Below the pieces are notes generated by a model that searched no databases, was not told the DNA's origin, and saw only the letters and a program-made list of their open reading frames with translations. Below, one piece after another: positions 1 through 64,000 of a DNA stretch of 64,000 nucleotides. Made by a program: the position numbers and the translations under genes. The stretch lies in the IMG/VR virus record IMGVR_UViG_3300032770_000013, positions 31,989-95,988 of that record. One strand, 5' to 3'. The stretch comes from a virus. How positions within the stretch are numbered: the stretch's first letter is position 1; each line of letters opens with the position of its first letter.

Positions 1-99
1 TTTGCGAGATTGAACGTGGGGAGACTTTCCAATCTCACCCATCAAGACGTGCATATTACGCTTGAGGGCACCGGGGCTGGATGAATGTTCAAGCGGCAT
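1..99 (-). CDS. Partial small phage protein (N-terminus MPLEHSSSPGALKRNMHVLMGEIGKSPHVQSRK...), runs off the window edge
   Basis: ATG at 97-99 (minus) overlaps the end of the upstream HNH gene; frame is open to position 1; manual translation. Confidence 0.55.
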   Translation of the reverse strand, partial: MPLEHSSSPGALKRNMHVLMGEIGKSPHVQSRK

Positions 100-994
100 G
101 ACTGTTGCTCACAGGGAATATTGCTTCTTTTACCATGACACCGTGCGCAACCTTCGCCCCAAATGCCTTGTGGCAAGAGTAACATAAAGTCCGTCCATTT
201 TCGAGAGAGTATCTAAGTTCTGGGAAAAGCGAGAATGGCTTAATATGATCGGCGTTCAAAACGCCGCCTCTGATGCCGCAAATCGTGCATTTGTAATCGT
301 CGCGCTCGAACACAGCTACGCGCCAACGCTCAGCTTGCCTTGATTTTCTAGCTGCTTCGTTTTTCGTCGTTACACCGCCGCGCCAAAACGGATGATCTGG
401 ACCTCTTAATATTTTTTTATTTGGTGGTTGAGGTATTTTCCCACCGAAAGCAGCCATTACTTTACGGCCAGTTTCACGACGTGCTGCAATAATTTCCGGC
501 CGAGTTTGAACTTCTTTGATAGCGCAGGATCGACACCGTATGCCATGATTATCTATCCTACGCAGCCAGCTACACCCACAATCAATACACGTTGCCTGAA
601 CCATTATGCGGCGTTCATTTTTCTTATGGCGCTCTCCTCCTCGCCAATTAGGATGCTCCTTTCCTCTTAACACTTTTCTTCGGCGATAAGATTCCTTAAC
701 CTCAGGTCGCGAGCTAACCTCTTTCTGAGCGCACGACAAGCATCTACCTTTCCACTTTCGGATATTGCTTACATGCATCATCCAGGTATGACCGCAATCG
801 GAACAAACGACTTGCCGTTTCTTATCTCTATTTGCCTCTCTGTTGCAGACACGAGAACACTCACAGCAGAGAGAACCGCTAGTCCATCGCAACCCCGAAT
901 GACCATAAGGACACGGACGACCTTGATATTGCTTCAAGCCAGCTGCCAAGGCAGCATTCCGCGCTTCAATTGATTCCCGTCTGACCGACATCAC
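89..994 (-). CDS. HNH endonuclease with N-terminal CxxC repeats and NUMOD3-like motifs
   Basis: C-terminal CTICG...LNADHIKPF...NGRTLCYSCH; repeated HPNWRGG/HPFWRGG and CxxC motifs. Confidence 0.85.
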   Translation of the reverse strand: MMSVRRESIEARNAALAAGLKQYQGRPCPYGHSGLRWTSGSLCCECSRVCNREANRDKKRQVVCSDCGHTWMMHVSNIRKWKGRCLSCAQKEVSSRPEVKESYRRRKVLRGKEHPNWRGGERHKKNERRIMVQATCIDCGCSWLRRIDNHGIRCRSCAIKEVQTRPEIIAARRETGRKVMAAFGGKIPQPPNKKILRGPDHPFWRGGVTTKNEAARKSRQAERWRVAVFERDDYKCTICGIRGGVLNADHIKPFSLFPELRYSLENGRTLCYSCHKAFGAKVAHGVMVKEAIFPVSNSHAA

Positions 995-1305
995 TTACCT
1001 ATGATGGTCCACGCTGTCCCGTTAAACCAGCAAAGATAGGGCGTTGAATGTCCGCCCGAGGGGCTGGTCCCCCAGCTCGCTCCCGACGCCCCGTCCGTAA
1101 TTCGTGCGATTGTACCTGCACTTGGGCTGCTCGGCAATGTAGCTACCGTATAGCTTTTAATCGGGATGACCGCCAATGCCTGTACGGCGGCGATTAGTAC
1201 AAGCATATTCTGGTTGGCGGCCGAAAGCTGGCTGGTTACGCCCTTGATCTGCGTTGCTAGATCGGTACTACCGGCTGAGCCTTGGCCTACATCGTTTGCG
1301 GCCAT
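991..1305 (-). CDS. Small putative virion protein
   Basis: Tightly packed after the gp10-like gene; YTVATLPS...WFNGTAW fibre-type motif. Confidence 0.55.
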   Translation of the reverse strand: MAANDVGQGSAGSTDLATQIKGVTSQLSAANQNMLVLIAAVQALAVIPIKSYTVATLPSSPSAGTIARITDGASGASWGTSPSGGHSTPYLCWFNGTAWTIIGK

Positions 1306-1307
1306 CG

Positions 1308-3587
1308 TTAGCGTCTCCCCGCTGGAGCGTACCGGTACTTACACGAACCAAGGCGCCAAAAGCTGCCAATGTCCGCCGATTCCATCGTTATGCTCATCAA
1401 TCGCCCACGAAATCTAACGGACAGAAACTCAGTAGCAGATGTGCATGTGTACGGCCCGAAAACCGTTGGCGTATCGCCTGGATAATTGAGCACGTTAAAG
1501 CTTAATTGGATTTGCGCCGATGTCGCTCCATCAATCGTCTCCCAACGAAAGTCGGGTATGATCTGGTCGACGAAGACGTAGTCCTCGCTCTCCGCAAGAT
1601 AAAAATATCCGGTGGTGAACGTAGCCACCAGTGGGTTACCGGCGGCATCCGCCGTCGTCTCATGCTGATAGACAATGCCATTGGACGCCGCACCGATCGG
1701 CATGCCAAGCACGCTCTGATCGAGCCACGCCGAACGCTGTAGCGCATTGGCAGGTCCGTAATCCCATGGTGCGCCCGGCTCGAGAATGTTCATCTTGACG
1801 TAGCTGTCACACTCGCCCGACACGCTCGCAGCACTCGGATAAAGCCATCCAACCTCGTTGTACGGCGTATTCGGCATTGCCCGCACGTTCTGCAAAAACT
1901 CACTGTTGATATTCTGGAACACCTGATCCCAGATTGGGCACGGGATGATCGAGGCACCATTGCTCGTATAGGAACAGAAATTAGTGCGGTTCATCCAGTA
2001 CAGGCTTCCCCAAACCGCCTGAATCGAATGCGAGGACACCGCTCCCATGCCGGCTCCGACCTTGTTGAAGCCGAATACATTGGGCGGTCCGATATAGTTC
2101 ATCGCCCACAAATCAAGATCGGTGATGATGATGTTCTGATTCGGTGCCGCCAGACCGGCCATAATCATCGAGCCGGTTGAAATGGTATAATTGCCCGCTT
2201 GGTCGGATGCCTCCGCATTCCACTGGAAGAAATTAGATACGTCACACCACGATACCAACAGCGGCTGCTTCTGCCAGCCGATTGCCTGGTGGATCGAGGA
2301 GCCATACGCCACCATGATCTGCTCGGACATCGAGATAAACATGCCATTGTTAAACGGCGGAGCCGTCGCAATAACCTGTGCATTCTGAAAGCCCGAGGTA
2401 GGATCCCAGTAATAAAGCGCGCCGCCGTAAGGATTGGCGGCAAGAATCTCGCCCCAGTTGTCAGTCGTCCAGTCTGATGCCGTAATTTCGGTGCCGGTCT
2501 GCACGCCTTGGACGGACCCGGTGCCATAACCGCCCAAGCCATAACCGCCTAAGCCATAGCCCGTACCGCCAGGCGATGGACCTATGGCGATGTAGTAAAC
2601 CAACTGCGCCTCGCCGCCATTCATCCCGAAGGTAGAGCCGGCTGTGGCAAGCGTATTGGTCGTTATCGTGAAATCATTTGCATCCAGCACCGCATTGACG
2701 TCGTAGCTCCCCGTAATCGTGACGCCATCTGCCGTGGTTGGAATGGCAAAGACCACAATATCCGCAGCTTCAGAACCGGAAGCCGCCACTACGCCGTTAT
2801 CAATGAACGTGACCTTGACCGAATTGCTGCCGTTTGTAGTGGTGAAGACCGGCACGCTGTTGAAGACGATACTGTCTCCCGAACCAACTCCAGGAGCGGC
2901 GACGTTCTGCGATAGCGTAACCGTGGTGCCGCTGACGTTCTGGACTATCGTATTGGCCGGAATCGCAGTCGGATTGGTGAGGTCGAAGGCCACCATGCCG
3001 ATGGTTATCCAGCTTGGAGTTCCGCCGGGATACTGAAGGATTTTGCTTCCCGCGCCGGTCGAGCCTCCCGTGGTTGTTGGGTTAGATACCGTCGCTGTGG
3101 CATTGGTCGGAGCCGTAATCTCGTAAGAGCTCGGCCCGGTAACCTGCGTAATCTGATAGAGGCCATCAAGAATAAGACCGCCAATCGAAACCGGCACATT
3201 GAAAAACACCGCATCATCTACAGTCGGCCCATTGGTATTTGGATCGACAATGGTGACGACAGGACTGTTTATCGTCGTCGACATATTCGGCGGGAAATTG
3301 GAAATCAGTTGCTGCGGCGTGATGTCCTGCAATTGACCATTGGTCAGGACAATCAGCTTCGCCGTGGTTCCTACCGAAAGATGCTTGTTGTTGTTGAGGT
3401 CTTGCCACGCATGGAGATCGCGCGGCAGGCCGGCGATTGGATAGGGATAGTACGGTGTCCAGCCGCCGTATTTTTGCACCAGACTATCGCGGAAGCGGAT
3501 CAGGCTCGACGACGAGAAGCCCGCACGCAACAGCAGCGGCGTGCGCAGAACGTTGACGCCCGGCACTAAGGTAACCGAGCCTTCCAT
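1308..3587 (-). CDS. Podovirus tail nozzle / DNA stabilization (P22 gp10-like) protein
   Basis: 759 aa, beta-rich; PGVN start, GYGLGGYG repeats, WTTDNWGE, VGWLYPS and C-terminal RFRGRLMSI...WRLG...GRR motifs. Confidence 0.7.
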   Translation of the reverse strand: MEGSVTLVPGVNVLRTPLLLRAGFSSSSLIRFRDSLVQKYGGWTPYYPYPIAGLPRDLHAWQDLNNNKHLSVGTTAKLIVLTNGQLQDITPQQLISNFPPNMSTTINSPVVTIVDPNTNGPTVDDAVFFNVPVSIGGLILDGLYQITQVTGPSSYEITAPTNATATVSNPTTTGGSTGAGSKILQYPGGTPSWITIGMVAFDLTNPTAIPANTIVQNVSGTTVTLSQNVAAPGVGSGDSIVFNSVPVFTTTNGSNSVKVTFIDNGVVAASGSEAADIVVFAIPTTADGVTITGSYDVNAVLDANDFTITTNTLATAGSTFGMNGGEAQLVYYIAIGPSPGGTGYGLGGYGLGGYGTGSVQGVQTGTEITASDWTTDNWGEILAANPYGGALYYWDPTSGFQNAQVIATAPPFNNGMFISMSEQIMVAYGSSIHQAIGWQKQPLLVSWCDVSNFFQWNAEASDQAGNYTISTGSMIMAGLAAPNQNIIITDLDLWAMNYIGPPNVFGFNKVGAGMGAVSSHSIQAVWGSLYWMNRTNFCSYTSNGASIIPCPIWDQVFQNINSEFLQNVRAMPNTPYNEVGWLYPSAASVSGECDSYVKMNILEPGAPWDYGPANALQRSAWLDQSVLGMPIGAASNGIVYQHETTADAAGNPLVATFTTGYFYLAESEDYVFVDQIIPDFRWETIDGATSAQIQLSFNVLNYPGDTPTVFGPYTCTSATEFLSVRFRGRLMSITMESADIGSFWRLGSCKYRYAPAGRR

Positions 3588-4091
3588 TTAATTTGGCCTC
3601 GCAAACTCGCCATGAGGCCGATTAGCAGCATCCACATACGCATGATGAGCCGCAATCTCGGTATCGAAAAGTCCCAAATGTATCCGTTTATTCTCGTGTT
3701 GTATGTTTGCGAGCCATTTCTGCGATGCTTTGTGCCAACTCACGCCCTTAAATTTCGAACTCTTCGGTCTAGACCATTGTTTCCGGTTATGCTGATTTTG
3801 CGATTTTGTCGCGGCACGAAGGTTATCAATTCGATTATCGTCTCTAACACCATTTTTGTGATCGACTTCAAATTCAGGCCATTCACCAGTCTCAAAAAGC
3901 CAAGCTATCCGATGTGCCTGATAGACTTTGCCTCGCAGTTCAATCTCGCGATATCCTTGACCGTTTTTGTGACCTGCTTCAGCGCCGACCGAACATCTGC
4001 GTGCAGGAGCGGCCCTCCAATAAAAAAGGCCAGTCTCCGGTTCGTACCGAAGCCAAGACATGAGTTCGTTGCGAGTTAGACTTTCAGCCAT
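3588..4091 (-). CDS. HNH-AP2 homing endonuclease
   Basis: AHRIAW...VDHKNGVRDDNRIDNLR followed by AP2 domain SKFKGVSWHK...HLGLFDT. Confidence 0.9.
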   Translation of the reverse strand: MAESLTRNELMSWLRYEPETGLFYWRAAPARRCSVGAEAGHKNGQGYREIELRGKVYQAHRIAWLFETGEWPEFEVDHKNGVRDDNRIDNLRAATKSQNQHNRKQWSRPKSSKFKGVSWHKASQKWLANIQHENKRIHLGLFDTEIAAHHAYVDAANRPHGEFARPN

Positions 4092-4101
4092 GGCGATAAA
4101 T

Positions 4102-5070
4102 TTATGTCTTCACTAATGGTAAGAAGGAAACGATTGTCGGCTGGACGTTCCCGGACGCGCCACTAAAAGCATTCCGGACGGTAACTGACGTAGTGATGTT
4201 GGCGTAACCTGTCGCGCTATTCAGTCCAGATCCACGGATGACGGGGGCTATGCCTGCGCTATACGGCGAAACTGAGGTGGTAAGTCCGAGATCATGTTGG
4301 TGCCCGCTATCTGTCGAGGTCGCAACAGCGGTATGGTTATGCAGTTGCGGATTATCATCGCCGCCGGCCGAGGCCATCGCACTGCCGTTAATGCCACAAA
4401 CGCTAGGACTCAATCGGCCCGTGCCGACACCATCATAGCCGACTCTCGCCCGCGCGAGCTCGTCCGGCACGGCAAAGGTTAATCCCGGTGTGCCTCCGAA
4501 GGCGTTTCCGAGAACTGAAGCCAGCGCCGGATATGTTGAATTGTTGTAAACTGCGCCGTTCTTGATGAGATAAGGAATGACCGTGCACAGCAGCATCCAC
4601 TTGGGATAATAGGTTGCACCCTGTAAATCATATGCAGTGCCCGGGTCTGGCGCGTTGACAAAGTCCATATTCGTGCCATCGTTGAAGACGTGGCACTTCT
4701 TTCCATAGGGTATCCCAATCGCATTCCCAGCCCCGCCGCTCAGCAGTTGCACGCCATGCGTCGTCGGTGTGCAAAGGTTCTGCACAATGAAGAAGCCAGC
4801 CCGTGGGAAAGTAACTTGGACGTCACCGGTAAGCACTCCGGTAAAGACAATCAGCGAGCTTTGCGATTGATACGGTCCGCTCCAAGCCGCTCCGCTATTC
4901 GGCGGCGTGCTCAGCGTCACCGGCCCGCTCGATAGGCTGATCGTCGCTACGTTGCCGAAGAGGCTGTCAATTGCTCCAAAGTTGGCATTATTGGGCAAAT
5001 CCCAGGTGCCCACGTCCGAGCCCCTTGTCGGCTGGTAGATTTGGATATTGGCTGTCTGTGGATCTGCCAC
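4102..5070 (-). CDS. Tail fibre/baseplate-like protein with tail-collar domain
   Basis: YLIKNGAVY...YPALASVLG...FAVPD, SAGG...HNH, NVQPTIV...VKT collar motifs. Confidence 0.75.
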   Translation of the reverse strand: MADPQTANIQIYQPTRGSDVGTWDLPNNANFGAIDSLFGNVATISLSSGPVTLSTPPNSGAAWSGPYQSQSSLIVFTGVLTGDVQVTFPRAGFFIVQNLCTPTTHGVQLLSGGAGNAIGIPYGKKCHVFNDGTNMDFVNAPDPGTAYDLQGATYYPKWMLLCTVIPYLIKNGAVYNNSTYPALASVLGNAFGGTPGLTFAVPDELARARVGYDGVGTGRLSPSVCGINGSAMASAGGDDNPQLHNHTAVATSTDSGHQHDLGLTTSVSPYSAGIAPVIRGSGLNSATGYANITTSVTVRNAFSGASGNVQPTIVSFLPLVKT

Positions 5071-5082
5071 GGGTTATCCTTC

Positions 5083-5793
5083 CTAAGCGCGCGGCGGCGT
5101 GGCAATCGGGTTTGGTTGTTTTGGCGTCCAACCTTGCGACTGATACCGTTTGCGCATTTCCTCAGTGTTTGCAGATGCCCACAAATCCTGATAGTGTTTT
5201 GACCAACTCGACGAACCTTGCGGATCGTCTGTAAGAGCGCCGAAGTCTTTCAAATAGCCATAACCAAATATGAGAGATTCTGCTAGGAAAAGGTCCGGCA
5301 GATACAAACTCAAATAAGTTTGCGGGTTAGTAGCACTCAATGGCGTTGGTCTAATTGTCCCGATAACCTCCATCGTGTATGCCGCATCTGGAGGTGGCCC
5401 TACAATGATTGTCTGGTCCGTTATCATCGCGTAGTATTGCGGGACCGATGGCGTTGTTGTTGCCGTCTCGTTGCCCCACATCCAATCGATGAACTCGCGC
5501 GAGGTCGGCACAAGCTGAACGCGATTGCTGGAGTTGAGCGGATAAAAGACATTCATGCTCTCAGTAACAACAAACCGTCCTTGGTCCTGAGGTAGCGTGA
5601 AGCTGCGACTATTAGGTGTAAGAGTCGCGCTGGAATCTACAATTACAGAATTTAAAATATCTAATTCTCTGAGGATTCTTTGCTCGGAATCGTCGATCAC
5701 ATTCGGCAAAAATGTTTGAAAATTCGGGTCATTCTGAGGAATGACCAGCATGTTGGCCAGCGACTGAACGTATGTCGTATAGGTAAGGCTCAT
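5083..5793 (-). CDS. Conserved virion (head-tail adaptor-like) protein; contains the inferred guide target region at 5653-5697
   Basis: IDDSEQRILRELD, PQYYAM, GPPPDAAY and TYLSLYLPDLF motifs; position among structural genes. Confidence 0.65.
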   Translation of the reverse strand: MSLTYTTYVQSLANMLVIPQNDPNFQTFLPNVIDDSEQRILRELDILNSVIVDSSATLTPNSRSFTLPQDQGRFVVTESMNVFYPLNSSNRVQLVPTSREFIDWMWGNETATTTPSVPQYYAMITDQTIIVGPPPDAAYTMEVIGTIRPTPLSATNPQTYLSLYLPDLFLAESLIFGYGYLKDFGALTDDPQGSSSWSKHYQDLWASANTEEMRKRYQSQGWTPKQPNPIATPPRA

Positions 5794-5811
5794 ATAACTT
5801 CCCGATAAATA

Positions 5812-5843
5812 GGAAAGGCCGCCACGTTAGCGACGACCTTTCC
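5812..5843 (-). terminator. 12-bp stem-loop at the 3' end of the putative guide RNA (terminator or processing hairpin)
   Basis: Minus strand GGAAAGGUCGUC-GCUAACGU-GGCGGCCUUUCC followed by UAUUUAU; two G-U pairs form only on the minus strand. Confidence 0.6.
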
Positions 5844-5849
5844 ACCCCT

Positions 5850-5927
5850 ATCAGACCGGAACTCACCAGAACTCACCCGAGCTAACCATAACCGACCTGA
5901 TCTCACCGCATCTCGTCTCACCATAAC
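5850..5927 (-). ncRNA. 5-nt-periodic GNY-NN array; putative guide RNA of the Cas7/RAMP-like protein
   Basis: Minus strand: gtt AT ggt GA gac GA gat GC ggt GA gat CA ggt CG gtt AT ggt TA gct CG ggt GA gtt CT ggt GA gtt CC ggt CT gat; 16/16 triplets are G-N-Y and 7 are GGT. Confidence 0.75.
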
Positions 5928-6115
5928 AAATGTTGACGAGAAAGAAATTTGGCGAGGATGCGCCGGACGGCCTCGGAACGGGTAGGCTTGTCCTCTTGAG
6001 TTTGCCTCCATTGATCGATCGCACCGCGTAATTTCACAGGCAATCTTATCGCGGTCACAGGGTCTTGACCTGTCTGCGGCCTTCCTCTTTTTCGTACTAC
6101 AGGTATTGACCCCAT
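5918..6115 (-). CDS. Ribbon-helix-helix (CopG/Arc-like) regulator
   Basis: RKRGRPQTG...VTAIRLP...IDQWR...TRSEAVRRIL; divergent from the HNH/RAMP pair. Confidence 0.8.
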   Translation of the reverse strand: MGSIPVVRKRGRPQTGQDPVTAIRLPVKLRGAIDQWRQTQEDKPTRSEAVRRILAKFLSRQHLLW

Positions 6116-6134
6116 AGCCTATTTGTAATACACT
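6106..6134 (+). promoter_or_regulatory. Sigma70-like promoter for the HNH-RAMP operon
   Basis: TTGACC(6106-6111)-N17-TACACT(6129-6134), upstream of ATG 6162. Confidence 0.5.
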
Positions 6135-6161
6135 TATGCCGCTGAAACAAGACGGCAGAAG

Positions 6162-6593
6162 ATGACCTACGAAGAATACATCCGTTCGCCGCAATGGCAC
6201 GCAAAACGCGAACTTGCCCTTGCAAGGGACGGATTTCGTTGCCGAGCATGCGATGCAACCGAAAATCTTGAGGTTCACCATCGGCGCTATCCCAAAATTC
6301 TTGGCACGGAAAAAGTAGACGATTTGACAACGCTCTGCGGCGGCCAAAACGGCTGCCACATGGCCATCACTAATCTCCTTCGATCTCGCAGACATGCCTT
6401 GGCGACCATCGAGGCTTCCACAACAGTCCGAATCAGCATTGGACGCATAGAGGTATCTCATGAACTACAAGAACCTGAAATTTCGGATACGCAGCGTTGC
6501 ACCCCTGCTCATGCACAACGGGCAACTGGCGGACCCACTGAACCACCATGTGAAAGAAATGCGCAAGATTACGAGCAAGCGGATCAAAACTGA
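6162..6593 (+). CDS. HNH endonuclease, overlapping the RAMP-like gene
   Basis: YEEYIRSPQW..KR...RDGFRCRAC...LEVHHRRY...DLTTLC...CH. Confidence 0.8.
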   Translation: MTYEEYIRSPQWHAKRELALARDGFRCRACDATENLEVHHRRYPKILGTEKVDDLTTLCGGQNGCHMAITNLLRSRRHALATIEASTTVRISIGRIEVSHELQEPEISDTQRCTPAHAQRATGGPTEPPCERNAQDYEQADQN

Positions 6594-7026
6594 TTCCGAC
6601 TTGGAACAACTTGCCAAGCTGGAATGGTTCGGCTCGCTTTACATCAGCAACGGCGTCCCATGCTTGCCTGGAGAACTCGTAGAGGCGACGTTTGTCAACG
6701 CCGCCAAAAAGACCAAACGAGGCCAACAAGCTAAAGCCGGCATAATTTCGGACGGCTTTTGGCCAGTTGAATACGATGGGCCAAAAGACTTGGAAGAAAT
6801 GTGGAAAGATGGACGGTTTCGGCTCACTACCGCCGTTCGCGTATAGCGCAACAAGGTTATGAGGACACGACCGATCTTTCGACAGTGGGAATCCACTATC
6901 CAAATCGACTACCTGCCGGATCAATTGGGCGTCAACGAGATCACAGATATCGTCGCCATCATGGGACGATTGATTGGCTTCGGCGATTGGCGTCCGCGTT
7001 TTGGACGCTTTGAAATCGTCTCTTGA
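6460..7026 (+). pseudogene. Stand-alone Cas7/RAMP-like protein (188 codons) interrupted by one in-frame TAG at 6844-6846
   Basis: N-terminal IRSVAPLLMHN...LADPLN; reading through TAG gives RNKVMRTRPIFRQW...LIGFGDWRPRFGRFEIVS*, a Gly-rich C-terminal loop of RAMP type; SD GAGGT before ATG. Confidence 0.7.
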
Positions 7027-7058
7027 CCGCATCGCCCCACGTCACCCTTAGCCCCGCT
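7026..7058 (-). repeat. Second short, degenerate 5-nt-periodic array
   Basis: Plus strand acc GC atc GC ccc AC gtc AC cct TA gcc CC gct; same polarity as the main array. Confidence 0.4.
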
Positions 7059-7624
7059 TATTCCTCGATCTGCATGGGAACCATGCGGCCGACCTCCTTA
7101 ACCACGCGAGGCCGCACGCGGTCATCCTCCCGCGTCATCTCGCCCTTCGGCGTTTTGCCGAGGCGCTGTTCGGCTTCCCGGATTTGGCGGTTGGCGAGTT
7201 GCTCATTCTCGGTCCGGGCCTCATCGGTCAACTCTTTCGGCCGCTCCATGAGGATCAGGCCATCCTTGATGATGTGCGGCTTGTCGTAGCCCGGAGGCAA
7301 CGGCACCCAATCCGGATGCTGCCGCGGGTCGACGGGCAACCAGCCCTGCTCTTCCATGCGGGAGAGATAGAACGGATCATCGGCGCCGACGTTGCTGAAG
7401 CGCTTCCATTCCACCGATACGTCGGACGGAATCTTATCGAGATTGACCGCATCGAACGGATTGACCTGGACCGAGGCGCTACGCTGCCGGGTGCGTTTCC
7501 GCGGCGCATCGTGCTCGGCTACATGCTCGGTTTCCCGGGCATCGGGCGGCGGTGCTGCCGCATGTTCCGGTGTGCGATCGGCATTGCGACGCTGACGCCG
7601 CTGGGCAACTGTCTCGGGTTCCAT
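7058..7624 (-). CDS. Conserved head-module hypothetical protein
   Basis: IPSDVSVEWKR...EQGWLPV...DGLILMERP; follows the scaffold-like gene. Confidence 0.7.
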   Translation of the reverse strand: MEPETVAQRRQRRNADRTPEHAAAPPPDARETEHVAEHDAPRKRTRQRSASVQVNPFDAVNLDKIPSDVSVEWKRFSNVGADDPFYLSRMEEQGWLPVDPRQHPDWVPLPPGYDKPHIIKDGLILMERPKELTDEARTENEQLANRQIREAEQRLGKTPKGEMTREDDRVRPRVVKEVGRMVPMQIEE

Positions 7625-7636
7625 GATCTTTTCCTT

Positions 7637-8740
7637 TTAATATCCAACTCGGCCAATTTTTCCTTCAGCCGTAGCCTTCACAAGCTCGGCCGCATAGGTG
7701 CCAAAGGCCCGCTTGCGGTGTGCTGCCTCATCCTCGCCCTGCTTGGCCGGATAGGAGAACAGCGCGACTTCCTGCTGCTGCGGATTAAGCTGAACCCGCT
7801 GGCGCTGGCTCTGGCCGGTAGACGCAGACGGCGCCTCGCGCGTAACCGGCGCCGATGGCACCGCACGTTGCTGGGTCTGCCGCTGGACTGGTTGCTTGGT
7901 GGCTTGCTGGTGCGCCTCCTCGCCTGCCGGCTTGACATCAGCCGCAGCCGATACCGGCGCACGCGCGCCAATGCTTTCCTCGATCACCCTGAAATAATCC
8001 GGGGTATCTGTCGCAAATCCCTGTTCGATCGCCGCATAATGACCTTTCATCATCGCGGCGTTCTTTTTCGCATCGCCGCCGACTTGCACCGGAACACATT
8101 CAGGATGAGCCCGCAGCCACGCCTGAGAGGCCGGCGTGTATCCAGACACGTATTGCTCAAACGGTGAAAGGCGCGTTTCGACCTGAGTAGTCGTGCGCGT
8201 AGCATCTGCGGCCTGCCGCGCCGCCTTGTTCTCCAAGGCAACTTTATCTGCCTCCAACCGGTCGATCGCCGCGGCAAGCTTGGCGGCTTTGATCTGCGCC
8301 TTGGCTTCCTTCGCAATCTCGCCGGCTTCCTTGGCGTGGATGACTTCGGCTTCCACCGCCTCTAGTTCGCGGGTAGCCGCTTCAAGCCGCGCCGTGACGC
8401 CGTTCAACTGGCTGCTGGCGGCTTCCTCGACGGCTTCCTGCGCCCGCTGCTCGCTTTGCTGGGCCCGCTGTGCCGCTTCATTAGCTCGCAACCGCTCGGC
8501 TTGGGCGGTCTGCTGGGCGGCAATGCGATCCTGCTTTTCCTTTTCCAGCGCCGCCTTCAACGCATCCGCCGCCTCGTCCGCGGCATTCTTTGCCGGCGGC
8601 GCTACTGGAGTCTTTGGCTCAGGCTCCGGTGTCTTGGCCTCAGTCACCTTCGCCGGCTCGACAACCAGATCGCCGTCGACCTCGACCTCGATAACCGTGT
8701 CGTCCTCAATCTCGACTTCGCGTGTGCCAGATTCGGCCAT
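7637..8740 (-). CDS. Capsid scaffolding-like coiled-coil protein
   Basis: Acidic N-terminus, Ala/Glu coiled coil, AWLRAHP...TPDYF...VQLNPQQQEVA. Confidence 0.6.
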   Translation of the reverse strand: MAESGTREVEIEDDTVIEVEVDGDLVVEPAKVTEAKTPEPEPKTPVAPPAKNAADEAADALKAALEKEKQDRIAAQQTAQAERLRANEAAQRAQQSEQRAQEAVEEAASSQLNGVTARLEAATRELEAVEAEVIHAKEAGEIAKEAKAQIKAAKLAAAIDRLEADKVALENKAARQAADATRTTTQVETRLSPFEQYVSGYTPASQAWLRAHPECVPVQVGGDAKKNAAMMKGHYAAIEQGFATDTPDYFRVIEESIGARAPVSAAADVKPAGEEAHQQATKQPVQRQTQQRAVPSAPVTREAPSASTGQSQRQRVQLNPQQQEVALFSYPAKQGEDEAAHRKRAFGTYAAELVKATAEGKIGRVGY

Positions 8741-8848
8741 GGCGCTATTTCCTTGCTAACATCATGATAATACACTAGATATAGCGAAGCCGCCAGACGT
8801 TCGAGCGCCCGACGGCTTCTCGCCAACACCAAACCCCAGGAGGTCTAG

Positions 8849-9562
8849 GTGGCTAATTCCCGTATATGCTCGGTTGAAGGTTGCGGCAAGCCGCACGAGG
8901 CACACGGCTATTGCCCGATGCACTACACCCGTTGGCGCAAGCACGGCGATCCACTTTACGAGGTGCCGCTTAAAAACTACGGGCCAATTTGTTCGGTTGA
9001 AGGATGTGAAAAGCCGTCCCGCGAACGAGGTTGGTGCAGCATGCACTATGCCAGATGGCTTACGCATGGCGACGTAAACTACGCAGGCAAGCCGCGTCCT
9101 AAAACCAAGTTGCAGAAGTTCATCGAAGAAGCCGTAGCATACAAAGGCGACGATTGCCTTTACTGGCCGTGGCCGACAAAGAGCCGACGCGGCTCGATCT
9201 TTGTTGACGGCCGACTGGTCAAGGCTCCGCGCTATGTGTGCACTTTGGTTCATGGCGAGCCACCAACGCCAGAATACGAAGCCGCCCATTCATGCGGCCA
9301 TGGCTGGGAAGTATGTCTCAATCCAAACCACTTGAGATGGGCAACACCGATTGAAAATGCGGCCGACAGATACCTCCATGGAACAGATGCAAGAGGGGAG
9401 AACAATCCCGGTGCCGTGTTAACAGAAACCAATGTGCGCGAAATCCGAAAGTTGCTTCGGCGTGGCATGAAACAAAAAGACATCGGAAAGATATTTGGTG
9501 TTTCCAGAGGTGCCATCTTGTCGATCAATCTGCGCAAGTCATGGGGGTGGCTAGAAGATTAG
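8849..9562 (+). CDS. HNH (Zn-binding) homing endonuclease with C-terminal HTH, antisense to the structural operon
   Basis: Two CSVEGC...CxMHYxRW repeats; AAHSCGHG...CLNPNHLRWAT..EN; QKDIGKIFGVSRGAI. Confidence 0.85.
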   Translation: MANSRICSVEGCGKPHEAHGYCPMHYTRWRKHGDPLYEVPLKNYGPICSVEGCEKPSRERGWCSMHYARWLTHGDVNYAGKPRPKTKLQKFIEEAVAYKGDDCLYWPWPTKSRRGSIFVDGRLVKAPRYVCTLVHGEPPTPEYEAAHSCGHGWEVCLNPNHLRWATPIENAADRYLHGTDARGENNPGAVLTETNVREIRKLLRRGMKQKDIGKIFGVSRGAILSINLRKSWGWLED

Positions 9563-9958
9563 GTCGGGAGCGGGAATCCTCATTGCGATGTCTTGATCTC
9601 TGACTATGCGGCAAAGTTGCCCGTTCACCACGATTTTTCTGCCGTCTACCGTATGAAGCGCAACCCAGTCTCCCGGCGAAACGGAATCGGGTCCGAAATC
9701 ATATTGATCGTCGGATTTGAAAGCCGAATGGCCCAGCATCAGGACGCAGGCCGCCTTGCCTTGGAACTCGTCTTCTTTGATCGTGACGTCGGCCAAATGA
9801 ATCCCAGATTTGGTAACTTTCGGCCGCTCATAGATGCCGACAAGGACGCGATTCCCAAACAATTCAAAGCCGGGCAAAACGCCTAGCTTCTTCATTCCGA
9901 TCTTGTCGTAAATGACCTTTCGCGGATCGTCCTTCGCCTGCATTTCCATATAAGGCAT
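9551..9958 (-). CDS. GroES-like co-chaperonin
   Basis: GNRVLV...TKSGIHL...VLMLG...PGDWV...RIVRDQDI (Cpn10 pattern); start refined to ATG 9958 after AAGGA. Confidence 0.75.
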   Translation of the reverse strand: MPYMEMQAKDDPRKVIYDKIGMKKLGVLPGFELFGNRVLVGIYERPKVTKSGIHLADVTIKEDEFQGKAACVLMLGHSAFKSDDQYDFGPDSVSPGDWVALHTVDGRKIVVNGQLCRIVRDQDIAMRIPAPDLIF

Positions 9959-9971
9959 TGTGGCGTGTTCC

Positions 9972-10457
9972 TTATTTCTTCGGTCCAAAGACCAATGTGA
10001 AAACGGCTGGCGGACCTTCGTATGCTTTCGTCTTGATGCCAGTAGCCGACGTCAGAGCAGCACAGAGAAATGCGCCGTCGCAGGATAATCCTGTACCAAT
10101 CGGAATGTCGCGGTAAAGGAAACAATGGCTGAGCAGGTGCGCTTTCCACCCCGCTTCATTTAGCGCATCGACAATGTCCTCAGCCAATGGTCGGCAATCG
10201 GCATTGTCGCATTCAACCTTCACTTCCTTGCTTGCCGTGACGCCTTTAAGCGTCGCCACAAACTTAGCATATTGGTTGTCGTTCAGTTCGTACCAATGCC
10301 ATTTCCTGTAGCGTTCAAGTTGGCGGTTATTGGATTGGATGGTCGTCATGTTCGACGGAAGATAATAAGCGCCGTTCTTGTCGCTGATCCAGTCATCGGC
10401 AAACGCCGAGCTAACGAGCACGGTGACGAGTAATGCTACGCCGAGAAACGCCCTCAT
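9972..10457 (-). CDS. Secreted hypothetical protein
   Basis: Signal peptide MRAFLGVALLVTVLVSSAFA. Confidence 0.6.
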   Translation of the reverse strand: MRAFLGVALLVTVLVSSAFADDWISDKNGAYYLPSNMTTIQSNNRQLERYRKWHWYELNDNQYAKFVATLKGVTASKEVKVECDNADCRPLAEDIVDALNEAGWKAHLLSHCFLYRDIPIGTGLSCDGAFLCAALTSATGIKTKAYEGPPAVFTLVFGPKK

Positions 10458-10461
10458 CCGG

Positions 10462-10686
10462 CTACCCTCTTTGATCTGAAATTGTCTCATAAAGCGTGCC
10501 GGCAATATCATCGCATTTCTGCATGATGACGTTGCAAGCCTCGATAAATCCTACCTGCCCGCGATAGGCCGGATAATCCTCAGCCGCACCTTGGGCAAGT
10601 GAAACCATCCGTTCATCAATCAACTCCAACAAAATCGGATAGAGTTGCCGATAGAACGGATCGTGGATATCTCGCGGACCAGCCAA
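10462..10686 (-). CDS. Small conserved portal-region protein
   Basis: LAQGAAEDYPAYRGQVGFI motif. Confidence 0.6.
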   Translation of the reverse strand: MAGPRDIHDPFYRQLYPILLELIDERMVSLAQGAAEDYPAYRGQVGFIEACNVIMQKCDDIAGTLYETISDQRG

Positions 10687-10688
10687 GA

Positions 10689-11567
10689 TTACACCGCTTG
10701 CGCTTTGCCGGCCCCTTTGGGCTTCTCGCCGATCTTCTCCAATCTGCCCTCACCCGAAACAGCGCCAGCAGTCATGTGATGCTTCTGGCTCGGCAAGCGA
10801 CCCTTCGGACCAGTGACGCCCTCGACATGGCCGCCCATGGCGCGACCTTCGATCGGCATCTTCTCGGCCTTGTTTGACCGGATCAAGCCTTCTTGCTTGA
10901 GCGTTTTCATAATCAACTGCTTGTCTTGGAGTTCGTCCGGGTGGTTGACCTTACCCCCATGCTTCCGCGGAGGCACGACCCCCGGAGGCACCGCACCGGG
11001 CGCCATCATCGGCCGAGCCATCGCGCCAGGAGGCATCCCAGCGGCCCCCGGAGGCATCATGGGAGGCGGTGGTCCACCAGCCGGTGGAACCATAGGTCCG
11101 CCCGGAGGAACGACAGGCGGCGGCCTCATGCCCATTGGACCGCCTCCGCCTTGGGGTGCAACGATCACATTTACATGCGTCGAGCCCTTATGCTTCGTCC
11201 GACCGCCGCGGGCACGGTTGGCCTGAGACTGATTGAGATTGGCTTCCTCGACCGGGGAATCCGCCGTTGTCGAGCCGCCGCTGTCCCGGTGATGAACCTT
11301 GCCGCCCCGGGCCCGCTTGACATGGCCGCCGCGCTTTAGGGTAGCCACCGGATTGGCTACCATCTGCTTGCGGCTGGCGCGATCGGCTCGAGAACGCGGG
11401 ACTGTGGCATCCGCGCCAAGCCCTACCGCCTGCTCCGGTCCCTCGCCGCCCTTCATCCGCTCGGATGGGGCGAGGATGTCATTGGCCGGGCTTCCGACAT
11501 ATCCGTCCGTCATCCTGCGCATTTTGGCGTTGTGTGACTCGGTCGATTCCTTCTTATGCGGGTGCAT
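10689..11567 (-). CDS. Basic, Pro/Gly-rich low-complexity phage protein
   Basis: Repeated KRGG/RARGG/KHGG motifs and a poly-Pro segment. Confidence 0.65.
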   Translation of the reverse strand: MHPHKKESTESHNAKMRRMTDGYVGSPANDILAPSERMKGGEGPEQAVGLGADATVPRSRADRASRKQMVANPVATLKRGGHVKRARGGKVHHRDSGGSTTADSPVEEANLNQSQANRARGGRTKHKGSTHVNVIVAPQGGGGPMGMRPPPVVPPGGPMVPPAGGPPPPMMPPGAAGMPPGAMARPMMAPGAVPPGVVPPRKHGGKVNHPDELQDKQLIMKTLKQEGLIRSNKAEKMPIEGRAMGGHVEGVTGPKGRLPSQKHHMTAGAVSGEGRLEKIGEKPKGAGKAQAV

Positions 11568-11978
11568 AGCCTCAGTTCCCTCTTCTTACGCCGTTTCGGG
11601 TCTAAGAGGGAATTGGATCAACTTATCGCCAATCCCCTGCATGAAATAAACGTCTGATGCCACAACGGGGCCGCCATTTGGCGCGACCGCCGACAACGCA
11701 GCAAGTACAGATGCTTCAGCTTGCCGAAGATCGACCGGGAAAACCACACGTAAGCCGGAAGTATCCTTGGCCGTCATAGCGCATTCCATGAATGCTAAGA
11801 CAGCCTTGTCCAAGACAGCTCGATCAATCCGAAGCATGTCAGTCCTTTTCCTTTGGCTCTTTCGGTGGAGTTCCGTCGCTCTGCTTGTACGGTGTCGTGA
11901 CTTCCTTCTCGCCCTTCATGGCGCGGTCTAGCCATGCTGGCTTGTGCTTGTACTCGGCGTCTTTCTCGGGATAAGCCA

Positions 11979-12185
11979 TCAGGCCGCCTCCGCTTTTGGC
12001 TTGTCTTGCAGCGAATAACGGCAACTATCAGCGTCGAACATAATCGCCTTAGAGCCGCCGTTCTCACGATAGAAGGTGATAAGTTCGTCGATGTCGTTCC
12101 AGTGCAGCGCGCCAAGCGCGTTCCGCGAAAGCCAGCGGACCGCAAATTCATCCTCGAACATTTCCACCGCGACAGTCGCGCTCAT
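11979..12185 (-). CDS. Hypothetical protein
   Basis: SD GGAG, packed gene spacing. Confidence 0.5.
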   Translation of the reverse strand: MSATVAVEMFEDEFAVRWLSRNALGALHWNDIDELITFYRENGGSKAIMFDADSCRYSLQDKPKAEAA

Positions 12186-12228
12186 GTTACGCTCCTATAC
12201 CCGACTTTTCGGCCCTTGTCATGGTGGC

Positions 12229-14631
12229 TCATGGAGCCGCAGGCTCTACTGGTTGTGTCGCCAATTGATGCTGACGCTCCAAGGCATTCTGATTGGCCTC
12301 GTGCTGCCGATCCAGATGGCCTTGGATCATTTCGTGGGCCCGGGCAACACCAGCCTGCCTAGCCTCGTGAACCCTGCCAGCATGCGCCTCTGCGGCTTGC
12401 TGCGCGCCCTGATTCGCCTGCGCCCGGTTCGCCGCGGTCGCCAAAGCCAGTTTATGAATGCGCTCCGCCGCCCGATTCTGATTGCTGATACCCAACTCTT
12501 CCCGCGCAGCCTGCTGATCGGCATTGTGGATTACGAGCTCGCGCGCCACCCCAAGTGAGGCAATTTTTTCCTTGCTGGCAATGGTTTGCGTGTCCGTGGC
12601 GGATTTAAGCTGCGCCTCTTTCGCTCTCGTCTGACTATCCGCCAATCGGGCTTCGGCAGCCAACAGCGTAGCTTGGGCAGTTATTGCACTCGGATCTGGC
12701 TGCGCTGCACCGGGCGGCGGAGCGGGCTTAAAGAATCTCTGACTGTCATCCACGCCCATAACCTGAAAGGCCCAGTCGTCGACTTCGTTCAGGTCTAAAT
12801 TCGGATTGGTCATTGCCATCTGCCGCGCGGCCACGACCTTCAGATACCGCTCGGTCTGGCTCGAGGTGTTCGGATCGGCCGCCGGCACCAATTCACAATC
12901 GCTCAATGCCGCAAGGAATAGCTCCCGGTGCCGCTCTTCGGCTTCGTCCTCAGCGTCTACCACTGGCTGCTGTCCGGCTTCGGCAGTCAGTAGAGCCAAT
13001 ACTTTGCTTTTCTTGTTATGCCTCCAAAGGGCCTCTGGGTCTTCCTCCAAGAGGCTCTTGAGCATATCAAATTCAGCCCCTTGCGCCTGATGTAGTCGCT
13101 TATGAACAGCCGACATCAATTTCGTGGCCTGCTCAATCAGAGCAAGCGTAGTGCCCACCGGAGCATCTTGCCGACCCTCTCCGATCTGCAATTCCGCCGT
13201 TCCACCAACGCGCTGCGCTGTGGTGGCAATGTTCTCGATAAGCTGGATGAAAACCGCGCTCGGATCCTTGTACGGCAACGGCATTATCGCCTTGGAAATA
13301 TCGTTTCCGACCGTATCGATCGCCATGCCGCCGCCTGGCGGAATGCGGAACTGGTTGGTTAATTGCTTGGCGAGGGATTTGAGATAGAGAAATCCGGGGA
13401 AGTTGGCGAACATGCCGGCGTCGATCATCAGCCGCCATGCCGCCGTCACAGCCTTGGTGGCATTGCCGAGAACATTCAGCAGGCCGATGCCGTAGAACCC
13501 CAAGCCTGGAATGAAGATGTAGGCGATGATACGATTGACGGCGAGGCAGAACGCATCGTCCTCATCCCAATTGCGGCGGATTTCAAGAATTTTCCGGGCT
13601 TCCTTGTCGATCGTCACCTTGTACGGCAGCGGCAGTCCGGTTTCCTTGCTCTCCAGTTTATGCTCGAAGCCCGGCAGGTCGTACTCGCAATAACACTCGT
13701 AGAGCTCGCGGTCCTGATCGGCGGTGTCGAGATAGGTGGAAGGCGCTATGCCTTGCGTCTGGTCAATCTTGATATCGACCGCATCGCGCGGTGCCGGCGT
13801 TCCCGGAGCGGGCAAGCTGATATCGCGGTAAACGCCCAACAGTTGCATACGCCGCAACACGCTTGGCCGCATCATGACGCGGTGGGTGACTCGGCCAGCA
13901 CCGTCAATATCCGTCGCCGAGTTGCTGACGATTAAATCGTTCGCATCAATCGAGGCGATGACCGGACGTCGCTTGATCGGATCGTGACTGCCCTTCTTGA
14001 AGGAAATCCCGGAGAACCCGAGCATCAGCAGCATTCTATCCGTGTCGGGATAGTATTCTTTCGCTACCTTGGTCAGGTAATGGTTCAAATCCTTTTCGAG
14101 CGCTTGGGCCAGCCGTGCCGATAGCGAGTTCTCCTCGCCATCATTGCGGACCTTGACCGGCCCATCGGACGGCAAAAGCTCGCCGCGGGCATTCGCCTGA
14201 AAGCGCAGGACGGCCTCGAGCAGGAGCGGATGGTCGACGGTGGATACGCCTTCGGCCGGCGTGGCTCCCGAGGCCGCGGCGCCGCGGGGATTCTTGACTT
14301 GGAGGCCGAGCAACGAAATGCCGTTGCTCATATTCTCCAGCCATTCCTGGCGGCTTTGCAGATCTTGCTCGATGCCGAATAGTAGCTTCTCAGCCATGAG
14401 GCTGAGTTCGGCTTCGCTTAGTTCTTCCGCTAGATTGGCCTTAAAGCCCTTGTCTTCTTTGCTTTCTTGCGGAGGCGGACCCCAAGTAATCTCGACATTG
14501 CCGTCAGGAAGCGGGACTTGTACGGTATTGGTCCCGATATCGTAATCAACTGCGTCCGGGTCATCGCTGGAGAGGGCGACAACCACGTCCGACATGGGCA
14601 TAGAGCGATCTAATTGGTAAACATTGCTCAT
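12229..14631 (-). CDS. Portal protein (P22-like)
   Basis: 800 aa; FKANLAE, HPLLLEAVLRFQA, PYKVTID, FIPGLGFYGIGL, APVGTTLALIEQ, long helical C-terminus. Confidence 0.85.
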   Translation of the reverse strand: MSNVYQLDRSMPMSDVVVALSSDDPDAVDYDIGTNTVQVPLPDGNVEITWGPPPQESKEDKGFKANLAEELSEAELSLMAEKLLFGIEQDLQSRQEWLENMSNGISLLGLQVKNPRGAAASGATPAEGVSTVDHPLLLEAVLRFQANARGELLPSDGPVKVRNDGEENSLSARLAQALEKDLNHYLTKVAKEYYPDTDRMLLMLGFSGISFKKGSHDPIKRRPVIASIDANDLIVSNSATDIDGAGRVTHRVMMRPSVLRRMQLLGVYRDISLPAPGTPAPRDAVDIKIDQTQGIAPSTYLDTADQDRELYECYCEYDLPGFEHKLESKETGLPLPYKVTIDKEARKILEIRRNWDEDDAFCLAVNRIIAYIFIPGLGFYGIGLLNVLGNATKAVTAAWRLMIDAGMFANFPGFLYLKSLAKQLTNQFRIPPGGGMAIDTVGNDISKAIMPLPYKDPSAVFIQLIENIATTAQRVGGTAELQIGEGRQDAPVGTTLALIEQATKLMSAVHKRLHQAQGAEFDMLKSLLEEDPEALWRHNKKSKVLALLTAEAGQQPVVDAEDEAEERHRELFLAALSDCELVPAADPNTSSQTERYLKVVAARQMAMTNPNLDLNEVDDWAFQVMGVDDSQRFFKPAPPPGAAQPDPSAITAQATLLAAEARLADSQTRAKEAQLKSATDTQTIASKEKIASLGVARELVIHNADQQAAREELGISNQNRAAERIHKLALATAANRAQANQGAQQAAEAHAGRVHEARQAGVARAHEMIQGHLDRQHEANQNALERQHQLATQPVEPAAP

Positions 14632-15170
14632 TGCGTGGCTGCGCCGTTACTAAAGACCGAAAATTCCTTAGCGTAACGAAGCGAAGCTTGCCTGTAGGCT
14701 AAAGCTGCATCATCAATATTATTGAATAGTCCCAAACTGATCCTTCTTCCAAAGTAAATACTTGCTCTCCATTTTTTTGTTTTTGGATGCCAATCAACTC
14801 CAGTAAATCCACTCGTGTTGTTTTTCTTCTTCTTAACGTTGTGGTTTTGTTGCGATCTGGTCGCCAGCCGAAGATTGGCAATTCGATTGTCGGCTGTATC
14901 TCGATTGACGTGGTCTAGCTCTGATTCTGGCAAAACCCCATAAACATAGAGCCACGCTAGGCGATGCGCTAAATATCTTTTCCCATCAAGCTGAATATAC
15001 CAATAGCCATTTGGCTTTAGATCACCAGCTACCTTCCCGGCAAACCTTTTGTTCCAAGTCTTATCGAATCTATTGGTCTCTACGCGATGCAGCCAAGTAA
15101 ATATGCCGGTCTCTGGCTCGTAATTTAGTCGGACCTTTAAAGTCGGCGCCTCGGTCAAGTAATCGAACAT
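14628..15170 (-). CDS. HNH-AP2 homing endonuclease (paralog of 3588-4091)
   Basis: LAHRLAW...LDHVNRDTADNRIANLR...NTSGFTGV; AT-rich. Confidence 0.9.
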   Translation of the reverse strand: MFDYLTEAPTLKVRLNYEPETGIFTWLHRVETNRFDKTWNKRFAGKVAGDLKPNGYWYIQLDGKRYLAHRLAWLYVYGVLPESELDHVNRDTADNRIANLRLATRSQQNHNVKKKKNNTSGFTGVDWHPKTKKWRASIYFGRRISLGLFNNIDDAALAYRQASLRYAKEFSVFSNGAATQ

Positions 15171-15229
15171 TTAATATACCTTTGTATGGCCGCGAAGCTC
15201 ATTCAGTCCCGCGCGAATCAGGCGCTATC

Positions 15230-15622
15230 TTACTGCTTTTGACTGGCTTCCGGTCCATTAGGCTCTATCCGTGGGCCGCGGCGGGACAAACCCAGGCGTT
15301 TAATAGTCTCATCAAGCTTGGTGTCGGCATTGCCGTCAACGCGGACTGACTTTGCTATGCTAAAAAGCATCTCCTTGTCATAGCACGCCGCCATCAGCGC
15401 GTGCCATTGAGCCAAGCATTTCAGCAAGAAAGGAAAGGCGTGCTTGACCTGATTGATATGAAGATTGTCGGCCACTGAGTTGTATGTAACGGCAAAGCCA
15501 AGGACTTCATTGCCAATTACGATACTCGTAGCATCGCTATCTTTGCGAACGAAAAAACCTTCTGGCAGCGGCGGCAACGCGGCCTTGATTTCTTCAACTG
15601 CCTTGTCGAGAAGCGACGTCAT
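15230..15622 (-). CDS. Hypothetical protein
   Basis: ATGA overlap with the upstream ORF. Confidence 0.55.
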   Translation of the reverse strand: MTSLLDKAVEEIKAALPPLPEGFFVRKDSDATSIVIGNEVLGFAVTYNSVADNLHINQVKHAFPFLLKCLAQWHALMAACYDKEMLFSIAKSVRVDGNADTKLDETIKRLGLSRRGPRIEPNGPEASQKQ

Positions 15623-15900
15623 GGCCGCGCCCGCACGATGCTCGACATGGGCTTCGGGTTCACGATCTCGCCCAGCAGCCTAGCCTGTAGCATCCCGGCG
15701 CCGACGTACAGATCACCATGAAGCATTCCCACATAAGCATTCGCCACTCCGCGCTGCTGGCTTATTGCCACGATGCCACAGGCGGCGAGATTGCCGGCCT
15801 TGGCCTGCGCGAGAAATTCTTCCAGCATCTGAACGATGGGATTCTTTAGCTGCGGGATTGGGGGTAGATCGTTGGCCGCTGGTTCGCCGTTCATGCTCAT
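15619..15900 (-). CDS. Hypothetical protein
   Basis: ATGA overlap, SD GAGGA. Confidence 0.55.
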   Translation of the reverse strand: MSMNGEPAANDLPPIPQLKNPIVQMLEEFLAQAKAGNLAACGIVAISQQRGVANAYVGMLHGDLYVGAGMLQARLLGEIVNPKPMSSIVRARP

Positions 15901-16435
15901 TGCTCTTCCTCTCTCACCCCAACCGGCCGCTCACTCTCCGGCACAAAGTCGGCCCGGATGGCAGACCGCGGAAACACACTCACTACACCGGGAACCTTGA
16001 CGGCTTCCTGTTCCGCCTCGGCGGCGGAATAGGCTTGGGTCTCGACCCAGTCTTCAATAACCTTTTTTACCCGGACGCGCCAGATGTTAGGGCGTGGCAT
16101 TCAAATATCGTCCCTGCATTCCTGCTCGCAGTCCGCGCAACAAGTGCAAAACTCTGCATTATCGTCGTCGTTGATCTCCCGCTGATACGGGCATGAATGC
16201 GGCGGCAACGCATCGTTCGGCGCTTGCTCGCGGCCAAAGCGTCGACAGCGTTCACACTTTGGCATTTGGGTCACGGTCATCAGTCGTCAATCGATGCAAA
16301 AAACCTATTGCATCTCGATTAGCACCCGGACGAAGCCTAGCGGTTAATGGTTCATCGTAAGTCGGGCGCACGATGGGTAAGCGTTTACATTCGTCCTGCC
16401 GGACAGGACGGCCGCTAGGATGTTTTGGCGGCGTA

Positions 16436-17662
16436 TTAATCTTTGTCGACATAATAAGATTTTACCTCATTAGACCCAGAATGACACGCGGCATCAATCT
16501 CGCCCTTCAGCCCCATCCGCAGTTTGTTCAGCCGCATCGCCTTAACGTGCTGGTCCGATGCTATCTCATTGTGCCGTCCGCCGGTAGCCTTTGGCACCAT
16601 ATCCTCAAGCACGTCAAACGTCTCGGCGTGAATGTCCACCAGCGAACTCAGTAGCTTTGATAAGCCTGGCTGACGAAGCAGAAACCGTCCCGCTTCCGCA
16701 TGACGCTGGTATTCCCGCTCGATCAATGCCCGCTTTTCCGGGCCAAACCGCATCCGCTTCACGATCAATACCGCAAACCGGTCAAGGAAATCACCCGGCG
16801 TCAACGGCATCTTCACCGAGCAAATCGGCGAGGGATCATGCAGACGAAGCCGCCGCGCATTGGCCCCGTCTAGGATAAGCCCAATCAGCTCATCATGGTT
16901 GAGGTCCGTGATCTTATATTCCTCGACGTCGAAATCAAACCCGGCAAACTTCGCCACCGAGGCATAGGGGAAAGTATCCTTTGCCCAATAGGCCGGCGCT
17001 CGGCCGCCATCTATATCCGGTGTTGCCAAGGTCTTGCGACACGGCCATTGGCCGGTGACGAATACCGACATCAACCCGCATTGCGGCCCGATCACCCATT
17101 CGGTCGCGCACGCCTTCGCCAATAAATCATGCAGCCCAAGCTTCTTGTCGTTCACCCATACTTTGCGCCCGGCCGCATAAAGCGCAGCTACCAGCCGCGG
17201 ATAGAAGCTCGGTTGCGTGTTCGGCCATGTTGTCGCTTCCACGATCATCACCGTATTCGGCTCAAACGGCGGCGCATTCGGTAATCGCGGAAGACTTAAC
17301 GGCGCTTGCGGATCCAGCCCGAGCACCATGCGGAACATATCGGCGTGGGTTACGTCATGCTGTGTGGGAAGATGATCGAGCTTGATCCTGTTCCGGACCA
17401 TACACGGATGCGCGTAGAACGGCTGGCCGTTGCCGATGATGTTCTCGTATGATCGCTGAAAAGCCTGGTTTGCCTCCGTGCCGAATGTGGCAATGTCATC
17501 GACGCGGTATCGGACGCCCTTGAACAGATCGACCAAACCGACATGGCCGCTTTTAATAACCAGTTCAACGTTGTCTGTCCGATGCTGGCGGCAGAAACTC
17601 TCATAGAGCGAAGCGACCAAGTAGACATCGCCCAAGCCTCCGAGAACTACGATGGTCTGCAT
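16436..17662 (-). CDS. Glycosyltransferase-like (GT9/GT-B-like) protein with an extra C-terminal helical domain
   Basis: GGLGDVYLV start, VIGPQCGLMSV; paralog of 22990-23823; C-terminal TPGDFLDRFAVL...EVKSY. Confidence 0.5.
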   Translation of the reverse strand: MQTIVVLGGLGDVYLVASLYESFCRQHRTDNVELVIKSGHVGLVDLFKGVRYRVDDIATFGTEANQAFQRSYENIIGNGQPFYAHPCMVRNRIKLDHLPTQHDVTHADMFRMVLGLDPQAPLSLPRLPNAPPFEPNTVMIVEATTWPNTQPSFYPRLVAALYAAGRKVWVNDKKLGLHDLLAKACATEWVIGPQCGLMSVFVTGQWPCRKTLATPDIDGGRAPAYWAKDTFPYASVAKFAGFDFDVEEYKITDLNHDELIGLILDGANARRLRLHDPSPICSVKMPLTPGDFLDRFAVLIVKRMRFGPEKRALIEREYQRHAEAGRFLLRQPGLSKLLSSLVDIHAETFDVLEDMVPKATGGRHNEIASDQHVKAMRLNKLRMGLKGEIDAACHSGSNEVKSYYVDKD

Positions 17663-17882
17663 CTGATTTATGGCGCGTAAGTTATTTCCGGAATCTTACC
17701 TCCGACTACGCGCTTGCAATGATCGCACATCAGATAAATGTCATCCATGTGGGTGACGCCTCCGCAACTTGGACAACGCGGTAAGTGCATGTCGCTGAAC
17801 TCGCAAACGCCATCTACGTGCCATGTCTTACACTTACACTCTTCGCAATGAAGAATCATGTCTGCAATCATCTGGCTAGCGT

Positions 17883-17910
17883 CTCGCGTTTATGAGTTCT
17901 CAATGCGTGC
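17883..17910. repeat. Intergenic quasi-palindromic site A
   Basis: Minus strand GCACGCATTGAG-AA-CTCATAAACGCGAG, directly after a stop codon. Confidence 0.6.
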
Positions 17911-18396
17911 TCACTCGGCGGCTTCTGGATAGCCAATTGTGGTGCAGGTTGATCGCTCCACAAATCGCAGTGCGATGCAGAGTTCGGTCGTGTTCGTGAC
18001 AAAGCCTGAGCCAAGTAGATACATCAATTCCGGCTCAAACTGATCTTCGTTCAACATGAACACCACGTCCTTGCCTTGGCCGCAGGCGTAGCCAGCTTCC
18101 AAATGGGCGGAACGCCCACACGGCAGAACAAGCACGCAGGTATCGCACCAGTTAAGCGCGTCCTTGTCGAGCTTGAACCCGGACGCCGCAATAGGATGGC
18201 GCTCGATCTCGACGACGTATTTTTGTAGGGACCAGTCCTTCCATTCGCGATCTATGGCAGACCAGTGGAAGCCCTCGTTGCCATCGGCCGGATGCCGAAA
18301 GTCATAGACTTCGTGACCTTCAGCACGCAACGCCTCGACGACTTTCGGCTGTAGTTTGTTACGCCAAGACGATGCCACATAGATTTTGCGTTTCAT
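17911..18396 (-). CDS. Nucleoside 2-deoxyribosyltransferase-like protein
   Basis: KIYVASSWRN...DALNWCDTCVLVLPCGRSAHLEAGY. Confidence 0.7.
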   Translation of the reverse strand: MKRKIYVASSWRNKLQPKVVEALRAEGHEVYDFRHPADGNEGFHWSAIDREWKDWSLQKYVVEIERHPIAASGFKLDKDALNWCDTCVLVLPCGRSAHLEAGYACGQGKDVVFMLNEDQFEPELMYLLGSGFVTNTTELCIALRFVERSTCTTIGYPEAAE

Positions 18397-18404
18397 TTTT
18401 CAGA

Positions 18405-18433
18405 CCTCGCGTTAAGGAGCGGTTAGAGCGTGC
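18405..18433. repeat. Intergenic site B
   Basis: Minus strand GCACGCTCTAAC-CG-CTCCTTAACGCGAGG; same spacing as sites A, D and F. Confidence 0.6.
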
Positions 18434-18437
18434 TTTG

Positions 18438-18926
18438 CTATGGCGCGTCAGCGATGCCACCGCTGGCGCGGAGGTCCGCGTAGCTGGCCTCGTCAACGGC
18501 GCGATTAAGCTCAATCTGCAAAAGCGTCCCGACCACCGTATCTATCACCTGATACCAAGTTGGCGAGCTAGGCGTCTGGTTGCGAAAGACATTCATCAAC
18601 TCGGTGAGTTCGTTCAAGCTCGCCATTTTGCTTCCTTCCTTGCGGCGACAAAGCTTGCAGCGGCCGTTGCCTAGGTTATGCTCCGCTTTGGATATTGGAG
18701 TATTGCAATCTCGACAAACGTGTCGCGGAAGATCGCTCGTTGCTTCGGCTTTTCTTAAAGCTTCGCCAGCGATCTTTCGACATGCTATCAGCCGCGCCGG
18801 TGTGTCTTTGTACTCACCTTCGCCCCAGCCGATCTTCTCGATGGTCCATAGGGCTCTCTCCATTAAAGCCTCACGGCTAGGAGTTTTGCCGTCCTTGTAA
18901 AGATGTGCCGCCCAATGTGAAGTCAT
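18438..18926 (-). CDS. Hypothetical cassette-like protein (Zn-ribbon)
   Basis: CRDC...CKLC; bounded by repeat sites. Confidence 0.55.
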   Translation of the reverse strand: MTSHWAAHLYKDGKTPSREALMERALWTIEKIGWGEGEYKDTPARLIACRKIAGEALRKAEATSDLPRHVCRDCNTPISKAEHNLGNGRCKLCRRKEGSKMASLNELTELMNVFRNQTPSSPTWYQVIDTVVGTLLQIELNRAVDEASYADLRASGGIADAP

Positions 18927-18991
18927 CGGTAAATCCTAAGCGTTCCCGGTGAAGGCATGGCGACGGCGAAGTTCATTTAGAGCGCACTTTG

Positions 18992-19369
18992 CTAAATCGT
19001 AATGACGGGAGAACTGACCTCAGCCCGATCAGGCCAATATGGAAAACTGATCGCAGCCCGAGGTTCTGCTGCATCTATGTCATAGGCCAATTTGCCATCA
19101 TGGAATCGCGAGTCTTTGAACACGGTGCCGCATCGCTTATTTTGGAAAACGCCGTCAGCGACCTTGACCCATTCGTCATCGGCGCCGGTCAATGGCGCAA
19201 GCGGCTTCCCAGCAATACACCGCATCAGAACCGGTGCGACAGCGTGGACAGCGCCTCCGCTGTCCCATTGACCGAAGAACTTTTCCAGTATCTCGATCAT
19301 TACTCGGCTATCTTCTTCGCCGAAGTTGATTGCGGCGAGTTCGGTTTTAGCTTGGTCAACGATGCTCAT
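18992..19369 (-). CDS. Hypothetical cassette-like protein
   Basis: PLAPLTGADDEW...FQNKRC motif; bounded by repeat sites. Confidence 0.65.
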   Translation of the reverse strand: MSIVDQAKTELAAINFGEEDSRVMIEILEKFFGQWDSGGAVHAVAPVLMRCIAGKPLAPLTGADDEWVKVADGVFQNKRCGTVFKDSRFHDGKLAYDIDAAEPRAAISFPYWPDRAEVSSPVITI

Positions 19370-19376
19370 AGTCCCT

Positions 19377-19405
19377 CCTCGCGTTTATAAGTCCTTAGAG
19401 CGCGC
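19377..19405. repeat. Intergenic site D (near-identical to 53800-53827)
   Basis: Minus strand GCGCGCTCTAAG-GA-CTTATAAACGCGAGG. Confidence 0.75.
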
Positions 19406-19802
19406 TCGCTCGATCTCGCGACGCGCTATTTCACGGCATTTTCTTTTTGACCATTCCCTTCGCTGACGTGGACCCTCTGCTCGTTCCTCGCGGCGAAGCG
19501 TCAGAAATGCCCGGTGGATCGGATCGGGCCACCGTTGTGTTTTCATTTCGGAACCTCACGATTCTCAATGCGGCGATAGCAGTCTGGATGATATTTCCTA
19601 TGATCGACCTGAATCATCGGACCTTCGCCGAGCGGATTTCGACAAGCTGCGCATGGGATGGCGCTGATGATCGCTCCAAGAAAACACTCAAACCGCTGCA
19701 CCGATGGCTCCGGCTCGTAATATCCATCCCTGTGCCTGCCGTAAATCATCAGAATTTGCCCTCGTCCTTACCTCGCTGTTTCACGCCGACGCGATGACTG
19801 GA

Positions 19803-20291
19803 TCACAGAAACACATCGAGGCGACCGGCCTCTATATTGGCGATGGCCTCTCGTAGCCTCTGAGCTTTGTCAGCGGCCATGCGTTCTTCGGATTCGGCAC
19901 GCTCTAGCCTATAGCGCGCCGATTGAAGCATTTTCGTCAGACTTCGCTTGGCGCCCTTGCGCAGATAGAAATTATCGCGACTCGAATTGGAATGGTTGAG
20001 GTTCACAATGTCCGCATCATCGTAGTAATCAGCCTGGTGCTCACTGGACTTTTCGAGGTCCGCGAGATTGCCCAAGTGCTCCAACGTCAACGCCGGCAGA
20101 TCGGCTTCTGCAAAGGATCGACCGTCATTGCCGCTGCCCCAAAAGGTATCTCGCAGCCGACCATTCTTGACGACGGCTATGCAGGAACAACAATGGTAGC
20201 GACCCCATGAACCGTCGCGCTCAGGGTCGGGTTCGCGAAAGCGCCAACGATAAATGTCGCCTTCCCGCAACTTCTCTGAAACTTCTGCCAT
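19803..20291 (-). CDS. Hypothetical cassette-like protein
   Basis: First ORF after the 45-bp leader repeat. Confidence 0.6.
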   Translation of the reverse strand: MAEVSEKLREGDIYRWRFREPDPERDGSWGRYHCCSCIAVVKNGRLRDTFWGSGNDGRSFAEADLPALTLEHLGNLADLEKSSEHQADYYDDADIVNLNHSNSSRDNFYLRKGAKRSLTKMLQSARYRLERAESEERMAADKAQRLREAIANIEAGRLDVFL

Positions 20292-20329
20292 CGCTCGCCT
20301 CTGTTTCGCCGCCTCGCGTCTAAGCGATA

Positions 20330-20374
20330 ACTGACGGGCGCTTTGATTTCATTGATCTGCGCACACACACTGCC
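20330..20374. repeat. 45-bp exact direct repeat, copy 1 (copy 2 at 54332-54376)
   Basis: ACTGACGGGCGCTTTGATTTCATTGATCTGCGCACACACACTGCC at both loci. Confidence 0.9.
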
Positions 20375-20392
20375 TTAGAGCGCACCCATCGA

Positions 20393-20542
20393 TTACCCGA
20401 CTCCACGCCGCGCCGTTCCGAGGTCAGGATAACGTATTATCTCTTGATGCACGGACAAGTCCACTTCCTCAAGGTTAACGCGCCCAAGCCGATGAGGAAT
20501 AAATCCCCGCCACTCTATCGTGCCTATCCGGTTGTCGCTCAT
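20393..20542 (-). pseudogene. 49-aa ORF: diverged duplicate of the C-terminus of the 21597-22784 protein
   Basis: MSDNRIGTIEWRGFIPHRLGRVNLEEVDLSVHQEIIRYPDLGTARRGVG vs VEWGGFIYAVPHRSGRIYLEEIDLGKHPEIMRYSDLSEARR. Confidence 0.65.
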
Positions 20543-21600
20543 TGAGCTACACGTCCCCGGCTTCCCTCAACAGGACCCGCAGCACTACGGGCGAGAATGT
20601 TCTTTGCACTATTGTGGTCACGGTCATGGACCGCACCACATTCATCACAAATCCATTCCCTTATTCGCAACCCTTTTTGACCTTTTGGGCCACTGCGCGC
20701 ACCGCACGCAGAACAGGTTACGGTCGTAAAACTCTCGTTCACTTCCTCATAACCTACTGATTTGTATTTCAGCATGGTACGGAAAGTAGACCAACTAGCA
20801 TCCAGCACGGACTTTGCCATCCGTGTCTGTGCAAGCTGCTTCGCATTGACGTTGCCCACGACGATTAGCGAGTATCGAGCCGCAAGCTCCGTCGAAAGTT
20901 TGTGTAGAAAATCTTGGCGACAGTTTTGGATTTTGATCCACAGACGCCGCGACTTTCGCTGGTTATTGGCGCGCTGAGATTTAGCTATTCGCTGTTCATA
21001 TTGCCGATAATATTGCGGTGCTCCAATCCTGCGGCCATCGCTCAATGTGACGAATGATTTTAGACCGAGATCAATCCCAATAGCTGCATCTCCGCCAATC
21101 CGCTGCTCAACCTCAACATGAAAACAAACATACCAGCGACCCAAGCTATCTTCAACGAAGTAGCCGCCTTTAGCATTCTCAGGAAGCGGTCTGCCGCCTT
21201 CCCAAAATCGATATCTCTTACGAAAATAAGTAATAGTATTGCCTTCAATTTGACGACCTTGATTCTGAAATGGTATCCATCCCAAAGAACGTTTCGCACC
21301 AAAACTTGATCTGAAATTCGGAGCACGTTTAATCTTGTCTCGAGCAACAGCAAACTGCCGACAAACCTCGCCTACACTCTGCTGATTCAAATTCAATATT
21401 TTGCTGACTCCCTTGCAAAGCTTTTGTAGATCATAGTGAGTTGCCCATTTACGAGGCTTCTCACCAGCCCGATAGCGTGCTTGCACGTCAAGTTGTTGAG
21501 CACAGCAGTAATTCCAAACCTGATTAACAGCATAAGCATGTCGCCTCAGCGTCTTTTTGGCTGAGCGATCTTTGATGCGATATTTATAAGTGAGAATCAT
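20539..21600 (-). mobile_element. tnpB: IS200/IS605-family TnpB RNA-guided endonuclease; no TnpA nearby
   Basis: LTYKYRI, GIDLGLK (RuvC-I), CSACG...WICDECG Zn finger, DRDHNSAKNIL (RuvC-III); AT-rich relative to flanks. Confidence 0.9.
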
Positions 21601-22784
21601 TTTGATGACATTAAGCGTCTGGCTTCTGACAGGTCGGAATAACGCATTATTTCGGGATGTTTTCCTAAGTCGATTTCCTCAAGGTATATTCGTCCTGATC
21701 GATGAGGGACGGCATAGATGAAACCGCCCCACTCTACAAGATTAGCTCCACCATAGGATTCAACCAATCGCGCCCGCGGCCCGCTATGCACAACATTTTG
21801 CGTGTGGCTGTTTACCCGGATCAGCTTCTTCGGCGGCCCTTTCGGCGTCTGCACCGCCGGCAGCACCACATCAGGCGGCTTGGGCAGAATAGCTATCGCT
21901 TCCGCTATTCTGCTCGGCTTGCGCTTTAATGCCGCCAATTGCTGCTCGTGCACCTCTTCCCATCGGTCGAGAACTTCCAGCGCAGCATCGTAAAACCCGC
22001 CATCCGGCGCAAACCGAACTATCCTCGCCCATTCGCCTTGGACCCGCAGCGATCTGGCCTCAGCCACAACCGGCCGACCATACCCGATCGATGTCACATA
22101 CCGGACCGACGATACCAGATCCCACCACGGATATTGCTTAAGATCCAAGACTACACGCGAATACGGCAAGCGCCGATCCCGCTCGGCCAATGGCGTTGAA
22201 TGCGGGATGACGTCGACCGAATGCCCGCGATGAATGAATTGGTCGAGCGTCTTGGTTCGGCGCCGGGTCAGGCTCCCGAAAAAGCAGAAATCATATCGCG
22301 GCATAACCTTGCCTCTTACCCTCGCCACGCTGGTCCGCGGCGGCACTATCGTCTTGAACCGCTTGCCCCAGACCATATCAATATCGGCCGCCCGAGGCAC
22401 AAACCGCCTGATAATCTTGGCGGTATCCGGTGCATAGCACCATGCCGCTGTCATATACGGTGCACTCTCAATGAAGCACTCCGCCCGCTCGATCCAGTCG
22501 TCCGAGGTGCGGTAGTTCCAGACCACGCCTTCATCGGTAACCAATGTCGGCTCTTCCGTCACCAGCACAATCATCTGGTAGCCAGCCTCGGCAAGTGATT
22601 GCACCAGCCTTGGATTATTGGTTACTTCGCTGACGCCTTCGGAGAAGATGTTAAACCACGGCGGAGGGAGGAATATCCCGCGATTGACGGCAAATTCATG
22701 CCCCAATGCTTCGATCTGGTCGCGGAGATCGTCTACTTGATCGCCAGCTTGGGCATCGATCGAGAGCATGTAGCTGAAGCGCAT
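21597..22784 (-). CDS. Glycosyltransferase-like protein
   Basis: YDFCFFGSLTRRR...VVLDLK...SSVR...PVVAE (GT-B-like C-terminal domain). Confidence 0.55.
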   Translation of the reverse strand: MRFSYMLSIDAQAGDQVDDLRDQIEALGHEFAVNRGIFLPPPWFNIFSEGVSEVTNNPRLVQSLAEAGYQMIVLVTEEPTLVTDEGVVWNYRTSDDWIERAECFIESAPYMTAAWCYAPDTAKIIRRFVPRAADIDMVWGKRFKTIVPPRTSVARVRGKVMPRYDFCFFGSLTRRRTKTLDQFIHRGHSVDVIPHSTPLAERDRRLPYSRVVLDLKQYPWWDLVSSVRYVTSIGYGRPVVAEARSLRVQGEWARIVRFAPDGGFYDAALEVLDRWEEVHEQQLAALKRKPSRIAEAIAILPKPPDVVLPAVQTPKGPPKKLIRVNSHTQNVVHSGPRARLVESYGGANLVEWGGFIYAVPHRSGRIYLEEIDLGKHPEIMRYSDLSEARRLMSSK

Positions 22785-22989
22785 TCATGCCTCTATTTTT
22801 GTTTACGGTATTTATGACGATTGGCCGCGATATTGGCCATTAATCGTTGGTCGTAGCAAGGACCGCAATAAGTCTTTCTATTATCGTTCAAGCGCATTCC
22901 GCATTTAGCACATTTTTTAGTAACAATTTTCGCACGGTTGCCCGCTTCAATCCGATGCCCAGCTTCCCATCCAATCGCTCTTGTCATTT

Positions 22990-23823
22990 TCAAATACCAA
23001 CGGCAATCCTCTCGACGGCCTCTTCCCAATTGGTAGGAGATACCACGAAATGCCTGACGTCCGGATGGTCATTCCCTGCGAAGGTGGAACAATGGCCATA
23101 CGGCATGGTTTCGGTCAAGCCAAAGAGATAAGGATTTGCCTTGCTCAATTCGCAAATAGCAAAGGTCTTGCGGCAAAAGAATAGCGCATCGCAGAGCACC
23201 GACATAACCCCACATTGCGGACCAATGACATGCTCGGAAGCATCGCACTGATCGAACAACTCCCGTAGCGACCATTCCGGCTCGACTAGCCTAGCGTCCA
23301 TGCGCTTTGCCAGCGCCTCCCAGAATTGAGGCGGCAGATTTGGCCACGACCGCGACGTATGGATTATCAGCGTGCCACTACCCCGCACGATCCTTCGTGG
23401 ACCGAACGGGACTTCCAGCGGCGCCCACGGCGAAAGGCCGAGTAATGCGCGGTACATATCCGCTTGGCTGACACGAGGCTTAACCGTCAGTTGGTCGATA
23501 CGAACCGGTGTCCGAACGAAATGCGGGTGAACGTAGTAAAATCCGCGGTCGGCAATCTCGTTGGCATGGCTGAGTTGAAAGAACTGGCTTCCTTCCGCCG
23601 AGGCCACAACCTCATCGCTCGCCTCGTAATCCACGCCGAACATTTGCGGGATTGCGACCTGCGCCGATTTGACTACCACGCAAGCCTTGATGCTGTGTTC
23701 CTTTTCAAAGGCACGGACAAGACCGCAGATGAGATAAGCATCCCCAACGCCATATAGAGCCACGAGGCGAATCACGACAATCTCTTTCGCTTGGGCCGCA
23801 CATTGTCCCGAGCTCGCTGACAA
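22990..23823 (-). CDS. Glycosyltransferase-like protein (paralog of 16436-17662)
   Basis: YGVGDAYLI, YVHP, ADMYRALLGL, SWPN, VIGPQCGVMSV, CRKT shared with the paralog. Confidence 0.5.
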   Translation of the reverse strand: MSASSGQCAAQAKEIVVIRLVALYGVGDAYLICGLVRAFEKEHSIKACVVVKSAQVAIPQMFGVDYEASDEVVASAEGSQFFQLSHANEIADRGFYYVHPHFVRTPVRIDQLTVKPRVSQADMYRALLGLSPWAPLEVPFGPRRIVRGSGTLIIHTSRSWPNLPPQFWEALAKRMDARLVEPEWSLRELFDQCDASEHVIGPQCGVMSVLCDALFFCRKTFAICELSKANPYLFGLTETMPYGHCSTFAGNDHPDVRHFVVSPTNWEEAVERIAVGI

Positions 23824-23956
23824 ACTTCATGCCAGCAGCGCCGGCAGAATGCTTTGCCCGGACGCGTTGTCCTCATAATTCCCCGCCACGGATAAGCGGT
23901 CGATTGGATCTTGACCAGCATCGTGTCCGGATGACGTGGACAAAACCAATGGGCGA

Positions 23957-24355
23957 TCATCTGACTGCCGATGCAGCAGCAACGGACGCCCAGTATTTAT
24001 CGTGCAGGCGATCTGGCTGCAAAATACCTACATGACCAGCGGCCTTCGCTCTCCGAACCATGTCCGCCGTACTACGACCGCCAGTAAATGCCACCACCAT
24101 ATCCGGCTTGCCTTCATCTAACATGCGCTGATTCCGGATTGGACCAGCAGCGTTGCCATCCCGCTTCCATGCCGCTGGATAGGGCCACATACGTACACGG
24201 TGCTGATATGCCCATTCGTGAGCAAACGCATCAGCACCGCGCGCCGCACCGTGTATCACGTCCGTAATCGGACGATGACGATTCAGGTGGTCAAGCACAG
24301 CAAATACAAAATCCTTGTCTTTGAAGTCTCGACCGCCGCATACAAGCACGCGCAT
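23957..24355 (-). CDS. DUF2493/YspA SLOG-family protein
   Basis: [11 protein letters not shown]...IHGAARGAD...[11 protein letters not shown]...VAFTGGRST. Confidence 0.85.
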
Positions 24356-24358
24356 AAC

Positions 24359-25159
24359 TCATCCCTGAACCGTGACGGCAAGCGGTTTGCCGTTCATCCT
24401 AGCCTGCATACGGACAGTCTGCGGCGGAGCCAGATCCGTCGTTACCAATAGTCGCAATGATTCTCTCAATCGCGGGTCTGACGGATAGCGGTCGCCAAGC
24501 TCGGATGCTGATATTGGCGAATTTTGATCCCACAAATACGAATCGGGCGGATTGCTTACGCACCACCTCCACCATGCGATTCCGCGCTCGCCATGAAGCG
24601 GCCGGCGCCCGCGGTGCTCATGACTGGTCTGGGCGAGAAACATTGTTCCGGCCGGGCCGTAAATCGTCCGCATAACACCGTCCGGTCCGATAATATCGTG
24701 CGGTCCCTGCTCATCATTAAGCACGTCCGTCAGATAGACGAACATGGCGAGGAAGCCTGCCGGATCGTCCGCATCGCGGTGAAATTCCTGAATGTCAGGT
24801 CGCGTCGGACCCTGCGCTGGTCGTGTGTAAAAACTGTTCGCCGAGTAAGACAGTGCCGGATCGCGGCCGAGATAGCCGCTTACAAAGTCAGTCAACGCCA
24901 TTGCCTTCTCGAGAATGACCGGCGTTAGGATGGCATCACGAAGCGAAATGCAGATTGCGCTATCGTTTGGCACGGTATCTCGTGAGACTGGGTCGAGAAT
25001 GCCGCTGTTCTTCTGTGCTGCTACTCGGATGTGAGAGCCGGGGAATACCGGACGGGAAAGGAGATAGCCGAGCACTTCATTGCGCTCGGCATCGGTCAGC
25101 GGCGGCAGCATTACGTATGCCGTAGCGCGGAGGCTTTGGTCGATAGCTGCGTAGTCCAT
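24359..25159 (-). CDS. 2OG-Fe(II) dioxygenase-like (PhyH-like) protein
   Basis: FHRDAD...FVYLTDV...GPH...GPAGT...HRG facial-triad pattern. Confidence 0.7.
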   Translation of the reverse strand: MDYAAIDQSLRATAYVMLPPLTDAERNEVLGYLLSRPVFPGSHIRVAAQKNSGILDPVSRDTVPNDSAICISLRDAILTPVILEKAMALTDFVSGYLGRDPALSYSANSFYTRPAQGPTRPDIQEFHRDADDPAGFLAMFVYLTDVLNDEQGPHDIIGPDGVMRTIYGPAGTMFLAQTSHEHRGRRPLHGERGIAWWRWCVSNPPDSYLWDQNSPISASELGDRYPSDPRLRESLRLLVTTDLAPPQTVRMQARMNGKPLAVTVQG

Positions 25160-25165
25160 TTTGAT

Positions 25166-26155
25166 TTACCCAAGCGACCGAAAGCCAGCGGCCCGACGCA
25201 AACCGCCGACACCATCAGATTCAAGTTTTTGCTGACGCATTTGCCCGAGACGCTCAAATACCACGTCTTCGTCCTGACCAAAACATTTGATGGCAATAAT
25301 CACTTCACGTAGATGAGCTACGCTGTAGTCTTCAGTAAGTCGGACCCACCGTTCAAGTGTTATTTTGTCCAACGACGGCTCTTTGGCTTGGAAGTAAACG
25401 CGACGCGCATTCGCTGAAGGCATTCCAACGTGCATAATGGTATCAAAGCGCGATGGCCGATCTACGAAACGACGATCAAGGTATTCTGGATAGTTCGTTG
25501 TAGCCAAATGAACGACATTTGAAATCTGCGTTTCACCGTCAAGTAAAGCCAAATACCCATGATCGCCGTACTGCTGCACGAGTGCATCCAAATCTTCCAT
25601 GATTGTAATCATGGGACGATCTGGTTCGATTCGCCTCAGCAAACTGATGCAATCTGTCGCGAGAGTAGGCTTCTCAATGAACACCACAACACCACGATGT
25701 AACCGCACTAACTCCTGCGTCATCTGCCAAATTGCACTGGTTTTACCACTGCCGGGCGGCCCCCACATCAACAGCCCGCGCTTGAATGTAAAGCCGCGCT
25801 CAGAAAAATTATTCCGCAGCGTCCAGAATTTCTTAAATTCTGCCATTAGCTTCTCAACCGCGCCATCAGGCAATGCGAGCAAACTATCAATTTGAATTGG
25901 CATTTTTTCTAAATAAGGACCACGATTAGACAATTGCGGACGATAAGCGCCAGGCGGCAATTCATTCACAACTTCCGATACTGGGAAAAAAGCATCACCA
26001 GATTGCGCCCAACAACGAGCACTAGCTGCAATCTGCGCCCAATTGCTATCTGGTGGCCCTTGTGCTTCTACGGCAGCGGTCGGATTGCCATAAGCAGCCC
26101 GCTCGCGAAGAAGAGAGCCAACCAATTCGTTAAAGTCGTTCATTTCTGGAACCAC
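25166..26155 (-). CDS. AAA+ ATPase
   Basis: GLLMWGPPGSGKT, IMEDLD, ATTNYPE, RPSRFD. Confidence 0.9.
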   Translation of the reverse strand: MVPEMNDFNELVGSLLRERAAYGNPTAAVEAQGPPDSNWAQIAASARCWAQSGDAFFPVSEVVNELPPGAYRPQLSNRGPYLEKMPIQIDSLLALPDGAVEKLMAEFKKFWTLRNNFSERGFTFKRGLLMWGPPGSGKTSAIWQMTQELVRLHRGVVVFIEKPTLATDCISLLRRIEPDRPMITIMEDLDALVQQYGDHGYLALLDGETQISNVVHLATTNYPEYLDRRFVDRPSRFDTIMHVGMPSANARRVYFQAKEPSLDKITLERWVRLTEDYSVAHLREVIIAIKCFGQDEDVVFERLGQMRQQKLESDGVGGLRRAAGFRSLG

Positions 26156-26730
26156 CCAATTCCAAGCCTCTCCCCAATCACAGCCACATCTAGCCCATGC
26201 GCCCGCAGATCGGCAATGAAATGCCGGACCTCGTATTCCGGCGCGAATGCATCATGAAACGCCACAACCCCGCCGGACCGGACCAGCGGGGAATACCGCA
26301 GGTAATCGCTACACGCTTCCCGATAGCCATGATCGCCGTCGATGAACAGCATATCAAACGGCGCTTGCTGCCGCGCCTTCTCCAGCGTCTCCAGATCCCG
26401 GCTGTCCCCATGAATTATTGCGTGCGGGCCTGGTACGCTGCTTAGAAACGTCCCGATATTGTTTTCGTCCCGCTCGATCGTCCATGCCTGATCGAACATG
26501 AGCTCGAAGCAGCAATGAATGGCGCCGGCCGAGCCAAGGCCGATCTGCAAGCACTTGCCGTTGATGCCGAGCTCTTGGAGCACCTTGGCGAACGCCATGA
26601 ACTCGCTGCGCTCCTGCTGAATTGCCGGGAGATAAGGCGTGTTGCTCTCGTAATCATTGTGCCATCCGGAATGTGGCGCGAATCGACCGTCGTAGGCAAC
26701 GGCATCGAAGTCTTGCGGTTGGCAACTCAT
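26140..26730 (-). CDS. Class I SAM methyltransferase (Methyltransf_24-like)
   Basis: LQIGLG, FDMLFIDGDHGY, VRSGGVVAFHD. Confidence 0.8.
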   Translation of the reverse strand: MSCQPQDFDAVAYDGRFAPHSGWHNDYESNTPYLPAIQQERSEFMAFAKVLQELGINGKCLQIGLGSAGAIHCCFELMFDQAWTIERDENNIGTFLSSVPGPHAIIHGDSRDLETLEKARQQAPFDMLFIDGDHGYREACSDYLRYSPLVRSGGVVAFHDAFAPEYEVRHFIADLRAHGLDVAVIGERLGIGWFQK

Positions 26731-27224
26731 CGGACGAAATGCACCACGATTATCTCGACTTGCAGCACGACAATAGCAGCAATGAGGCAGAGGATGGCGA
26801 GAACTATTTTATGGTGGGCGGACATCAATCGTTCTCAAGAAACATAGGATGCGCCGCGATCGATTCAGTGTAATGACTTCCGTCAGGTCGAACGCAGTCA
26901 TACCACGGCTGAGGTGCTTTGCATGTTGGCTGTATATCGCAATACTGCTTGCCGTGATCGACTTCGCAGTGTGGCGGATCGGGCGCCAGACAGCTTAGTG
27001 TCGTTGCGAGAACTAAGGTGCATACGTCCATGATTATTCCCACTCCTCGCAACCAGCACGCCACTCAGCGTCGGCCGCTAGAGCCATCCGCTGTTCAGGC
27101 GTGAATGTATGCCACATCTCACGGGCACGAGCACCAACGTGATTGCGCCAGTCGTGAACGCGCCCCGCATCGGCCCATTGCGGATCGTCCACGTCAGATT
27201 GCTTTGAAGAATTGCGATAGATGC

Positions 27225-27794
27225 TCACGGCCGCCCCTGAAACGATTCGATGAACCGCCGCACATGCGGATTCTTACTCTGCGCCATCTCTTCCGCCGAG
27301 TTAAAAGTCTCACCCCCGGCAGTATGGATCGGCCATACATCGCCGTGATGTGCAGTGGCTTGAGCAGCAGCGTTTACCTTGTCGGCCGCGTCCAATATCT
27401 CGCTGGCCTTGTTGGCAAAGATCGAAGAGATCGGCATGATTGTCATTCCCCCCATTGTGTAGTCGAAGCAAACCGCTTTCCGACCATCGATCGTGCAGAC
27501 CGCGGCTTCTTGCCCTGGCATGCCGACGACAAAGTCGACCTCGTAGCCATTCTCTTCCATGAGCACCTTGGCGATCGCCATCCGCTTCTTGAGCACGGGA
27601 TGACTCTCAACTGTTCGTTCCCATGTCTCGCGGATGTTATTGAGCCATGCGAGCCCCAGCGCAGACTGCATCGCGTGATTGCGCTCAAACCGAAAGCTAG
27701 CATCGGTATCGGCGCCGAACTCTTCCTCGACCAGCGAGGCGGCGTATTCAATGATCTTCTTGGCGACGTCGCGGTAATCAATGGCCATCGCCAA
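27225..27794 (-). CDS. Hypothetical protein
   Basis: SD GAGGA, packed ORF. Confidence 0.55.
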   Translation of the reverse strand: MAMAIDYRDVAKKIIEYAASLVEEEFGADTDASFRFERNHAMQSALGLAWLNNIRETWERTVESHPVLKKRMAIAKVLMEENGYEVDFVVGMPGQEAAVCTIDGRKAVCFDYTMGGMTIMPISSIFANKASEILDAADKVNAAAQATAHHGDVWPIHTAGGETFNSAEEMAQSKNPHVRRFIESFQGRP

Positions 27795-28585
27795 TCCTCG
27801 TTCTCTGCTAGAGGGTTCTAATAGCCGAACTCAGCTATCTCGTGAACCGTAACACCTTCCGTTGCTGCGGCATGACGTTTAGCCGCCTCGCGATCGTATC
27901 TGCCAGCTTCGTCAATCAACTCGGTATAGCCGCTCCATCCTGGCCGATAAAATAGACCGCGTTTGCGAATCACAACGCCGAGAGAAGATGGGGCGATATA
28001 TGGATCGTCATGTTTAATCATCGTCGTTTCTAATTTGAGTTCCACCAGCGGGCCACTCATAGTCGCTCCTTGCGGCCACCTCGATCTTGATAGCCGCGTA
28101 TGCCATGTTGAGAAGGATCCAGACTTTGAGGGCTATGAACCAGTTCACGTCACCAACTCCACGCATTTCTCACAGCATAATCCCCAATAGTTATACGGCT
28201 CGGGGATAAACGCTATTCGCCAGCCATGCCGGGCAATTTCTGCGTTGGCCTCAGCATGCAATACGCTCGGCTTGAATACCAGTTCCGACTTGCATGGTAC
28301 GCAGACGAAACGCATTATCGGAGGCTTTTTGGTTTCAGTCACGGCATACATCCCTTTTGTGCTGGCAATACCATTCTATTCCGACGAAGCCGCAGGAACG
28401 CATTTAGCATCGCGCTTACAGAACCCGGAACTTCTCCTGCCTTGTGCCATCGCACTAAAGTTCGCTCAACCACATTGCATCGCAGTCGCAATTCCTGACG
28501 CCATGCGAATGGACCCCAAATCTCTTGGCTGATCGAAACAGCATCGTCCCACGAATAGCGATGGCCCGCAGGCATTAGGATCGAG

Positions 28586-29092
28586 TTATTGCGCATAGCC
28601 TTTCTTCTCCAACTTCTCCCGCCCGCGGTCCGTCAGCTTAATCCCGAACGCCGCTTCCGATTCAAGCTCTGGACTAGCCGCGCCTGCCCAGATCACGCCA
28701 TGCACCAGCACGCCCATTTGAACGCAGCCCTTGGCCGAAAGCTGGTCGTAAACCGACATTGCCTGATTATCCTCTGGCGCTTTCTTCTTGCGCGATAGCA
28801 CCATGAACCGAGAGGCATATTTGCCGGTCGTAGCTTCGTGCACCTCGGTCAACGCCGCCATTTCCTCACCGGTCAACGGGTCATCGAACTTGACCAGCGT
28901 ATCTTGGTTCTCCGCTCGTTTGGCATTGCGCATGGCTGTGGCAAGCCGATCATGGGCTGCGGTGTAATCCAGATGCGGCCGGACGAACGGATCGGTCTTC
29001 CTCGCCGCCAATGCGCCTTCAATCGCTTTGATTGCGGCTGTGGCGAATATGATGGTTTCGAGATCGTCGTGGTCGACGGTAACTTTGGTCAT
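28586..29092 (-). CDS. Hypothetical protein
   Basis: ATGA overlap; LTDRGRE winged-helix-like end. Confidence 0.55.
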   Translation of the reverse strand: MTKVTVDHDDLETIIFATAAIKAIEGALAARKTDPFVRPHLDYTAAHDRLATAMRNAKRAENQDTLVKFDDPLTGEEMAALTEVHEATTGKYASRFMVLSRKKKAPEDNQAMSVYDQLSAKGCVQMGVLVHGVIWAGAASPELESEAAFGIKLTDRGREKLEKKGYAQ

Positions 29093-29277
29093 GGCTTAAT
29101 CAACTCCGGCTCGGCAAAAGCAGCATGCAGCAACTGGCGATCATTAAACCAACAGACATCATAGACCACTAATTGCTGCCGATCGCTGGATATGCGGCGC
29201 ACCATATCAATCACCATTGACGGGCCGCCAGACCGCAGCAGCACGATGTCGCCGACTTGGAATTTTGGTTCACTCAT
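29089..29277 (-). CDS. YodC/DUF2158-family protein
   Basis: FQVGDIVLLRSGGPSMVI...VCWF. Confidence 0.8.
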   Translation of the reverse strand: MSEPKFQVGDIVLLRSGGPSMVIDMVRRISSDRQQLVVYDVCWFNDRQLLHAAFAEPELIKP

Positions 29278-29953
29278 CGTATAATCTCCTATTTCACCGC
29301 AACAGCGTATTCCGCAGTTGGTCCTTCGAGAACCCGGGACCGTAAACCAAGTGATGCTGCACGATCGCTTGGCGCACCTCAGAGACTATGAAACCGATTA
29401 TTATTCCGTAGCTGAAGAATACTACGGCAGGGGCTTTAAGGGTCGGAGCCTCGGCCATCACACTTCGACGCCGAGTTCCCGAAGCTCGCGCTTGAGGCGG
29501 ATAATCTCATCCTCCATGATTCCCTTCATGACACCAACTGGATCGCGGAGAAGATGACCGAGATATTCACCTGTTCTTTCCTCGCCACGTCGCAGACACA
29601 TATTTTCCCATGCCGACTTCGGCAGTGCCAAATATGTTTCCACTCGCTCAATCCGACTTCGGAGAGTCGCAGCAGTCGCAATATCTGCGTATTTCATTTG
29701 AATGTTCCTCTTGATTGTGCCGTAGCCGATTCCGCACATCACTTCGCCTCCGCTCTCATCCACCTCGCCTGCGAGGGGCAGCTTTTATCCATCGTCAACA
29801 CCGCTCCAACCGGACCAGGCTTAACGCCGATGTAGCCCTCGCCTACTCTTGTCAGGAGAGCGCAGGGATTCGTTTCCGCCGGCCAGAGCCACCATCCAAC
29901 CGTTGCGGCTAGAATGCTGCCGAGGATTATGGCGCGGGCGTAGTTGATGAGGG

Positions 29954-30340
29954 TCATTCATCGCCCCACAACTCGATCTGCTCCTTCTTCCATTCTTCAA
30001 GTGCAGCCAAGTTACTCTCGGTTCCCAAATAGATTTTGCTCCAAGGGACGATCACCTCTTGATTCATCTCAGGAGAGGAAATCGAAATACCTTCCTCACA
30101 CACGCTCATATCGAGGCCGAATGGTTCCTTAAAGAACACCTCAATCACTTCTGTAGCAATCTTGCGAACGGCACGCTCGAGCACTTCCGGCTTTAGATCG
30201 ATGCTAATCTCAAATGAATTACCGTCCTTTTCGATATTCACTGAGATGCCTTTTTCCAAGTCGTCCGGCCAATCTCCCCATTCCCAATTGGAAAGATTGA
30301 CGCGGACCTTCTTCTTTCGCTTCGTCGCTCGTTTTGCCAT
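29954..30340 (-). CDS. Hypothetical protein
   Basis: Packed ORF with start/stop overlaps. Confidence 0.5.
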   Translation of the reverse strand: MAKRATKRKKKVRVNLSNWEWGDWPDDLEKGISVNIEKDGNSFEISIDLKPEVLERAVRKIATEVIEVFFKEPFGLDMSVCEEGISISSPEMNQEVIVPWSKIYLGTESNLAALEEWKKEQIELWGDE

Positions 30341-31048
30341 CAGATTATCTCTTTCAGCCCATGCTGATTTTCGAGTATCTTGTTCTTGGCGCGTAATTGC
30401 TCGATCTCATCAGCAGCTTCCAGCATATCGCGCCGAGCGGTTTGTTCATCCATGATTGCGATTGCCGTTCCCGTCATGATCGAACCGCGCGCTATGCTGC
30501 CATCGGGCAAGATTGATCCCAATGTCATCATTGGGTGGCGAAGCCGCTCGACTAAATCGCGGTGGTCGGTCATGGCAACCAATAAACTGTTGAGGATTCA
30601 CCATACGGTGCCCAATAGCTTTTGAAACGGACATGCTGCCGCCAAACCCATCGCCTTTGGCCATTGCGCTTGTTAAACTCATGGACCGAAAGATAGGCTT
30701 TAACCGGGAACCAAGCCCACCAAAGCTCTCCGTCTTTCATTTCCGCTTCTCCACCACATCATCAGCAAATCGCAGGTCGGCAATCGCTTCGGCAATGAGC
30801 GTCCCGATTTCATCCTGCGACAATGAACTAAGTTCTTTGCCTTCAGCTTGGATGCGAGCCAGAACGCAGGCCATGACCATGTTGCGGTCGATCATTTCCG
30901 CTTCTCCGCTTGCCGATTAGCTATTGGCCCAAATCTTTAATGGTATTCGGGACAATCCAAAAGCATTCTGAACCTTTTGAGCCGTTGCCATAATAAACGG
31001 CCCATCCCCAAGTAGTTCGCTTGAAGCGTATCCGCACGCATTGCATTT

Positions 31049-31465
31049 TCATGACTTCTTCTCCGCTTGCCGGCGATACCAAGTACGGCGCGACATCCCG
31101 AGCTTCTTCCACGGTTCCTGCGCCGCTAAGGTTTTCGACCTGTCCTCGAGGCGAGGGCGCTTAAATGGTCGTGGCTTATGATCGAGGGTTCCCGTCTTTC
31201 CGGTCACGCGCGGCCGAGGATTTTTGACCGCAACGTTGTCACCCACAACCTTGTCAGCACCGTCCGCCCGGCGCGAGCCTACTGGGACTTCGACAACCCG
31301 CGGCATCCGAGACCTCGCCGATGCCGCCAAGTCTCCATCCGTTCGCTTGGGATTGGTCCTCGTCTCAAACTTAGGGCACGGCCCTAACCGATGCCGTTCA
31401 CCACAAGTCCTGCATTTCGGCAAATCCATGACACCGGATTGGCACAGAATTGGCACCGCAGTCAA
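31049..31465 (-). CDS. Hypothetical protein with C-terminal HTH-like motif
   Basis: PWKKLGMSRRTWYRR. Confidence 0.55.
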   Translation of the reverse strand: MTAVPILCQSGVMDLPKCRTCGERHRLGPCPKFETRTNPKRTDGDLAASARSRMPRVVEVPVGSRRADGADKVVGDNVAVKNPRPRVTGKTGTLDHKPRPFKRPRLEDRSKTLAAQEPWKKLGMSRRTWYRRQAEKKS

Positions 31466-31908
31466 GAGCCATCTTCCGGTTTCCTGTTCGCAACTCCCTG
31501 CGGCCCAGATAACTGCGCCATGTCCTCGAATAAGCCGAGTTCCCGCATTTCCTCGAGGATCTCAGCCCGCAATTGATCCCGATCCTTGCCGTTGAGCGGA
31601 TTGTCTTTGTCGCCTGAGACTTTGAGCGCCGAAAGCTTCGGATAATAATAGGGCGCAACCTTATCGGCTAAGGCCGCCGCATCTTTGACATACCCGTCGA
31701 CCGTTTCATCATCGATCCCATTCCGCAGGCAAATCATAGCCTTGCGCCTGAAATGCCACATCGCCTCCTTCATGATCGAGAGGCAATCGAGATTGGGCGT
31801 ATCATCAGCCGCATAGGAAAGAGCGGCCATCGCGCCGCCTGGACTATCGCGCAGTCTGGCTTCGCGGGCGAGCGTCCGTTTGTTCTTTGAGCCCTTTGGA
31901 CGAGCCAT
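31462..31908 (-). CDS. terS: Terminase small subunit
   Basis: RPKGSKNKRT start; AAALADKVAPYYYPKL...VSGDKDNPL. Confidence 0.7.
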   Translation of the reverse strand: MARPKGSKNKRTLAREARLRDSPGGAMAALSYAADDTPNLDCLSIMKEAMWHFRRKAMICLRNGIDDETVDGYVKDAAALADKVAPYYYPKLSALKVSGDKDNPLNGKDRDQLRAEILEEMRELGLFEDMAQLSGPQGVANRKPEDGS

Positions 31909-32043
31909 TTACGACCGTATTTCCAATTTTTTCCTGTTGCCGCCCAAACATTTATCGTGAACGGCTGGAATATATCCGGGAAATACGAGTATTTCAATTA
32001 TAGCTTCGGAGCCTCGCTTACGGCAGGCTTTTCGACTTGGCGT

Positions 32044-33081
32044 TCATAGCCGGTATTCCTTATCGACAAAGCCCAATTCCGGATCGCCAACGAGCATCCA
32101 CTTGATCCAGGTTTTGTGGTCCTCATAATGGCGCCAATGACCGCGGCGGAAATGCAGCCGAACGCGATAGGCCGGCTCGTGATCGTCTGCGGGAAGCGGA
32201 GCAGCGCGAGAGCGACGCGCTAGATTAACCACATGGTACGAGACCAGCGGAAGCTTGCCAGCCCGCTCGCGGGCATGATTGAGTTTATGCGGGGCTCTGA
32301 CAACTTCGGTAGTGGCGATCTCAGCATCCAAGGCCACGGCTATTGCTTTAATTTGCCGGCTTACAAACTCGAATAGGCTTCCTTCATTGCCGCTAGAATC
32401 AACTGGCAGCACAAGCCATCCTTTTCGGACCTGAATAGCGTATTGCAGGTAAAAGGTGCCGTCGGCATCGGTCGCAAACACGATAACATGCCGGTCGCTG
32501 ATGCGAAATTCAAATGCGCAGGCGTCGTCCGGTAACTTAATCTCGCCGCCGAGATAGTCTTTTGCATTTTGGAAAGCCGTAGCCCAATCGTGCTGAATCA
32601 TGAATACCGAAGCGCTTTGGGCTATCTCCTCCCATTCCTGAATATCGCCGAGCCTCGCGTCTTTTGCTTGTAGATTGTAGATATTGCCGTCGACCAGCGC
32701 CTGTTGAAAGGCGTGCATCATTGTGCCGACCGGCTTTTGCAACTTGTAACCACGATCAAACCACTCTTCGATTTTTTCGGCCGCCTCAACTGCGGAGCTC
32801 AAAAACTGTCTTTTGTTCTCATTCGACTTGATGTCACGCTGAATGCCAGTCTCCTCTTTGTCGAGCATTCTGCGCATTTTGTGGAGCAATCGTCGACGCT
32901 CCTTGCCTTCGGGAACCTGCTCGATGATTTCTGCGACCTTGGCCGCCACATCGGTAAGATCACTGTCTTGAATGACTTTTTCAAACTGTCGCGGGAGCTC
33001 CTGCCTTAAAAAAGCGAGCGTCCGAGACTCGACCGCAGTTTGTCCCGCCTGATATGCCTGCTTAAGTGCCTCAGTGTTCAT
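32044..33081 (-). CDS. Conserved phage protein with HxRRGH motif
   Basis: KLNHARERAGKLPL...RLHFRRGHWR...WIKWMLVGD. Confidence 0.65.
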   Translation of the reverse strand: MNTEALKQAYQAGQTAVESRTLAFLRQELPRQFEKVIQDSDLTDVAAKVAEIIEQVPEGKERRRLLHKMRRMLDKEETGIQRDIKSNENKRQFLSSAVEAAEKIEEWFDRGYKLQKPVGTMMHAFQQALVDGNIYNLQAKDARLGDIQEWEEIAQSASVFMIQHDWATAFQNAKDYLGGEIKLPDDACAFEFRISDRHVIVFATDADGTFYLQYAIQVRKGWLVLPVDSSGNEGSLFEFVSRQIKAIAVALDAEIATTEVVRAPHKLNHARERAGKLPLVSYHVVNLARRSRAAPLPADDHEPAYRVRLHFRRGHWRHYEDHKTWIKWMLVGDPELGFVDKEYRL

Positions 33082-33135
33082 ACTCGGCCCATAAATTTAA
33101 CTTGTTCCCGAAAGGTCTTTGCCGTACAAGATTCG

Positions 33136-33219
33136 TGGCGGGTGAACCCCGTCTTCTTAAACCTCCCCAAGGCCAAACTTGGAGCGTCGGATGCGAATCG
33201 TCCGGCGCTCTTTTTCTTT
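33136..33219 (+). ncRNA. Putative small RNA with an anti-Shine-Dalgarno segment and intrinsic terminator
   Basis: TTGTTC-N17-TACAAG upstream; hairpins GGCGGG/CCCGTC and CCAAG/CTTGG around AAACCTCC; terminator GAGCGTCGGA/TCCGGCGCTC + T-tract. Confidence 0.45.
33182..33219 (+). terminator. Rho-independent terminator
   Basis: 10-bp stem followed by TTTTTCTTT. Confidence 0.65.
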
Positions 33220-33393
33220 ACTTTCGGTTCTCCCATTCCTTGTAAGTAATATGCTTGTTTGTCTCATCTTGGCACGCCTCGCTTAAGTGGCAATCCCAAT
33301 TTGAGCAAGACGCTCCGGCCTCGACCAAACCTTCCCCGACGTGGAACACACCGGGAGAACCGCAAATCGGACACGGCTTGATTTTGTCAGTTC

Positions 33394-33918
33394 TCACTGC
33401 GCCACGTCCTGATCGAGGATCGGGCTTAACGCCGACAGCGACGTCACCGATATCTCGTTCTTGTCGAGCTTCAACTTGCTCACCTTGATCCGCGCCAGTT
33501 GCTCGCTGATCGGGGAATCATGGTTCAGAAGCTCGGTGTATTGCTTCTGGAAATCCTCGTATTCTGGAGAACCTGGGGGAATCATGGTTGGCTTATGACC
33601 GGCCTTGTCCTCTGGCATCTTGGCGAGGATCTCGCGCACGATTGCCTGGCGGGCATCCTCGGTGCTTTTCTCGACCTGCAACAGCAAGGTGATGTCGCCT
33701 GCAATTGTGGCTCGCAGAGATCCGCTGTTAAACTCCCACGGCACGGTTACTGCGGTTTCTTGACCATTGGCGCCTTTGACGGCGACTTGATGGCCGTCGA
33801 GACTGCGTAGCCCGGCGAGCAATGTCAGGGCTTGCAGGACTGTCAGTTTGGGCTTTGCCTGAGCAAATGCCGTAGTCGACGCGAGCATGGCGGCGAGAAC
33901 GATAGCAACGATCTTCAT
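33394..33918 (-). CDS. Secreted hypothetical protein
   Basis: Signal peptide MKIVAIVLAAMLASTTAFA. Confidence 0.65.
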   Translation of the reverse strand: MKIVAIVLAAMLASTTAFAQAKPKLTVLQALTLLAGLRSLDGHQVAVKGANGQETAVTVPWEFNSGSLRATIAGDITLLLQVEKSTEDARQAIVREILAKMPEDKAGHKPTMIPPGSPEYEDFQKQYTELLNHDSPISEQLARIKVSKLKLDKNEISVTSLSALSPILDQDVAQ

Positions 33919-34283
33919 GATTTCTCCTCTGGGTTAAACATATCGATGGTCTTGTCGCATCGAACTGGTTGCTTCGGATCGGTGGTGAACGCAGTACAGC
34001 AAGGCTTGCCTTTACGGTCGTAAACCCATTCCTTCGGATAGCGCGGGTCAGCGATTTCAAAAGCGAACGTGGCCGCTATGATTTGACAAGCAATCGCTGG
34101 ATCCGCATCGGGGCCGCCATCACGATACGCCTTGTCACGCTCACAATAGGCGCACCACGCATCGTCAAATGCCATTCCTTCGGTCCCGGAGCCGGGACGA
34201 TATGGCTTGCCAGCCATTTCCGCCCACTCCTCGGTAGCGGCAGCGGTCTTGCCAGCGAATAGTGCCGCGATGATGTCGGTCAT
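33915..34283 (-). CDS. Cys-containing hypothetical protein
   Basis: YRPGSGTEG..F...WCAYC motif. Confidence 0.6.
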   Translation of the reverse strand: MTDIIAALFAGKTAAATEEWAEMAGKPYRPGSGTEGMAFDDAWCAYCERDKAYRDGGPDADPAIACQIIAATFAFEIADPRYPKEWVYDRKGKPCCTAFTTDPKQPVRCDKTIDMFNPEEKS

Positions 34284-34601
34284 TGCGGCTTCGGCATAAT
34301 GGTGATGCCAGTCAACTGACCGCGCTTTGGGTCTTTTTCCTTGAAGCGGTCCTCATCGCGCATAACCTTGACGATTTGCGCTCGAATGTCCCGAAGATCG
34401 CGGCCCGTTGTATCGTGATAGGCTGCCGCAAGATGATCGATCAAGTCTGACATGATGATGCCGAACTTAATAGGATCATTTGCCATCGGGTCGAGCTCGG
34501 TAATGTGCAGCCGGAAAAGCTGCTTATCATCATCGGTCCGCTCAACAATGATGATCGGATGATAGAGGATTATCCGATCAGCTTCGTCCCTCAATCGCTG
34601 T

Positions 34602-35072
34602 TCATCCGGCATGACGGCTCCTGAATTTCCGGCCTTTGGGGAACGGGCGCGATGCCCATTTACGCTTGATTTTCTTGCGCTTCTTAATCCGGCGGCGCTC
34701 TCGTTTAATTAGAACTCGGTCGGGATATTGTCCATGTTCCCCACGGACATTTGTCTTGATTTTGTGGGCTTCTTTTTCGCGGTAGATCAAAAATTCCGGA
34801 TCGTTTGCTTCTGGAATATAGCTGATTTCTTCGGTGTAAAAATTAGTCACTTGCTGACGTGCACCAAGCGCAGGATCGTGGTCAAGGTGAAGATCGCGGG
34901 GCTTGCATTTAAGCAACTCGGCCAGTTCCTTTAGCTTGTCCTGCAATAACTCGCCGTAGTGACCCCGAGCAATCGCTATGACTTCCTCGGGCCAAATCTC
35001 GCCGAGTTGCCGTAAGACAACCCGGCAGCGAACATCGAGCGGAATATGAGGGCGGTAAAGACGTGCCATCAC
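34602..35072 (-). CDS. HNH-like protein
   Basis: LHLDHDPAL...NDPEFL...HKIKT. Confidence 0.55.
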   Translation of the reverse strand: MMARLYRPHIPLDVRCRVVLRQLGEIWPEEVIAIARGHYGELLQDKLKELAELLKCKPRDLHLDHDPALGARQQVTNFYTEEISYIPEANDPEFLIYREKEAHKIKTNVRGEHGQYPDRVLIKRERRRIKKRKKIKRKWASRPFPKGRKFRSRHAG

Positions 35073-35407
35073 ACCGCTCGCCAGACCTTGGCCTTTAATC
35101 CTGTATCATTCGTGCGCCGCTCGCCAGTGAGAACAATTCGCGGCGGCCTCTCTTGGCTTAGTTCGGTTATCCTTGGGCGCACAGCTAAAACCGATTCTCC
35201 GATCGCCGCCGCCGTCTGGTCGGGCGTCAGTCCTTTTGGACCAGCATTGCGGATAGCGGCATAGGCGCGCTCCCGGAGGACAGCGGCTTTGCCTTTGATG
35301 GCAATGGCGGCGTCTCGGGATGTAGTTTTTTCCTTGTATCCAGGCGATGCCGGATATGATTGATCGCCGTAGGCGTCAGCGGAAAATTTCTCTGCAATTC
35401 GGCTCAT
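35069..35407 (-). CDS. Winged-helix DNA-binding protein
   Basis: TSRDAA...GLTPDQ...AVRPRITEL. Confidence 0.65.
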   Translation of the reverse strand: MSRIAEKFSADAYGDQSYPASPGYKEKTTSRDAAIAIKGKAAVLRERAYAAIRNAGPKGLTPDQTAAAIGESVLAVRPRITELSQERPPRIVLTGERRTNDTGLKAKVWRAV

Positions 35408-35606
35408 AAATCCTCCGCTGGCGCATATTCGCCTACCGCCAATTCATGCTTGCAACCTTCAGTGCACAGCACGCCACAAATAACACAGTCACCGCTCGGA
35501 AAACGTGGATGCTCGTGCACTCGACCGGCATAGCTTCGTTCGCACGGCGGCGGCTCTAGGCCGAGGAACTCATCTGCGGGATTGATGGCTTTCCAAGCGT
35601 CGTAAG

Positions 35607-36044
35607 TCATTTCGAGATCATCTTTTCGATTTCAGCCCGCAGTTTCGATTCGGTCATGTCCGGCAGCAAGTCTTGGCAGACGATATAAACCATGCGGTCT
35701 GCCAGTCGGCTTAGCGTTGTGCCGCTCGCCTTCGACAACGATTGCGGAACAATAACGATGCGGCCTTTATGGTCCTTACTAAACCTCGCAAATTTTGCCG
35801 CGATGCGCAGTTGATCCATCGCTACGTCTTTGTCCTCGAACAAGCCGCCCTTTGCCAATTTAGTGGCGAGCGCCCACAAAAAGCGGAGCAACTTCATATT
35901 TTTGGTCGTGCGAATCTCGGCCCAAACCTCTTGTTTCGTCGGCAGCAGTGCGAAGTCGTCCGCAAAAACCTCCTGATCGCAGAACAAACCCATTTCTCCT
36001 GCGCGCTTTGCCGGCCGCTTATGCAGGCTCAATTCTACAGCCAT
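35607..36044 (-). CDS. NinB/DUF1367-like recombination-associated protein
   Basis: Follows ERF; RFLWAL...VPQSLS motifs. Confidence 0.45.
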   Translation of the reverse strand: MAVELSLHKRPAKRAGEMGLFCDQEVFADDFALLPTKQEVWAEIRTTKNMKLLRFLWALATKLAKGGLFEDKDVAMDQLRIAAKFARFSKDHKGRIVIVPQSLSKASGTTLSRLADRMVYIVCQDLLPDMTESKLRAEIEKMISK

Positions 36045-36046
36045 GG

Positions 36047-37144
36047 TTACGATTTTGCCATATCCATGTGGCGATCATAGATTTTTTTAATCTCTGCAAC
36101 ATCGGGCGGGAACAACGAAACATCGGCTAAATGCGCTTCGACATTCTCGTAGAACCAATCGCCGAGGCCGCCTGGATCATGCTGCATGGCGAACTCTCGG
36201 CATTTGGCATCAACCGCCTTGAGTAGCTTGTCGGGATTGTCGGGCCATGTCGTTGGCGCCTCAATATCGAACTCCGTGACGGATTCGCTTTCGGCCTTTG
36301 CAGGTCCGAACTTGGAGGCGATTTCCTTGTAGTGAGCGTCGATGCCCGAAAATACTTTCGGCGCATTGGCCTTAATGTCAGCAAGCGCCGCCTCGTTCAA
36401 CGACCTCCATTGAGAGAGCTCTTGGATATTTTTCGCCGTTCCGATCGCGCCATCGAACGCAGCGGCCCATGTTGCGCGACTTCCCTCTGCGGGAATAGCG
36501 CAAGGTGCCCGATGTTGCGCGGGAGTTGCTGACTGCGCCGGATTTGGCGCGCGGCGAGGTGCCGGCTTTTGCGAGGCTGACCCCTCATTCTCGCCGCGGT
36601 CGGCGTCGTCGACGTCACTTGCCGGGATCTGAAACAATGACAGCAGAAAATACTTGCGGGCCGCAATCGCGCATTTATTTAGGCATGCCGGGTCAAAGCC
36701 GCCCTTTTCGCTTTTAGCCAATGACAGGCCGGTAAAGCGCGGACGATGCGGCCATACCGCGCCGCTCTCGTGCATGATTGTGAACTCGTAGACCGCTGCG
36801 ACGTAATTGCTTTCGACAAAGGTGCGGCTAACTTCGTCTTGGATGACCGCGATGCCGTTCTTTCCCATCAGCGGTGTGAGTTTTGTCAGCAAATCATTCG
36901 CAGTCGTGAACTTGAAATGAAAATGCTTATGCTCGCCGGTCTTAGTGACAACGCCGATTTCCGCCATGACTTTCGCAATGGCGCCGGCAAGCTTCGCCAC
37001 ATCCTCGCGCTGGATAACTGGCATGGGTGTAGGAGCAACTTCGGGAACTGGCGGAGTTTCCGTTTGTTCACGCACGGCAATCTCGCCTTTGCTCGTCGGC
37101 TCATCAAAGTTAATTTTCTGCGCGGTTTGCGTTGCGGTCTTCAT
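36047..37144 (-). CDS. erf: ERF-family single-strand annealing protein
   Basis: LAGAIAKVMAEI...KTGEHKHFHFKF...IMHESG...AARKYFLLSLFQIP...DAD. Confidence 0.8.
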   Translation of the reverse strand: MKTATQTAQKINFDEPTSKGEIAVREQTETPPVPEVAPTPMPVIQREDVAKLAGAIAKVMAEIGVVTKTGEHKHFHFKFTTANDLLTKLTPLMGKNGIAVIQDEVSRTFVESNYVAAVYEFTIMHESGAVWPHRPRFTGLSLAKSEKGGFDPACLNKCAIAARKYFLLSLFQIPASDVDDADRGENEGSASQKPAPRRAPNPAQSATPAQHRAPCAIPAEGSRATWAAAFDGAIGTAKNIQELSQWRSLNEAALADIKANAPKVFSGIDAHYKEIASKFGPAKAESESVTEFDIEAPTTWPDNPDKLLKAVDAKCREFAMQHDPGGLGDWFYENVEAHLADVSLFPPDVAEIKKIYDRHMDMAKS

Positions 37145-38145
37145 CGAGCCCGTTCCTCCATCTCAACTTTTGTACCTGGCACCTTGATGCCGGCGCCGGT
37201 AGCCTTTTCAGCCAATGATTGCAGCACGTTTGTAATAGCTTCGCTCTCGGCGAAGAACGCCAGAACGGCCGCGCGATCAACGATGCTCACTACTTGGACC
37301 GAATGCAGATGGACTGCCCGGCCACGCGAACCGCTGGTAGTGCGCGTTTTTGCAATGTTGTCGGCCTTGAGTTGTGCCGCCGCAGCTTCCTCGATCTTGC
37401 CGGCCTTGGCCGCCTGTTGAGCCGCCTCGCGGGCCGCCGCTTCGGCCTTCTGTTTTGCCAACTTTTGAGCGGCAAGGAACGGCGCACATACGGCGTCCTT
37501 AAGTTGCTTGTAGATATCCGCAGCGGCAATAACAGCGCGCCACCGCTCATCCACGGCGCGGCCAGCCTCTAGATGCGGTTTCTTCTCGGCTTCGCGCACC
37601 TCATCCGCTTTCTTACGGTACTTGGCAATCTCGTTGGAGAGATCGGCAGCTCTATCGGATTCTTCCTGTGTCTTTGCCGCGCCCTTCGCAATTAGCTGCT
37701 GTGCCTCGCGGGCCAGATCCTCGATGGTATCTCGAATGCTCTCAATCGAATCATCAGGCGGCGGTCGATTGTGCAGGTTGGTCACGGCCTCATGCTGATC
37801 CGGCCACGGCTCGCCGCGCTCCGCGACGGCAACGTAAGTCTCATATGAAATCGGATACTTGGCACACCACGGCCAGACGCGGTCGACCGTAACGGGATAA
37901 CCGCTCAACATAACGGCCCATTCGCCATCCAGCATTTCCGTTAATTCGTCGGACTTCCAGATGCCGACCGGTTGCCATTCGCCGCCTTTACGGCGGGTGC
38001 GGTAATATCCTGCCAATGGCTCGTTGGCATCGAATTGGACGGGTTCGCCAGCAAGAAGCGACCGCCAGCCTGCAAATTGATCGGTCACGCTGCCACCTCT
38101 TCCAACACGCCGAAATACTTTTCTGGATGATACCGGCGCATCCAC
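37141..38145 (-). CDS. Recombination-module coiled-coil protein
   Basis: HNRPP...KKPHLEAGRAVD...IVDR...VPG; true start may be near 38086. Confidence 0.65.
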   Translation of the reverse strand: MDAPVSSRKVFRRVGRGGSVTDQFAGWRSLLAGEPVQFDANEPLAGYYRTRRKGGEWQPVGIWKSDELTEMLDGEWAVMLSGYPVTVDRVWPWCAKYPISYETYVAVAERGEPWPDQHEAVTNLHNRPPPDDSIESIRDTIEDLAREAQQLIAKGAAKTQEESDRAADLSNEIAKYRKKADEVREAEKKPHLEAGRAVDERWRAVIAAADIYKQLKDAVCAPFLAAQKLAKQKAEAAAREAAQQAAKAGKIEEAAAAQLKADNIAKTRTTSGSRGRAVHLHSVQVVSIVDRAAVLAFFAESEAITNVLQSLAEKATGAGIKVPGTKVEMEERAR

Positions 38146-38522
38146 CGCAATGTCAGGTGCAACTCTTCCAGCACCATGACAGTCAGTCCGGGCGTCTGCC
38201 GCAGTCTCATTGCCAAGGCTTGCGTCAGGTTGGCGTCCGTGTTCCAGACCTTCACGCGACGGACGGCATTCTCGATCTGGAATACCCGGTGGTCGAGCAG
38301 ATGCCGGGCCCGAGCGCCGTAGCGGGCGCGGATTACCGGATTATCCGGGCCGCGCTGAATTGCCTTGGCAACGCGGGCTTTAAGATCGTTGGGGATTGCC
38401 GGCTTGGCGAATGCCGCCTCGATCTGAGCGAGCGCAGCGTCCATCGCAGAACCGCCACGAGCAATAACAGCCATAGCAGCAGCGCGGCCACGCGCCATAT
38501 CACGATCTGCATAAAGGTTCAC
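38085..38522 (-). CDS. Hypothetical protein
   Basis: SD GGAGGA, packed ORF. Confidence 0.5.
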   Translation of the reverse strand: MNLYADRDMARGRAAAMAVIARGGSAMDAALAQIEAAFAKPAIPNDLKARVAKAIQRGPDNPVIRARYGARARHLLDHRVFQIENAVRRVKVWNTDANLTQALAMRLRQTPGLTVMVLEELHLTLRWMRRYHPEKYFGVLEEVAA

Positions 38523-38875
38523 TTCTTTCCTCCCTTTGGTAACTGATTCGTCGGCCAGCCGTTATCGCGGCATAGCTCGAAGTATCGCTTCTCGGATAAT
38601 TGGCCGGTGCGGAGAAGCGTAAGCGCAACTTCGTGCGTTAGCTTAATGGTATTCATAGCGGCTTCTTTTGAAACGCCGGCATTGCCGACATTGCCGACAT
38701 TGCCGACAACATTGCCGAAATCTGTTCAATCATTGGGTTTTGGGCATCATGGTAAACTTGTCGAACGAGCGATGATAATTCCGCATGGAATCTCGCTGCT
38801 TCGTATTTGTCGTCCGGAGCCCAACGTTTCCAGAATTGCTCCATTCCCAATTCAAAAATGCGAGCATCACGTTCA

Positions 38876-39241
38876 TCAGTGGGTTGCGATAACAGGCTGT
38901 TCATGGCGCACCTCCTTCCGTAGTCTCTGAAAATGCTTGGGGTGAAGTACGTTCTGGTGCAGTACCGGATCGCCGAAGAACCACATCGTTATGGTCCGCG
39001 GAAATCTCCGCCGCTGGATAGCTTCGTCGATCAGATATTCGGGTGGCTCGACCTTGCCGACACCCAGCGATTTCATGAACTCGGTGCGCTGCTCGCGGAT
39101 TTCAGCGTCCTCGATATTCCGCAGCAGGCTTGAAATCTGGTGCGCCGTGGCACCGCCTAATGTCTCTCCGATCTCCCGGAGTTTTGCTCCGCTGGCGCGC
39201 ATGGTCATTGCGCGTTGTCGGTCCTCGTCGGAAAACTTCAT
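38876..39241 (-). CDS. GcrA-like HTH protein
   Basis: FSDED...MRASGAKLREIGETLGG; C-terminal FFGDP. Confidence 0.5.
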   Translation of the reverse strand: MKFSDEDRQRAMTMRASGAKLREIGETLGGATAHQISSLLRNIEDAEIREQRTEFMKSLGVGKVEPPEYLIDEAIQRRRFPRTITMWFFGDPVLHQNVLHPKHFQRLRKEVRHEQPVIATH

Positions 39242-39506
39242 TGGACCGCTTCTCTCGGAGTATCGAGAGCTTCACGGCAAGCGTCGATGCCTTCGCCGCG
39301 TCCTTCCTCACGAACAACCCGGAGCCGAGCGGCCCACAATTCCAGAACTTCGGCGACCGGGGAAATCCTAGCGTCTTGCGCCATCTGCTGCGCCAACTCA
39401 TCGGCCCAATCAGGCATCGTCTTTACCTCCACTAACCGAACACAACAATAGGATTAAATAAAATTTTCCTTGCAGTCAAGCCCTTTCTGTCTATATTTTA
39501 CAGTCT

Positions 39507-40274
39507 ATGAGCCACTACCATCCAAATCAAGATCAAGGTTGCGTCTACATCATCCGGTGCCCGGATTTTCAGCCGGACTGGGTTCGCATCGGCTTTTCTC
39601 GCTGTCCAGAATTGAGAATTAGAAAGTTCAAGAATGCGTTTGGCAGAGTTGAAGTGATTGCTATCATCCCCGGAACTCAATTGAATGAGAGGCGCGTTCA
39701 CCAACTATTGCGACAATATTCCGTTACTCCCCCAAGAAGCATTGGAGGTGCACAACGTACTTCTAGCAGTTGGTATTTAGCACATAAGAATGTTATCCTT
39801 TTTATTCTTGAAATATCTGGGGTTAACTTTAGGTGGGAAAAGTGCGAGAAAATACGGCGCGTAGAGGCAGTATCTACGCCAAGCGGACAGCTCAGAAATA
39901 ACCTACGGGGGACATTCTTTGAACCAGACCAAAATCCACAGGAATTAATCGTTATGCTACAGGAAGAGCCAGGCGAAGTTTGCCGCAAGAATTTAGTCTT
40001 ACTCGCCAAAACTTTTGCGCGAGCTACCAAGCGCCCGTTGGATCGAATCAGCGCCAAATTCTACGGCAATGTTAACTTTTTCAGGAACTTAGACGAAGGC
40101 GAGCAGACCGTCAGCCTCAAGCATCTCGACCGTCTAGTCCGTGAGTTTAAGAAGGAATGGCCGGACAATGTTCCATGGCCAGTCCTCTCTTCCGCTAGGT
40201 TCCGAGCGCCGGTTAAAAATACTGTTGTGCAGAAGCCCAAAAAGGGCTTCGTAAAAAAATCTCGAATCACGTAA
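39507..40274 (+). CDS. GIY-YIG (T5orf172-like) domain fused to a Cro-like HTH
   Basis: GCVYII...VRIGFS...PELRI...ERRVH; C-terminal LAKTFARAT...FFRNL...EWPDNVPWP. Confidence 0.55.
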   Translation: MSHYHPNQDQGCVYIIRCPDFQPDWVRIGFSRCPELRIRKFKNAFGRVEVIAIIPGTQLNERRVHQLLRQYSVTPPRSIGGAQRTSSSWYLAHKNVILFILEISGVNFRWEKCEKIRRVEAVSTPSGQLRNNLRGTFFEPDQNPQELIVMLQEEPGEVCRKNLVLLAKTFARATKRPLDRISAKFYGNVNFFRNLDEGEQTVSLKHLDRLVREFKKEWPDNVPWPVLSSARFRAPVKNTVVQKPKKGFVKKSRIT

Positions 40275-40489
40275 CTGCACGGGGCATGAATTTGCCCCTC
40301 GAAGAGGATGTCGAGGATGTGCTGCCGATACCTCTCGATCCAGTAACGGTAAAGCGATTGGCTCGGTTCGCCCGTCTCATCGGTCAGCACCCGCGTGATG
40401 TCGCGGGAATGCTGCTTTGCGACCTATTGGCCGATCAGGACTTTTGGGATGCCGCGGAAGATCACTCCCGGCTTAACTAGGAGGCTGAA

Positions 40490-40834
40490 ATGGCTAAGAA
40501 ACCCGAGAAGACCGACGAGCCGCAAGCTGCGGGGCACAATTTTGCCAAAGCTCACCTGAAATCATTTGTGGACCGTCTTGAGAGATTGGATGAAGAGAAG
40601 ACCGCAATCACGGACGATATCAAGGACGTGTATAACGAAGCGGCCAGCCAGGGATTTGATAAAAAAGTTCTACGGGCCCTTATCCGCCGCCGCAAGCAAG
40701 ACGCCAACGAACTGGCGGAGTTCGAGGCGCTGTTGGACACTTACCGCCATGCTCTCGGCGATCTGGCGACGACTCCGCTCGGCGAGGCGGCCATGAAGAA
40801 GGCCAGCAACACTGCGGCTCCCACGCCAGCATGA
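40490..40834 (+). CDS. gapR: GapR (DUF2312) nucleoid-associated protein
   Basis: LKSFVDRLERLDEEK...DIKDVYNEA...GFDKKVLRALIRRRK...LDTYRHAL. Confidence 0.9.
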   Translation: MAKKPEKTDEPQAAGHNFAKAHLKSFVDRLERLDEEKTAITDDIKDVYNEAASQGFDKKVLRALIRRRKQDANELAEFEALLDTYRHALGDLATTPLGEAAMKKASNTAAPTPA

Positions 40835-41172
40835 TCGTCCTAGACCTGCCGGAACCGCTAAGCGTAAATCGAACTCGTCGGATAGACTGGCGATCACACA
40901 AGCGGATCAAGGATTGGCAGCGCGAGGCCAACGGTTACTTTCTGACACAGAAACGCAGCCTAGCACCGCCGATCGAGGGCCAATACGAACTAACGATCGT
41001 TCTCCGGGAAGGATCGCGGCTCGATTTGGATAATGGTCTGAAATTATTGATAGATTCTCTACGCCGGTTCAATCTCGTTACCGACGATTCACCGAAGTAT
41101 TTTCGGAAGCTAGTCGTGGAATTTGGCGACGTCGAAGGATGCCGCGTTACGGTGCGGAGCCATGAAGCCTGA
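40831..41172 (+). CDS. rusA: RusA-like Holliday junction resolvase
   Basis: LPEPLSVN...DLDNGLKLLIDSL...DDS. Confidence 0.85.
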   Translation: MIVLDLPEPLSVNRTRRIDWRSHKRIKDWQREANGYFLTQKRSLAPPIEGQYELTIVLREGSRLDLDNGLKLLIDSLRRFNLVTDDSPKYFRKLVVEFGDVEGCRVTVRSHEA

Positions 41173-42523
41173 AACCTTCCTTGATGGTCGGGTATTGCTG
41201 TGGTGCGGCGATTGCCTCGAGATAATGGAGGCATTAGCGGAAAATTCTATCGACGCGGTTATCTGTGATCCACCTTACCACCTCCAATCGATCACAAAGA
41301 GATTTGCCAAGACGGGGCGTACCGACAAAACCCGAACCACGTCAGGCCCACACCAACGCACGGCCAATGGATTCATGAACCACCAATGGGACGGCGGCGA
41401 TGTAGCATTTCGCGCTGAGACGTGGGCCAAAGCATATCGTATTTTGAAACCAGGTTCCTACCTCATAGCATTTTCGTCAACGCGCACCTTTGGCCGCATG
41501 CAAGTTGCCATTGAAGACGCTGGTTTTATCACACATCCATTTATCGCTTGGATCTTCTCCCAAGGTTTTCCAAAGGCACACCGCGTCACGGCGAGCGGCT
41601 TAACCGAACTTGACCGCGCTACGGATGGTTGGGAAGGATGGCGCTATGGTACGCAATCTTTGAAACCAGCAATCGAGCCTATCTATGTAGGACAAAAGCC
41701 TTTTGAGGACGACCTTACGGGAACTGAAAACATCATAAAATGGGGGGTTGGCGCCCTCAACATTGACGGTTGCCGAGTGCCTTGCGCCGAAGCCGCTATT
41801 GAGCGAGATGGCGAGCAAACTGCCGAACAGCGTTACACCGACGAAGGGGCTACCGATTTTGCCGCGAGACCGGGAAAACGTCGCGGACGCCCATTGCGGA
41901 TCATAGACCCGAAGCCAGAAGCGAACGGCGTTGTATACTCCGGACGTCGTGTCGCCGGTCACGGTTTCGATGGCGGTTCAAAAGCCGTAGGCGAAACTAC
42001 GCTTGGCCGCTGGCCCGCTAACATAATCTTGGACGGCAGCGAGGAAGTGATTGCCGCGTTTCCTGACGCGCCAGGGCAGCAGTTCTATGTGTGGCCAGAA
42101 CACGGCGAACGGCCTTCTCGAGGCATTTATGGCGATTTTGGCGCTCGGCCCCCGAATGAACCGCGCACCGATGGCGGATCTGCCGCTCGCTTCTTTTACA
42201 GCGCAAAAGCTGATTCTGACGACCGCATCGGTTCCAAGCATCCGACCGTGAAGCCCATAAACCTCATCCGCTACCTTGTAAGGCTCGTGTGTCCGCCTAA
42301 TGGAACGGTGCTTGATCAATTCGCCGGGACCGGGACAACCGCAGAGGCGGCTTTCTATGAGGGAATGCGGGCCATCCTAATCGAACGCGAGGGTGAGTAC
42401 CAAGACGATATCCGCCGACGGATGAAACTCTGCCTCGGCGGACCGGATGAGCGGGCCAGAGAATCGATCAAGGCCAAAACCAAAGACAAGCCGATCGATG
42501 CAGGCCCTCTGTTCAACCGATAG
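41162..42523 (+). CDS. DNA N6-adenine/N4-cytosine methyltransferase (beta class)
   Basis: GDCLE, DPPY, GFPK, GRWPAN, HPTVKP, VLDQFAGTGTT. Confidence 0.9.
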   Translation: MKPETFLDGRVLLWCGDCLEIMEALAENSIDAVICDPPYHLQSITKRFAKTGRTDKTRTTSGPHQRTANGFMNHQWDGGDVAFRAETWAKAYRILKPGSYLIAFSSTRTFGRMQVAIEDAGFITHPFIAWIFSQGFPKAHRVTASGLTELDRATDGWEGWRYGTQSLKPAIEPIYVGQKPFEDDLTGTENIIKWGVGALNIDGCRVPCAEAAIERDGEQTAEQRYTDEGATDFAARPGKRRGRPLRIIDPKPEANGVVYSGRRVAGHGFDGGSKAVGETTLGRWPANIILDGSEEVIAAFPDAPGQQFYVWPEHGERPSRGIYGDFGARPPNEPRTDGGSAARFFYSAKADSDDRIGSKHPTVKPINLIRYLVRLVCPPNGTVLDQFAGTGTTAEAAFYEGMRAILIEREGEYQDDIRRRMKLCLGGPDERARESIKAKTKDKPIDAGPLFNR

Positions 42524-42582
42524 GGTCCAGATAGCCGCCGCCATACTACCAGTATGGCTTGGATTTTTCTCGAATCGCCCCT

Positions 42583-42624
42583 AAAAAACAAATGCCCGGC
42601 TCGGGGGCTTATGCCGAGCCGGGC
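42583..42624 (-). terminator. Intrinsic terminator-like hairpin (T-tract on the minus strand)
   Basis: GCCCGGCTCGG/CCGAGCCGGGC 11-bp perfect stem next to an A-tract on the plus strand. Confidence 0.55.
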
Positions 42625-42728
42625 GGATCGCAATTGGTCTTGGCAGGCAGATTGCGACCTAGGACGGTAAATGCCTTACCGTTTCCTTCCGTTCCCGTCA
42701 AACCAAGCCTGCCACGGACCGATAATCT

Positions 42729-43256
42729 TTGGCGCGCGTGCCCAGAAATAAACGGCAGAACGGACGCTTTGCCTCCAAATTCAGGAGAAATGCGATCCGT
42801 TTCCTTTCGCGCAAAGGCTTGATTGCCGCCCGCGGCATCGAGGTCAGCAACAAAGACCTAGTCGAAATCCTCCTGACACTTTTCCCAACTGCTCCCAAAA
42901 CGGGACGCTTCGCCCAATATCAATTTTTCATCGACGCCGTAGGACCGCAAAAGCCGCCCCAATCGGTCATAGATCGTAAGGAACGACAACGATTCTACGA
43001 CTCCGACGAGTGGCGCACGCTTCGTTACAGTGCCCTCTTGCGGCGTAACGGCTGCTGCCAATGCTGCGGCAGACGACCAACGGCGCAAAACCCGCTGCAC
43101 GTTGACCACATCAAGCCGCGCTCAAAATACCCAGAATTAGAACTCGAACTCTCAAACCTCCAAGTTTTGTGCCGAGATTGCAATCTCGGGAAGCGTGCTT
43201 GGGACGAAACGGACTGGCGAGACAATGTCATCGCCTTTCCCAATCCGCGTAGCTGA
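42729..43256 (+). CDS. HNH endonuclease
   Basis: FYDSDEWRTLRY...CQCCG...LHVDHIKPRSKYPEL...NLQVLCRDCNLGK. Confidence 0.9.
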   Translation: MARVPRNKRQNGRFASKFRRNAIRFLSRKGLIAARGIEVSNKDLVEILLTLFPTAPKTGRFAQYQFFIDAVGPQKPPQSVIDRKERQRFYDSDEWRTLRYSALLRRNGCCQCCGRRPTAQNPLHVDHIKPRSKYPELELELSNLQVLCRDCNLGKRAWDETDWRDNVIAFPNPRS

Positions 43257-43628
43257 GGCTTATCGGCGAGCCAATCCGGTCTCAGTTTTGGATGTGGATG
43301 CTAGGAGAGGATGCGCGCAAAGCATCGTGGGGTCTGGTCGCAAGAGAGGTGCCCCTGCGCGTCACGCGAGCAGCGTGAAAAAGTCTCTCGATAGCGGGTG
43401 CTGTTCAAAAGCCCGCGTCTCCGGCATGCGGGGCCTCGTCCGAAAGGGCAATGCTCTACCCCGGAAGACCGCCAAGGTGCTCACTTGCGAGCGCCTAGGT
43501 TTGGTCTTTCCGGAACCGCAAAGCCTGAACCGAAGGGCAATGACCTTAAGGATTAACTCTTACTTTCTTCTTTCAAACCTATAGAAATTCTTTCTTGTTG
43601 GGTCTTAAAATTTTGCGCGCGATGAGCC

Positions 43629-43656
43629 TGTGGATAAGTGTTAATAGTGGGGATAA
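43629..43656. promoter_or_regulatory. Two DnaA-box-like 9-mers after an AT-rich tract (possible origin)
   Basis: TGTGGATAA 43629-43637 (perfect) and TGGGGATAA 43648-43656. Confidence 0.4.
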
Positions 43657-43671
43657 GTAAAGGAGCAAAAG

Positions 43672-43941
43672 ATGAAAGTGCACGAGCTAAAATCGTGGTG
43701 CGACTTCTTTGAGCCGGTATTCAACGGCAGCAAGAAATTCGAGTTGCGGGTAAACGATCGCAAGTTTCAAGTCGGCGACTTCTTGTATTTGCGGGAATAT
43801 GACGACCGGAAAGGCAAATATACTGGCCGCTCAATCCGGAAGCGGGTGACCTATCTACTCGACGGTATTGGCCAAGGTTCGATTGCTCCGCTTATGGGAT
43901 TGAACCGGAACTTTTGCATCATGTCATTGGAGGACGAATGA
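43672..43941 (+). CDS. DUF3850/ASCH-like protein
   Basis: HELKSW..FF..V..GSKKFELRVNDRKFQVGD.L.LREY. Confidence 0.85.
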   Translation: MKVHELKSWCDFFEPVFNGSKKFELRVNDRKFQVGDFLYLREYDDRKGKYTGRSIRKRVTYLLDGIGQGSIAPLMGLNRNFCIMSLEDE

Positions 43942-44506
43942 GCGACGCTCAAACCCGCCGCGGCAACATCCGCCCACCTCGAGACGATAAAGCCGCCCTA
44001 ATGGGTCTAGCCCTGCTGGCGGCAATCGAATACGAGGTAGTTGGCCTACCGCTTACCGAGGAGGAGCAGCGTCGCGCCGATCATCAGAAATGACCGGTGC
44101 AGGCCAAGCTTTTGGCGGCATACCTTCGATACCGACGAGCTCGTCCGCCCAAGTGCCGAGCAGGTAAGCCAAAGCCGCCCGGCCTTGCATGGTGATCTGG
44201 GTATGCTTGGGAGCCACGTTGTCATCGTATTTGATCCAGCCGCGGCCGACTATGGCGGTCAGATTGCGGCGCCGCTGATAATCGCCAGCAACTTCAACTA
44301 CCCGGTTATCTAGGTGCTCCAGCATGATGTACCGGACACGATGTGAGGCTAGGTATGAGGTGTTGGATTCCATTGGCGGCCTCCATTGGACGGCCAAAGT
44401 TATACACCGGATTTGATCGCCAGCAACGGGAAAAAAATACCAAGCAAAATTGACAAGAATGCACGAATGAGTATGCTGCCCATCGATCAGTCAAGAGGAG
44501 ATTGAA

Positions 44507-44908
44507 ATGGGAACGCGCGCGGACTTCTATGTTGGAACTGGTAAAGACGCGGAGTGGCTCGGCTCAATTGCCTACGATGGCTACCGCGTTAACGACATGA
44601 AAGAGGCGGACGCCAAGGATAACGCCGACTTTGAAGCCTGTTGGGCGATCAAGTCCGCGACTAACGAAACTGATTATCGAGCTGCTGTAGTCACGTTGCT
44701 TTCGCTAAATGACGACGCAACACTGCCGGCGGATGGTTGGCCGTGGCCATGGGATGACAGTCACACGACCGACTACGCCTATGCTTTTGTGGATGGTAGC
44801 TGCAAAGCATTTCCGTGGGGCAAAGGCGTCGATTGGCCAAATATGAAAGACCGTCAGAACATCACGCTGGGGAAGCGAAGCGGGTTGCTGATAATCGGCA
44901 AGTTGTAA
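44507..44908 (+). CDS. Hypothetical protein
   Basis: SD GAGGAG; TTGACA-N16-TATGCT upstream. Confidence 0.65.
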   Translation: MGTRADFYVGTGKDAEWLGSIAYDGYRVNDMKEADAKDNADFEACWAIKSATNETDYRAAVVTLLSLNDDATLPADGWPWPWDDSHTTDYAYAFVDGSCKAFPWGKGVDWPNMKDRQNITLGKRSGLLIIGKL

Positions 44909-45489
44909 TGCTCTCGATCACCGACATAGACGCTATGATCGCCCCAGGCCGCTACTCTCCGCGGTTCGGCTGGCACGATAACCACCGGGAGGCAGACGGC
45001 ACCGCCGATTATCTCCCGGCTCTTATGCAGGTCCGCTCCGAGTTCGAGCGATTGCTTGAAGTCATCAACAGCACAGGCGTAAGCCGCAGCCGATGTCTGC
45101 AACTCGGCCTTGGACATTGCCGAGCCTCACATGACGTCTGGAATGCAATCTTCGACGATGGCGCGGTAACGATCGACTACGGTGCCTGTCTTATCGGCGG
45201 CGAGGGGGATCTGCCCGGCGCCGACACCGGGAGCACCCGTGCACTTGGGTTAGCTTCGCGATATGCTCGCTACGGCATGCTGATAATCGACGCCGGCCAT
45301 ACCTATGCCGATGTGGAGCGGGATCACAGGGACTATGCGCCGTTGGTTCATCCTGGCGGGGTGATTGCCTTTCACGATGCCACCCACCGTCCGCAATTCA
45401 AAGAATTGGACGTGTGGAAATATCTTGAGACTTTGCCGGACATTCAGATGATCGTCGGCGAGGTCGGCTGGGGTTATCTGCTGGTGTAA
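44908..45489 (+). CDS. Class I SAM methyltransferase (paralog of 26140-26730)
   Basis: GRYSPRFGWH, YLPA, CLQLGLG, LIIDAGHTY, PGGVIAFHD; TAATG overlap. Confidence 0.75.
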   Translation: MLSITDIDAMIAPGRYSPRFGWHDNHREADGTADYLPALMQVRSEFERLLEVINSTGVSRSRCLQLGLGHCRASHDVWNAIFDDGAVTIDYGACLIGGEGDLPGADTGSTRALGLASRYARYGMLIIDAGHTYADVERDHRDYAPLVHPGGVIAFHDATHRPQFKELDVWKYLETLPDIQMIVGEVGWGYLLV

Positions 45490-45720
45490 ATCATGAACCA
45501 AGCCGAGAGAAAAACTAGCGACTATCTTGCCGGATGGCACGATGCTGTTGCAGCAACGAGACCGCCGCGCATTCTCACCGTAGGTGAAGCGGAGGAATTG
45601 CTGCAACGATGTGAGAAGCCGAGATTAGGACCAAACAACAGCACATCGGACATGATCATTCCAACTGAGATTCTTCACGAATTACTTGTTGTTTGGAAGG
45701 CCGCCCGCGGAAAGAGCTAA

Positions 45721-48700
45721 ATGTCCATTGCCAATATTACCCCGAAAGACGATTGGCCGCTCCTCCTAAAGGACAAAGTCTCCCGGCTCGCTATCCTCGA
45801 CCGCCGGTATGAGTATGAGAATAACTTTAGCTTGTTCTTGGAGCAGGCGTGGCCGTCAATGGACGGCTCGCCGTATCAAAAATCTTGGGTTCTGCCGGCA
45901 CTATGCGACCACCTCGAGGCGGTCACGACTGGGCATATTAAACGCCTGCTGGTCAATCTGCCGCCAAGGTGCGGCAAGCCCGTTTGTGAGGACGAGTGGG
46001 TCGTTGAACGTGCACGCGGCCGAATTAGGCTCGCCGATATTAAGGTCGGGGACCTCATTCTCACTCATCGCGGTCGTTTCCGTCGGGTGGCTGAAGTCCA
46101 CCTTCAGGGGATTCTCCCAATCACCAAGATTGAAACTTGGTCTGGCCGCGTAGTACGGGCCGCAGCAGATCATCCCTTTTTGACTACGGAAGGCTGGAAA
46201 GAAGTTCGTGAATTGTTGGTAGGAGATTCGCTGGGCTTAGTATCGCCATTGGAGAATTGCGGCAGTGAGACCTTGCGTCCAGAAGAAGCTCGTCTTTTGG
46301 GATATCTAATAGGTGATGGAAGTATCGCTCAAGGTCAGCCAGGCGTAACAACAGCATCCGTAGGTGTGAGTGATGACGTAAAGGCATGTGCGGCAGCAAT
46401 GGGTTGGCACACAAGGGAGAGTTCCACCCAAAGCAACGCTTGGCTCGTCGTAATTAAACAACATGCTGGAACGACCAGAGGGCCTAACAAATCAGGGTGG
46501 AGACAATGGCTTGAATACCATCGACTATATGGAACGACGAGTTATACGAAGCGCGTGCCGCTGGCTGTAATGGGTGCCTCTAAAGAGATAATTGCGGAAT
46601 TTCTAGGGGCCTATTGGTCTTGCGATGGCCATATCACCGGTCGGGGTAAGCGGGGTGATGGGCGGGAACGCGGCGACTGTGTTGTTGGCTGCGACAGTGT
46701 CAGTCGTGATTTAATGCTGGATGTCCAGCATTTACTTCTGCGACTCGGCATTTTCAGTAGAATACGCCAAAGGCGTGCCAAGATAAAAACCAAACGGCAG
46801 GGCGATGAATACATCTCTTGGTCTCTGACACTAAGCCGGACAGATGATGTTGCGAAGTTCGCAAAAAGGATAAAGCTAGCTCACGAGAAAAGGGTGCGTC
46901 TCGAAAGTCTCGTGCATAGGACCGATTTCGATCGAGCTCTTACTGCTGACCAGATTACTTATATTGAACCCTGCGGTACGGCAGTATGCCGATGCTTAAC
47001 GGTGGAAGACGACGCTTCGTTCACAGCCGCTGATTTTGCAGTCCACAATTCCCTGACGACTTCAATCGCGTGGCCAGCTTGGATCTGGGCTAGAGAACAG
47101 CAGACGTTTGTAAGCGGACCTGGCGTCAAGCTATTAACGGCCAGCTACGGCGCTCATCTTTCGTTAGATCATTCAAACAAAACCAGACAATTGATACTCA
47201 GTCCTTGGTATCAGACTCATTGGGCCGACCGCTTTTCGCTGCGGCAAGATACAAATTCAAAATCGCAATTCGCAAATACGAAAGGCGGCGAACGTCAGGC
47301 AACATCGGTCGGAGGGTCATTGCTTGGCCTAGGGGGTATGATTCTTACAGTCGACGACGCCCACAATGTTGAGACAGAAAAAAAGATAGAGACCGATGCA
47401 GACCGCCGCAGGGTCGCAAGTTGGTGGAAGGAATTACATTCAACGCGCCTCAATGATCCGAAACAGGGCGCAATCGTAGTGATAATGCAAAGGCTGCATC
47501 AATGCCTTGTGAAAGGCACGCCTGTCCGAGTGCCTTCGGGTGAAGCAAAAATTGAGTCTCTCAAAGTGGGAGATCAGGTCTACGGATCGAATGGATGGCA
47601 GCAAATATCGCATGTTGGTTCTCGGCGCTATAAAGGTTTTTCGTATGGCGTCAGAGTTTGCGGTCATTACATTACCTCATGGACGACGAATAATCATTTG
47701 TATTTGACCAAACGTGGGTGGGTAAGAGCGGACGAACTTAAGAAAGCAGATTGGGTTTGTTTGCCAATACTGAAACAAAAAGAAACCTTGGATGTTCCAT
47801 GGGAGCCAGTCAAATGGGCACCTCCGCCGCGAGCGCCGACTGGGAACGCAAAGGCAAATCATAAGAGGCAAACCACAATCAATGAAGCTGAACTGCGTGA
47901 GTTGATTGCTCGCGGTCTAACAAATTGTGAGATCGCGAAACTACTTGGCGTTCATCGTAACACAATCCATAACTCAATGTTTTTCTATCGAATTAATCGA
48001 ATGATGGATCGCAATCCCATTTTTGGAGTGGCCCATCTAGATGATCCTGATTTCTGGCGAGTTGTTGGTTTGTGGATTGCTGAGGGCTCGTTTTGTCTTG
48101 GTAGAGGAAAGATTTGCGGAATAAGATTCACATTTGGCTCTCACGAACCTCATTTCGTCGCGTTTGTGAGAAAAATAATGGGACGATATGGCGTTTCCTC
48201 CTACGGTAAGGTTCCGCATCCAAGTTGTCTTGAGGCGAGTTTGTTTTGTTCGCAACTCGCTAGATGGCTGTGCAAGCATTTTGGGCGCGGCGCGCACAAC
48301 AAACGACTTCCATCGTTCGCATTTTCATTGCCAGAGGCTTATCGTCGCCAAATTTTAGAAGGATGGTTGGATGGCGATGGATGTGTTAGACAGGACGGTG
48401 CGCGACGGGGCTCTACTGTCAGCGTCGCGTTAGTACACGATATGCAGCGTTTAGCTCTTGGTCTTGGATTGCGTTGTTTTATATATAAAAGTCGGAGTTA
48501 CGAAACCATAATAAATGGTCAGAAAGTTACGCCTTGTGGCTATCAATTTGAACTTAGATTTGCTTGGCCGCGGCACAAGAATGCCGTTGCTCCCCAAAGA
48601 TCAATTATTGATGGCGGGTTTCTTTGGTCAAAAGTCGCGTCGATTAAGAAAGAGCCGTATAACGGTAAAGTATATGATATAACGACACCTAGCCACGATT

Positions 48701-51036
48701 TTGTTGTTGGCAATAGCACCGTACACAATAGTGACCTTTCGGGCATCATTCTCGATAGCGACGAGGAATGGGTCCACATGTGTGTGCCCATGTCTTTCGA
48801 TGAGCGGCGCCGCAGCGTAACAGTCGTGCTTCCTCAATACGACGATCCAGAACCTTGGCAAGATCCACGAACCTACGACGGCGAGTTAATGTGGCCAGAA
48901 CGGTTCGATGAAAAAGAGGTGCGGAAACTTGAACACCAACTAGGCCCGTACCTCTCAGCCGGTAGGCTCCAACAAATGCCCGTGCCAAAGGGCGGCGGAA
49001 TCATCAAACGCGACTGGTGGCAATTGTGGGACAAGGACGCAGCTGCACTTTACGGCCTTGAATGGAATCCAAACCTTAAAGAGTTTCCACACTTTGAGCT
49101 CGTATATGCCAGCATCGATACCGCATACGGCGAGAAGGACGAGAACAACTACAATGCCATGACGGTATGGGGCGTGTGGTTGGATCGAAACAAAAACCGC
49201 CGACTCATGCTCATGTTCGGATGGGTCAAGCGGCTCCCGCTTCATGGCCGCGTCATTGCGCAAAAACTCGGCGAGGCGAAAATCAACTTCAAGCAACGTC
49301 AGCAGGCCGAATGGGGATTGGTCGAGCTAATCGCCGATACCTGCAAGCGCTACAAAGTTCAGAGATTGTTAATCGAGAATAAAACCCGCGGTCACGACGT
49401 CGCCAATGAACTTGCCCGCTTGTACGCCCGTGATAATTGGGGCGTTGAAATGATTAATCCAGTGAAGGACAAGGTCTCTCGGGTGCACTCAATTGTCCCA
49501 CTTTTTACCGACAATATGATTTGGGCACCAGAGACGCGCTGGTCCGACGAAATAATCTCCCAAGTTGAAGTGTTTCCCAAAGGGGAGTTCGACGATGCCG
49601 TAGATTCGTGCGTCGCTGGCGACACTGGCATTATAACCTCTAACGGAGTAATTCCGATTTCTGAAATTAAAGTTGGTGACTCAGTTTTGACGCACAAAGG
49701 CAGATTTTGCAAAGTCCTGCGAACTTCATCTAGAATCTCGGATCACTACTATAACTTGAAAGCAAGAGGATTAGAGTTAATTCAAATAACCGGAGAACAT
49801 CCGGCGTATGTTATGACAGTTATTTGCCCAGCCACTTCGGAAAAGTTGTGTGGCGGATTTGGTTGGACGCCAGTTCGTGATCTAGCCCCACGATTGCGCT
49901 ATACTTTCCTTCGTGAAGGAAAGACAGTAAATTCGCAAAAGCGTGGCAATCACGATGCCTTGGTTATCCCTAGGTTTAAGGCTTCGCCTCGAAATAACGC
50001 TTTTATTGATCTTGCATCATTTTGGGGTGAAGAAGTTAAGCGTGATGAAAAAAAGATATATAGAGCGTTTCGGTCAAAGGGACGGTTTACAAAAGAAAAT
50101 GTATCAAAAATTAAATTGCTCTGCAAAACTATTGAACAAAAAGAAGTAGCCAAAATGTTTGGTGTTTCTACTGCTATGATAAGTTTGCTAGTTAATGACC
50201 ATATTGGTCCGTCAAGAAGAGCGCCAGCTTACGCCACTGCTCCAAGATATATTGAACTTAATGCTGAAACTGGATGGGTAATGGGGTTATTCGCGGCCGA
50301 AGGATGTGTTTCAAGACACAATATCATATGGGCTTGTGATAAAAATGGGTTAGAAAAAGTGAGAAAATGGGCAAATCGTACCTTCGATAAGAATTTGTTA
50401 ATTAGAAAAGGCGTTGGTTGCTATAAAACTGTTCTGAGCTCGACCTTGGCTGTTCCGCTTTTCGAAGAATTTGGATATTTAGCCGAAAATAAAATCGTTC
50501 CTCAGTGGGCAATGTGTGCTCCTCCAGACTTTATTCGAGGGTTTGTCGACGGATATGTTTACGGTGATGGCAACCATTACAAAAATCGCACCGTTATGAC
50601 TTCAACATCACGATCTTTGTTATGGGGCATCAGACTAATGCTTTCCCAGCTTGGAAAACCCGCATGGCTCAACATAAGCCGGGAAGCTGGCCCTCGCAAA
50701 GTATTTGGAAAAATATCAAATTGCCTGCGGGCTTATAGCTTGGATTATCTTGAAGCACCAAGCCGACAAGCGATTGTTAGCGACGAATACATTGGCACAC
50801 ATATTGAGAGACTCGAAAGAGTGAATGAGCCGATCACTGTCTATAATCTTTCAGTTGATGAGGATGAAAGTTATGTCACGGTCGGCGGAACCTTTCATAA
50901 TTGCTCCCAAGCGATCAACTGGGCCCGCGAGAACGGCATCGTAGAGCGCGCCGACGAGACCAGCGCGAGTCTGCGGGACGAAATGACTTACAAAGGCCAT
51001 CGGGAATCAGTAGCTCAGGATTATGGAGTTGGGTGA
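45721..51036 (+). CDS. terL: Terminase large subunit with three inteins (spliced product about 574 aa)
   Basis: Exteins LLVNLPPRCGK|S, LTVDD, IMQRLHQ|SDLSG, SIDTA, IENK, FPKGEFDDAVDS|C. Confidence 0.92.
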   Translation: MSIANITPKDDWPLLLKDKVSRLAILDRRYEYENNFSLFLEQAWPSMDGSPYQKSWVLPALCDHLEAVTTGHIKRLLVNLPPRCGKPVCEDEWVVERARGRIRLADIKVGDLILTHRGRFRRVAEVHLQGILPITKIETWSGRVVRAAADHPFLTTEGWKEVRELLVGDSLGLVSPLENCGSETLRPEEARLLGYLIGDGSIAQGQPGVTTASVGVSDDVKACAAAMGWHTRESSTQSNAWLVVIKQHAGTTRGPNKSGWRQWLEYHRLYGTTSYTKRVPLAVMGASKEIIAEFLGAYWSCDGHITGRGKRGDGRERGDCVVGCDSVSRDLMLDVQHLLLRLGIFSRIRQRRAKIKTKRQGDEYISWSLTLSRTDDVAKFAKRIKLAHEKRVRLESLVHRTDFDRALTADQITYIEPCGTAVCRCLTVEDDASFTAADFAVHNSLTTSIAWPAWIWAREQQTFVSGPGVKLLTASYGAHLSLDHSNKTRQLILSPWYQTHWADRFSLRQDTNSKSQFANTKGGERQATSVGGSLLGLGGMILTVDDAHNVETEKKIETDADRRRVASWWKELHSTRLNDPKQGAIVVIMQRLHQCLVKGTPVRVPSGEAKIESLKVGDQVYGSNGWQQISHVGSRRYKGFSYGVRVCGHYITSWTTNNHLYLTKRGWVRADELKKADWVCLPILKQKETLDVPWEPVKWAPPPRAPTGNAKANHKRQTTINEAELRELIARGLTNCEIAKLLGVHRNTIHNSMFFYRINRMMDRNPIFGVAHLDDPDFWRVVGLWIAEGSFCLGRGKICGIRFTFGSHEPHFVAFVRKIMGRYGVSSYGKVPHPSCLEASLFCSQLARWLCKHFGRGAHNKRLPSFAFSLPEAYRRQILEGWLDGDGCVRQDGARRGSTVSVALVHDMQRLALGLGLRCFIYKSRSYETIINGQKVTPCGYQFELRFAWPRHKNAVAPQRSIIDGGFLWSKVASIKKEPYNGKVYDITTPSHDFVVGNSTVHNSDLSGIILDSDEEWVHMCVPMSFDERRRSVTVVLPQYDDPEPWQDPRTYDGELMWPERFDEKEVRKLEHQLGPYLSAGRLQQMPVPKGGGIIKRDWWQLWDKDAAALYGLEWNPNLKEFPHFELVYASIDTAYGEKDENNYNAMTVWGVWLDRNKNRRLMLMFGWVKRLPLHGRVIAQKLGEAKINFKQRQQAEWGLVELIADTCKRYKVQRLLIENKTRGHDVANELARLYARDNWGVEMINPVKDKVSRVHSIVPLFTDNMIWAPETRWSDEIISQVEVFPKGEFDDAVDSCVAGDTGIITSNGVIPISEIKVGDSVLTHKGRFCKVLRTSSRISDHYYNLKARGLELIQITGEHPAYVMTVICPATSEKLCGGFGWTPVRDLAPRLRYTFLREGKTVNSQKRGNHDALVIPRFKASPRNNAFIDLASFWGEEVKRDEKKIYRAFRSKGRFTKENVSKIKLLCKTIEQKEVAKMFGVSTAMISLLVNDHIGPSRRAPAYATAPRYIELNAETGWVMGLFAAEGCVSRHNIIWACDKNGLEKVRKWANRTFDKNLLIRKGVGCYKTVLSSTLAVPLFEEFGYLAENKIVPQWAMCAPPDFIRGFVDGYVYGDGNHYKNRTVMTSTSRSLLWGIRLMLSQLGKPAWLNISREAGPRKVFGKISNCLRAYSLDYLEAPSRQAIVSDEYIGTHIERLERVNEPITVYNLSVDEDESYVTVGGTFHNCSQAINWARENGIVERADETSASLRDEMTYKGHRESVAQDYGVG
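45979..47049 (+). mobile_element. Intein 1 (357 aa, LAGLIDADG) in Walker A; begins with Pro
   Basis: GK|PVCEDEW...DHPF...LLGYLIGDG...FLGAYWSCDG...CRCLTV...VHN|S. Confidence 0.85.
47503..48729 (+). mobile_element. Intein 2 (409 aa, HTH + LAGLIDADG)
   Basis: Q|CLVKGT...TNNH...VVGLWIAEG...LEGWLDGDG...VYDIT...VHN|S. Confidence 0.9.
49609..50901 (+). mobile_element. Intein 3 (431 aa, HTH + LAGLIDADG) in the nuclease domain
   Basis: DS|CVAGDT...TGEHP...MGLFAAEG...VDGYVYGDG...VYNLSV...FHN|C. Confidence 0.9.
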
Positions 51037-51542
51037 TGTTTGCGATTAAAGTGATCGGCGAGCGCGACGAATGGTGGGGCGGCTCGAACATTCATACGTG
51101 GGTCGTCGGATTCGATGAAGCTATTCGTTACGAGACTGAGGCAGAGGCCGAAACGCAGGCAGAATATTTGAACCAGTATCGCCCTTGCAAGGTGATTGAT
51201 CTGCGGCACCCATTCGAGAGAGATAAGGAAAAGCTTCGCGAGGTCCGAGAGAAGATCGCCGCCGATATTCTCAACGGGGCACGAGGTAATGACGCAGTCG
51301 TAAGGCGGTGGGAAGAAGTATTTGGAAAGCCAATACCGGAAGTCCTGCTAAATCGACCAAAGATTAGCTTCGGAATTGCCATCGAGCGAATTTGGCCGAG
51401 CGATCTTGTAGCGATTGAAAATGGGCGTGTGCGCCGGCTTACTAATGACGATATACGCAAACACAAGATTGTATTTCCAGAAGGGATCAACGACATAAAT
51501 TGGAAGATCCAGCAGTCCGATGAAACGCCAAAAGTCGAATAA
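51036..51542 (+). CDS. Hypothetical protein
   Basis: TGATG overlap with the terL stop. Confidence 0.55.
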   Translation: MFAIKVIGERDEWWGGSNIHTWVVGFDEAIRYETEAEAETQAEYLNQYRPCKVIDLRHPFERDKEKLREVREKIAADILNGARGNDAVVRRWEEVFGKPIPEVLLNRPKISFGIAIERIWPSDLVAIENGRVRRLTNDDIRKHKIVFPEGINDINWKIQQSDETPKVE

Positions 51543-51886
51543 AGTTCTCCGCGCCAAACTGCGCACAGCATCCGGTCGAGCATCCAGGCTAAACCAGCTT
51601 GGCGAGATAAAAACCCGATATAAGCCCAAGCCAATTACGTTACCGGAAGTGAAGTTTCTAAAGCCGTTGGGAGAAGATAGATGACCGATGCTCAGTGTAT
51701 TGCCACACGCGCGGAATTGCTTTCCAGAGCTCGCCTTCTGCCAACCGACAATCCGGTACGGCTACGGTGCGAACGGATGGCACGGTATCTGCTGGGCATG
51801 GCTGGCAGCGATGCAATCCTGCGCGATGATGCCTGGATCCGCTATGAGGCCGAGAAACGCGACCTCGTAAGCTATATCGACGCGCG

Positions 51887-52345
51887 TTAGTGCGGATCGA
51901 CTACCGTCAGTCCAGCAATCGAAACCCGGTGAACGCGAGTCAGGCCCCCACCACTGTTGGGATCATAAACCTCGGCGGTGCCGTCCCCATAAGCCGTCAT
52001 GATGTAGGCCACATGCCGCTTGCCCCATAGCACTACCCGTCCAGCCGCAGGAGCTGCCCTCGGGAACCTGTACCAGTTAGCCACAAGCCATAAATCCCTG
52101 ATCGGACGCCCAAACACCTTCAAAGCCGTCCCGCAGCCGCAAAACAGGTAATGGGGACACCCTGCCGGGTGGGCGACTATCTGGCCTCGGTCGTAAATGG
52201 CCTCATGGCGGCCCATAGATGCGCGCTGGTAAGCCCGGCTGGAATGAGGGGTATCCGTACCCCCCAATCCAAAGAGCCAGCCAGCATTAGCCGTATTGGC
52301 TCCAAACAGGCAGGCAAGCAGGATGGCAGCATAACCGTACCGCAT
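51887..52345 (-). CDS. Secreted CHAP-like Cys-His peptidase/amidase
   Basis: Signal peptide; FCGCG...W...HVAYI...YDPNSG. Confidence 0.55.
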   Translation of the reverse strand: MRYGYAAILLACLFGANTANAGWLFGLGGTDTPHSSRAYQRASMGRHEAIYDRGQIVAHPAGCPHYLFCGCGTALKVFGRPIRDLWLVANWYRFPRAAPAAGRVVLWGKRHVAYIMTAYGDGTAEVYDPNSGGGLTRVHRVSIAGLTVVDPH

Positions 52346-52576
52346 CGGGTCAACCTCGTAGCTGTTTCGGGGAAGACTGGAACTTAGCCGGTTTGGGAGA
52401 CTGAGGGAAGTCTCCTATTTCTTCACCCAAATTAAGTACGAAATCCAAAAACGCAGCCACCGCACTCGATAGCGCCATGTCTTTGAGTGCGCCACGCAAT
52501 CCTGATAGGCATATGCTTCGGCGCACGGAATCGGTGGGTTGTCCAGAGGATGACAAGTACAATTCATAAGTCGCTC

Positions 52577-52888
52577 CTATTGTGACTTTGGGAATTGTAG
52601 GCTGAACCGCGTCCAGAGCGGACAGCCATCATGCACCTTCATTTCGACCTTGATCTCGTAATGTTGGTAACCCGCATTCGCGAGAAGCACGTGCAGCCGG
52701 TTCAATTCCCCGTCATTGTTTAGATCGCCCTCAATGTCCATTTCGTGATGGCACGAGCAGGTCGTGTTGAACCCGTTATCGCGAAGCAACCGCACGGCAT
52801 CACGAATACCAACTTCGATTGCGTCCTCGTACCAACCCACGGCCGATCCTATTCTGCTATTTTGACAGCATAGCATATAGACCAGCAC
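52577..52888 (-). CDS. Hypothetical protein
   Basis: IEVGIRDAVRLLRDNGFNTTCSC motif. Confidence 0.55.
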   Translation of the reverse strand: MLVYMLCCQNSRIGSAVGWYEDAIEVGIRDAVRLLRDNGFNTTCSCHHEMDIEGDLNNDGELNRLHVLLANAGYQHYEIKVEMKVHDGCPLWTRFSLQFPKSQ

Positions 52889-53495
52889 TGATTATCATTA
52901 GCGCGCCACAGCCAATTGCGACGCCGAGATAAATCAAAAGTCGCGAGATAAACCATTCGATTATCTGGCTCTTGCCAATCATGATGCCGCGTCGCTCCTT
53001 CAAAACCATTGCTCTGGCGGATCAATTTTTAACCGCCTGCGGATGCGCCACAGCGAAAGGCAGATGTAAACTTGAGCGCCAAAGATCGCACCGAGTTCAA
53101 AATGTTCCAGAGCCAACATTGCGACCGCTCCTCTAGCTCGTCGGGTTATTAGCCGATTTTCCAGTGGCTCGTCCTTGCGTTCCTTGAATTGTATAAGGAC
53201 CGAGCGCATCGCATGATGGCGAGTTCGGCCGATGGTGTGCAAGATGCCCCGCCATGTGCGCAATCCATTCTTCCTGGCGGTTCATCCGGCTATAGCCACA
53301 GATCAAACAAAACGGTTCCCACATTTGATCGCTCCTTTACTGGTTCGGCTTTATCGGCCGACGACGTTTTAACTTCAAGGTCCATCTGGTCGCCTGCTCG
53401 GGGTACGCAAATCTGAAATCCTTTCGCGGCAACCACTTGCGGCACCATCTGCAAGATTCAAATTTCAGCACGTTCGCTCCTTTACTGCTTCGGCT

Positions 53496-53792
53496 TTAAT
53501 CGTTCTGCGCCCCTCGCGTTTTAAGTTTCTTTTTCTTCCTACGCTTCACTGTGGCGCGCGCCTCGGCCAGAACGCGCTGCGTCGGCGTTTCTTCCCGCCA
53601 TAGACCGAGACGGCACGTGCAGGCTTCGTGCGGTTCTTTGTCGGGATTGCCGTCAGTCGATATTCTATATCGACAGGTTTTCTCATGCTGGCTTGGCACA
53701 GCAAGATAGCCGATCAACTGGCCGCGTCCTTCATTGTTGAAGCCCTGTTCGGCGTTATCCGGCGAAATATGCCTAGGCGTGAATTTTTCCAT
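53496..53792 (-). CDS. Hypothetical cassette-like protein
   Basis: ATG directly after site F; half-site embedded in its 3' end. Confidence 0.55.
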   Translation of the reverse strand: MEKFTPRHISPDNAEQGFNNEGRGQLIGYLAVPSQHEKTCRYRISTDGNPDKEPHEACTCRLGLWREETPTQRVLAEARATVKRRKKKKLKTRGAQND

Positions 53793-53799
53793 AACCGTT

Positions 53800-53827
53800 C
53801 CTCGCGTTTTTAAGTCCTTAGAGCGTG
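53800..53827. repeat. Intergenic site F
   Basis: Minus strand CACGCTCTAAG-GA-CTTAAAAACGCGAGG; two differences from site D. Confidence 0.75.
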
Positions 53828-54043
53828 TTTCAAATTGTTTGCTTGCGGATCGCGCGAGCGATTTCCTTTTCGTTCCCGCGGCTACTGTCGATCGCCAGAG
53901 CAATCGCAGCGCAACGCTCTCGCTCCGCATTCTTTGCGGCAGTCATAGCGTCGTTAACGACACGGCGGGCATCCGCTTCGCGGACGTATAACTCGCCGTC
54001 AAGCAAAATACCGTCCATCTCGAACGCTGCCGCCATCTGGGAT

Positions 54044-54292
54044 TTAGTGACTCTCGTCACCCTCCTGTTGCTGCCGGAAACACCCGCACGGACAATCCAG
54101 CACGACGCATTCGGTGCCAGGCGCGCTAGCATGCAAGCCGTAGTCGTGGCCGCACTGGCACATCTGGTCGAAGCCGAGTAGCTTTGCCGCTCTTTGAGTT
54201 AAACCGCCTTCAGCTTCTCGCTCCATGCGCTCGAGATCGCCCGGAAGTTCTTTCATACCGTTCCACGGATCGACGTAATCGAATCTGCTCAT
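54044..54292 (-). CDS. Hypothetical Cys-rich cassette-like protein
   Basis: First ORF after the 45-bp leader; CQCGH...H...C...CPCGCF. Confidence 0.55.
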   Translation of the reverse strand: MSRFDYVDPWNGMKELPGDLERMEREAEGGLTQRAAKLLGFDQMCQCGHDYGLHASAPGTECVVLDCPCGCFRQQQEGDESH

Positions 54293-54331
54293 GGCCTCGC
54301 CGCTGTTCTGCTGTTCCCCGCCGACGCGATG

Positions 54332-54376
54332 ACTGACGGGCGCTTTGATTTCATTGATCTGCGCACACACACTGCC
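54332..54376. repeat. 45-bp exact direct repeat, copy 2, 14 bp after the recombinase stop
   Basis: Identical to 20330-20374. Confidence 0.9.
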
Positions 54377-54390
54377 ACAACGCGCGCTCC

Positions 54391-55044
54391 TTAGCCTTGT
54401 TCCGGTTGCTTGCGTATCCACTTGTAATCGCCGCTCGCCAGCCGCGTTCGCTTCCAATAAGCATATACGGCCGCTGTGGACAATTTGAAGTGAGCCGCTA
54501 CTTCCGGACCGGTCATCCCCCGGCTTAGCATCCGGCCGGCCTGCTCGACTTTGGCATCGGTCATGATCCGCTTCGGCCCCCACTTCCAACCGTTCGCCCG
54601 CTTAGCCTTGATCGCGGCAATGCCGGCAGTCGTGCGCTGGATAGTGCTCTCGCGCTCGAACTGAGCGAATGACATCATCGTGTTCATGGCGAGACGACCG
54701 GCAGGCGTCGATGTATCAATGTGTTCCGTCAGGCTGCGCAGCTCGACACCCTTTTCTTTGAGAGTCCTGAGCAGTTCATAGAGATCGGGTATCGAGCGCG
54801 TGAGACGGTCCAGACGCCAGACAACCAGCGTGTCACCATCCCGACAGTCCATGATTGCGAACTGCAATGCCTCGCGGCGCTTCATGCTCGCGCCAGATCG
54901 TTTCTCGGTGTGCAGATTGTCCTCAAGCACGCCGGCTTCGCGAAGCGCTTCCTGCTGCATTTCGAGTGATTGATCCTCGGTCGAAACGCGGGCATAACCG
55001 ATCAGCCGACCGCCACTTCCGTTTTTGTCAGACTTTCGGGGCAT
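54391..55044 (-). CDS. Small serine recombinase (resolvase/invertase) with C-terminal HTH
   Basis: LIGYARVSTEDQ, GDTLVVWRLDRLTRS, IDTSTPAGRL, FAQFER, RTTAG; HTH EVAAHFKLSTAAVY. Confidence 0.92.
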   Translation of the reverse strand: MPRKSDKNGSGGRLIGYARVSTEDQSLEMQQEALREAGVLEDNLHTEKRSGASMKRREALQFAIMDCRDGDTLVVWRLDRLTRSIPDLYELLRTLKEKGVELRSLTEHIDTSTPAGRLAMNTMMSFAQFERESTIQRTTAGIAAIKAKRANGWKWGPKRIMTDAKVEQAGRMLSRGMTGPEVAAHFKLSTAAVYAYWKRTRLASGDYKWIRKQPEQG

Positions 55045-55092
55045 GATGTTGTGATTGCGGCCTTCAGCTAGCAACGCCAAAAATGTAAGCAT

Positions 55093-55136
55093 ATCGTACA
55101 GTATGGCTTGACAGCGTGTCAAGCGCAGATTATTTT
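55093..55136. promoter_or_regulatory. Palindromic back-to-back promoters
   Basis: GCTTGACA-GCG-TGTCAAGC; plus strand TTGACA-N17-TATTTT; minus strand TTGACA-N18-TACGAT. Confidence 0.55.
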
Positions 55137-55848
55137 GCAGCATGGCAACGAAAACAGCCCTGTTAGGAAAGAGCCGCGAGGAAGCCCGCCGGCTGGCGCT
55201 TTTCGATGCGACCTTTGCCGTCGCAGAGTGCGAAGCCAAGCGCCCGGAACGCAGTCATCGAAATGGCGTTCACTGGAACAAGGGCTATTCGGCGGGCATA
55301 CGCCAGGCGCTCGCTGCGCTGAAGAAGCTGAGAGAGGACTAGGCCCGTGGATAATTTAACGATCTCCGCTTTTAGCGCTCTTATCATGCACATGTGTCCG
55401 ATGCACCACGATGGCAAATCTTACGTCGCCATCCCGGTCAAAGAACTTTCGGCAGTTATTGTCGAGCTAGGCAAAGAACACGCGCTTGGGCAAGACAACG
55501 CATTGATCGTCCAGCCAACGACGGAAGGATGCTCGCCAGACGACGGCGTGAACGTCCCTGGCGTTAGTTCTGACGATCCAACTTTGGATTTGCCAAGCGG
55601 GCCGCCGAGCAACATTGAAATCCCCCGATAGCAGAAGCGAGGTAAAGGCCCCAAATGAAAGAAGCTGAAGCATTGCGCGATCTCGCGGCTAAGATACGCC
55701 GCTTAGCGGAGGCGCATGAATCATTTTCGATGATCTGCGGGCGTGTAGAAAACTTCTGTGACGACCTTTGCTGTCGCGCTAGAATTATCGAATTAACGGC
55801 GCAGCTCCCACGAAAAGATGATCGTTGAAGGAGGACGCCGCCAATAAT

Positions 55849-56238
55849 TCAGCGGCGCTTAATCTGAACATCAGTAGGCAATACCGGCCTATGCCATGTC
55901 GCATCTTCCGGGATGTTCGGAGCCCACAGATGGCGGATCAGGGAACTCAAGGCCGTCAGCGCGAAGCTGGCGTGCAGGAACAGCCAAACCGGGGGCGGAT
56001 TGTGCCGCGTCTGCACGATGTGCAGCGCCGCTAATGCGCAAGCCGCCGCCAAAGAGCACATGCAAAGCCTTTGTATCAATCGGATGACCGCCAAGAGGCA
56101 CTGAAATCCGGCACCGTGCGTCACCAATGGGATAAACCAGATGATGACTAGCGACGTGACACCGAGCATCAAAGCCGAATAGGCCCAGAGCGGACCGACA
56201 AACTCTTCGATGACAACCATCATTTGTTGATTTTCCAT
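55849..56238 (-). CDS. Membrane protein (3 TM), lysis module
   Basis: Three hydrophobic segments; overlaps the holin-like gene. Confidence 0.55.
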   Translation of the reverse strand: MENQQMMVVIEEFVGPLWAYSALMLGVTSLVIIWFIPLVTHGAGFQCLLAVIRLIQRLCMCSLAAACALAALHIVQTRHNPPPVWLFLHASFALTALSSLIRHLWAPNIPEDATWHRPVLPTDVQIKRR

Positions 56239-56510
56239 TTCGTCACCAAAGTAATAAGCCGCTGACAGACTTCCATTGCTGCTAATCCGATGATGAACGT
56301 CAGGCCGCCGTTCGGCTTCAATCCAATGTACACCGGCAGTATCGGCCCGAGATACATCCCAGCGAAGGTTCCAGCAATCACACCGCCGACGCCTCCCCAC
56401 GGATCAGAACGCCAAGTCCCCAACAGCGCAACACGGACGATGCCTCCGGCGAAGCCCGCGAATATGTCGGCGGCCTTGACGCCTATCAAATCCAAGAACT
56501 GGTTGAGCAT
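56220..56510 (-). CDS. Holin-like membrane protein
   Basis: AGFAGGIV...GTFAGMYLGP...FIIGLAAM; 96 aa. Confidence 0.6.
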   Translation of the reverse strand: MLNQFLDLIGVKAADIFAGFAGGIVRVALLGTWRSDPWGGVGGVIAGTFAGMYLGPILPVYIGLKPNGGLTFIIGLAAMEVCQRLITLVTKWKINK

Positions 56511-56956
56511 GCCGCAAGTTCCCCCCTCAATCCAGTTTTCGGATCAAAACTGCGTACAGGTTCCGGGAACGAATCTCGGTTCCAACGTACTCGATCGAGC
56601 ATTGGCATTGAAGGATGGGTTTGCGGGAGCCTGGAACTACACCAAGGATGCTTTCCATAGTGTGGACGAATGAATCTTTTTGCGGCCGCGCATCACACAT
56701 CAAGGTTCCGGCGGCGAGGCCGATGCAAACCCAGATGATGGCGCGGATGACTTTCATCTTCCAATCTCGGCTTCCGCCTGATGAACTGCTCCAATCAAAC
56801 GAAGCATGAACTCGTCGGCGTGCCGGCCGCTGCGATCAGTGCCGGGGCCGAACGGCCAGCCAGGGCCACAGTGACGATCCCACCAGCTTTCCCTATTGGC
56901 TTCATACCAAGCGCGAACTTTGTCGGCTACAGCATCGCCTCGTGCGGTCGGGTCCA

Positions 56957-57757
56957 TCATGACGAGAACTGCTGCACGTCGTCTAAAAGGTCTTGGAGCA
57001 AGAAGCCTTCGACCGTCTTGCCTGATCGAAGCGCCTCCTCGGAGACGTATCCCATAGCCTCCCGGCAGTTGTCTTGGATGAACTCGCGCGTGACCGGGAA
57101 GTCGGCTCCCCAAGTGTAGACGTGCGGCATGTTGTCGTTGCCGACGTAGGCGAGCGGCACGTAGTGGAAGTCGTCATCGTTCACCGCCTTGCCGCTCCAC
57201 GGCTCGCCGGCGTCGAACTGGCGCTCCGAATCCTCGGTCAGCGCGACGCCGAGTCCGCAGCCGCCGTCGCAGATGTACGAGGCCGCGATCAAATGCGCGA
57301 TGTTCGTTGGATCAATTGAGACGTAAGCGGCGATCCGGTGCCGTCGCGGCGTGCCGTCCGGCATGACAGTCGCGTCGCGGAAGCCAGTGCGCTGCCAGTA
57401 TGCGGCAACGGAGAGCATATCACCGCCGTTGTCGGTTGCTTCTGTGCCCTGCCAGCCACAGCAATCGCGATAGTCGTCCAAGGCATCGGCGGTCGTGATC
57501 TGGACCGGCCTGCCGGAAAGCTTATTCCAGAGCATAACCACATGATCGGCTCCCGCAATCGTACAATCGCCCCAAGAATTATTCCCCAACATTCCTAGGG
57601 GATATGGATCGTTCGCTGTTCTTGGCGGGAATAGTCCGCCTCGATCAAATGTCGGCGGGATGGGCGGCAAGACGCCGCCAGCGAAGTATGATCTGAACGT
57701 CAAGATCGGCGGGCGCGGAGAAGACCGCAAGCCTGCCTTATATTTGAGAAGCGCCAT
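56957..57757 (-). CDS. Papain-like cysteine peptidase
   Basis: LGNNSWGDCTIAG...DNGG...HYVPL...YTWG. Confidence 0.65.
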   Translation of the reverse strand: MALLKYKAGLRSSPRPPILTFRSYFAGGVLPPIPPTFDRGGLFPPRTANDPYPLGMLGNNSWGDCTIAGADHVVMLWNKLSGRPVQITTADALDDYRDCCGWQGTEATDNGGDMLSVAAYWQRTGFRDATVMPDGTPRRHRIAAYVSIDPTNIAHLIAASYICDGGCGLGVALTEDSERQFDAGEPWSGKAVNDDDFHYVPLAYVGNDNMPHVYTWGADFPVTREFIQDNCREAMGYVSEEALRSGKTVEGFLLQDLLDDVQQFSS

Positions 57758-58326
57758 TATCGCCGATGATGGTGGGCAGCGGCGCGATGGATCAGCAAAT
57801 TCAGATACGCGGCTGAATTGCTTCCGAAGACTGCCCGGTACTTGCCGGACGAAATTGGCGGAGCCGCACTCGCAAGCGTCTGGGCTTGCGGGATCAAAGC
57901 CGTCACCATGCCGACGATGGCCTCAATCTCTGGAAGTGCCGCGACGATAATGCCGATGATGGATGCCGCCGCACCGATGCCGGGGATGGCACTAATCAGC
58001 GGCAGAAGGATTGGCGCAAGCTGATTGAGATATCCTTCAATTGTCGTCAACAAGCTTTGACCAGCCGCAGGCGTGGTGACACCTGCAACTCCAGCAGCGA
58101 CGGTTTGAATGTCGCCCACGATTGTTTGGATGACCTTCAGCGTACTTGCGGCAATTGTTCCGGCAGGAAGCTCGGCAACAAATTGCCCGACTTGATCGGA
58201 GATGGCTTGGATGGCTTGAGCAAATGCCGCGACGTTGAATGTGGTTACGCCGTTGGTAGTGGCACAGCCAGCAAGAGCAAGTGCGGCAGGGGCAGTCGTG
58301 AAGAGAAGAGTTCGGCGGGAAAGCAT
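57757..58326 (-). CDS. Lipoprotein with Tat-like signal
   Basis: MLSRRTLL...LALAGC lipobox. Confidence 0.6.
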   Translation of the reverse strand: MLSRRTLLFTTAPAALALAGCATTNGVTTFNVAAFAQAIQAISDQVGQFVAELPAGTIAASTLKVIQTIVGDIQTVAAGVAGVTTPAAGQSLLTTIEGYLNQLAPILLPLISAIPGIGAAASIIGIIVAALPEIEAIVGMVTALIPQAQTLASAAPPISSGKYRAVFGSNSAAYLNLLIHRAAAHHHRR

Positions 58327-58334
58327 GATAGCTC

Positions 58335-58640
58335 CTATTTGGTTGGAACAACTTTGTCGTGATCGAGCGCGGCGGCAGCAGCCGGCGTGACTTCGATCTT
58401 TTTCACGCTCGGATCATTCGCGGCACTGGAAACACGGCTTGCTGTGGTCATTGCCGAACCGTTCAGCGCGGTAAGAAATGCCGAGCCAAGGGTGGCAAAA
58501 ATTCCGCACCACGCAGTGACAATTGGAATCCAGCCAGCCGGTACAGCACCTGTAAGTACGAGTGTACCTTGCGAAACGGCGATAGCTACTGTAACAACAA
58601 AGGAAATCCAGAAGCGGATTGTCGGATCAATGACGGGCAT
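58335..58640 (-). CDS. Holin-like 2-TM protein
   Basis: Two hydrophobic helices; lysis-module context. Confidence 0.5.
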   Translation of the reverse strand: MPVIDPTIRFWISFVVTVAIAVSQGTLVLTGAVPAGWIPIVTAWCGIFATLGSAFLTALNGSAMTTASRVSSAANDPSVKKIEVTPAAAAALDHDKVVPTK

Positions 58641-59009
58641 CAGCTTTGCTCCGATGGTTGAGGAACGGCAGCGGCGGCATCAAGCGCATTTGCCGCCCAT
58701 TGCGGGACAAGGTTTCTGATTTCAGCCTCAACCTCGGCGACCAAGAAGCCGGGAGCCTTTTGCTCTACCATCGCATCAAGGTCTTTGTTCAGCGAAGCGG
58801 CGGCGGCATCGATCTGTGCTTGAGTGGCGGCCATTATAGCGTATCCTTTGCTCCAACTGCGATCCATATTCCCACGGCCAATGGCCACAAGAACGCGAGC
58901 CAAACTAACAGAAGTGCCGTCCGAATACCATAGGTTGCCGGGCGTGCTATCAAAAAGCTGCCAATCCAGCCAGAAATCCAAAAGATAATCGCACACCACC
59001 AAAGATGGG

Positions 59010-59645
59010 TCATGCCGCCACCTGAAATGGCCGGAAGCTACCAAATGGCCCTAAAGCTATATCCGTGTCGGCATCAAGATTGGCGATTTTCGTATCCATG
59101 CGCTGCTGCACAAGCCGCAGCTCCGATGGCTTGGCCGCGAGATATTCACGCGAATCCGTCCATCCCACCGAACCCGAGAGCCAAGCGTATTGTGCCGTAC
59201 CATCGGCACATACAGCCCTGCACACCGCCCCCGATCCATAGACTCCTACAAGATAGCCCGAACCCTGCATTTCCTTTGCAATGGCCGCAAAGTAGGGACG
59301 GACCTTGTTCTGAATTGCGGCCGCGCTGAAATCCGTATCGCAGGCAAAATAGACGCAAGCCGTCCCGTCTGCCGGCGCTCCAATCTTCGGCATGTAGTTC
59401 TTGGCGAAATAACCGTCGATGGCACCATAACCGCCGTTGATGTCGTCAACCCCATCGGCCCCGCCATAAACCTCGAATACGGTAAAGACTTTGATGCCAG
59501 AGGCACCAAGCGCGCGAGCCTCTTGCGGCTGGAGTAGTTTTGATGCGCCGGTTGAAGTTGTGAGGTAGCGGCCAATGTCCGTGACGTTATCGGCCAGAAG
59601 GTGGGCGATCTGGTCTGCCGCTGGATCTGGCGTGTCGATTATCAC
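59010..59645 (-). CDS. Endolysin, DUF1906 (GH25-like) glycoside hydrolase
   Basis: IGRYL...K.L...EA...VFE...VYFACDTD...VGVYGSG.VC...AWLS. Confidence 0.8.
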   Translation of the reverse strand: MIIDTPDPAADQIAHLLADNVTDIGRYLTTSTGASKLLQPQEARALGASGIKVFTVFEVYGGADGVDDINGGYGAIDGYFAKNYMPKIGAPADGTACVYFACDTDFSAAAIQNKVRPYFAAIAKEMQGSGYLVGVYGSGAVCRAVCADGTAQYAWLSGSVGWTDSREYLAAKPSELRLVQQRMDTKIANLDADTDIALGPFGSFRPFQVAA

Positions 59646-60070
59646 CCCAAGGCTCCGGCCAAAAAGCAACGGACGTGGAAAATCTTAGCTCCGTTCTCGG
59701 AAGTCTCAGTCCAATACCAAACCACGGCGCGGTGATATTTATTTGGTATGTCGAGAAGCGCATTTGCTGGAACATCTACCCATTGGCCCTCGATTTGGAC
59801 CTTGTAACCGTCCTCAGTTTTCCACACCGCTTCTGGCGGATGGCCGTCGAAATCGGCACAGCAGCTAACACCGTCTTTGCTTTTCAGAGAATCAAACCAG
59901 CCCTTCAAAGCTGAGTTTGCGTAGCGACCGTCCGGATCCCGTGCCAGCGCCATAATGACCGAGACGAAGATCAGGCTGACAATGAGAAATACCGAGATGA
60001 TGTAGCGGATGTAATGATCGCAGCGTGGCAGCGGAAGAACGTCCTGTGGTCGCTTGTCGCGCATCGCCAC
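59642..60070 (-). CDS. Conserved secreted Cys-containing protein
   Basis: TM/signal, then WFDSL...SCCADFD...AVVW...RCF. Confidence 0.6.
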   Translation of the reverse strand: MAMRDKRPQDVLPLPRCDHYIRYIISVFLIVSLIFVSVIMALARDPDGRYANSALKGWFDSLKSKDGVSCCADFDGHPPEAVWKTEDGYKVQIEGQWVDVPANALLDIPNKYHRAVVWYWTETSENGAKIFHVRCFLAGALG

Positions 60071-60071
60071 C

Positions 60072-61913
60072 TCAGCTTGCGGGATATTCCATCGAGAAGC
60101 ATATCGCCAACCCGCTCAGATTTGCATTCGTCACGGCGGTATTTACCGCGCCAGTCGTATAAAATCCGGCAGTGGATGTGTTTGGAATAGTGCGAGCCGA
60201 AACGCTGTTCGGGCCGGTCGACGCCGAGCATTTGATCTGAGTAACAGAGTTTGCATAGCTTTGGTTCGGGACCGCGACCGGAAGTGAAATCACGGCCACA
60301 GAGCCATTACCCGTCGCTGGATAGGTCAGCGCCACATTGACAAAGACGATGTTGCCATACTGACAGTATCTAGCGGAAACAGCCGAAAACGTCAGACTCG
60401 CTCCGCTCTGGTCAGTCGGCGTCCATGATGTACATTGCGTCGGTCCGAGTTCGACGGTAGCCCCACTGAGTTGCAGTCCGGTTCCAACGCTGACGTTCGC
60501 CCATGATGGGGTAGCGCCGCCGCCATTGGTTTGCAAAAATTGTCCGCTCGAGCCGGGCCCGAGGACCGACCATGTCGATGCACCGCGGTAGAGAATGTCG
60601 CCTTCCGTCGCGCCGATGACGTCGAGAACAACGGACGGCGTGGTCGCTACCGGCGTCCCTGAGCCAGCACCCGTGTAGCCAAGCACATGACCCGTGGAAA
60701 TCGAGGCCAACGAGACGGTGCCGCTGGCCGTGATCGGACCGCCAGTAATGCCGCCGCTGGTATCGACCTCGGTAACAGTGCCAGTGCCGGTGACGGTCGT
60801 CCAAGATGGATTGGCGGCCGCACCTCCAGTCGTGAGCACTTGGCCCATCGTGCCTGGAGTAAGCACCATCCACGCCCCGGAATCTCGATAAAGAACGTCG
60901 CCTTGGGCTGAACCCAATGTCGCATCGAATATCGCCGATATCTGATTGGCCTGCGCCGGTATTGTCGACCCGCTGATATTCGAGAGGATCGTATTGTTGC
61001 CGATCGTCGGAAGCTGACTTGCGGAAACCGTTCCCGCAATATCCGAGAATGAGGGTTGCGATGCTACCGGCTGTCCGGCCGTAGTAATCGAATTGATCCA
61101 GAGCGACGTAGTCGGAGCCAAGGAGAAGACGCCGCCGAGCGTGATTGCCGTTGGTGTGGGGAGTTGTGCAGGTCCAACCGAACCGGAAATATCCGTAAAT
61201 GCCGGCTGCGAGAGTTGCGGAACCCCGCTTGTGTTAATAGACCGTATCCAATTGCTCGCAACGGCATTGATGGCCTCGACACCGCCTAGCGTTGACAATG
61301 TCGGATTAGGCAGATCAGCCCCGACCAAGGACCGGAATACCGGAACGCCAGTCGAGCCGTTGGGCGAGGCATAGACGAGGTTTTGAAGCTGGGTGTTCTT
61401 GCTGAATGTCAGTGTGCCGGAGAGCGTAACCGGCGAGCCGGTAACGGTAAATTCGGCCGGAGCCGCAAGCCCAACGCTAGTCACCGTACCGCCGGCCGCA
61501 GGATTGGCCCATGACGTGTTCCCGCTACCGTCCGTGGTCAGTACATAGCTATTGGTCCCGGCATTAGCCGGTAGCGTCAGCGTCCACGTAGAGCCATTTG
61601 CAGCACTCTGGATGGTCGCTACGCCTGCCGTGGCCCCTGCTAATCCAATGCTGCCCTGAAGCGATCCAGCGACGCCTAGGACCGGCGTGGCGGTCTCGCT
61701 CCACACGGAGGCTCCGCGGTTGAGAACCGTCCCCTGCTGAGTGCCGAAGGTATCCAATATGGCCGTGACCGGCTGGGCATTCGGCGGAGCCGTAGATACC
61801 CCTACATTGCCGCACACATAACTTGGAGGAAATTGGCCATTGCATGTCTGTGCCGACGCGGCCATGGGCCACGCCAGCAAACCCAATGCGAAGAGCCAAA
61901 CACCTAGCCGCAT
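60072..61913 (-). CDS. Tail fibre-like Gly/Thr/Ser-rich protein with a signal-peptide-like N-terminus
   Basis: GTVTSVGL, GDVLYR...GQVLT..G...PSW repeats; start MRLGVWLFALGLLAWPMAASA. Confidence 0.7.
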   Translation of the reverse strand: MRLGVWLFALGLLAWPMAASAQTCNGQFPPSYVCGNVGVSTAPPNAQPVTAILDTFGTQQGTVLNRGASVWSETATPVLGVAGSLQGSIGLAGATAGVATIQSAANGSTWTLTLPANAGTNSYVLTTDGSGNTSWANPAAGGTVTSVGLAAPAEFTVTGSPVTLSGTLTFSKNTQLQNLVYASPNGSTGVPVFRSLVGADLPNPTLSTLGGVEAINAVASNWIRSINTSGVPQLSQPAFTDISGSVGPAQLPTPTAITLGGVFSLAPTTSLWINSITTAGQPVASQPSFSDIAGTVSASQLPTIGNNTILSNISGSTIPAQANQISAIFDATLGSAQGDVLYRDSGAWMVLTPGTMGQVLTTGGAAANPSWTTVTGTGTVTEVDTSGGITGGPITASGTVSLASISTGHVLGYTGAGSGTPVATTPSVVLDVIGATEGDILYRGASTWSVLGPGSSGQFLQTNGGGATPSWANVSVGTGLQLSGATVELGPTQCTSWTPTDQSGASLTFSAVSARYCQYGNIVFVNVALTYPATGNGSVAVISLPVAVPNQSYANSVTQIKCSASTGPNSVSARTIPNTSTAGFYTTGAVNTAVTNANLSGLAICFSMEYPAS

Positions 61914-62401
61914 AAGTACCAAGCTCCGCCAATCGGTCCCGGGTTTATGACCACCCAGCCATAAGCATTCTCGATAATCAGTTCCGATAACCCATCGCAC
62001 AATTCCCCATTGCTGAAGGAAATCGTGATATTGTTCGTCGCTGCATCTCCGATGAAATCCTTGACCAGCACCGGTCCCGGCGCCGCCATCGAAGCCGCAG
62101 TTGGAAACTGAATATAGCTCGGCGAGCCTATGGTCTTATCGAGAAGGATCCGCGTATTGTTCGGCTGTACCTGATATGGATTAGCCAGTGTAGCCCCGGA
62201 TTGAATCAGCGTCGTATTGAACGACGGATACGACGAGAAGAAAACTGCAAGTGCGGCCGTCGTAACCTGGTAATTATTCCCGTTCTGAGCATTCCCCGGA
62301 GACACAATCTCCATGACCTCGCCACCAGTCAACGAGCCGGTAAGCCCGGGAAGGCTTGTTATCCGGCCGTCGAGAGGAACGAAGAGTGGAGTAGTCGGCA
62401 T
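61904..62401 (-). CDS. Putative virion protein
   Basis: ITSLP...LTGGEVMEIV; VKDFIGDAATNNITI motif. Confidence 0.6.
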   Translation of the reverse strand: MPTTPLFVPLDGRITSLPGLTGSLTGGEVMEIVSPGNAQNGNNYQVTTAALAVFFSSYPSFNTTLIQSGATLANPYQVQPNNTRILLDKTIGSPSYIQFPTAASMAAPGPVLVKDFIGDAATNNITISFSNGELCDGLSELIIENAYGWVVINPGPIGGAWYLCG

Positions 62402-62407
62402 CAGCCC

Positions 62408-62926
62408 CTATCCCGGAAACAGGATCAACCCGCCCTCGCTTATCAGAATTTGACCGGATTCGGAAATCAGATACGGATGCGGCGGCCACGGTAAAACAGG
62501 AATCGCCGGATTAACCGGTGCCGGCAATGCCGCTCCCGCTGGATACGGAAGGTACTGAATTATCCGCTCCGTCTCTCCATTCTGGTTCGCCCGTAATATC
62601 GCAGGCCCCGCTCCCCACGGCGGATTGTCCGGCGAGTTGTACTCGATGATCCGGACGGTCTGCTCTTCGTAGGAGAAGAAGGGCACGCGAGAATTAAATA
62701 TGGGCGGCGGATCTGGCTCGAGCACAATTGTCCGGAGCTGCTCATTGGGCACATCAAGGCATTCCCAGCAGCGCAGAGAACCAAACTGAAAAATCCGGTT
62801 TCCAGCCCACTCAGATTGAAAATTCATTTCGCGCAGCGGCCACCAACGGCCGCAAAGATCGCATTGGCCGGCTGACTGAGGATTAAGAGCATCGACCTTA
62901 GTATGTTTGCTCATAGGCCGACTCAT
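62408..62926 (-). CDS. Conserved Zn-finger virion-module protein
   Basis: GQCDLCG...EWAG...CWECLDVP...DPPP. Confidence 0.65.
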   Translation of the reverse strand: MSRPMSKHTKVDALNPQSAGQCDLCGRWWPLREMNFQSEWAGNRIFQFGSLRCWECLDVPNEQLRTIVLEPDPPPIFNSRVPFFSYEEQTVRIIEYNSPDNPPWGAGPAILRANQNGETERIIQYLPYPAGAALPAPVNPAIPVLPWPPHPYLISESGQILISEGGLILFPG

Positions 62927-63930
62927 GCGGCATTCTCCAAATAAGAGAAGGACAAGCCAGACGTCGTCGGCTTACCACTGCGACATGCTTCGTAAATCAT
63001 CCAAGATGAAAGTCCCGTAGCATGCACGGCCGCACTATTGTTTGCGAAGACCTCTCCTGTATCGAGGCGGATAACTGGATAGCTGCGTTTCTTGGAAAGC
63101 TTATCTTTCCACCCAGTTTTTATTTTCTGACTTTTTTCAATCGCAGCCGCGAGAGCGATTTGTCTTTCTGGCTCTGACAGCGCGCCAAACATAAAAAACA
63201 GGCCGCTATGATGTGTTCGTCCATGGATGCAGATATACGAGACTGTATTGCGCAACAGTCCTAGAGCCTTATCGGCAGCCATTGCACTTGGGTAAACTAT
63301 CCCTGTATTCAGACACGTAACCTGCCGTCCGTTTTTCTTGGCTACCTTTTCAACTCGCGCTCGCTCGGCAGTGAACTTGTGCTGTTTGAAATCAGCGAGA
63401 AGAGCGAATCTCTGGTCTTCGGTCAGATGCTCGCTAGCATACCTAAAGCCTAGACCTGTTCTAGTTAAACCGATGTGTTCACATAGGTAAGAAACTTGTG
63501 GCTTGCTCAAACCATAAGCCCGAGCGGTTGCTCTAATGCTTGGATAGATCTTGCCGTCGTTTAGACACAAGACTGGCTTGCCTGTTTCCTTCGCTCTCGC
63601 CTGAGAAAATTCCCTCTGTTTGATTTTTGAGGTGAATACCAGCCCACCAGATGCGATGTTGTATTCTGGATCGAGCAGGGCAATGAGCCGCTCTTCTTCT
63701 TTGTACATCTCCTCGGACGTCAGCAGTGTAGCTAACGTCGTCCACTCAAAAGCTTCTCGACCATACTTGCGGATTGCATCGTAAAAACGTGGGCAATCAC
63801 GAGCTTTACGTCTGGCGTCCTTGAAATGCTGTTCGGCTCGCGCCTCTCTGCCAAGTCGCGTTGCGCCGATATAGCGCTTGCCGTTTATTTTGTTGGTTGC
63901 CATATAGACAGTGAAAGTGTGTTCTGTCAC
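62923..63930 (-). CDS. GIY-YIG homing endonuclease with three NUMOD1-like repeats
   Basis: VYMATNKINGKRYIG...EYNI; KPVLCLNDGKIYPSI, QVTCLNTGIVYPSA, PVIRLDTGEVF. Confidence 0.9.
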   Translation of the reverse strand: MTEHTFTVYMATNKINGKRYIGATRLGREARAEQHFKDARRKARDCPRFYDAIRKYGREAFEWTTLATLLTSEEMYKEEERLIALLDPEYNIASGGLVFTSKIKQREFSQARAKETGKPVLCLNDGKIYPSIRATARAYGLSKPQVSYLCEHIGLTRTGLGFRYASEHLTEDQRFALLADFKQHKFTAERARVEKVAKKNGRQVTCLNTGIVYPSAMAADKALGLLRNTVSYICIHGRTHHSGLFFMFGALSEPERQIALAAAIEKSQKIKTGWKDKLSKKRSYPVIRLDTGEVFANNSAAVHATGLSSWMIYEACRSGKPTTSGLSFSYLENAA

Positions 63931-63938
63931 AATACAAC

Positions 63939-64000
63939 CTATGCGCGAAAATAGTTCTGCAACCCAGGAGTGATATACATGGGCGATGGCTCCGTCTGCT
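63939..64000 (-). CDS. Partial C-terminus of a probable head-tail adaptor (…QTEPSPMYITPGLQNYFRA*)
   Basis: Manual translation; open frame from the window edge to TAG at 63939-63941. Confidence 0.45.
   Translation of the reverse strand, partial: QTEPSPMYITPGLQNYFRA

Follow-up and report, generated by a model that had tools for sequence, protein, structure and literature searches.

A 96-kb phage carries, between two of its virion genes, a small cassette in which a tract of DNA repeats every 5 nt and ends close to a head–tail adaptor gene. What is this tract, what would it read, and why does the adaptor gene beside it resemble it only in part? An initial annotation, made from the letters alone, had taken the tract for a guide that ignores the wobble base, aimed at the cassette-free adaptor allele of related phages. 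We analysed the locus in the window (the whole 64,000-nt stretch of DNA), in the complete 95,988-bp genome and in relatives. Systems of this kind have been published before, the window holding a member of VIPR (Viral Interference Programmable Repeat), a form of phage RNA-guided DNA recognition first described in 2026 preprints (10.64898/2026.04.26.720920 = PMC13142463; 10.64898/2026.04.26.720927). VIPR guides, termed vrRNAs, consist of 9–16 GGY/NN repeats and a tail; the NN dinucleotides read DNA with one base skipped, usually the wobble (10.64898/2026.04.26.720920). It is very likely that the tract described here is such a guide RNA, aimed at the adaptor allele of relatives and sparing that of the resident phage. 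The features of the locus are as follows.

5083..5793, minus strand: head–tail adaptor gene (236 aa; Pfam PF24175 SU10_adaptor, E 4e-21)
5653..5697, minus strand: resident copy of the target site (adaptor codons 33–47, IDDSEQRILRELDIL)
5802..5852, minus strand: vrRNA 3' tail (conserved AG-GGGTG; 14-bp hairpin at 5843..5812 with loop TAAC; TATTTAT)
5853..5927, minus strand: vrRNA guide tract, predicted from sequence (15 pentamers of G-N-Y + NN)
5918..6115, minus strand: ribbon-helix-helix (RHH)-like gene (65 aa; weak phrog_22338 match)
6106..6134, plus strand: weak sigma-70-like promoter match before HNH–vipr (TTGACC-17-TACACT)
6162..6593, plus strand: HNH nuclease gene (143 aa; PHROG HNH families, E 2e-8)
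6460..7026, plus strand: vipr (188 codons; TAG at 6844..6846 in place of the Gln of homologs)

The probable guide tract, its tail and the cassette genes

The tract is the sole long G-N-Y-N-N tract in the window. Read along the minus strand (5927->5853), units 1–8 are GTT AT, GGT GA, GAC GA, GAT GC, GGT GA, GAT CA, GGT CG and GTT AT, and units 9–15 are GGT TA, GCT CG, GGT GA, GTT CT, GGT GA, GTT CC and GGT CT. The triplets (7 GGT, 4 GTT, 2 GAT, 1 GAC and 1 GCT) keep G and Y invariant, and removing them leaves the NN string AT GA GA GC GA CA CG AT TA CG GA CT GA CC CT. The count of 15 units falls within the published range, and the VIPR paper permits consensus forms related to GGY. The tract begins inside the 3' end of the RHH gene, its first units covering the final codons and the stop; past unit 15 the G periodicity runs on (GAT AG, GGG TG) into a structured tail whose terminator-like hairpin precedes a U-rich run, the tail ending ~10 nt ahead of the adaptor start codon. 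The predicted fold of the whole tract region has an energy of −46.5 kcal/mol (z −2.3). An Rfam search of the window returned no families.

Relatives of vipr, which a single-protein scan of IMG/VR had failed to find, were retrieved there by an alignment-based scan (80 loci). About 76 of the 80 carry G-N-Y-N-N tracts, on the vipr strand and beginning directly past the vipr stop, with GGY, GTY, GCY and GAY units. The vrRNAs of four of these loci (L001, L007, L009 and L028) share with the window the tail pattern AG-GGGTG-[A/G]AAGG...hairpin...CCTT(T)CC, in line with the invariable structured 3' tail of VIPR.

Two properties of the window vrRNA were counted against a VIPR assignment. Its scaffold is G-N-Y, the second base being G in 7/15 units, and it lies on the strand opposite vipr, the relatives' tracts lying on the same strand.

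The vipr product is RAMP-like and homologous to a characterised Vipr. A profile of 39 homologs matches PDB 36pp_D ('SUSP1 Vipr protein') with an E value of 1.3e-46, and the window protein alone does so over residues 5–186 (E 8.5e-26). An AF2 model of the window Vipr (pLDDT 94) finds its best solved folds among Csm3/Cas7 subunits, the Csm3 matches having E 1e-4 and TM 0.40–0.53. In SUSP1 Vipr, H17, R138, D177, W178 and R179 bind G1, G2 and Y3 of the repeat (VIPR paper); window H19, R137 and D176-W177-R178 align with H17, R138 and D177-W178-R179, and these GGY-contact positions are invariant or nearly so among the 39 homologs. Pfam searches with the Vipr homologs gave no families, and a blastn search of the GenBank phage collection with 5000..7100 was equally without matches.

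The RHH gene and vrRNA occupy the minus strand of the cassette and HNH and vipr the plus strand. The HNH gene overlaps the vipr start by 134 nt, and an HNH homolog lies upstream of and overlaps vipr in 50 of the 80 vipr loci; it probably serves this VIPR clade as its accessory (vap) gene, linked to vipr as vap genes are. Judged by the legend of Fig. S21 of the VIPR paper, the window system is probably of the HNH-bearing type. The RHH gene, divergent from HNH–vipr and directly upstream of the vrRNA, has homologs divergently upstream of HNH in L002, L003, L030 and L036. Its putative RHH identity comes from reading the sequence, without a family match, and it is a possible cassette regulator. The promoter match before HNH–vipr is one site where shuffles give 0.9.

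The guide and the adaptor alleles

Against 94 adaptor homolog loci the guide scores 23–29 of 30 bases, its best match always at the homologous codons and always in frame; 87 of the 94 reach the published 80% threshold (24/30), in a sample biased toward alleles conserved at the target since one of the two peptide patterns of the metagenome scan lies inside it. Fourteen IMG/VR adaptor loci picked by peptide patterns outside the target give the same range (23–29), with 11/14 at 24 or above. The result depends on the skip: a skip of one base, here the wobble, yields 87 sites of at least 24/30, whereas skips of 0, 2 and 3 reach at most 20, and none of 500 shuffled guides exceeds 24 over 382 kb. The wobble-ignoring code proposed in the initial annotation is thus the published one-base skip rule. 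Its claim that the guide is aimed at cassette-free relatives also held: no vipr, HNH gene, RHH gene or array lies within 2.5–3 kb of the 94 adaptor loci, and vipr is absent from four of five whole relative records.

The relatives' target peptide is IDDAEQRIYRELDLL. Unit 14 (CC) is mismatched in 82/82 distinct alleles, which fits the outcome of a database search that the initial annotation had suggested: the exact 30-base gapped pattern has no perfect match in IMG/VR, and near-perfect matches, up to 29/30, do occur in relatives.

The resident allele scores lowest of the 95 (21/30). Recounting the 15-unit array, its NN string and codons 33–47 reproduced the identities first reported (21/30 for bases, 8/15 for dinucleotides); the mismatched units are 4, 7, 9, 10, 12, 14 and 15. 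The nine mismatches at read positions include, again as first described, four synonymous first-position switches (Arg CGN>AGA twice, Leu CTN>TTA twice) together with three residue changes (A36S, Y41L and L46I). Nowhere on either strand of the window does the guide score higher than at 5697 (the runner-up reaches 19), and with 70% this site also leads in the entire 95,988-bp genome, so self-matching stays below 80%, as in VIPR. A permutation check proposed earlier gave a divided answer: among 1000 dinucleotide-order shuffles, 10.5% reach at least 21 somewhere in the window, and 0.4% do so within 1 kb of the array. Taken alone, this chance test on the self match is suggestive; the comparative data make the guide–target case decisive.

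Overall, the resident adaptor is ordinarily diverged (116 differences at codon positions 1–2, vs 114 ± 13), and its excess is local. Among 15-codon windows starting at codons 33–41, of which the one starting at codon 33 is the target, the resident is the gene's top outlier (z 3.0–3.9), with 0/83 other alleles as diverged, and its differences are derived relative to a conserved family consensus. The four six-fold switches occur together in none of 82 distinct alleles, against ~0.001 expected from their single frequencies, and are thus combined in the resident only. Singly, AGR/TTR codons do appear in cassette-free alleles, with frequencies at the respective sites of 24%, 12%, 24% and 13%. The prediction as phrased, AGA/TTA confined to cassette-bearing alleles, thus fails, and it is the four-fold combination that is unique.

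Nor is the adaptor gene GC-rich, as had been stated: its GC content of 48% lies below the genome's 55%. Arg is encoded in it by 5 CGC, 2 CGG and 3 AGA codons, and the target holds both TTA codons of the gene and two of the three AGA codons (TTA 6% and AGA 11% in genome-wide usage). The patch of low GC3 extends to about codon 60, past the target; a recombined patch could therefore explain part of the recoding without guide selection, and such an origin is possible. Of the proposal that the gene is recoded for self-avoidance, the escape of the resident allele stands, and selection for self-avoidance may have been what caused the recoding.

On the published mechanism, Vipr protomers would polymerise on the vrRNA, one per pentamer, each hiding a G-N-Y and together exposing the 15 NN dinucleotides; these would pair with double-stranded DNA, every third target base being flipped out. 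DNA as the target, already favoured in the initial annotation, would agree with published VIPR biochemistry. The guide would read adaptor codons 33–47 in frame with the wobble as skipped base, its natural target being the adaptor allele of related phages. The adaptor is the first of a minus-strand run of tail genes whose order is shared with relatives, and binding 100–140 nt into this gene, with which the tail operon opens, would silence a relative infecting the same cell; alternatively, the HNH partner might cut the target DNA. The resident phage would be spared because its own allele carries the nine read-position mismatches, which place it under the published threshold. With guide and immune allele 110 nt apart, recombination would rarely separate the pair.

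The interrupted vipr, a second locus and competing explanations

The reading frame of vipr is not intact. The amber stop, a single C>T change, falls at codon 129, so that R137 of the thumb and D176-W177-R178 of the G-loop come after it. TAG ends 9/45 long ORFs of the genome, as an ordinary stop codon, and a search for an amber suppressor found none among its 31 tRNAs, with zero CTA anticodons. Since the stop removes thumb and G-loop and no suppressor tRNA was found, the cassette's own effector is probably dead in the resident phage, barring TAG as an assembly error. The 'RAMP' of the initial annotation is therefore the RAMP-like Vipr, in interrupted form.

With the cassette vipr broken, the vrRNA might function only in trans, served by a second Vipr of the genome or by that of a co-infecting rival, an account we regard as possible, if on the unlikely side. 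Solo vrRNAs are documented in vipr-less phages (10.64898/2026.10.15.759431), and the genome does encode an intact second vipr (genome 19422..20036) with its own tracts, which also include non-GGY units. With an identity of only 31% between the two Viprs, however, and with different vrRNA tails at the two loci, cross-loading is putative; the HNH gene, RHH gene and vrRNA are intact, and the single C>T stop could have arisen very recently, be polymorphic or reflect an error. At this second locus, a hand parse of one tract gave a guide matching a rival vipr (L179) at 26/28 vs 19/28 on the resident vipr, which at the guide's site again has TTA and AGA. When the second-locus tracts were parsed automatically, in wrong registers, nothing significant emerged.

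Rather less likely is that the cassette homes, HNH, vipr and vrRNA forming a selfish unit with a linked antidote: in a co-infection the HNH, led by the guide, would cut the cassette-free adaptor allele beside the empty site, and repair templated on the cassette-bearing genome would copy in both the cassette and the immune patch. The T4 seg and mob endonucleases home without an intron. Several properties of the locus would suit such a cycle, beginning with the HNH gene as the fixed partner of vipr in those 50 loci. The cassette sits in unrelated backgrounds, the virion genes of the window having no convincing homolog near the 80 other vipr loci, the target is ~110–150 nt from the cassette edge, and relatives hold other small genes between their homolog of 7058..7624 and the adaptor gene. 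Guides elsewhere in the clade also point to their surroundings: of 89 from other vipr loci, five match their own locus at p<0.01 (0.9 expected), all at ~0.3–1.4 kb from the cassette and four wobble-aligned in an ORF. The excess divergence of the adaptor, on the other hand, begins at codon 32–33 and not at the cassette boundary, and is therefore unlike a simple co-conversion tract. The sample contains one cassette-bearing member of the adaptor family, leaving spread in populations unsupported; published VIPRs silence, their nuclease types being predicted only; and plain rivalry would also lead one to expect the guide linked to the immune allele.

A reading of the recoded patch as the product of co-conversion was likewise considered and found unsupported because codons 1–31 are not unusual. 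One weak partial match to the window's virion genes was seen near the other vipr loci, that of the 759-aa gene at 1308..3587, in L030. Guides of the 80 other loci have no match of 85% or more to the genome or the adaptor pool; the only matches come from L031, which hits the vipr of L013, and from L045, which hits its own locus.

It is improbable that the cassette is merely a decaying, inactive relic, the guide–target relation being the record of a past conflict. The in-frame stop in vipr and the failure of unit 14 to match any sampled target would fit decay, but the tract, tail hairpin, HNH gene and RHH gene are free of further damage and the guide still fits living relatives, at up to 29/30.

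More improbable still is a regulator in cis, in which the vrRNA would tune the resident adaptor downstream through a deliberately partial match. It does lie directly upstream of the gene it resembles, and some guides of other loci fit a neighbouring gene at 80–90% (L045, 27/30; L021, 24/30). Yet relatives match far better (up to 97%) than self (70%), the resident's differences are the derived ones, and published controls have no self matches of 80% or more.

Finally, a periodic site bound by a protein (triplets spaced by 2 nt in the manner of TRAP sites, or an RHH operator of 10-bp period) and matching by chance, as the 5/10-nt period and adjoining RHH gene might have suggested, was dropped once the guide–target match emerged in relatives, being refuted by in-frame matches of up to 29/30 in many independent relatives that arise with the one-base skip only and are unreached by shuffles.

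Relation to known systems and significance

A VIPR guide aimed at kin is thus the reading we prefer, and the window shares much with VIPR: a RAMP-like protein of ~190 aa with conserved GGY-contact residues; 15 pentamers with hypervariable NN, a structured 3' tail and a one-base skip at the wobble; a target in other phages at 80% or more with self below it; an accessory gene beside vipr; and a phage-borne locus. The characterised systems (type II, from SUSP1 and P. fulva) have DNA-binding vap genes and vrRNAs on the vipr strand, and target satellites or prophage regulators. The window differs in its HNH partner, its single vrRNA divergent from vipr, its G-N-Y scaffold, its target in an essential virion gene of kin, the recoded resident homolog beside the guide and the amber in vipr. 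It recalls the solo vrRNAs of VIPR-null SUSP1-like phages and F5 satellites, which have no working vipr beside the guide and whose self-match, lower than the match to rivals, avoids autoimmunity. There, vipr–vap1 has been lost altogether, and the guides are directed against the vipr or vrRNAs of rivals, against satellites or against host repeats (10.64898/2026.10.15.759431); the window retains an interrupted vipr, and its guide is aimed at a structural gene.

The modelled Vipr also resembles Cas7/Csm3 of Class 1 CRISPR–Cas in its RRM core, thumb and glycine-rich loop, and by analogy one protomer would sit on each guide repeat with periodic base flipping. This likeness is at the level of the fold, with sequence identity of only 10–15%. 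The window has no CRISPR repeat–spacer array, cas1/cas2 or other cas genes, or large subunit, the neighbours of vipr being only the HNH and RHH genes, and the guide periods differ (5 nt with 3 bases hidden in VIPR, 6 nt with 1 base flipped in Class 1 CRISPR–Cas).

Free-standing homing endonucleases of T-even phages (seg, mob) are nuclease genes between conserved genes that hit the nearby allele of relatives, the carrier being protected by differences at the site. The cassette has the same arrangement, with a nuclease gene inserted between conserved genes, the relatives' allele near the insertion and a differing site in the carrier; unlike in seg and mob, recognition would be by RNA rather than protein, and homing is putative here.

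The two-of-three code of the 2026 preprints was reached by the initial annotation from raw sequence alone, and the code is independently confirmed in a clade that is distant, associated with HNH and drawn from environmental phages. Three features go beyond the VIPR papers: the target, the recoded allele beside the guide and the recurrence of this pattern. The guide is directed against kin, in an essential virion gene, and not against a satellite or a prophage regulator. Wobble skipping has been argued in those papers to block escape by synonymous mutation. The carrier's allele beside the guide has become invisible, partly through synonymous first-position switches of six-fold codons, which form the remaining loophole. 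The pattern recurs at the second locus, and several guides of the clade match neighbours of their cassette; together these point to tight guide–antidote linkage, and possibly to homing. If homing is real, six-fold Arg and Leu codons would offer a route to invisibility from a wobble-skipping guide with the protein unchanged, and guides directed at homologs of neighbouring genes would be a rule of the clade.

A Vipr cassette beside the adaptor gene

The guide tract belongs to a cassette that adjoins a head-tail adaptor gene, itself the first in a minus-strand series of tail genes.

Features of the cassette and its neighbour
5083..5793, minus, head-tail adaptor gene (Pfam SU10_adaptor, E 4e-21)
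5843..5812, minus, 14-bp tail hairpin, then TATTTAT
5927->5853, minus, vrRNA guide tract of 15 pentamers, each starting with G and having a pyrimidine as third base
5918..6115, minus, ribbon-helix-helix (RHH)-like ORF, 65 aa
6162..6593, plus, HNH gene (PHROG HNH families)
6460..7026, plus, vipr, 188 codons, overlapping the HNH gene; frame broken by TAG at 6844..6846

The start of the tract overlaps the final codons of the RHH-like ORF. Past the 15 pentamers the G periodicity continues (GAT AG, GGG TG) up to the hairpin, and the tail ends ~10 nt from the ATG of the adaptor gene. There is no second long G-N-Y-N-N tract elsewhere in the window.

Relatives of the 188-aa protein number in the hundreds; almost all are 187–192 aa long, and they have Gln at the position of the TAG. 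Among solved structures, their family profile finds one, 36pp ('SUSP1 Vipr protein', E 1.3e-46), which the window protein also matches by itself (E 8.5e-26); its AF2 model (pLDDT 94) finds Csm3/Cas7 subunits as the closest older structures. The published RNA-contact residues are kept: H19, encoded before the amber stop, and R137 and D176-W177-R178, encoded past it. An alignment-based scan of IMG/VR returned 287 vipr loci, 80 of which were fetched. In ~76/80, G-N-Y-N-N tracts of 7–30 units lie immediately past the vipr stop on the gene's strand, often several in series, often with further tracts upstream, and in some loci set apart by repeated linkers or hairpins. An HNH homologue lies 5' of vipr, overlapping its start, in 50/80 loci, and an RHH gene is divergently upstream in 4/80. 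In four of these loci (L001, L007, L009 and L028) the vrRNAs have the window's tail: AG-GGGTG, hairpin, CCTTTCC. Since the Vipr RNA-contact residues are kept and the tail is common to clade vrRNAs, the 15-pentamer tract is a vrRNA of this Vipr clade.

Two other loci carry arrays of three tracts each, of ~13–14 units (L014:6562-6840 and L046:6580-6830), separated in L014 by a repeated hairpin linker, TGAATCA..TGATTCA, and in L046 by a repeated 15-nt linker, GGATCTTCCGCCATT. Their layout is like that of a CRISPR array in which repeat and spacer have traded roles.

Published vrRNAs comprise 9–16 YNNGG repeats and an invariable tail; one Vipr protomer binds per repeat, hiding GGY and presenting NN, which pairs with double-stranded DNA, skipping every third target base, usually the wobble position (bioRxiv 10.64898/2026.04.26.720920, 10.64898/2026.04.26.720927 and 10.64898/2026.10.15.759431). 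The same preprints place natural targets at ≥80% NN match, report no self hits at ≥80%, and describe seven VIPR types, of which some have a nuclease as accessory gene, with HNH domains mentioned, and some only one vrRNA. The window system belongs to this published kind and is therefore not new as a category.

Within 6 kb of the virion module there are three genes for HNH endonucleases (3588..4091, minus; 6162..6593, plus; 8849..9562, plus). One, with HNH_3 and AP2 domains, is flanked by the tail-fibre gene (4102..5070) and by the 759-aa gene (1308..3587). This stretch resembles a hot spot of mobile nuclease genes.

The guide's target in related phages

The initial annotation had read the NN dinucleotides as a wobble-skipping guide to codons 33–47 of the adaptor gene. 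Both its NN string and its codon string proved correct on recount, as did its match counts (21/30 bases, 8/15 dinucleotides). On both strands of the window (runner-up 19), and in the 95,988-bp genome, the resident site has the top guide score. With dinucleotide order shuffled, scores of ≥21 arose window-wide in 10.5% of permutations but in only 0.4% for sites no more than 1 kb from the array on either side; taken alone, this is suggestive rather than decisive.

Related phages supply the stronger match. We collected adaptor homologues from 14 IMG/VR loci, with probes outside the target, and from 80 metagenome loci, a set biased by having one of its two probes inside the target. In 94/94 loci the best guide site is the homologous adaptor stretch, in frame, at 23–29/30 (≥24 in 87/94); the IMG/VR set by itself gives 23–29/30, with ≥24 in 11/14. 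Skips of 0, 2 or 3 bases reach at most 20, upholding the proposed skip code, and none of 500 shuffled guides exceeds 24 in the 382-kb pool. Guide unit 14 (5858..5862, NN = CC) mismatches all 82 distinct adaptor alleles, which carry CT, TT or AT; hence the best sampled target is 29/30 and none is perfect.

No vipr, HNH gene, RHH gene or tract lies within 2.5–3 kb in any of the 94 loci, which bears out the proposal that the guide is aimed at the cassette-free allele of relatives. Among the five whole relative records, vipr is absent from four; the fifth has a distant copy elsewhere. Two loci (L090, L093) keep the 7058..7624 homologue just upstream, with other small genes between it and the adaptor gene; this interval is therefore a variable slot, filled here by the cassette.

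Recoding of the resident allele

The resident allele has the lowest guide match of the 95, at 21/30. Its whole-gene divergence from the family consensus is ordinary (116 differences at codon positions 1–2 vs 114 ± 13), whereas 15-codon windows starting at codons 33–41 are the gene's strongest outlier (z 3.0–3.9), and 0/83 other distinct alleles are as diverged there. Nine read-position mismatches fall over seven codons.

Mismatches of the resident target with the guide
Codon 36, Ala>Ser, one
Codon 39, Arg CGN>AGA, one
Codon 41, Tyr>Leu, two
Codon 42, Arg CGN>AGA, one
Codon 44, Leu CTN>TTA, one
Codon 46, Leu>Ile, two, one already present in all homologues
Codon 47, Leu CTN>TTA, one

The target holds both TTA codons of the adaptor gene and 2/3 of its AGA codons; genome-wide, TTA makes up 6% of Leu codons and AGA 11% of Arg codons. 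The expectation that AGA and TTA would occur only in cassette-bearing alleles failed for single switches, each being present in 12–24% of 82 distinct cassette-free alleles, but held for the combination, with all four in 0/82 (no switch in 38, one in 32, two in 7, three in 5).

A low-GC3 patch at codons 36–60 (5614..5688; 0.20–0.27 vs 0.4–0.9 elsewhere in the gene) reaches ~13 codons past the guide footprint, where the resident residues are NSVIVDSS and the family consensus STIVRD-S. The patch could be a recombined stretch or the mark left by a further, unseen guide and, because it exceeds the target, part of the recoding pattern may stem from recombination. For recoding as self-avoidance, the lowest match of 95 and the peak of divergence at the target stand in favour; selection for escape as its cause is what we infer.

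Effector state, a second locus and guides of the clade

The genome's 31 tRNA genes cluster outside the window (genome G000 13690-17196) and include tRNA-Arg(TCT) and tRNA-Leu(TAA), which decode the AGA and TTA of the recoded target sites. None has a CTA (amber suppressor) anticodon, and TAG is an ordinary stop in the genome (9/45 long ORFs); barring an assembly error at the TAG base, the cassette's vipr is thus probably inactive in this record.

A second, intact vipr (204 aa, 31% identical to the window's) lies at genome 19422..20036, 12 kb before the window, in a VIPR locus with several tracts of its own (L176; genome G000 19100-20480, ~12.9–11.5 kb before window position 1). One of its guides, parsed by hand, scores 26/28 on the antisense strand of the vipr of a rival, L179 (81% identical protein); on the resident vipr it scores 19/28. 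For the mismatched Leu and Arg, the resident again uses TTA and AGA. A guide against a kin allele with the own allele diverged thus occurs twice in this genome.

Among 89 distinct guides from the 80 vipr loci, five match their own locus at p < 0.01 (0.9 expected), some reaching 80–90%. All five matches lie ~0.3–1.4 kb from the cassette, 4/5 wobble-aligned in an ORF; guides of the clade thus often correspond to genes adjoining the cassette. In one, a GCT-NN type guide (L045:6555-6629) matches L045:5263-5307 at 27/30, in frame, within a 93-aa ORF ~300 nt upstream of its cassette. This score exceeds the published self-target threshold and may reflect self-regulation, or escape by only three mismatches. 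A 10-unit guide (L031:6623-6672) matches the vipr of another phage (L013:6442) at 17/20, which fits published vrRNAs aimed at rival VIPR systems.

The initial observation is thus confirmed and its interpretation supported. Its interest lies in a kin-directed guide against a virion gene whose adjoining self allele is recoded via six-fold codons, and further in the same logic at a second locus, the HNH partner and the amber-interrupted effector. Tight linkage between a guide and its immune allele is what any poison-antidote pair should show when phages recombine, and the same would hold if the cassette homes.

What the first reader, a model, noticed from the sequence alone, without database searches (positions are those of the whole stretch)
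5812..7058. Compact RHH + HNH + Cas7/RAMP-like + periodic-RNA cassette: candidate RNA-guided homing or inter-phage interference system
Seen: a ~1.25-kb insert in the late operon contains a divergent RHH gene reading into the array, a plus-strand promoter, an HNH gene overlapping a RAMP-like gene (PLLMHN...GDWRPRFGRF), and periodic arrays on both sides. There is no cas1/cas2 and no CRISPR repeat-spacer array. Established: Cas7-type RAMPs polymerise on guide RNA with a fixed nucleotide period, and free-standing phage HNH genes home by cutting a neighbouring conserved gene in relatives. I recall recent reports of phage stand-alone Cas7-like proteins with GGY/NN-periodic RNAs (called VIPR), but cannot verify them here. 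Inference: one subunit binds per 5-nt unit and the HNH is the effector, making a programmable free-standing homing element.
Basis: partly seen in the sequence, partly recalled or inferred. Interest (0 to 1): 0.92.

Follow-up and report, generated by a model that had tools for sequence, protein, structure and literature searches.

The report
Phage VIPR cassette aimed at rivals
This is a real example of VIPR, a CRISPR-like RNA-guided system of phages published in 2026; its single guide RNA spells a conserved stretch of the head-tail adaptor gene of rival related phages, while the phage's own neighbouring copy is recoded and the guide-binding protein gene carries a premature stop.

Summary
The cassette is real and is a member of a known kind.

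**Identity.** The read-through 188-aa protein matches the solved SUSP1 Vipr protein (PDB 36pp, E 8.5e-26). Its predicted fold matches Csm3/Cmr4.

**Guide RNA.** On the minus strand, 5927->5853, lie 15 five-base GNY/NN units. They are followed by the GGGTG-hairpin-CCTTTCC tail typical of the HNH-linked Vipr clade.

**HNH gene.** It is a conserved partner: 94 of 160 vipr loci have it directly upstream. It overlapped the vipr start out of frame in all 31 loci measured.

**Target.** Under the published 1-nt-skip rule, the guide matches codons 33-47 (IDDAEQRIYRELDLL) of the adaptor gene of related phages at 28-29 of 30 positions. Seventeen public contigs match 28 fixed bases exactly, all in frame.

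**Self-avoidance.** The phage's own adaptor gene starts 12 nt after the vrRNA's T-rich end. It matches only 21/30, partly through CGN>AGA and CTN>TTA switches.

**Caveats.**
- vipr has an in-frame TAG at a conserved Gln, upstream of the thumb arginine and the G-loop, so it may be dead.
- The vrRNA lies on the opposite strand to vipr, which is atypical.
- The right-hand "array" is not confirmed.
- Homing by HNH cleavage remains an untested inference.

This scan has already found HNH-linked VIPR loci, and self-avoidance through six-fold codons, in other genomes.

The parts
5853..5927 (-). vrRNA guide region. It has 15 five-nt units GNY/NN (GGT in 7 units, GAY/GTT/GCT in 8). The NN string is AT GA GA GC GA CA CG AT TA CG GA CT GA CC CT. 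Units 1-2 overlap the RHH stop codon (5918-5920).
   Evidence: Sequence read. Genome-wide filter. Target decoding.
5805..5852 (-). vrRNA 3' tail: GATAG GGGTG, then a 14-bp hairpin (5843->5812) whose base is GGAAAGG/CCTTTCC, then TATTTAT. It probably also acts as the terminator.
   Evidence: Terminator-like hairpin; fold. The same GGGTG-A(A)AGG-hairpin-CCTTTCC ending is seen on vrRNAs of relatives L015, L018, L019, L029 and L032. The 'NN' of these two units (AG, TG) do not match the target.
5918..6115 (-). 65-aa ribbon-helix-helix-like gene, divergent from HNH-vipr and co-directional with the vrRNA. It is probably a local regulator.
   Evidence: Pfam RHH_1 E 0.1. tblastn relatives sit in the same divergent position in L016/17/97, L096, L099, L155 and L172. 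It is not general to the clade.
6106..6134 (+). Sigma-70-like promoter match (TTGACC-17-TACACT) in front of HNH-vipr.
   Evidence: One site was found against 1.2 expected in shuffles, so this is weak.
6162..6593 (+). HNH nuclease gene (vap-like partner). CxxC...HH...C...CH are all present. Its last 134 nt overlap vipr in another frame.
   Evidence: Alignment A2: invariant C27, C30, H39, H40, C59, C65, H66. Profile against PDB: IscB HNH 4.5e-10, Cas5-HNH 2.5e-7. 11 of 17 family members hit PF01844. PHROG HNH families. The out-of-frame overlap was present in all 31 loci measured.
6460..7026 (+). vipr (RAMP protein, 188 codons) with an in-frame amber codon at codon 129.
   Evidence: PDB 36pp_D SUSP1 Vipr, E 8.5e-26, residues 5-186 against 3-187. 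phrog_4652, 3e-47. 992 relatives, the listed ones mostly 187-190 aa. AF2 pLDDT 87. Foldseek top hits are Csm3/Cmr4.
6844..6846 (+). TAG where 10 of 12 aligned relatives have Gln (VRVQRNRVMRTRP). It lies at the tip of the thumb hairpin, upstream of R137 and the G-loop GDWRPRFGRF.
   Evidence: Residue roles come from the SUSP1 structure paper. TAG ends 18 of 83 long ORFs of the genome, so there is no TAG recoding. No tRNA gene in the window.
7027..7057 (.). 31-nt spacer between the vipr stop and the stop of gene 7058-7624.
   Evidence: Sequence read. It did not pass the array filter.
5653..5697 (-). Own counterpart of the guide's target: codons 33-47 of the adaptor gene (IDDSEQRILRELDIL). It matches 21 of 30 guide positions.
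   Evidence: It is the best 1-nt-skip match in the whole 96-kb genome (23/34 against 21 for the next).
5083..5793 (-). Head-tail adaptor gene (SU10 adaptor family), immediately downstream of the vrRNA.
   Evidence: Pfam PF24175, 4.2e-21. phrog_2941.
7058..7624 (-). Upstream late gene (188 aa, no family). It is the other border of the variable slot.
   Evidence: Homologues lie upstream of the adaptor gene in L010, L013 and L190, with other small genes in between.

Best explanation
This is a VIPR (Viral Interference Programmable Repeat) cassette of the HNH-linked kind. It occupies a variable slot between two late genes of a complete ~96-kb phage, whose host is probably an alphaproteobacterium.

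**Inferred from the SUSP1 work, not tested here.** Vipr protomers bind the vrRNA one per five-base unit. They hide G-N-Y and present the 15 NN dinucleotides. The filament then reads double-stranded DNA while skipping every third base.

**Shown here.**
- The NN string equals codon positions 1-2 of a conserved 15-codon motif of the head-tail adaptor gene of related phages.
- The skipped base falls on the wobble position.
- The vrRNA has the sense of the adaptor mRNA, so it can pair with the template DNA strand but not with the mRNA.
- The phage's own adaptor allele, which starts 12 nt after the vrRNA's T-rich end, is the worst match of all alleles sampled.

**Inferred.**
- In mixed infection the complex binds the rival's adaptor gene, and the conserved HNH partner cuts or blocks it. 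This excludes the rival.
- The tight linkage of guide and resistant allele keeps the two together.

**State of this copy.** It carries an amber codon in vipr, so the protein is probably inactive now. The vrRNA would then be either a relic or a 'solo' guide that needs another Vipr. The vrRNA also sits on the opposite strand to vipr. One inversion of the RHH-HNH-vipr block would produce this layout from the usual one.
For: **Identity**
- Sequence match to the solved SUSP1 Vipr. All RNA-contact residues named in the structure paper are conserved: H19, K32, R137, D176, W177, R178.
- RAMP fold.
- The vrRNA tail is shared with relatives.
- HNH lies directly upstream of vipr in 94 of 160 loci. The conserved frame overlap was present in all 31 loci measured.

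**Target**
- In all 14 adaptor-gene relatives found by protein similarity, the best 1-nt-skip hit of the guide is the homologous site. Scores are 23-29/30 against 15-19 for the next-best hit in each locus.
- A pattern of 28 fixed bases finds 15 IMG/VR and 2 GTDB contigs. All hits are at codons 33-47 of adaptor homologues of only 45-69% identity, and all are in frame.
- Chance expectation is about 3e-6 per 1e11 bases (arithmetic).
- Other skip lengths give no such hit in the own genome.

**Self-avoidance**
- The own allele scores 21/30, the lowest of 22 distinct alleles.
- Four of the nine mismatches are synonymous family switches: two AGA and two TTA. These codons make up 10% of Arg and 6.4% of Leu codons genome-wide.
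- Both TTA codons, and two of the three AGR codons, of the whole gene lie inside the 15-codon site.

**Absence in targets**
- None of the 31 target-bearing loci has vipr, HNH or RHH next to the adaptor gene.

**Precedent**
- Wobble-aligned targets, lower self-match and solo vrRNAs are described for type II VIPR.
Against: - vipr has a stop at codon 129, before the thumb arginine and the G-loop. TAG is a normal stop in this genome. As encoded, the cognate protein is truncated.
- Only 7 of 15 guide units have the canonical GGY, against roughly 80% in close relatives. In SUSP1, perturbing GGY abolished silencing.
- The vrRNA is on the strand opposite to vipr. Among 160 loci, 147 have same-strand arrays and 11 have opposite-strand ones, mostly short. 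No promoter for the vrRNA was detected.
- Expression, RNP formation, DNA binding and HNH cleavage were not tested. The mismatch tolerance of the system is unknown, so 21/30 being 'safe' is an assumption based on the preprints' 80% bioinformatic cut-off.
- Some relatives also carry AGA or TTR at single positions of the site. Not every own mismatch therefore needs to be an escape.
Confidence: 0.8

Rival explanations
1. RNA-guided homing. The Vipr-vrRNA filament recruits the HNH nuclease to cut the cassette-free adaptor allele of a co-infecting relative. Repair from the cassette-bearing genome then copies the cassette, together with the resistant 5' part of the adaptor gene, into the rival. This follows the logic of free-standing phage homing endonucleases.
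For: - The target lies 108-152 nt from the cassette, in the adjoining gene. It is the best match in the whole 96-kb genome.
- The own allele is diverged at the site.
- All target-bearing relatives lack the cassette.
- The slot between the two late genes is variable in relatives.
- HNH catalytic and zinc residues are intact and conserved.
- In other HNH-linked loci, 12 of 122 vrRNAs have significant near-matches (64-86%) to DNA within about 1 kb. The figure is 3 of 124 in loci without HNH (Fisher p 0.014).
- For 11 of those 15 sites, the guide register coincides with the longest open frame.
Against: - No cassette-free genome near-identical to this phage was found, so no empty site or conversion tract could be shown.
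- Linkage of guide and immune allele is also favoured under plain exclusion.
- The flanks available for other loci were only 3-5 kb, so 'near' is partly forced there.
- The VIPR papers held do not contain the word homing, and they describe silencing for type II.
- vipr is broken here.
Confidence: 0.25
2. Decayed relic or solo guide. The amber codon has inactivated the cognate Vipr. Either the cassette is non-functional, or its vrRNA is loaded by another Vipr. That could be the phage's own second, intact Vipr (31% identical) or the Vipr of a co-infecting phage, as described for solo vrRNAs of vipr-null phages.
For: - TAG sits at a conserved Gln. No suppressor tRNA is present. TAG is used as a stop.
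- A second VIPR cassette with an uninterrupted 204-aa Vipr lies 17 kb away in the same genome.
- The residues that bind G-G-Y are shared by both proteins, apart from Phe in place of Trp177.
- Solo vrRNAs are documented in 346 vipr-null phages.
- The layout is atypical, with the vrRNA inverted.
Against: - G1, Y3 and 29 of 30 NN positions of the guide are intact. This argues against long neutral decay.
- If eight random changes were spread over G1 and G2, all eight falling on G2 has p 0.001.
- HNH and RHH are intact.
- A single C>T change, or an assembly or population variant, cannot be excluded.
- The tails of the second cassette's vrRNAs differ, and cross-loading is untested.
Confidence: 0.45
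3. Pure transcriptional silencing without cleavage, as shown for type II VIPR. The filament sits on the rival's adaptor gene and blocks late transcription. The HNH has another role, or none, at the target.
For: - SUSP1 VIPR represses transcription from either strand and protects against lambda without a nuclease.
- The target lies inside an essential late gene.
Against: - HNH is the conserved partner of this clade, and its gene overlaps vipr.
- The preprint itself infers target destruction for the nuclease-bearing types.
Confidence: 0.2
4. The periodicity is a chance or compositional feature, or a CRISPR-Cas fragment, and the genes are unrelated neighbours.
For: None beyond the weakness of single-sequence Pfam hits.
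Against: - There are 17 in-phase units, a tail shared with relatives, and a decoded target found in 17 independent contigs.
- No Cas1 and no CRISPR array are present.
Confidence: 0.01

Closest known systems
VIPR systems with a nuclease partner (HNH Vap; by the text of bioRxiv 10.64898/2026.04.26.720920 most likely type III)
   Same: - Vipr protein plus one vrRNA of five-base G-G-Y/NN units with a structured 3' tail.
- An HNH gene as the second gene.
- No cas genes and no CRISPR array.
- The guide matches viral sequences by the 1-nt-skip rule.
   Different: - The preprint places the nuclease types mainly in defence islands of cells. This copy sits in the late operon of a phage and aims at sibling phages.
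- The vrRNA is on the opposite strand, behind an RHH gene.
- G2 of the unit is degenerate in 8 of 15 units.
- vipr carries an amber codon.
- The type could not be assigned formally, because the supplementary tables are not held.
Type II VIPR of Escherichia phage SUSP1 (PDB 36pp; bioRxiv 10.64898/2026.04.26.720927 and 10.64898/2026.10.15.759431)
   Same: - Homologous Vipr (about 34% identity over the full length) with the same RNA-contact residues.
- Wobble-aligned targeting of a conserved coding motif.
- Self-match lower than non-self match.
- Precedent for guides that outlive their vipr gene.
   Different: - The partner is an HNH nuclease, not the DNA-binding Vap1.
- The tail is a simple hairpin, not the SUSP1 pseudoknot.
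- There is one guide instead of four.
- The target is a structural gene of related phages, not a satellite recombinase.
Cas7-family RAMPs of type III CRISPR-Cas (Csm3/Cmr4)
   Same: RRM core, thumb hairpin and glycine-rich loop. They are the best structural matches (Foldseek E 2e-5, TM 0.4-0.5).
   Different: - Only 10-16% sequence identity.
- No other cas genes, no Cas1 and no CRISPR array.
- The period is five bases, with three bases sequestered, rather than six with one base flipped.
Free-standing HNH homing endonucleases of phages (for example the T-even seg/mob genes; from general knowledge)
   Same: - A small nuclease gene inserted between conserved genes.
- The recognised site lies in the neighbouring gene of cassette-free relatives.
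- The carrier's own site is diverged.
   Different: - Recognition here would be supplied by an RNA-protein filament, not by the nuclease itself.
- Neither cleavage nor mobility has been shown.

Membership tests
VIPR system | Vipr protein: a RAMP homologous to the described Vipr family, with RRM core, thumb and G-loop | tested here: met
   - PDB 36pp_D SUSP1 Vipr, E 8.5e-26, over the full length.
- H19, K32, R137 and GDWRP conserved.
- AF2 model pLDDT 87 with a thumb hairpin at 121-140.
- Csm3/Cmr4 are the top structural matches.
- Caveat: an in-frame TAG at codon 129.
VIPR system | vrRNA: tandem five-base units with conserved G-G-Y (or a related consensus) alternating with variable NN, followed by a conserved structured 3' tail | tested here: met
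   - 15 guide units plus a tail.
- The tail motif is shared with vrRNAs of relatives.
- G2 is G in only 7 of 15 units, so the consensus here is GNY.
VIPR system | Minimal locus without cas genes or a CRISPR array | tested here: met
   No Cas1 in the complete virus record. No CRISPR-like repeats. No Rfam hit in 5000-8000.
VIPR system | Accessory vap gene next to vipr | tested here: met
   HNH lies directly upstream and overlaps vipr. It is present in 94 of 160 vipr loci.
VIPR system | Natural targets found by the 1-nt-skip rule at 80% NN match or more, with wobble-aligned skip bases and no self-target at 80% or more | tested here: met
   Rival adaptor genes match at 28-29/30, in frame. The own genome's best match is 21/30, or 70%.
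VIPR system | The vrRNA is transcribed and co-purifies with Vipr, and the RNP binds DNA | not testable with these tools
No wet-lab data are available.
VIPR type III (HNH Vap) | Placement in the type III clade of the published Vipr phylogeny | not testable with these tools
   The supplementary tables and tree are not held. The assignment rests on the text: HNH among the Vaps of types II, III and VII, nucleases in types III-V, and single-vrRNA loci.
CRISPR-Cas (Cas7 of a class 1 effector) | Encoded with other cas genes and a CRISPR repeat-spacer array | tested here: not met
   The neighbours are phage late genes.
Free-standing homing endonuclease | Nuclease gene inserted between conserved genes, absent from relatives | tested here: met
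   The cassette lies between gene 7058-7624 and the adaptor gene. It is absent from the loci of all 31 relatives, and the slot is variable.
Free-standing homing endonuclease | Cleaves the cassette-free allele near the insertion point, and the cassette spreads by repair | not testable with these tools
   Only the location of the recognised site (108-152 nt from the cassette) and the divergence of the own allele are shown.

The most novel reading that the evidence does not exclude
HNH-linked VIPR cassettes are RNA-guided homing elements. Their vrRNA is tuned to the cassette-free allele of the gene next to the insertion point. The HNH cuts that allele, and repair copies the cassette plus the recoded resistant allele into rival phages. 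The same logic would explain why guides of HNH-linked loci, more often than those of other VIPR loci, resemble flanking genes in frame.
Probability: 0.25. Interest if true: 0.8.

Novelty: new member of a known kind. Interest (0 to 1): 0.5.

Why it matters
VIPR was described only in 2026, and almost all experiments concern one E. coli phage family with a DNA-binding partner. This locus adds four things.

- **A fully decoded natural case for the nuclease-linked kind.** The guide, its conserved target motif in at least 17 rival phage contigs, and the resistant self allele all lie within 300 bases of each other.
- **A limit on the wobble-skip argument.** Skipping the wobble base does not close every silent escape route. 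Arg and Leu six-fold codons let the carrier, and in principle a rival, change positions 1-2 without changing the protein.
- **A testable hypothesis.** The closeness of target and cassette, and the enrichment of such near-self matches in HNH-linked loci, suggest that these cassettes behave like programmable homing endonucleases.
- **A possible snapshot of decay.** The broken vipr beside an intact guide may show the route towards solo guides.

Tried and rejected
- **Exact 30-base guide pattern in IMG/VR:** no hit. Unit 14 (CC) mismatches every known target (CT/TT). Leaving that unit open gave 15 + 2 hits.
- **Single-sequence locus search with the Vipr protein:** nothing. The alignment-based search worked.
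- **Complex prediction of Vipr with HNH,** using the intact pair from L096 with alignments A3/A4: score 0.27, below the mark, no verdict. It is not used as evidence either way.
- **The look-up of encoding contigs:** The contexts of the closest Vipr relatives (P0002, P0003; 70-71%) could not be fetched.
- **The look-up of sequencing runs:** Neither the TAG polymorphism nor vrRNA expression could be checked, and read laying was not used.
- **Rfam:** no family in 5000-8000. No hammerhead in seven relatives' loci, despite a conserved CTGATGA-containing spacer between two vrRNAs in L019 and L026.
- **Inverted repeats at the borders of the RHH-HNH-vipr block,** which would support an inversion: none convincing.
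- **RHH as a general component of the clade:** rejected. It was found by tblastn in 9 of 160 loci, and a profile search of divergent upstream ORFs added none.
- **PADLOC:** no defence-system model for Vipr or RHH.
- **Genome-wide TAG recoding:** rejected. TAG ends 18 of 83 ORFs and there is no tRNA gene.
- **Second array at 7027-7057:** rejected as too short and near chance.
Full report
**What is there**

The window belongs to a single 95,988-bp IMG/VR virus record. It is rated 100% complete, has 55% G+C, and ends are classed as linear.

Two minus-strand late genes flank the block. One is gene 7058-7624. The other is the head-tail adaptor gene 5083-5793 (Pfam SU10_adaptor, E 4e-21). Between them lies a 1.25-kb block with four parts:
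- an RHH-like ORF (6115->5918);
- an HNH ORF (6162-6593);
- a 188-codon ORF (6460-7026) interrupted by TAG at 6844-6846;
- a five-base periodic tract on the minus strand.

**The protein is a Vipr**

- Read through the TAG, the protein (P0001) matches chain D of PDB 36pp, 'SUSP1 Vipr protein'. E is 8.5e-26, over residues 5-186 against 3-187.
- It belongs to phrog_4652 and has 992 relatives. The best 120 are listed, most of them 187-190 aa, with up to 71% identity.
- The residues that hold the G-G-Y bases and the target backbone in the SUSP1 cryo-EM work are H17, K33, R138, D177, W178 and R179. They align with invariant H19, K32, R137, D176, W177 and R178.
- An AlphaFold2 model (pLDDT 87, pTM 0.81) has the RRM core and a thumb hairpin at 121-140. 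Foldseek finds only Csm3/Cmr4 subunits at the top (E 2e-5).
- The record has no Cas1 and no CRISPR-like array.

So this is a Vipr, the stand-alone RAMP of the VIPR systems published as preprints in 2026. It is not a Cas7 of a CRISPR locus.

**The guide RNA**

- On the minus strand from 5927 to 5853 there are 15 units of the form G-N-Y-N-N.
- Next come GATAG GGGTG, then a 14-bp hairpin (5843->5812), then TATTTAT.
- In the whole genome, only this site and a second VIPR cassette pass a simple phase filter.
- vrRNAs of relatives, just downstream of their vipr genes, end in the same way...AG GGGTG A(A)AGG, a hairpin, CCTTTCC. The last two 'units' are therefore tail, not guide. This tract is a cognate vrRNA of this clade.

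**The HNH partner**

- The HNH family has invariant CxxC, HH, C and CH residues.
- Its profile hits the HNH domains of IscB (4.5e-10) and of Cas5-HNH Cascade (2.5e-7).
- Among 160 vipr loci from IMG/VR and JGI metagenomes, 94 have this HNH directly upstream.
- In all 31 loci measured, the HNH frame runs 104-239 nt (mostly 134-146) into vipr, always in the same relative frame. This is a conserved gene overlap.
- The preprint lists HNH among the Vap domains and assigns nucleases to types III-V. Type III is the likely label, but I could not test it.
- RHH is an occasional extra, found in 9 of 160 loci and always divergent from HNH.

**What the guide reads**

The published rule replaces each G-G-Y by one free base. 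Applied here, it gives ATn GAn GAn GCn GAn CAn CGn ATn TAn CGn GAn CTn GAn CCn CTn.

- In the phage's own genome, the best match of any skip length other than the array itself is codons 33-47 of the adjoining adaptor gene (5697->5653). It scores 23/34 with the tail units included, against 21 for the next-best hit.
- I fetched 14 adaptor-gene relatives by protein similarity (52-74% identity). In every one, the best hit is the homologous site. Scores are 23-29 of 30, against 15-19 for the next-best hit in each locus.
- A pattern with unit 14 left open (28 fixed bases) finds 15 further IMG/VR contigs and 2 GTDB contigs. One of the GTDB contigs is a 945-kb contig of an uncultured alphaproteobacterium.
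- All of these hits lie at the same codons of adaptor homologues of 45-69% identity. All are in frame, and all encode IDDAEQRIYRELDLL. Chance expectation is about 3e-6 per 1e11 bases.
- The skipped base is the wobble base.
- The vrRNA has the sense of the mRNA. It can therefore pair only with the template DNA strand, which fits DNA targeting.

**Self-avoidance**

- The own allele (IDDSEQRILRELDIL) matches 21/30. This is the lowest of 22 distinct alleles. Of the 11 alleles found without reference to the guide, 9 reach 24/30.
- The nine mismatches come from seven codons. Three are amino-acid changes (five mismatched positions). The other four are single-base synonymous switches, CGN>AGA twice and CTN>TTA twice.
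- AGA is 10% of Arg codons and TTA 6.4% of Leu codons in this genome. Both TTA codons, and two of the three AGR codons, of the whole gene lie inside the site.
It also agrees with the preprints' finding that self matches stay below 80%.
- It qualifies the claim that wobble skipping blocks silent escape, because six-fold codons remain a silent route.
- An earlier report of this scan made the same point on another genome (e1-5842230).

**What is odd about this copy**

1. *The amber codon.* TAG replaces a Gln present in 10 of 12 aligned relatives. TAG is a normal stop here and no tRNA is encoded. As written, the protein lacks the thumb arginine and the G-loop.
2. *The strand of the vrRNA.* It lies on the strand opposite to vipr, behind RHH. 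Of the 160 loci, 147 have same-strand arrays and 11 have opposite-strand ones, mostly short. The closest relative (L096, 66%) has the usual order: RHH<, HNH>, vipr>, vrRNA>. One inversion of the three-gene block would give the present order. I found no border repeats to support this.
3. *Degenerate G2.* Only 7 of 15 units are GGY. From unit 5 onwards, GGT and G(A/T/C)Y alternate strictly. Changes are confined to G2, which has p 0.001 if they were spread at random over G1 and G2.

The guide itself is intact (29/30 to its targets). Decay, if it has begun, is recent, or the RNA is used by another Vipr. The same genome has a second, uninterrupted Vipr (204 aa, 31% identical) with five vrRNAs at 19,044-20,464. 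Solo vrRNAs in vipr-null phages are documented.

**Interference or homing**

- None of the 31 target-bearing loci carries the cassette.
- In relatives that share the flanking gene, the slot holds other small genes.
- The recognised site is 108-152 nt from the cassette.
- Across other loci, 12 of 122 vrRNAs of HNH-linked systems have significant near-matches (64-86%) to flanking DNA. The figure is 3 of 124 for loci without HNH (p 0.014).
- For 11 of those 15 sites, the guide register coincides with the longest open frame (p 0.002).

This is what a homing element would look like. However, tight linkage of guide and immune allele is also expected under plain exclusion, the flanks searched were short, and no cleavage or transfer has been shown. 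I rate homing at about 0.25.

**Verdict**

This is a genuine member of the known VIPR kind, nuclease-linked, in a phage late operon. The guide is decoded, its rival target is known, and the self allele is recoded. The cassette is partly rearranged and may be inactivated. The scan has reported HNH-linked VIPR loci in at least 12 other genomes.

Noticed in passing
outside the window: genome 19,044-20,464 (L095:2045-3465); vipr2 at L095:2426-3037 (-): A second VIPR cassette lies in the same phage. It has an uninterrupted 204-aa Vipr (31% identical to the first; PDB 36pp E 2e-7), no HNH match nearby, and five GGY/NN tracts on its own strand with GGYRAGG plus U-run or hairpin tails. Under the 1-nt-skip rule, tract B's best genome hit is vipr2 itself (19/28, next 18). 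The last tract's best hit lies about 200 nt away (19/26, next 17). Both are weak.
   Followed up: partly
window 6460-6593; L015-L059 (31 loci): The HNH gene ends 104-239 nt (mostly 134-146) inside vipr, always in the same relative frame. This holds in all 31 relatives measured, down to 31% HNH identity. It is a conserved long out-of-frame gene overlap.
   Followed up: yes
window 5843-5907 (-): From unit 5 to unit 17 the constant triplet alternates strictly between GG(T/G) and G(A/T/C)Y, giving a 10-nt super-period (TRF period 10). G-N-Y with a free middle base is not among the variant consensus forms named in the preprint (NNNGG, YNNNG, NNNNG). The reason is unknown.
   Followed up: partly
window 5628-5748 (adaptor codons ~15-55): An AT-rich patch (45-nt windows at 0.29-0.42 G+C, against 0.42-0.64 in the rest of the gene) surrounds the guide's own-allele site. 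The wobble positions are AT-rich too, although the guide does not read them. This could be a conversion tract or a way to disfavour R-loop formation. It is unexplained.
   Followed up: no
L190:3182-3745, L010:3485-4000, L013:353-1411: In relatives that share the upstream late gene, the slot before the adaptor gene holds different small co-directional genes. L190 has a ~170-aa ORF with a Tat-like signal. L013 has two ORFs. L010 has two small ORFs, one of them RHH-like. The slot is a hot spot for accessory genes.
   Followed up: partly
L019:3650-3720 and L026:3680-3745: A conserved ~60-nt element containing CTGATGA and a hairpin separates two vrRNAs in two relatives. It has no Rfam match, and no hammerhead was detected. 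It may be a processing signal.
   Followed up: partly
L019, L020, L024, L026, L031, L036, L059, L114, L119, L126, L128, L145: In these HNH-linked VIPR loci, a vrRNA has a significant near-match (64-86% of NN) to DNA within about 1 kb of the array, mostly in frame with a long ORF. Some reach 80% or more, which is above the preprints' self-target cut-off.
   Followed up: partly
L193 (G001:C1:5199-5567): One of five complete or near-complete related phages that carry the guide's target also encodes a distant Vipr (E 1.8e-14, 201-aa frame) elsewhere in its genome. The other four have none.
   Followed up: no
window 6847-6861: Twelve bases after the amber codon lies the conserved Met codon (ATG 6859), preceded by AAGG. 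Termination and re-initiation would give a split Vipr (1-128 plus 134-188). This is pure speculation and was not tested.
   Followed up: no
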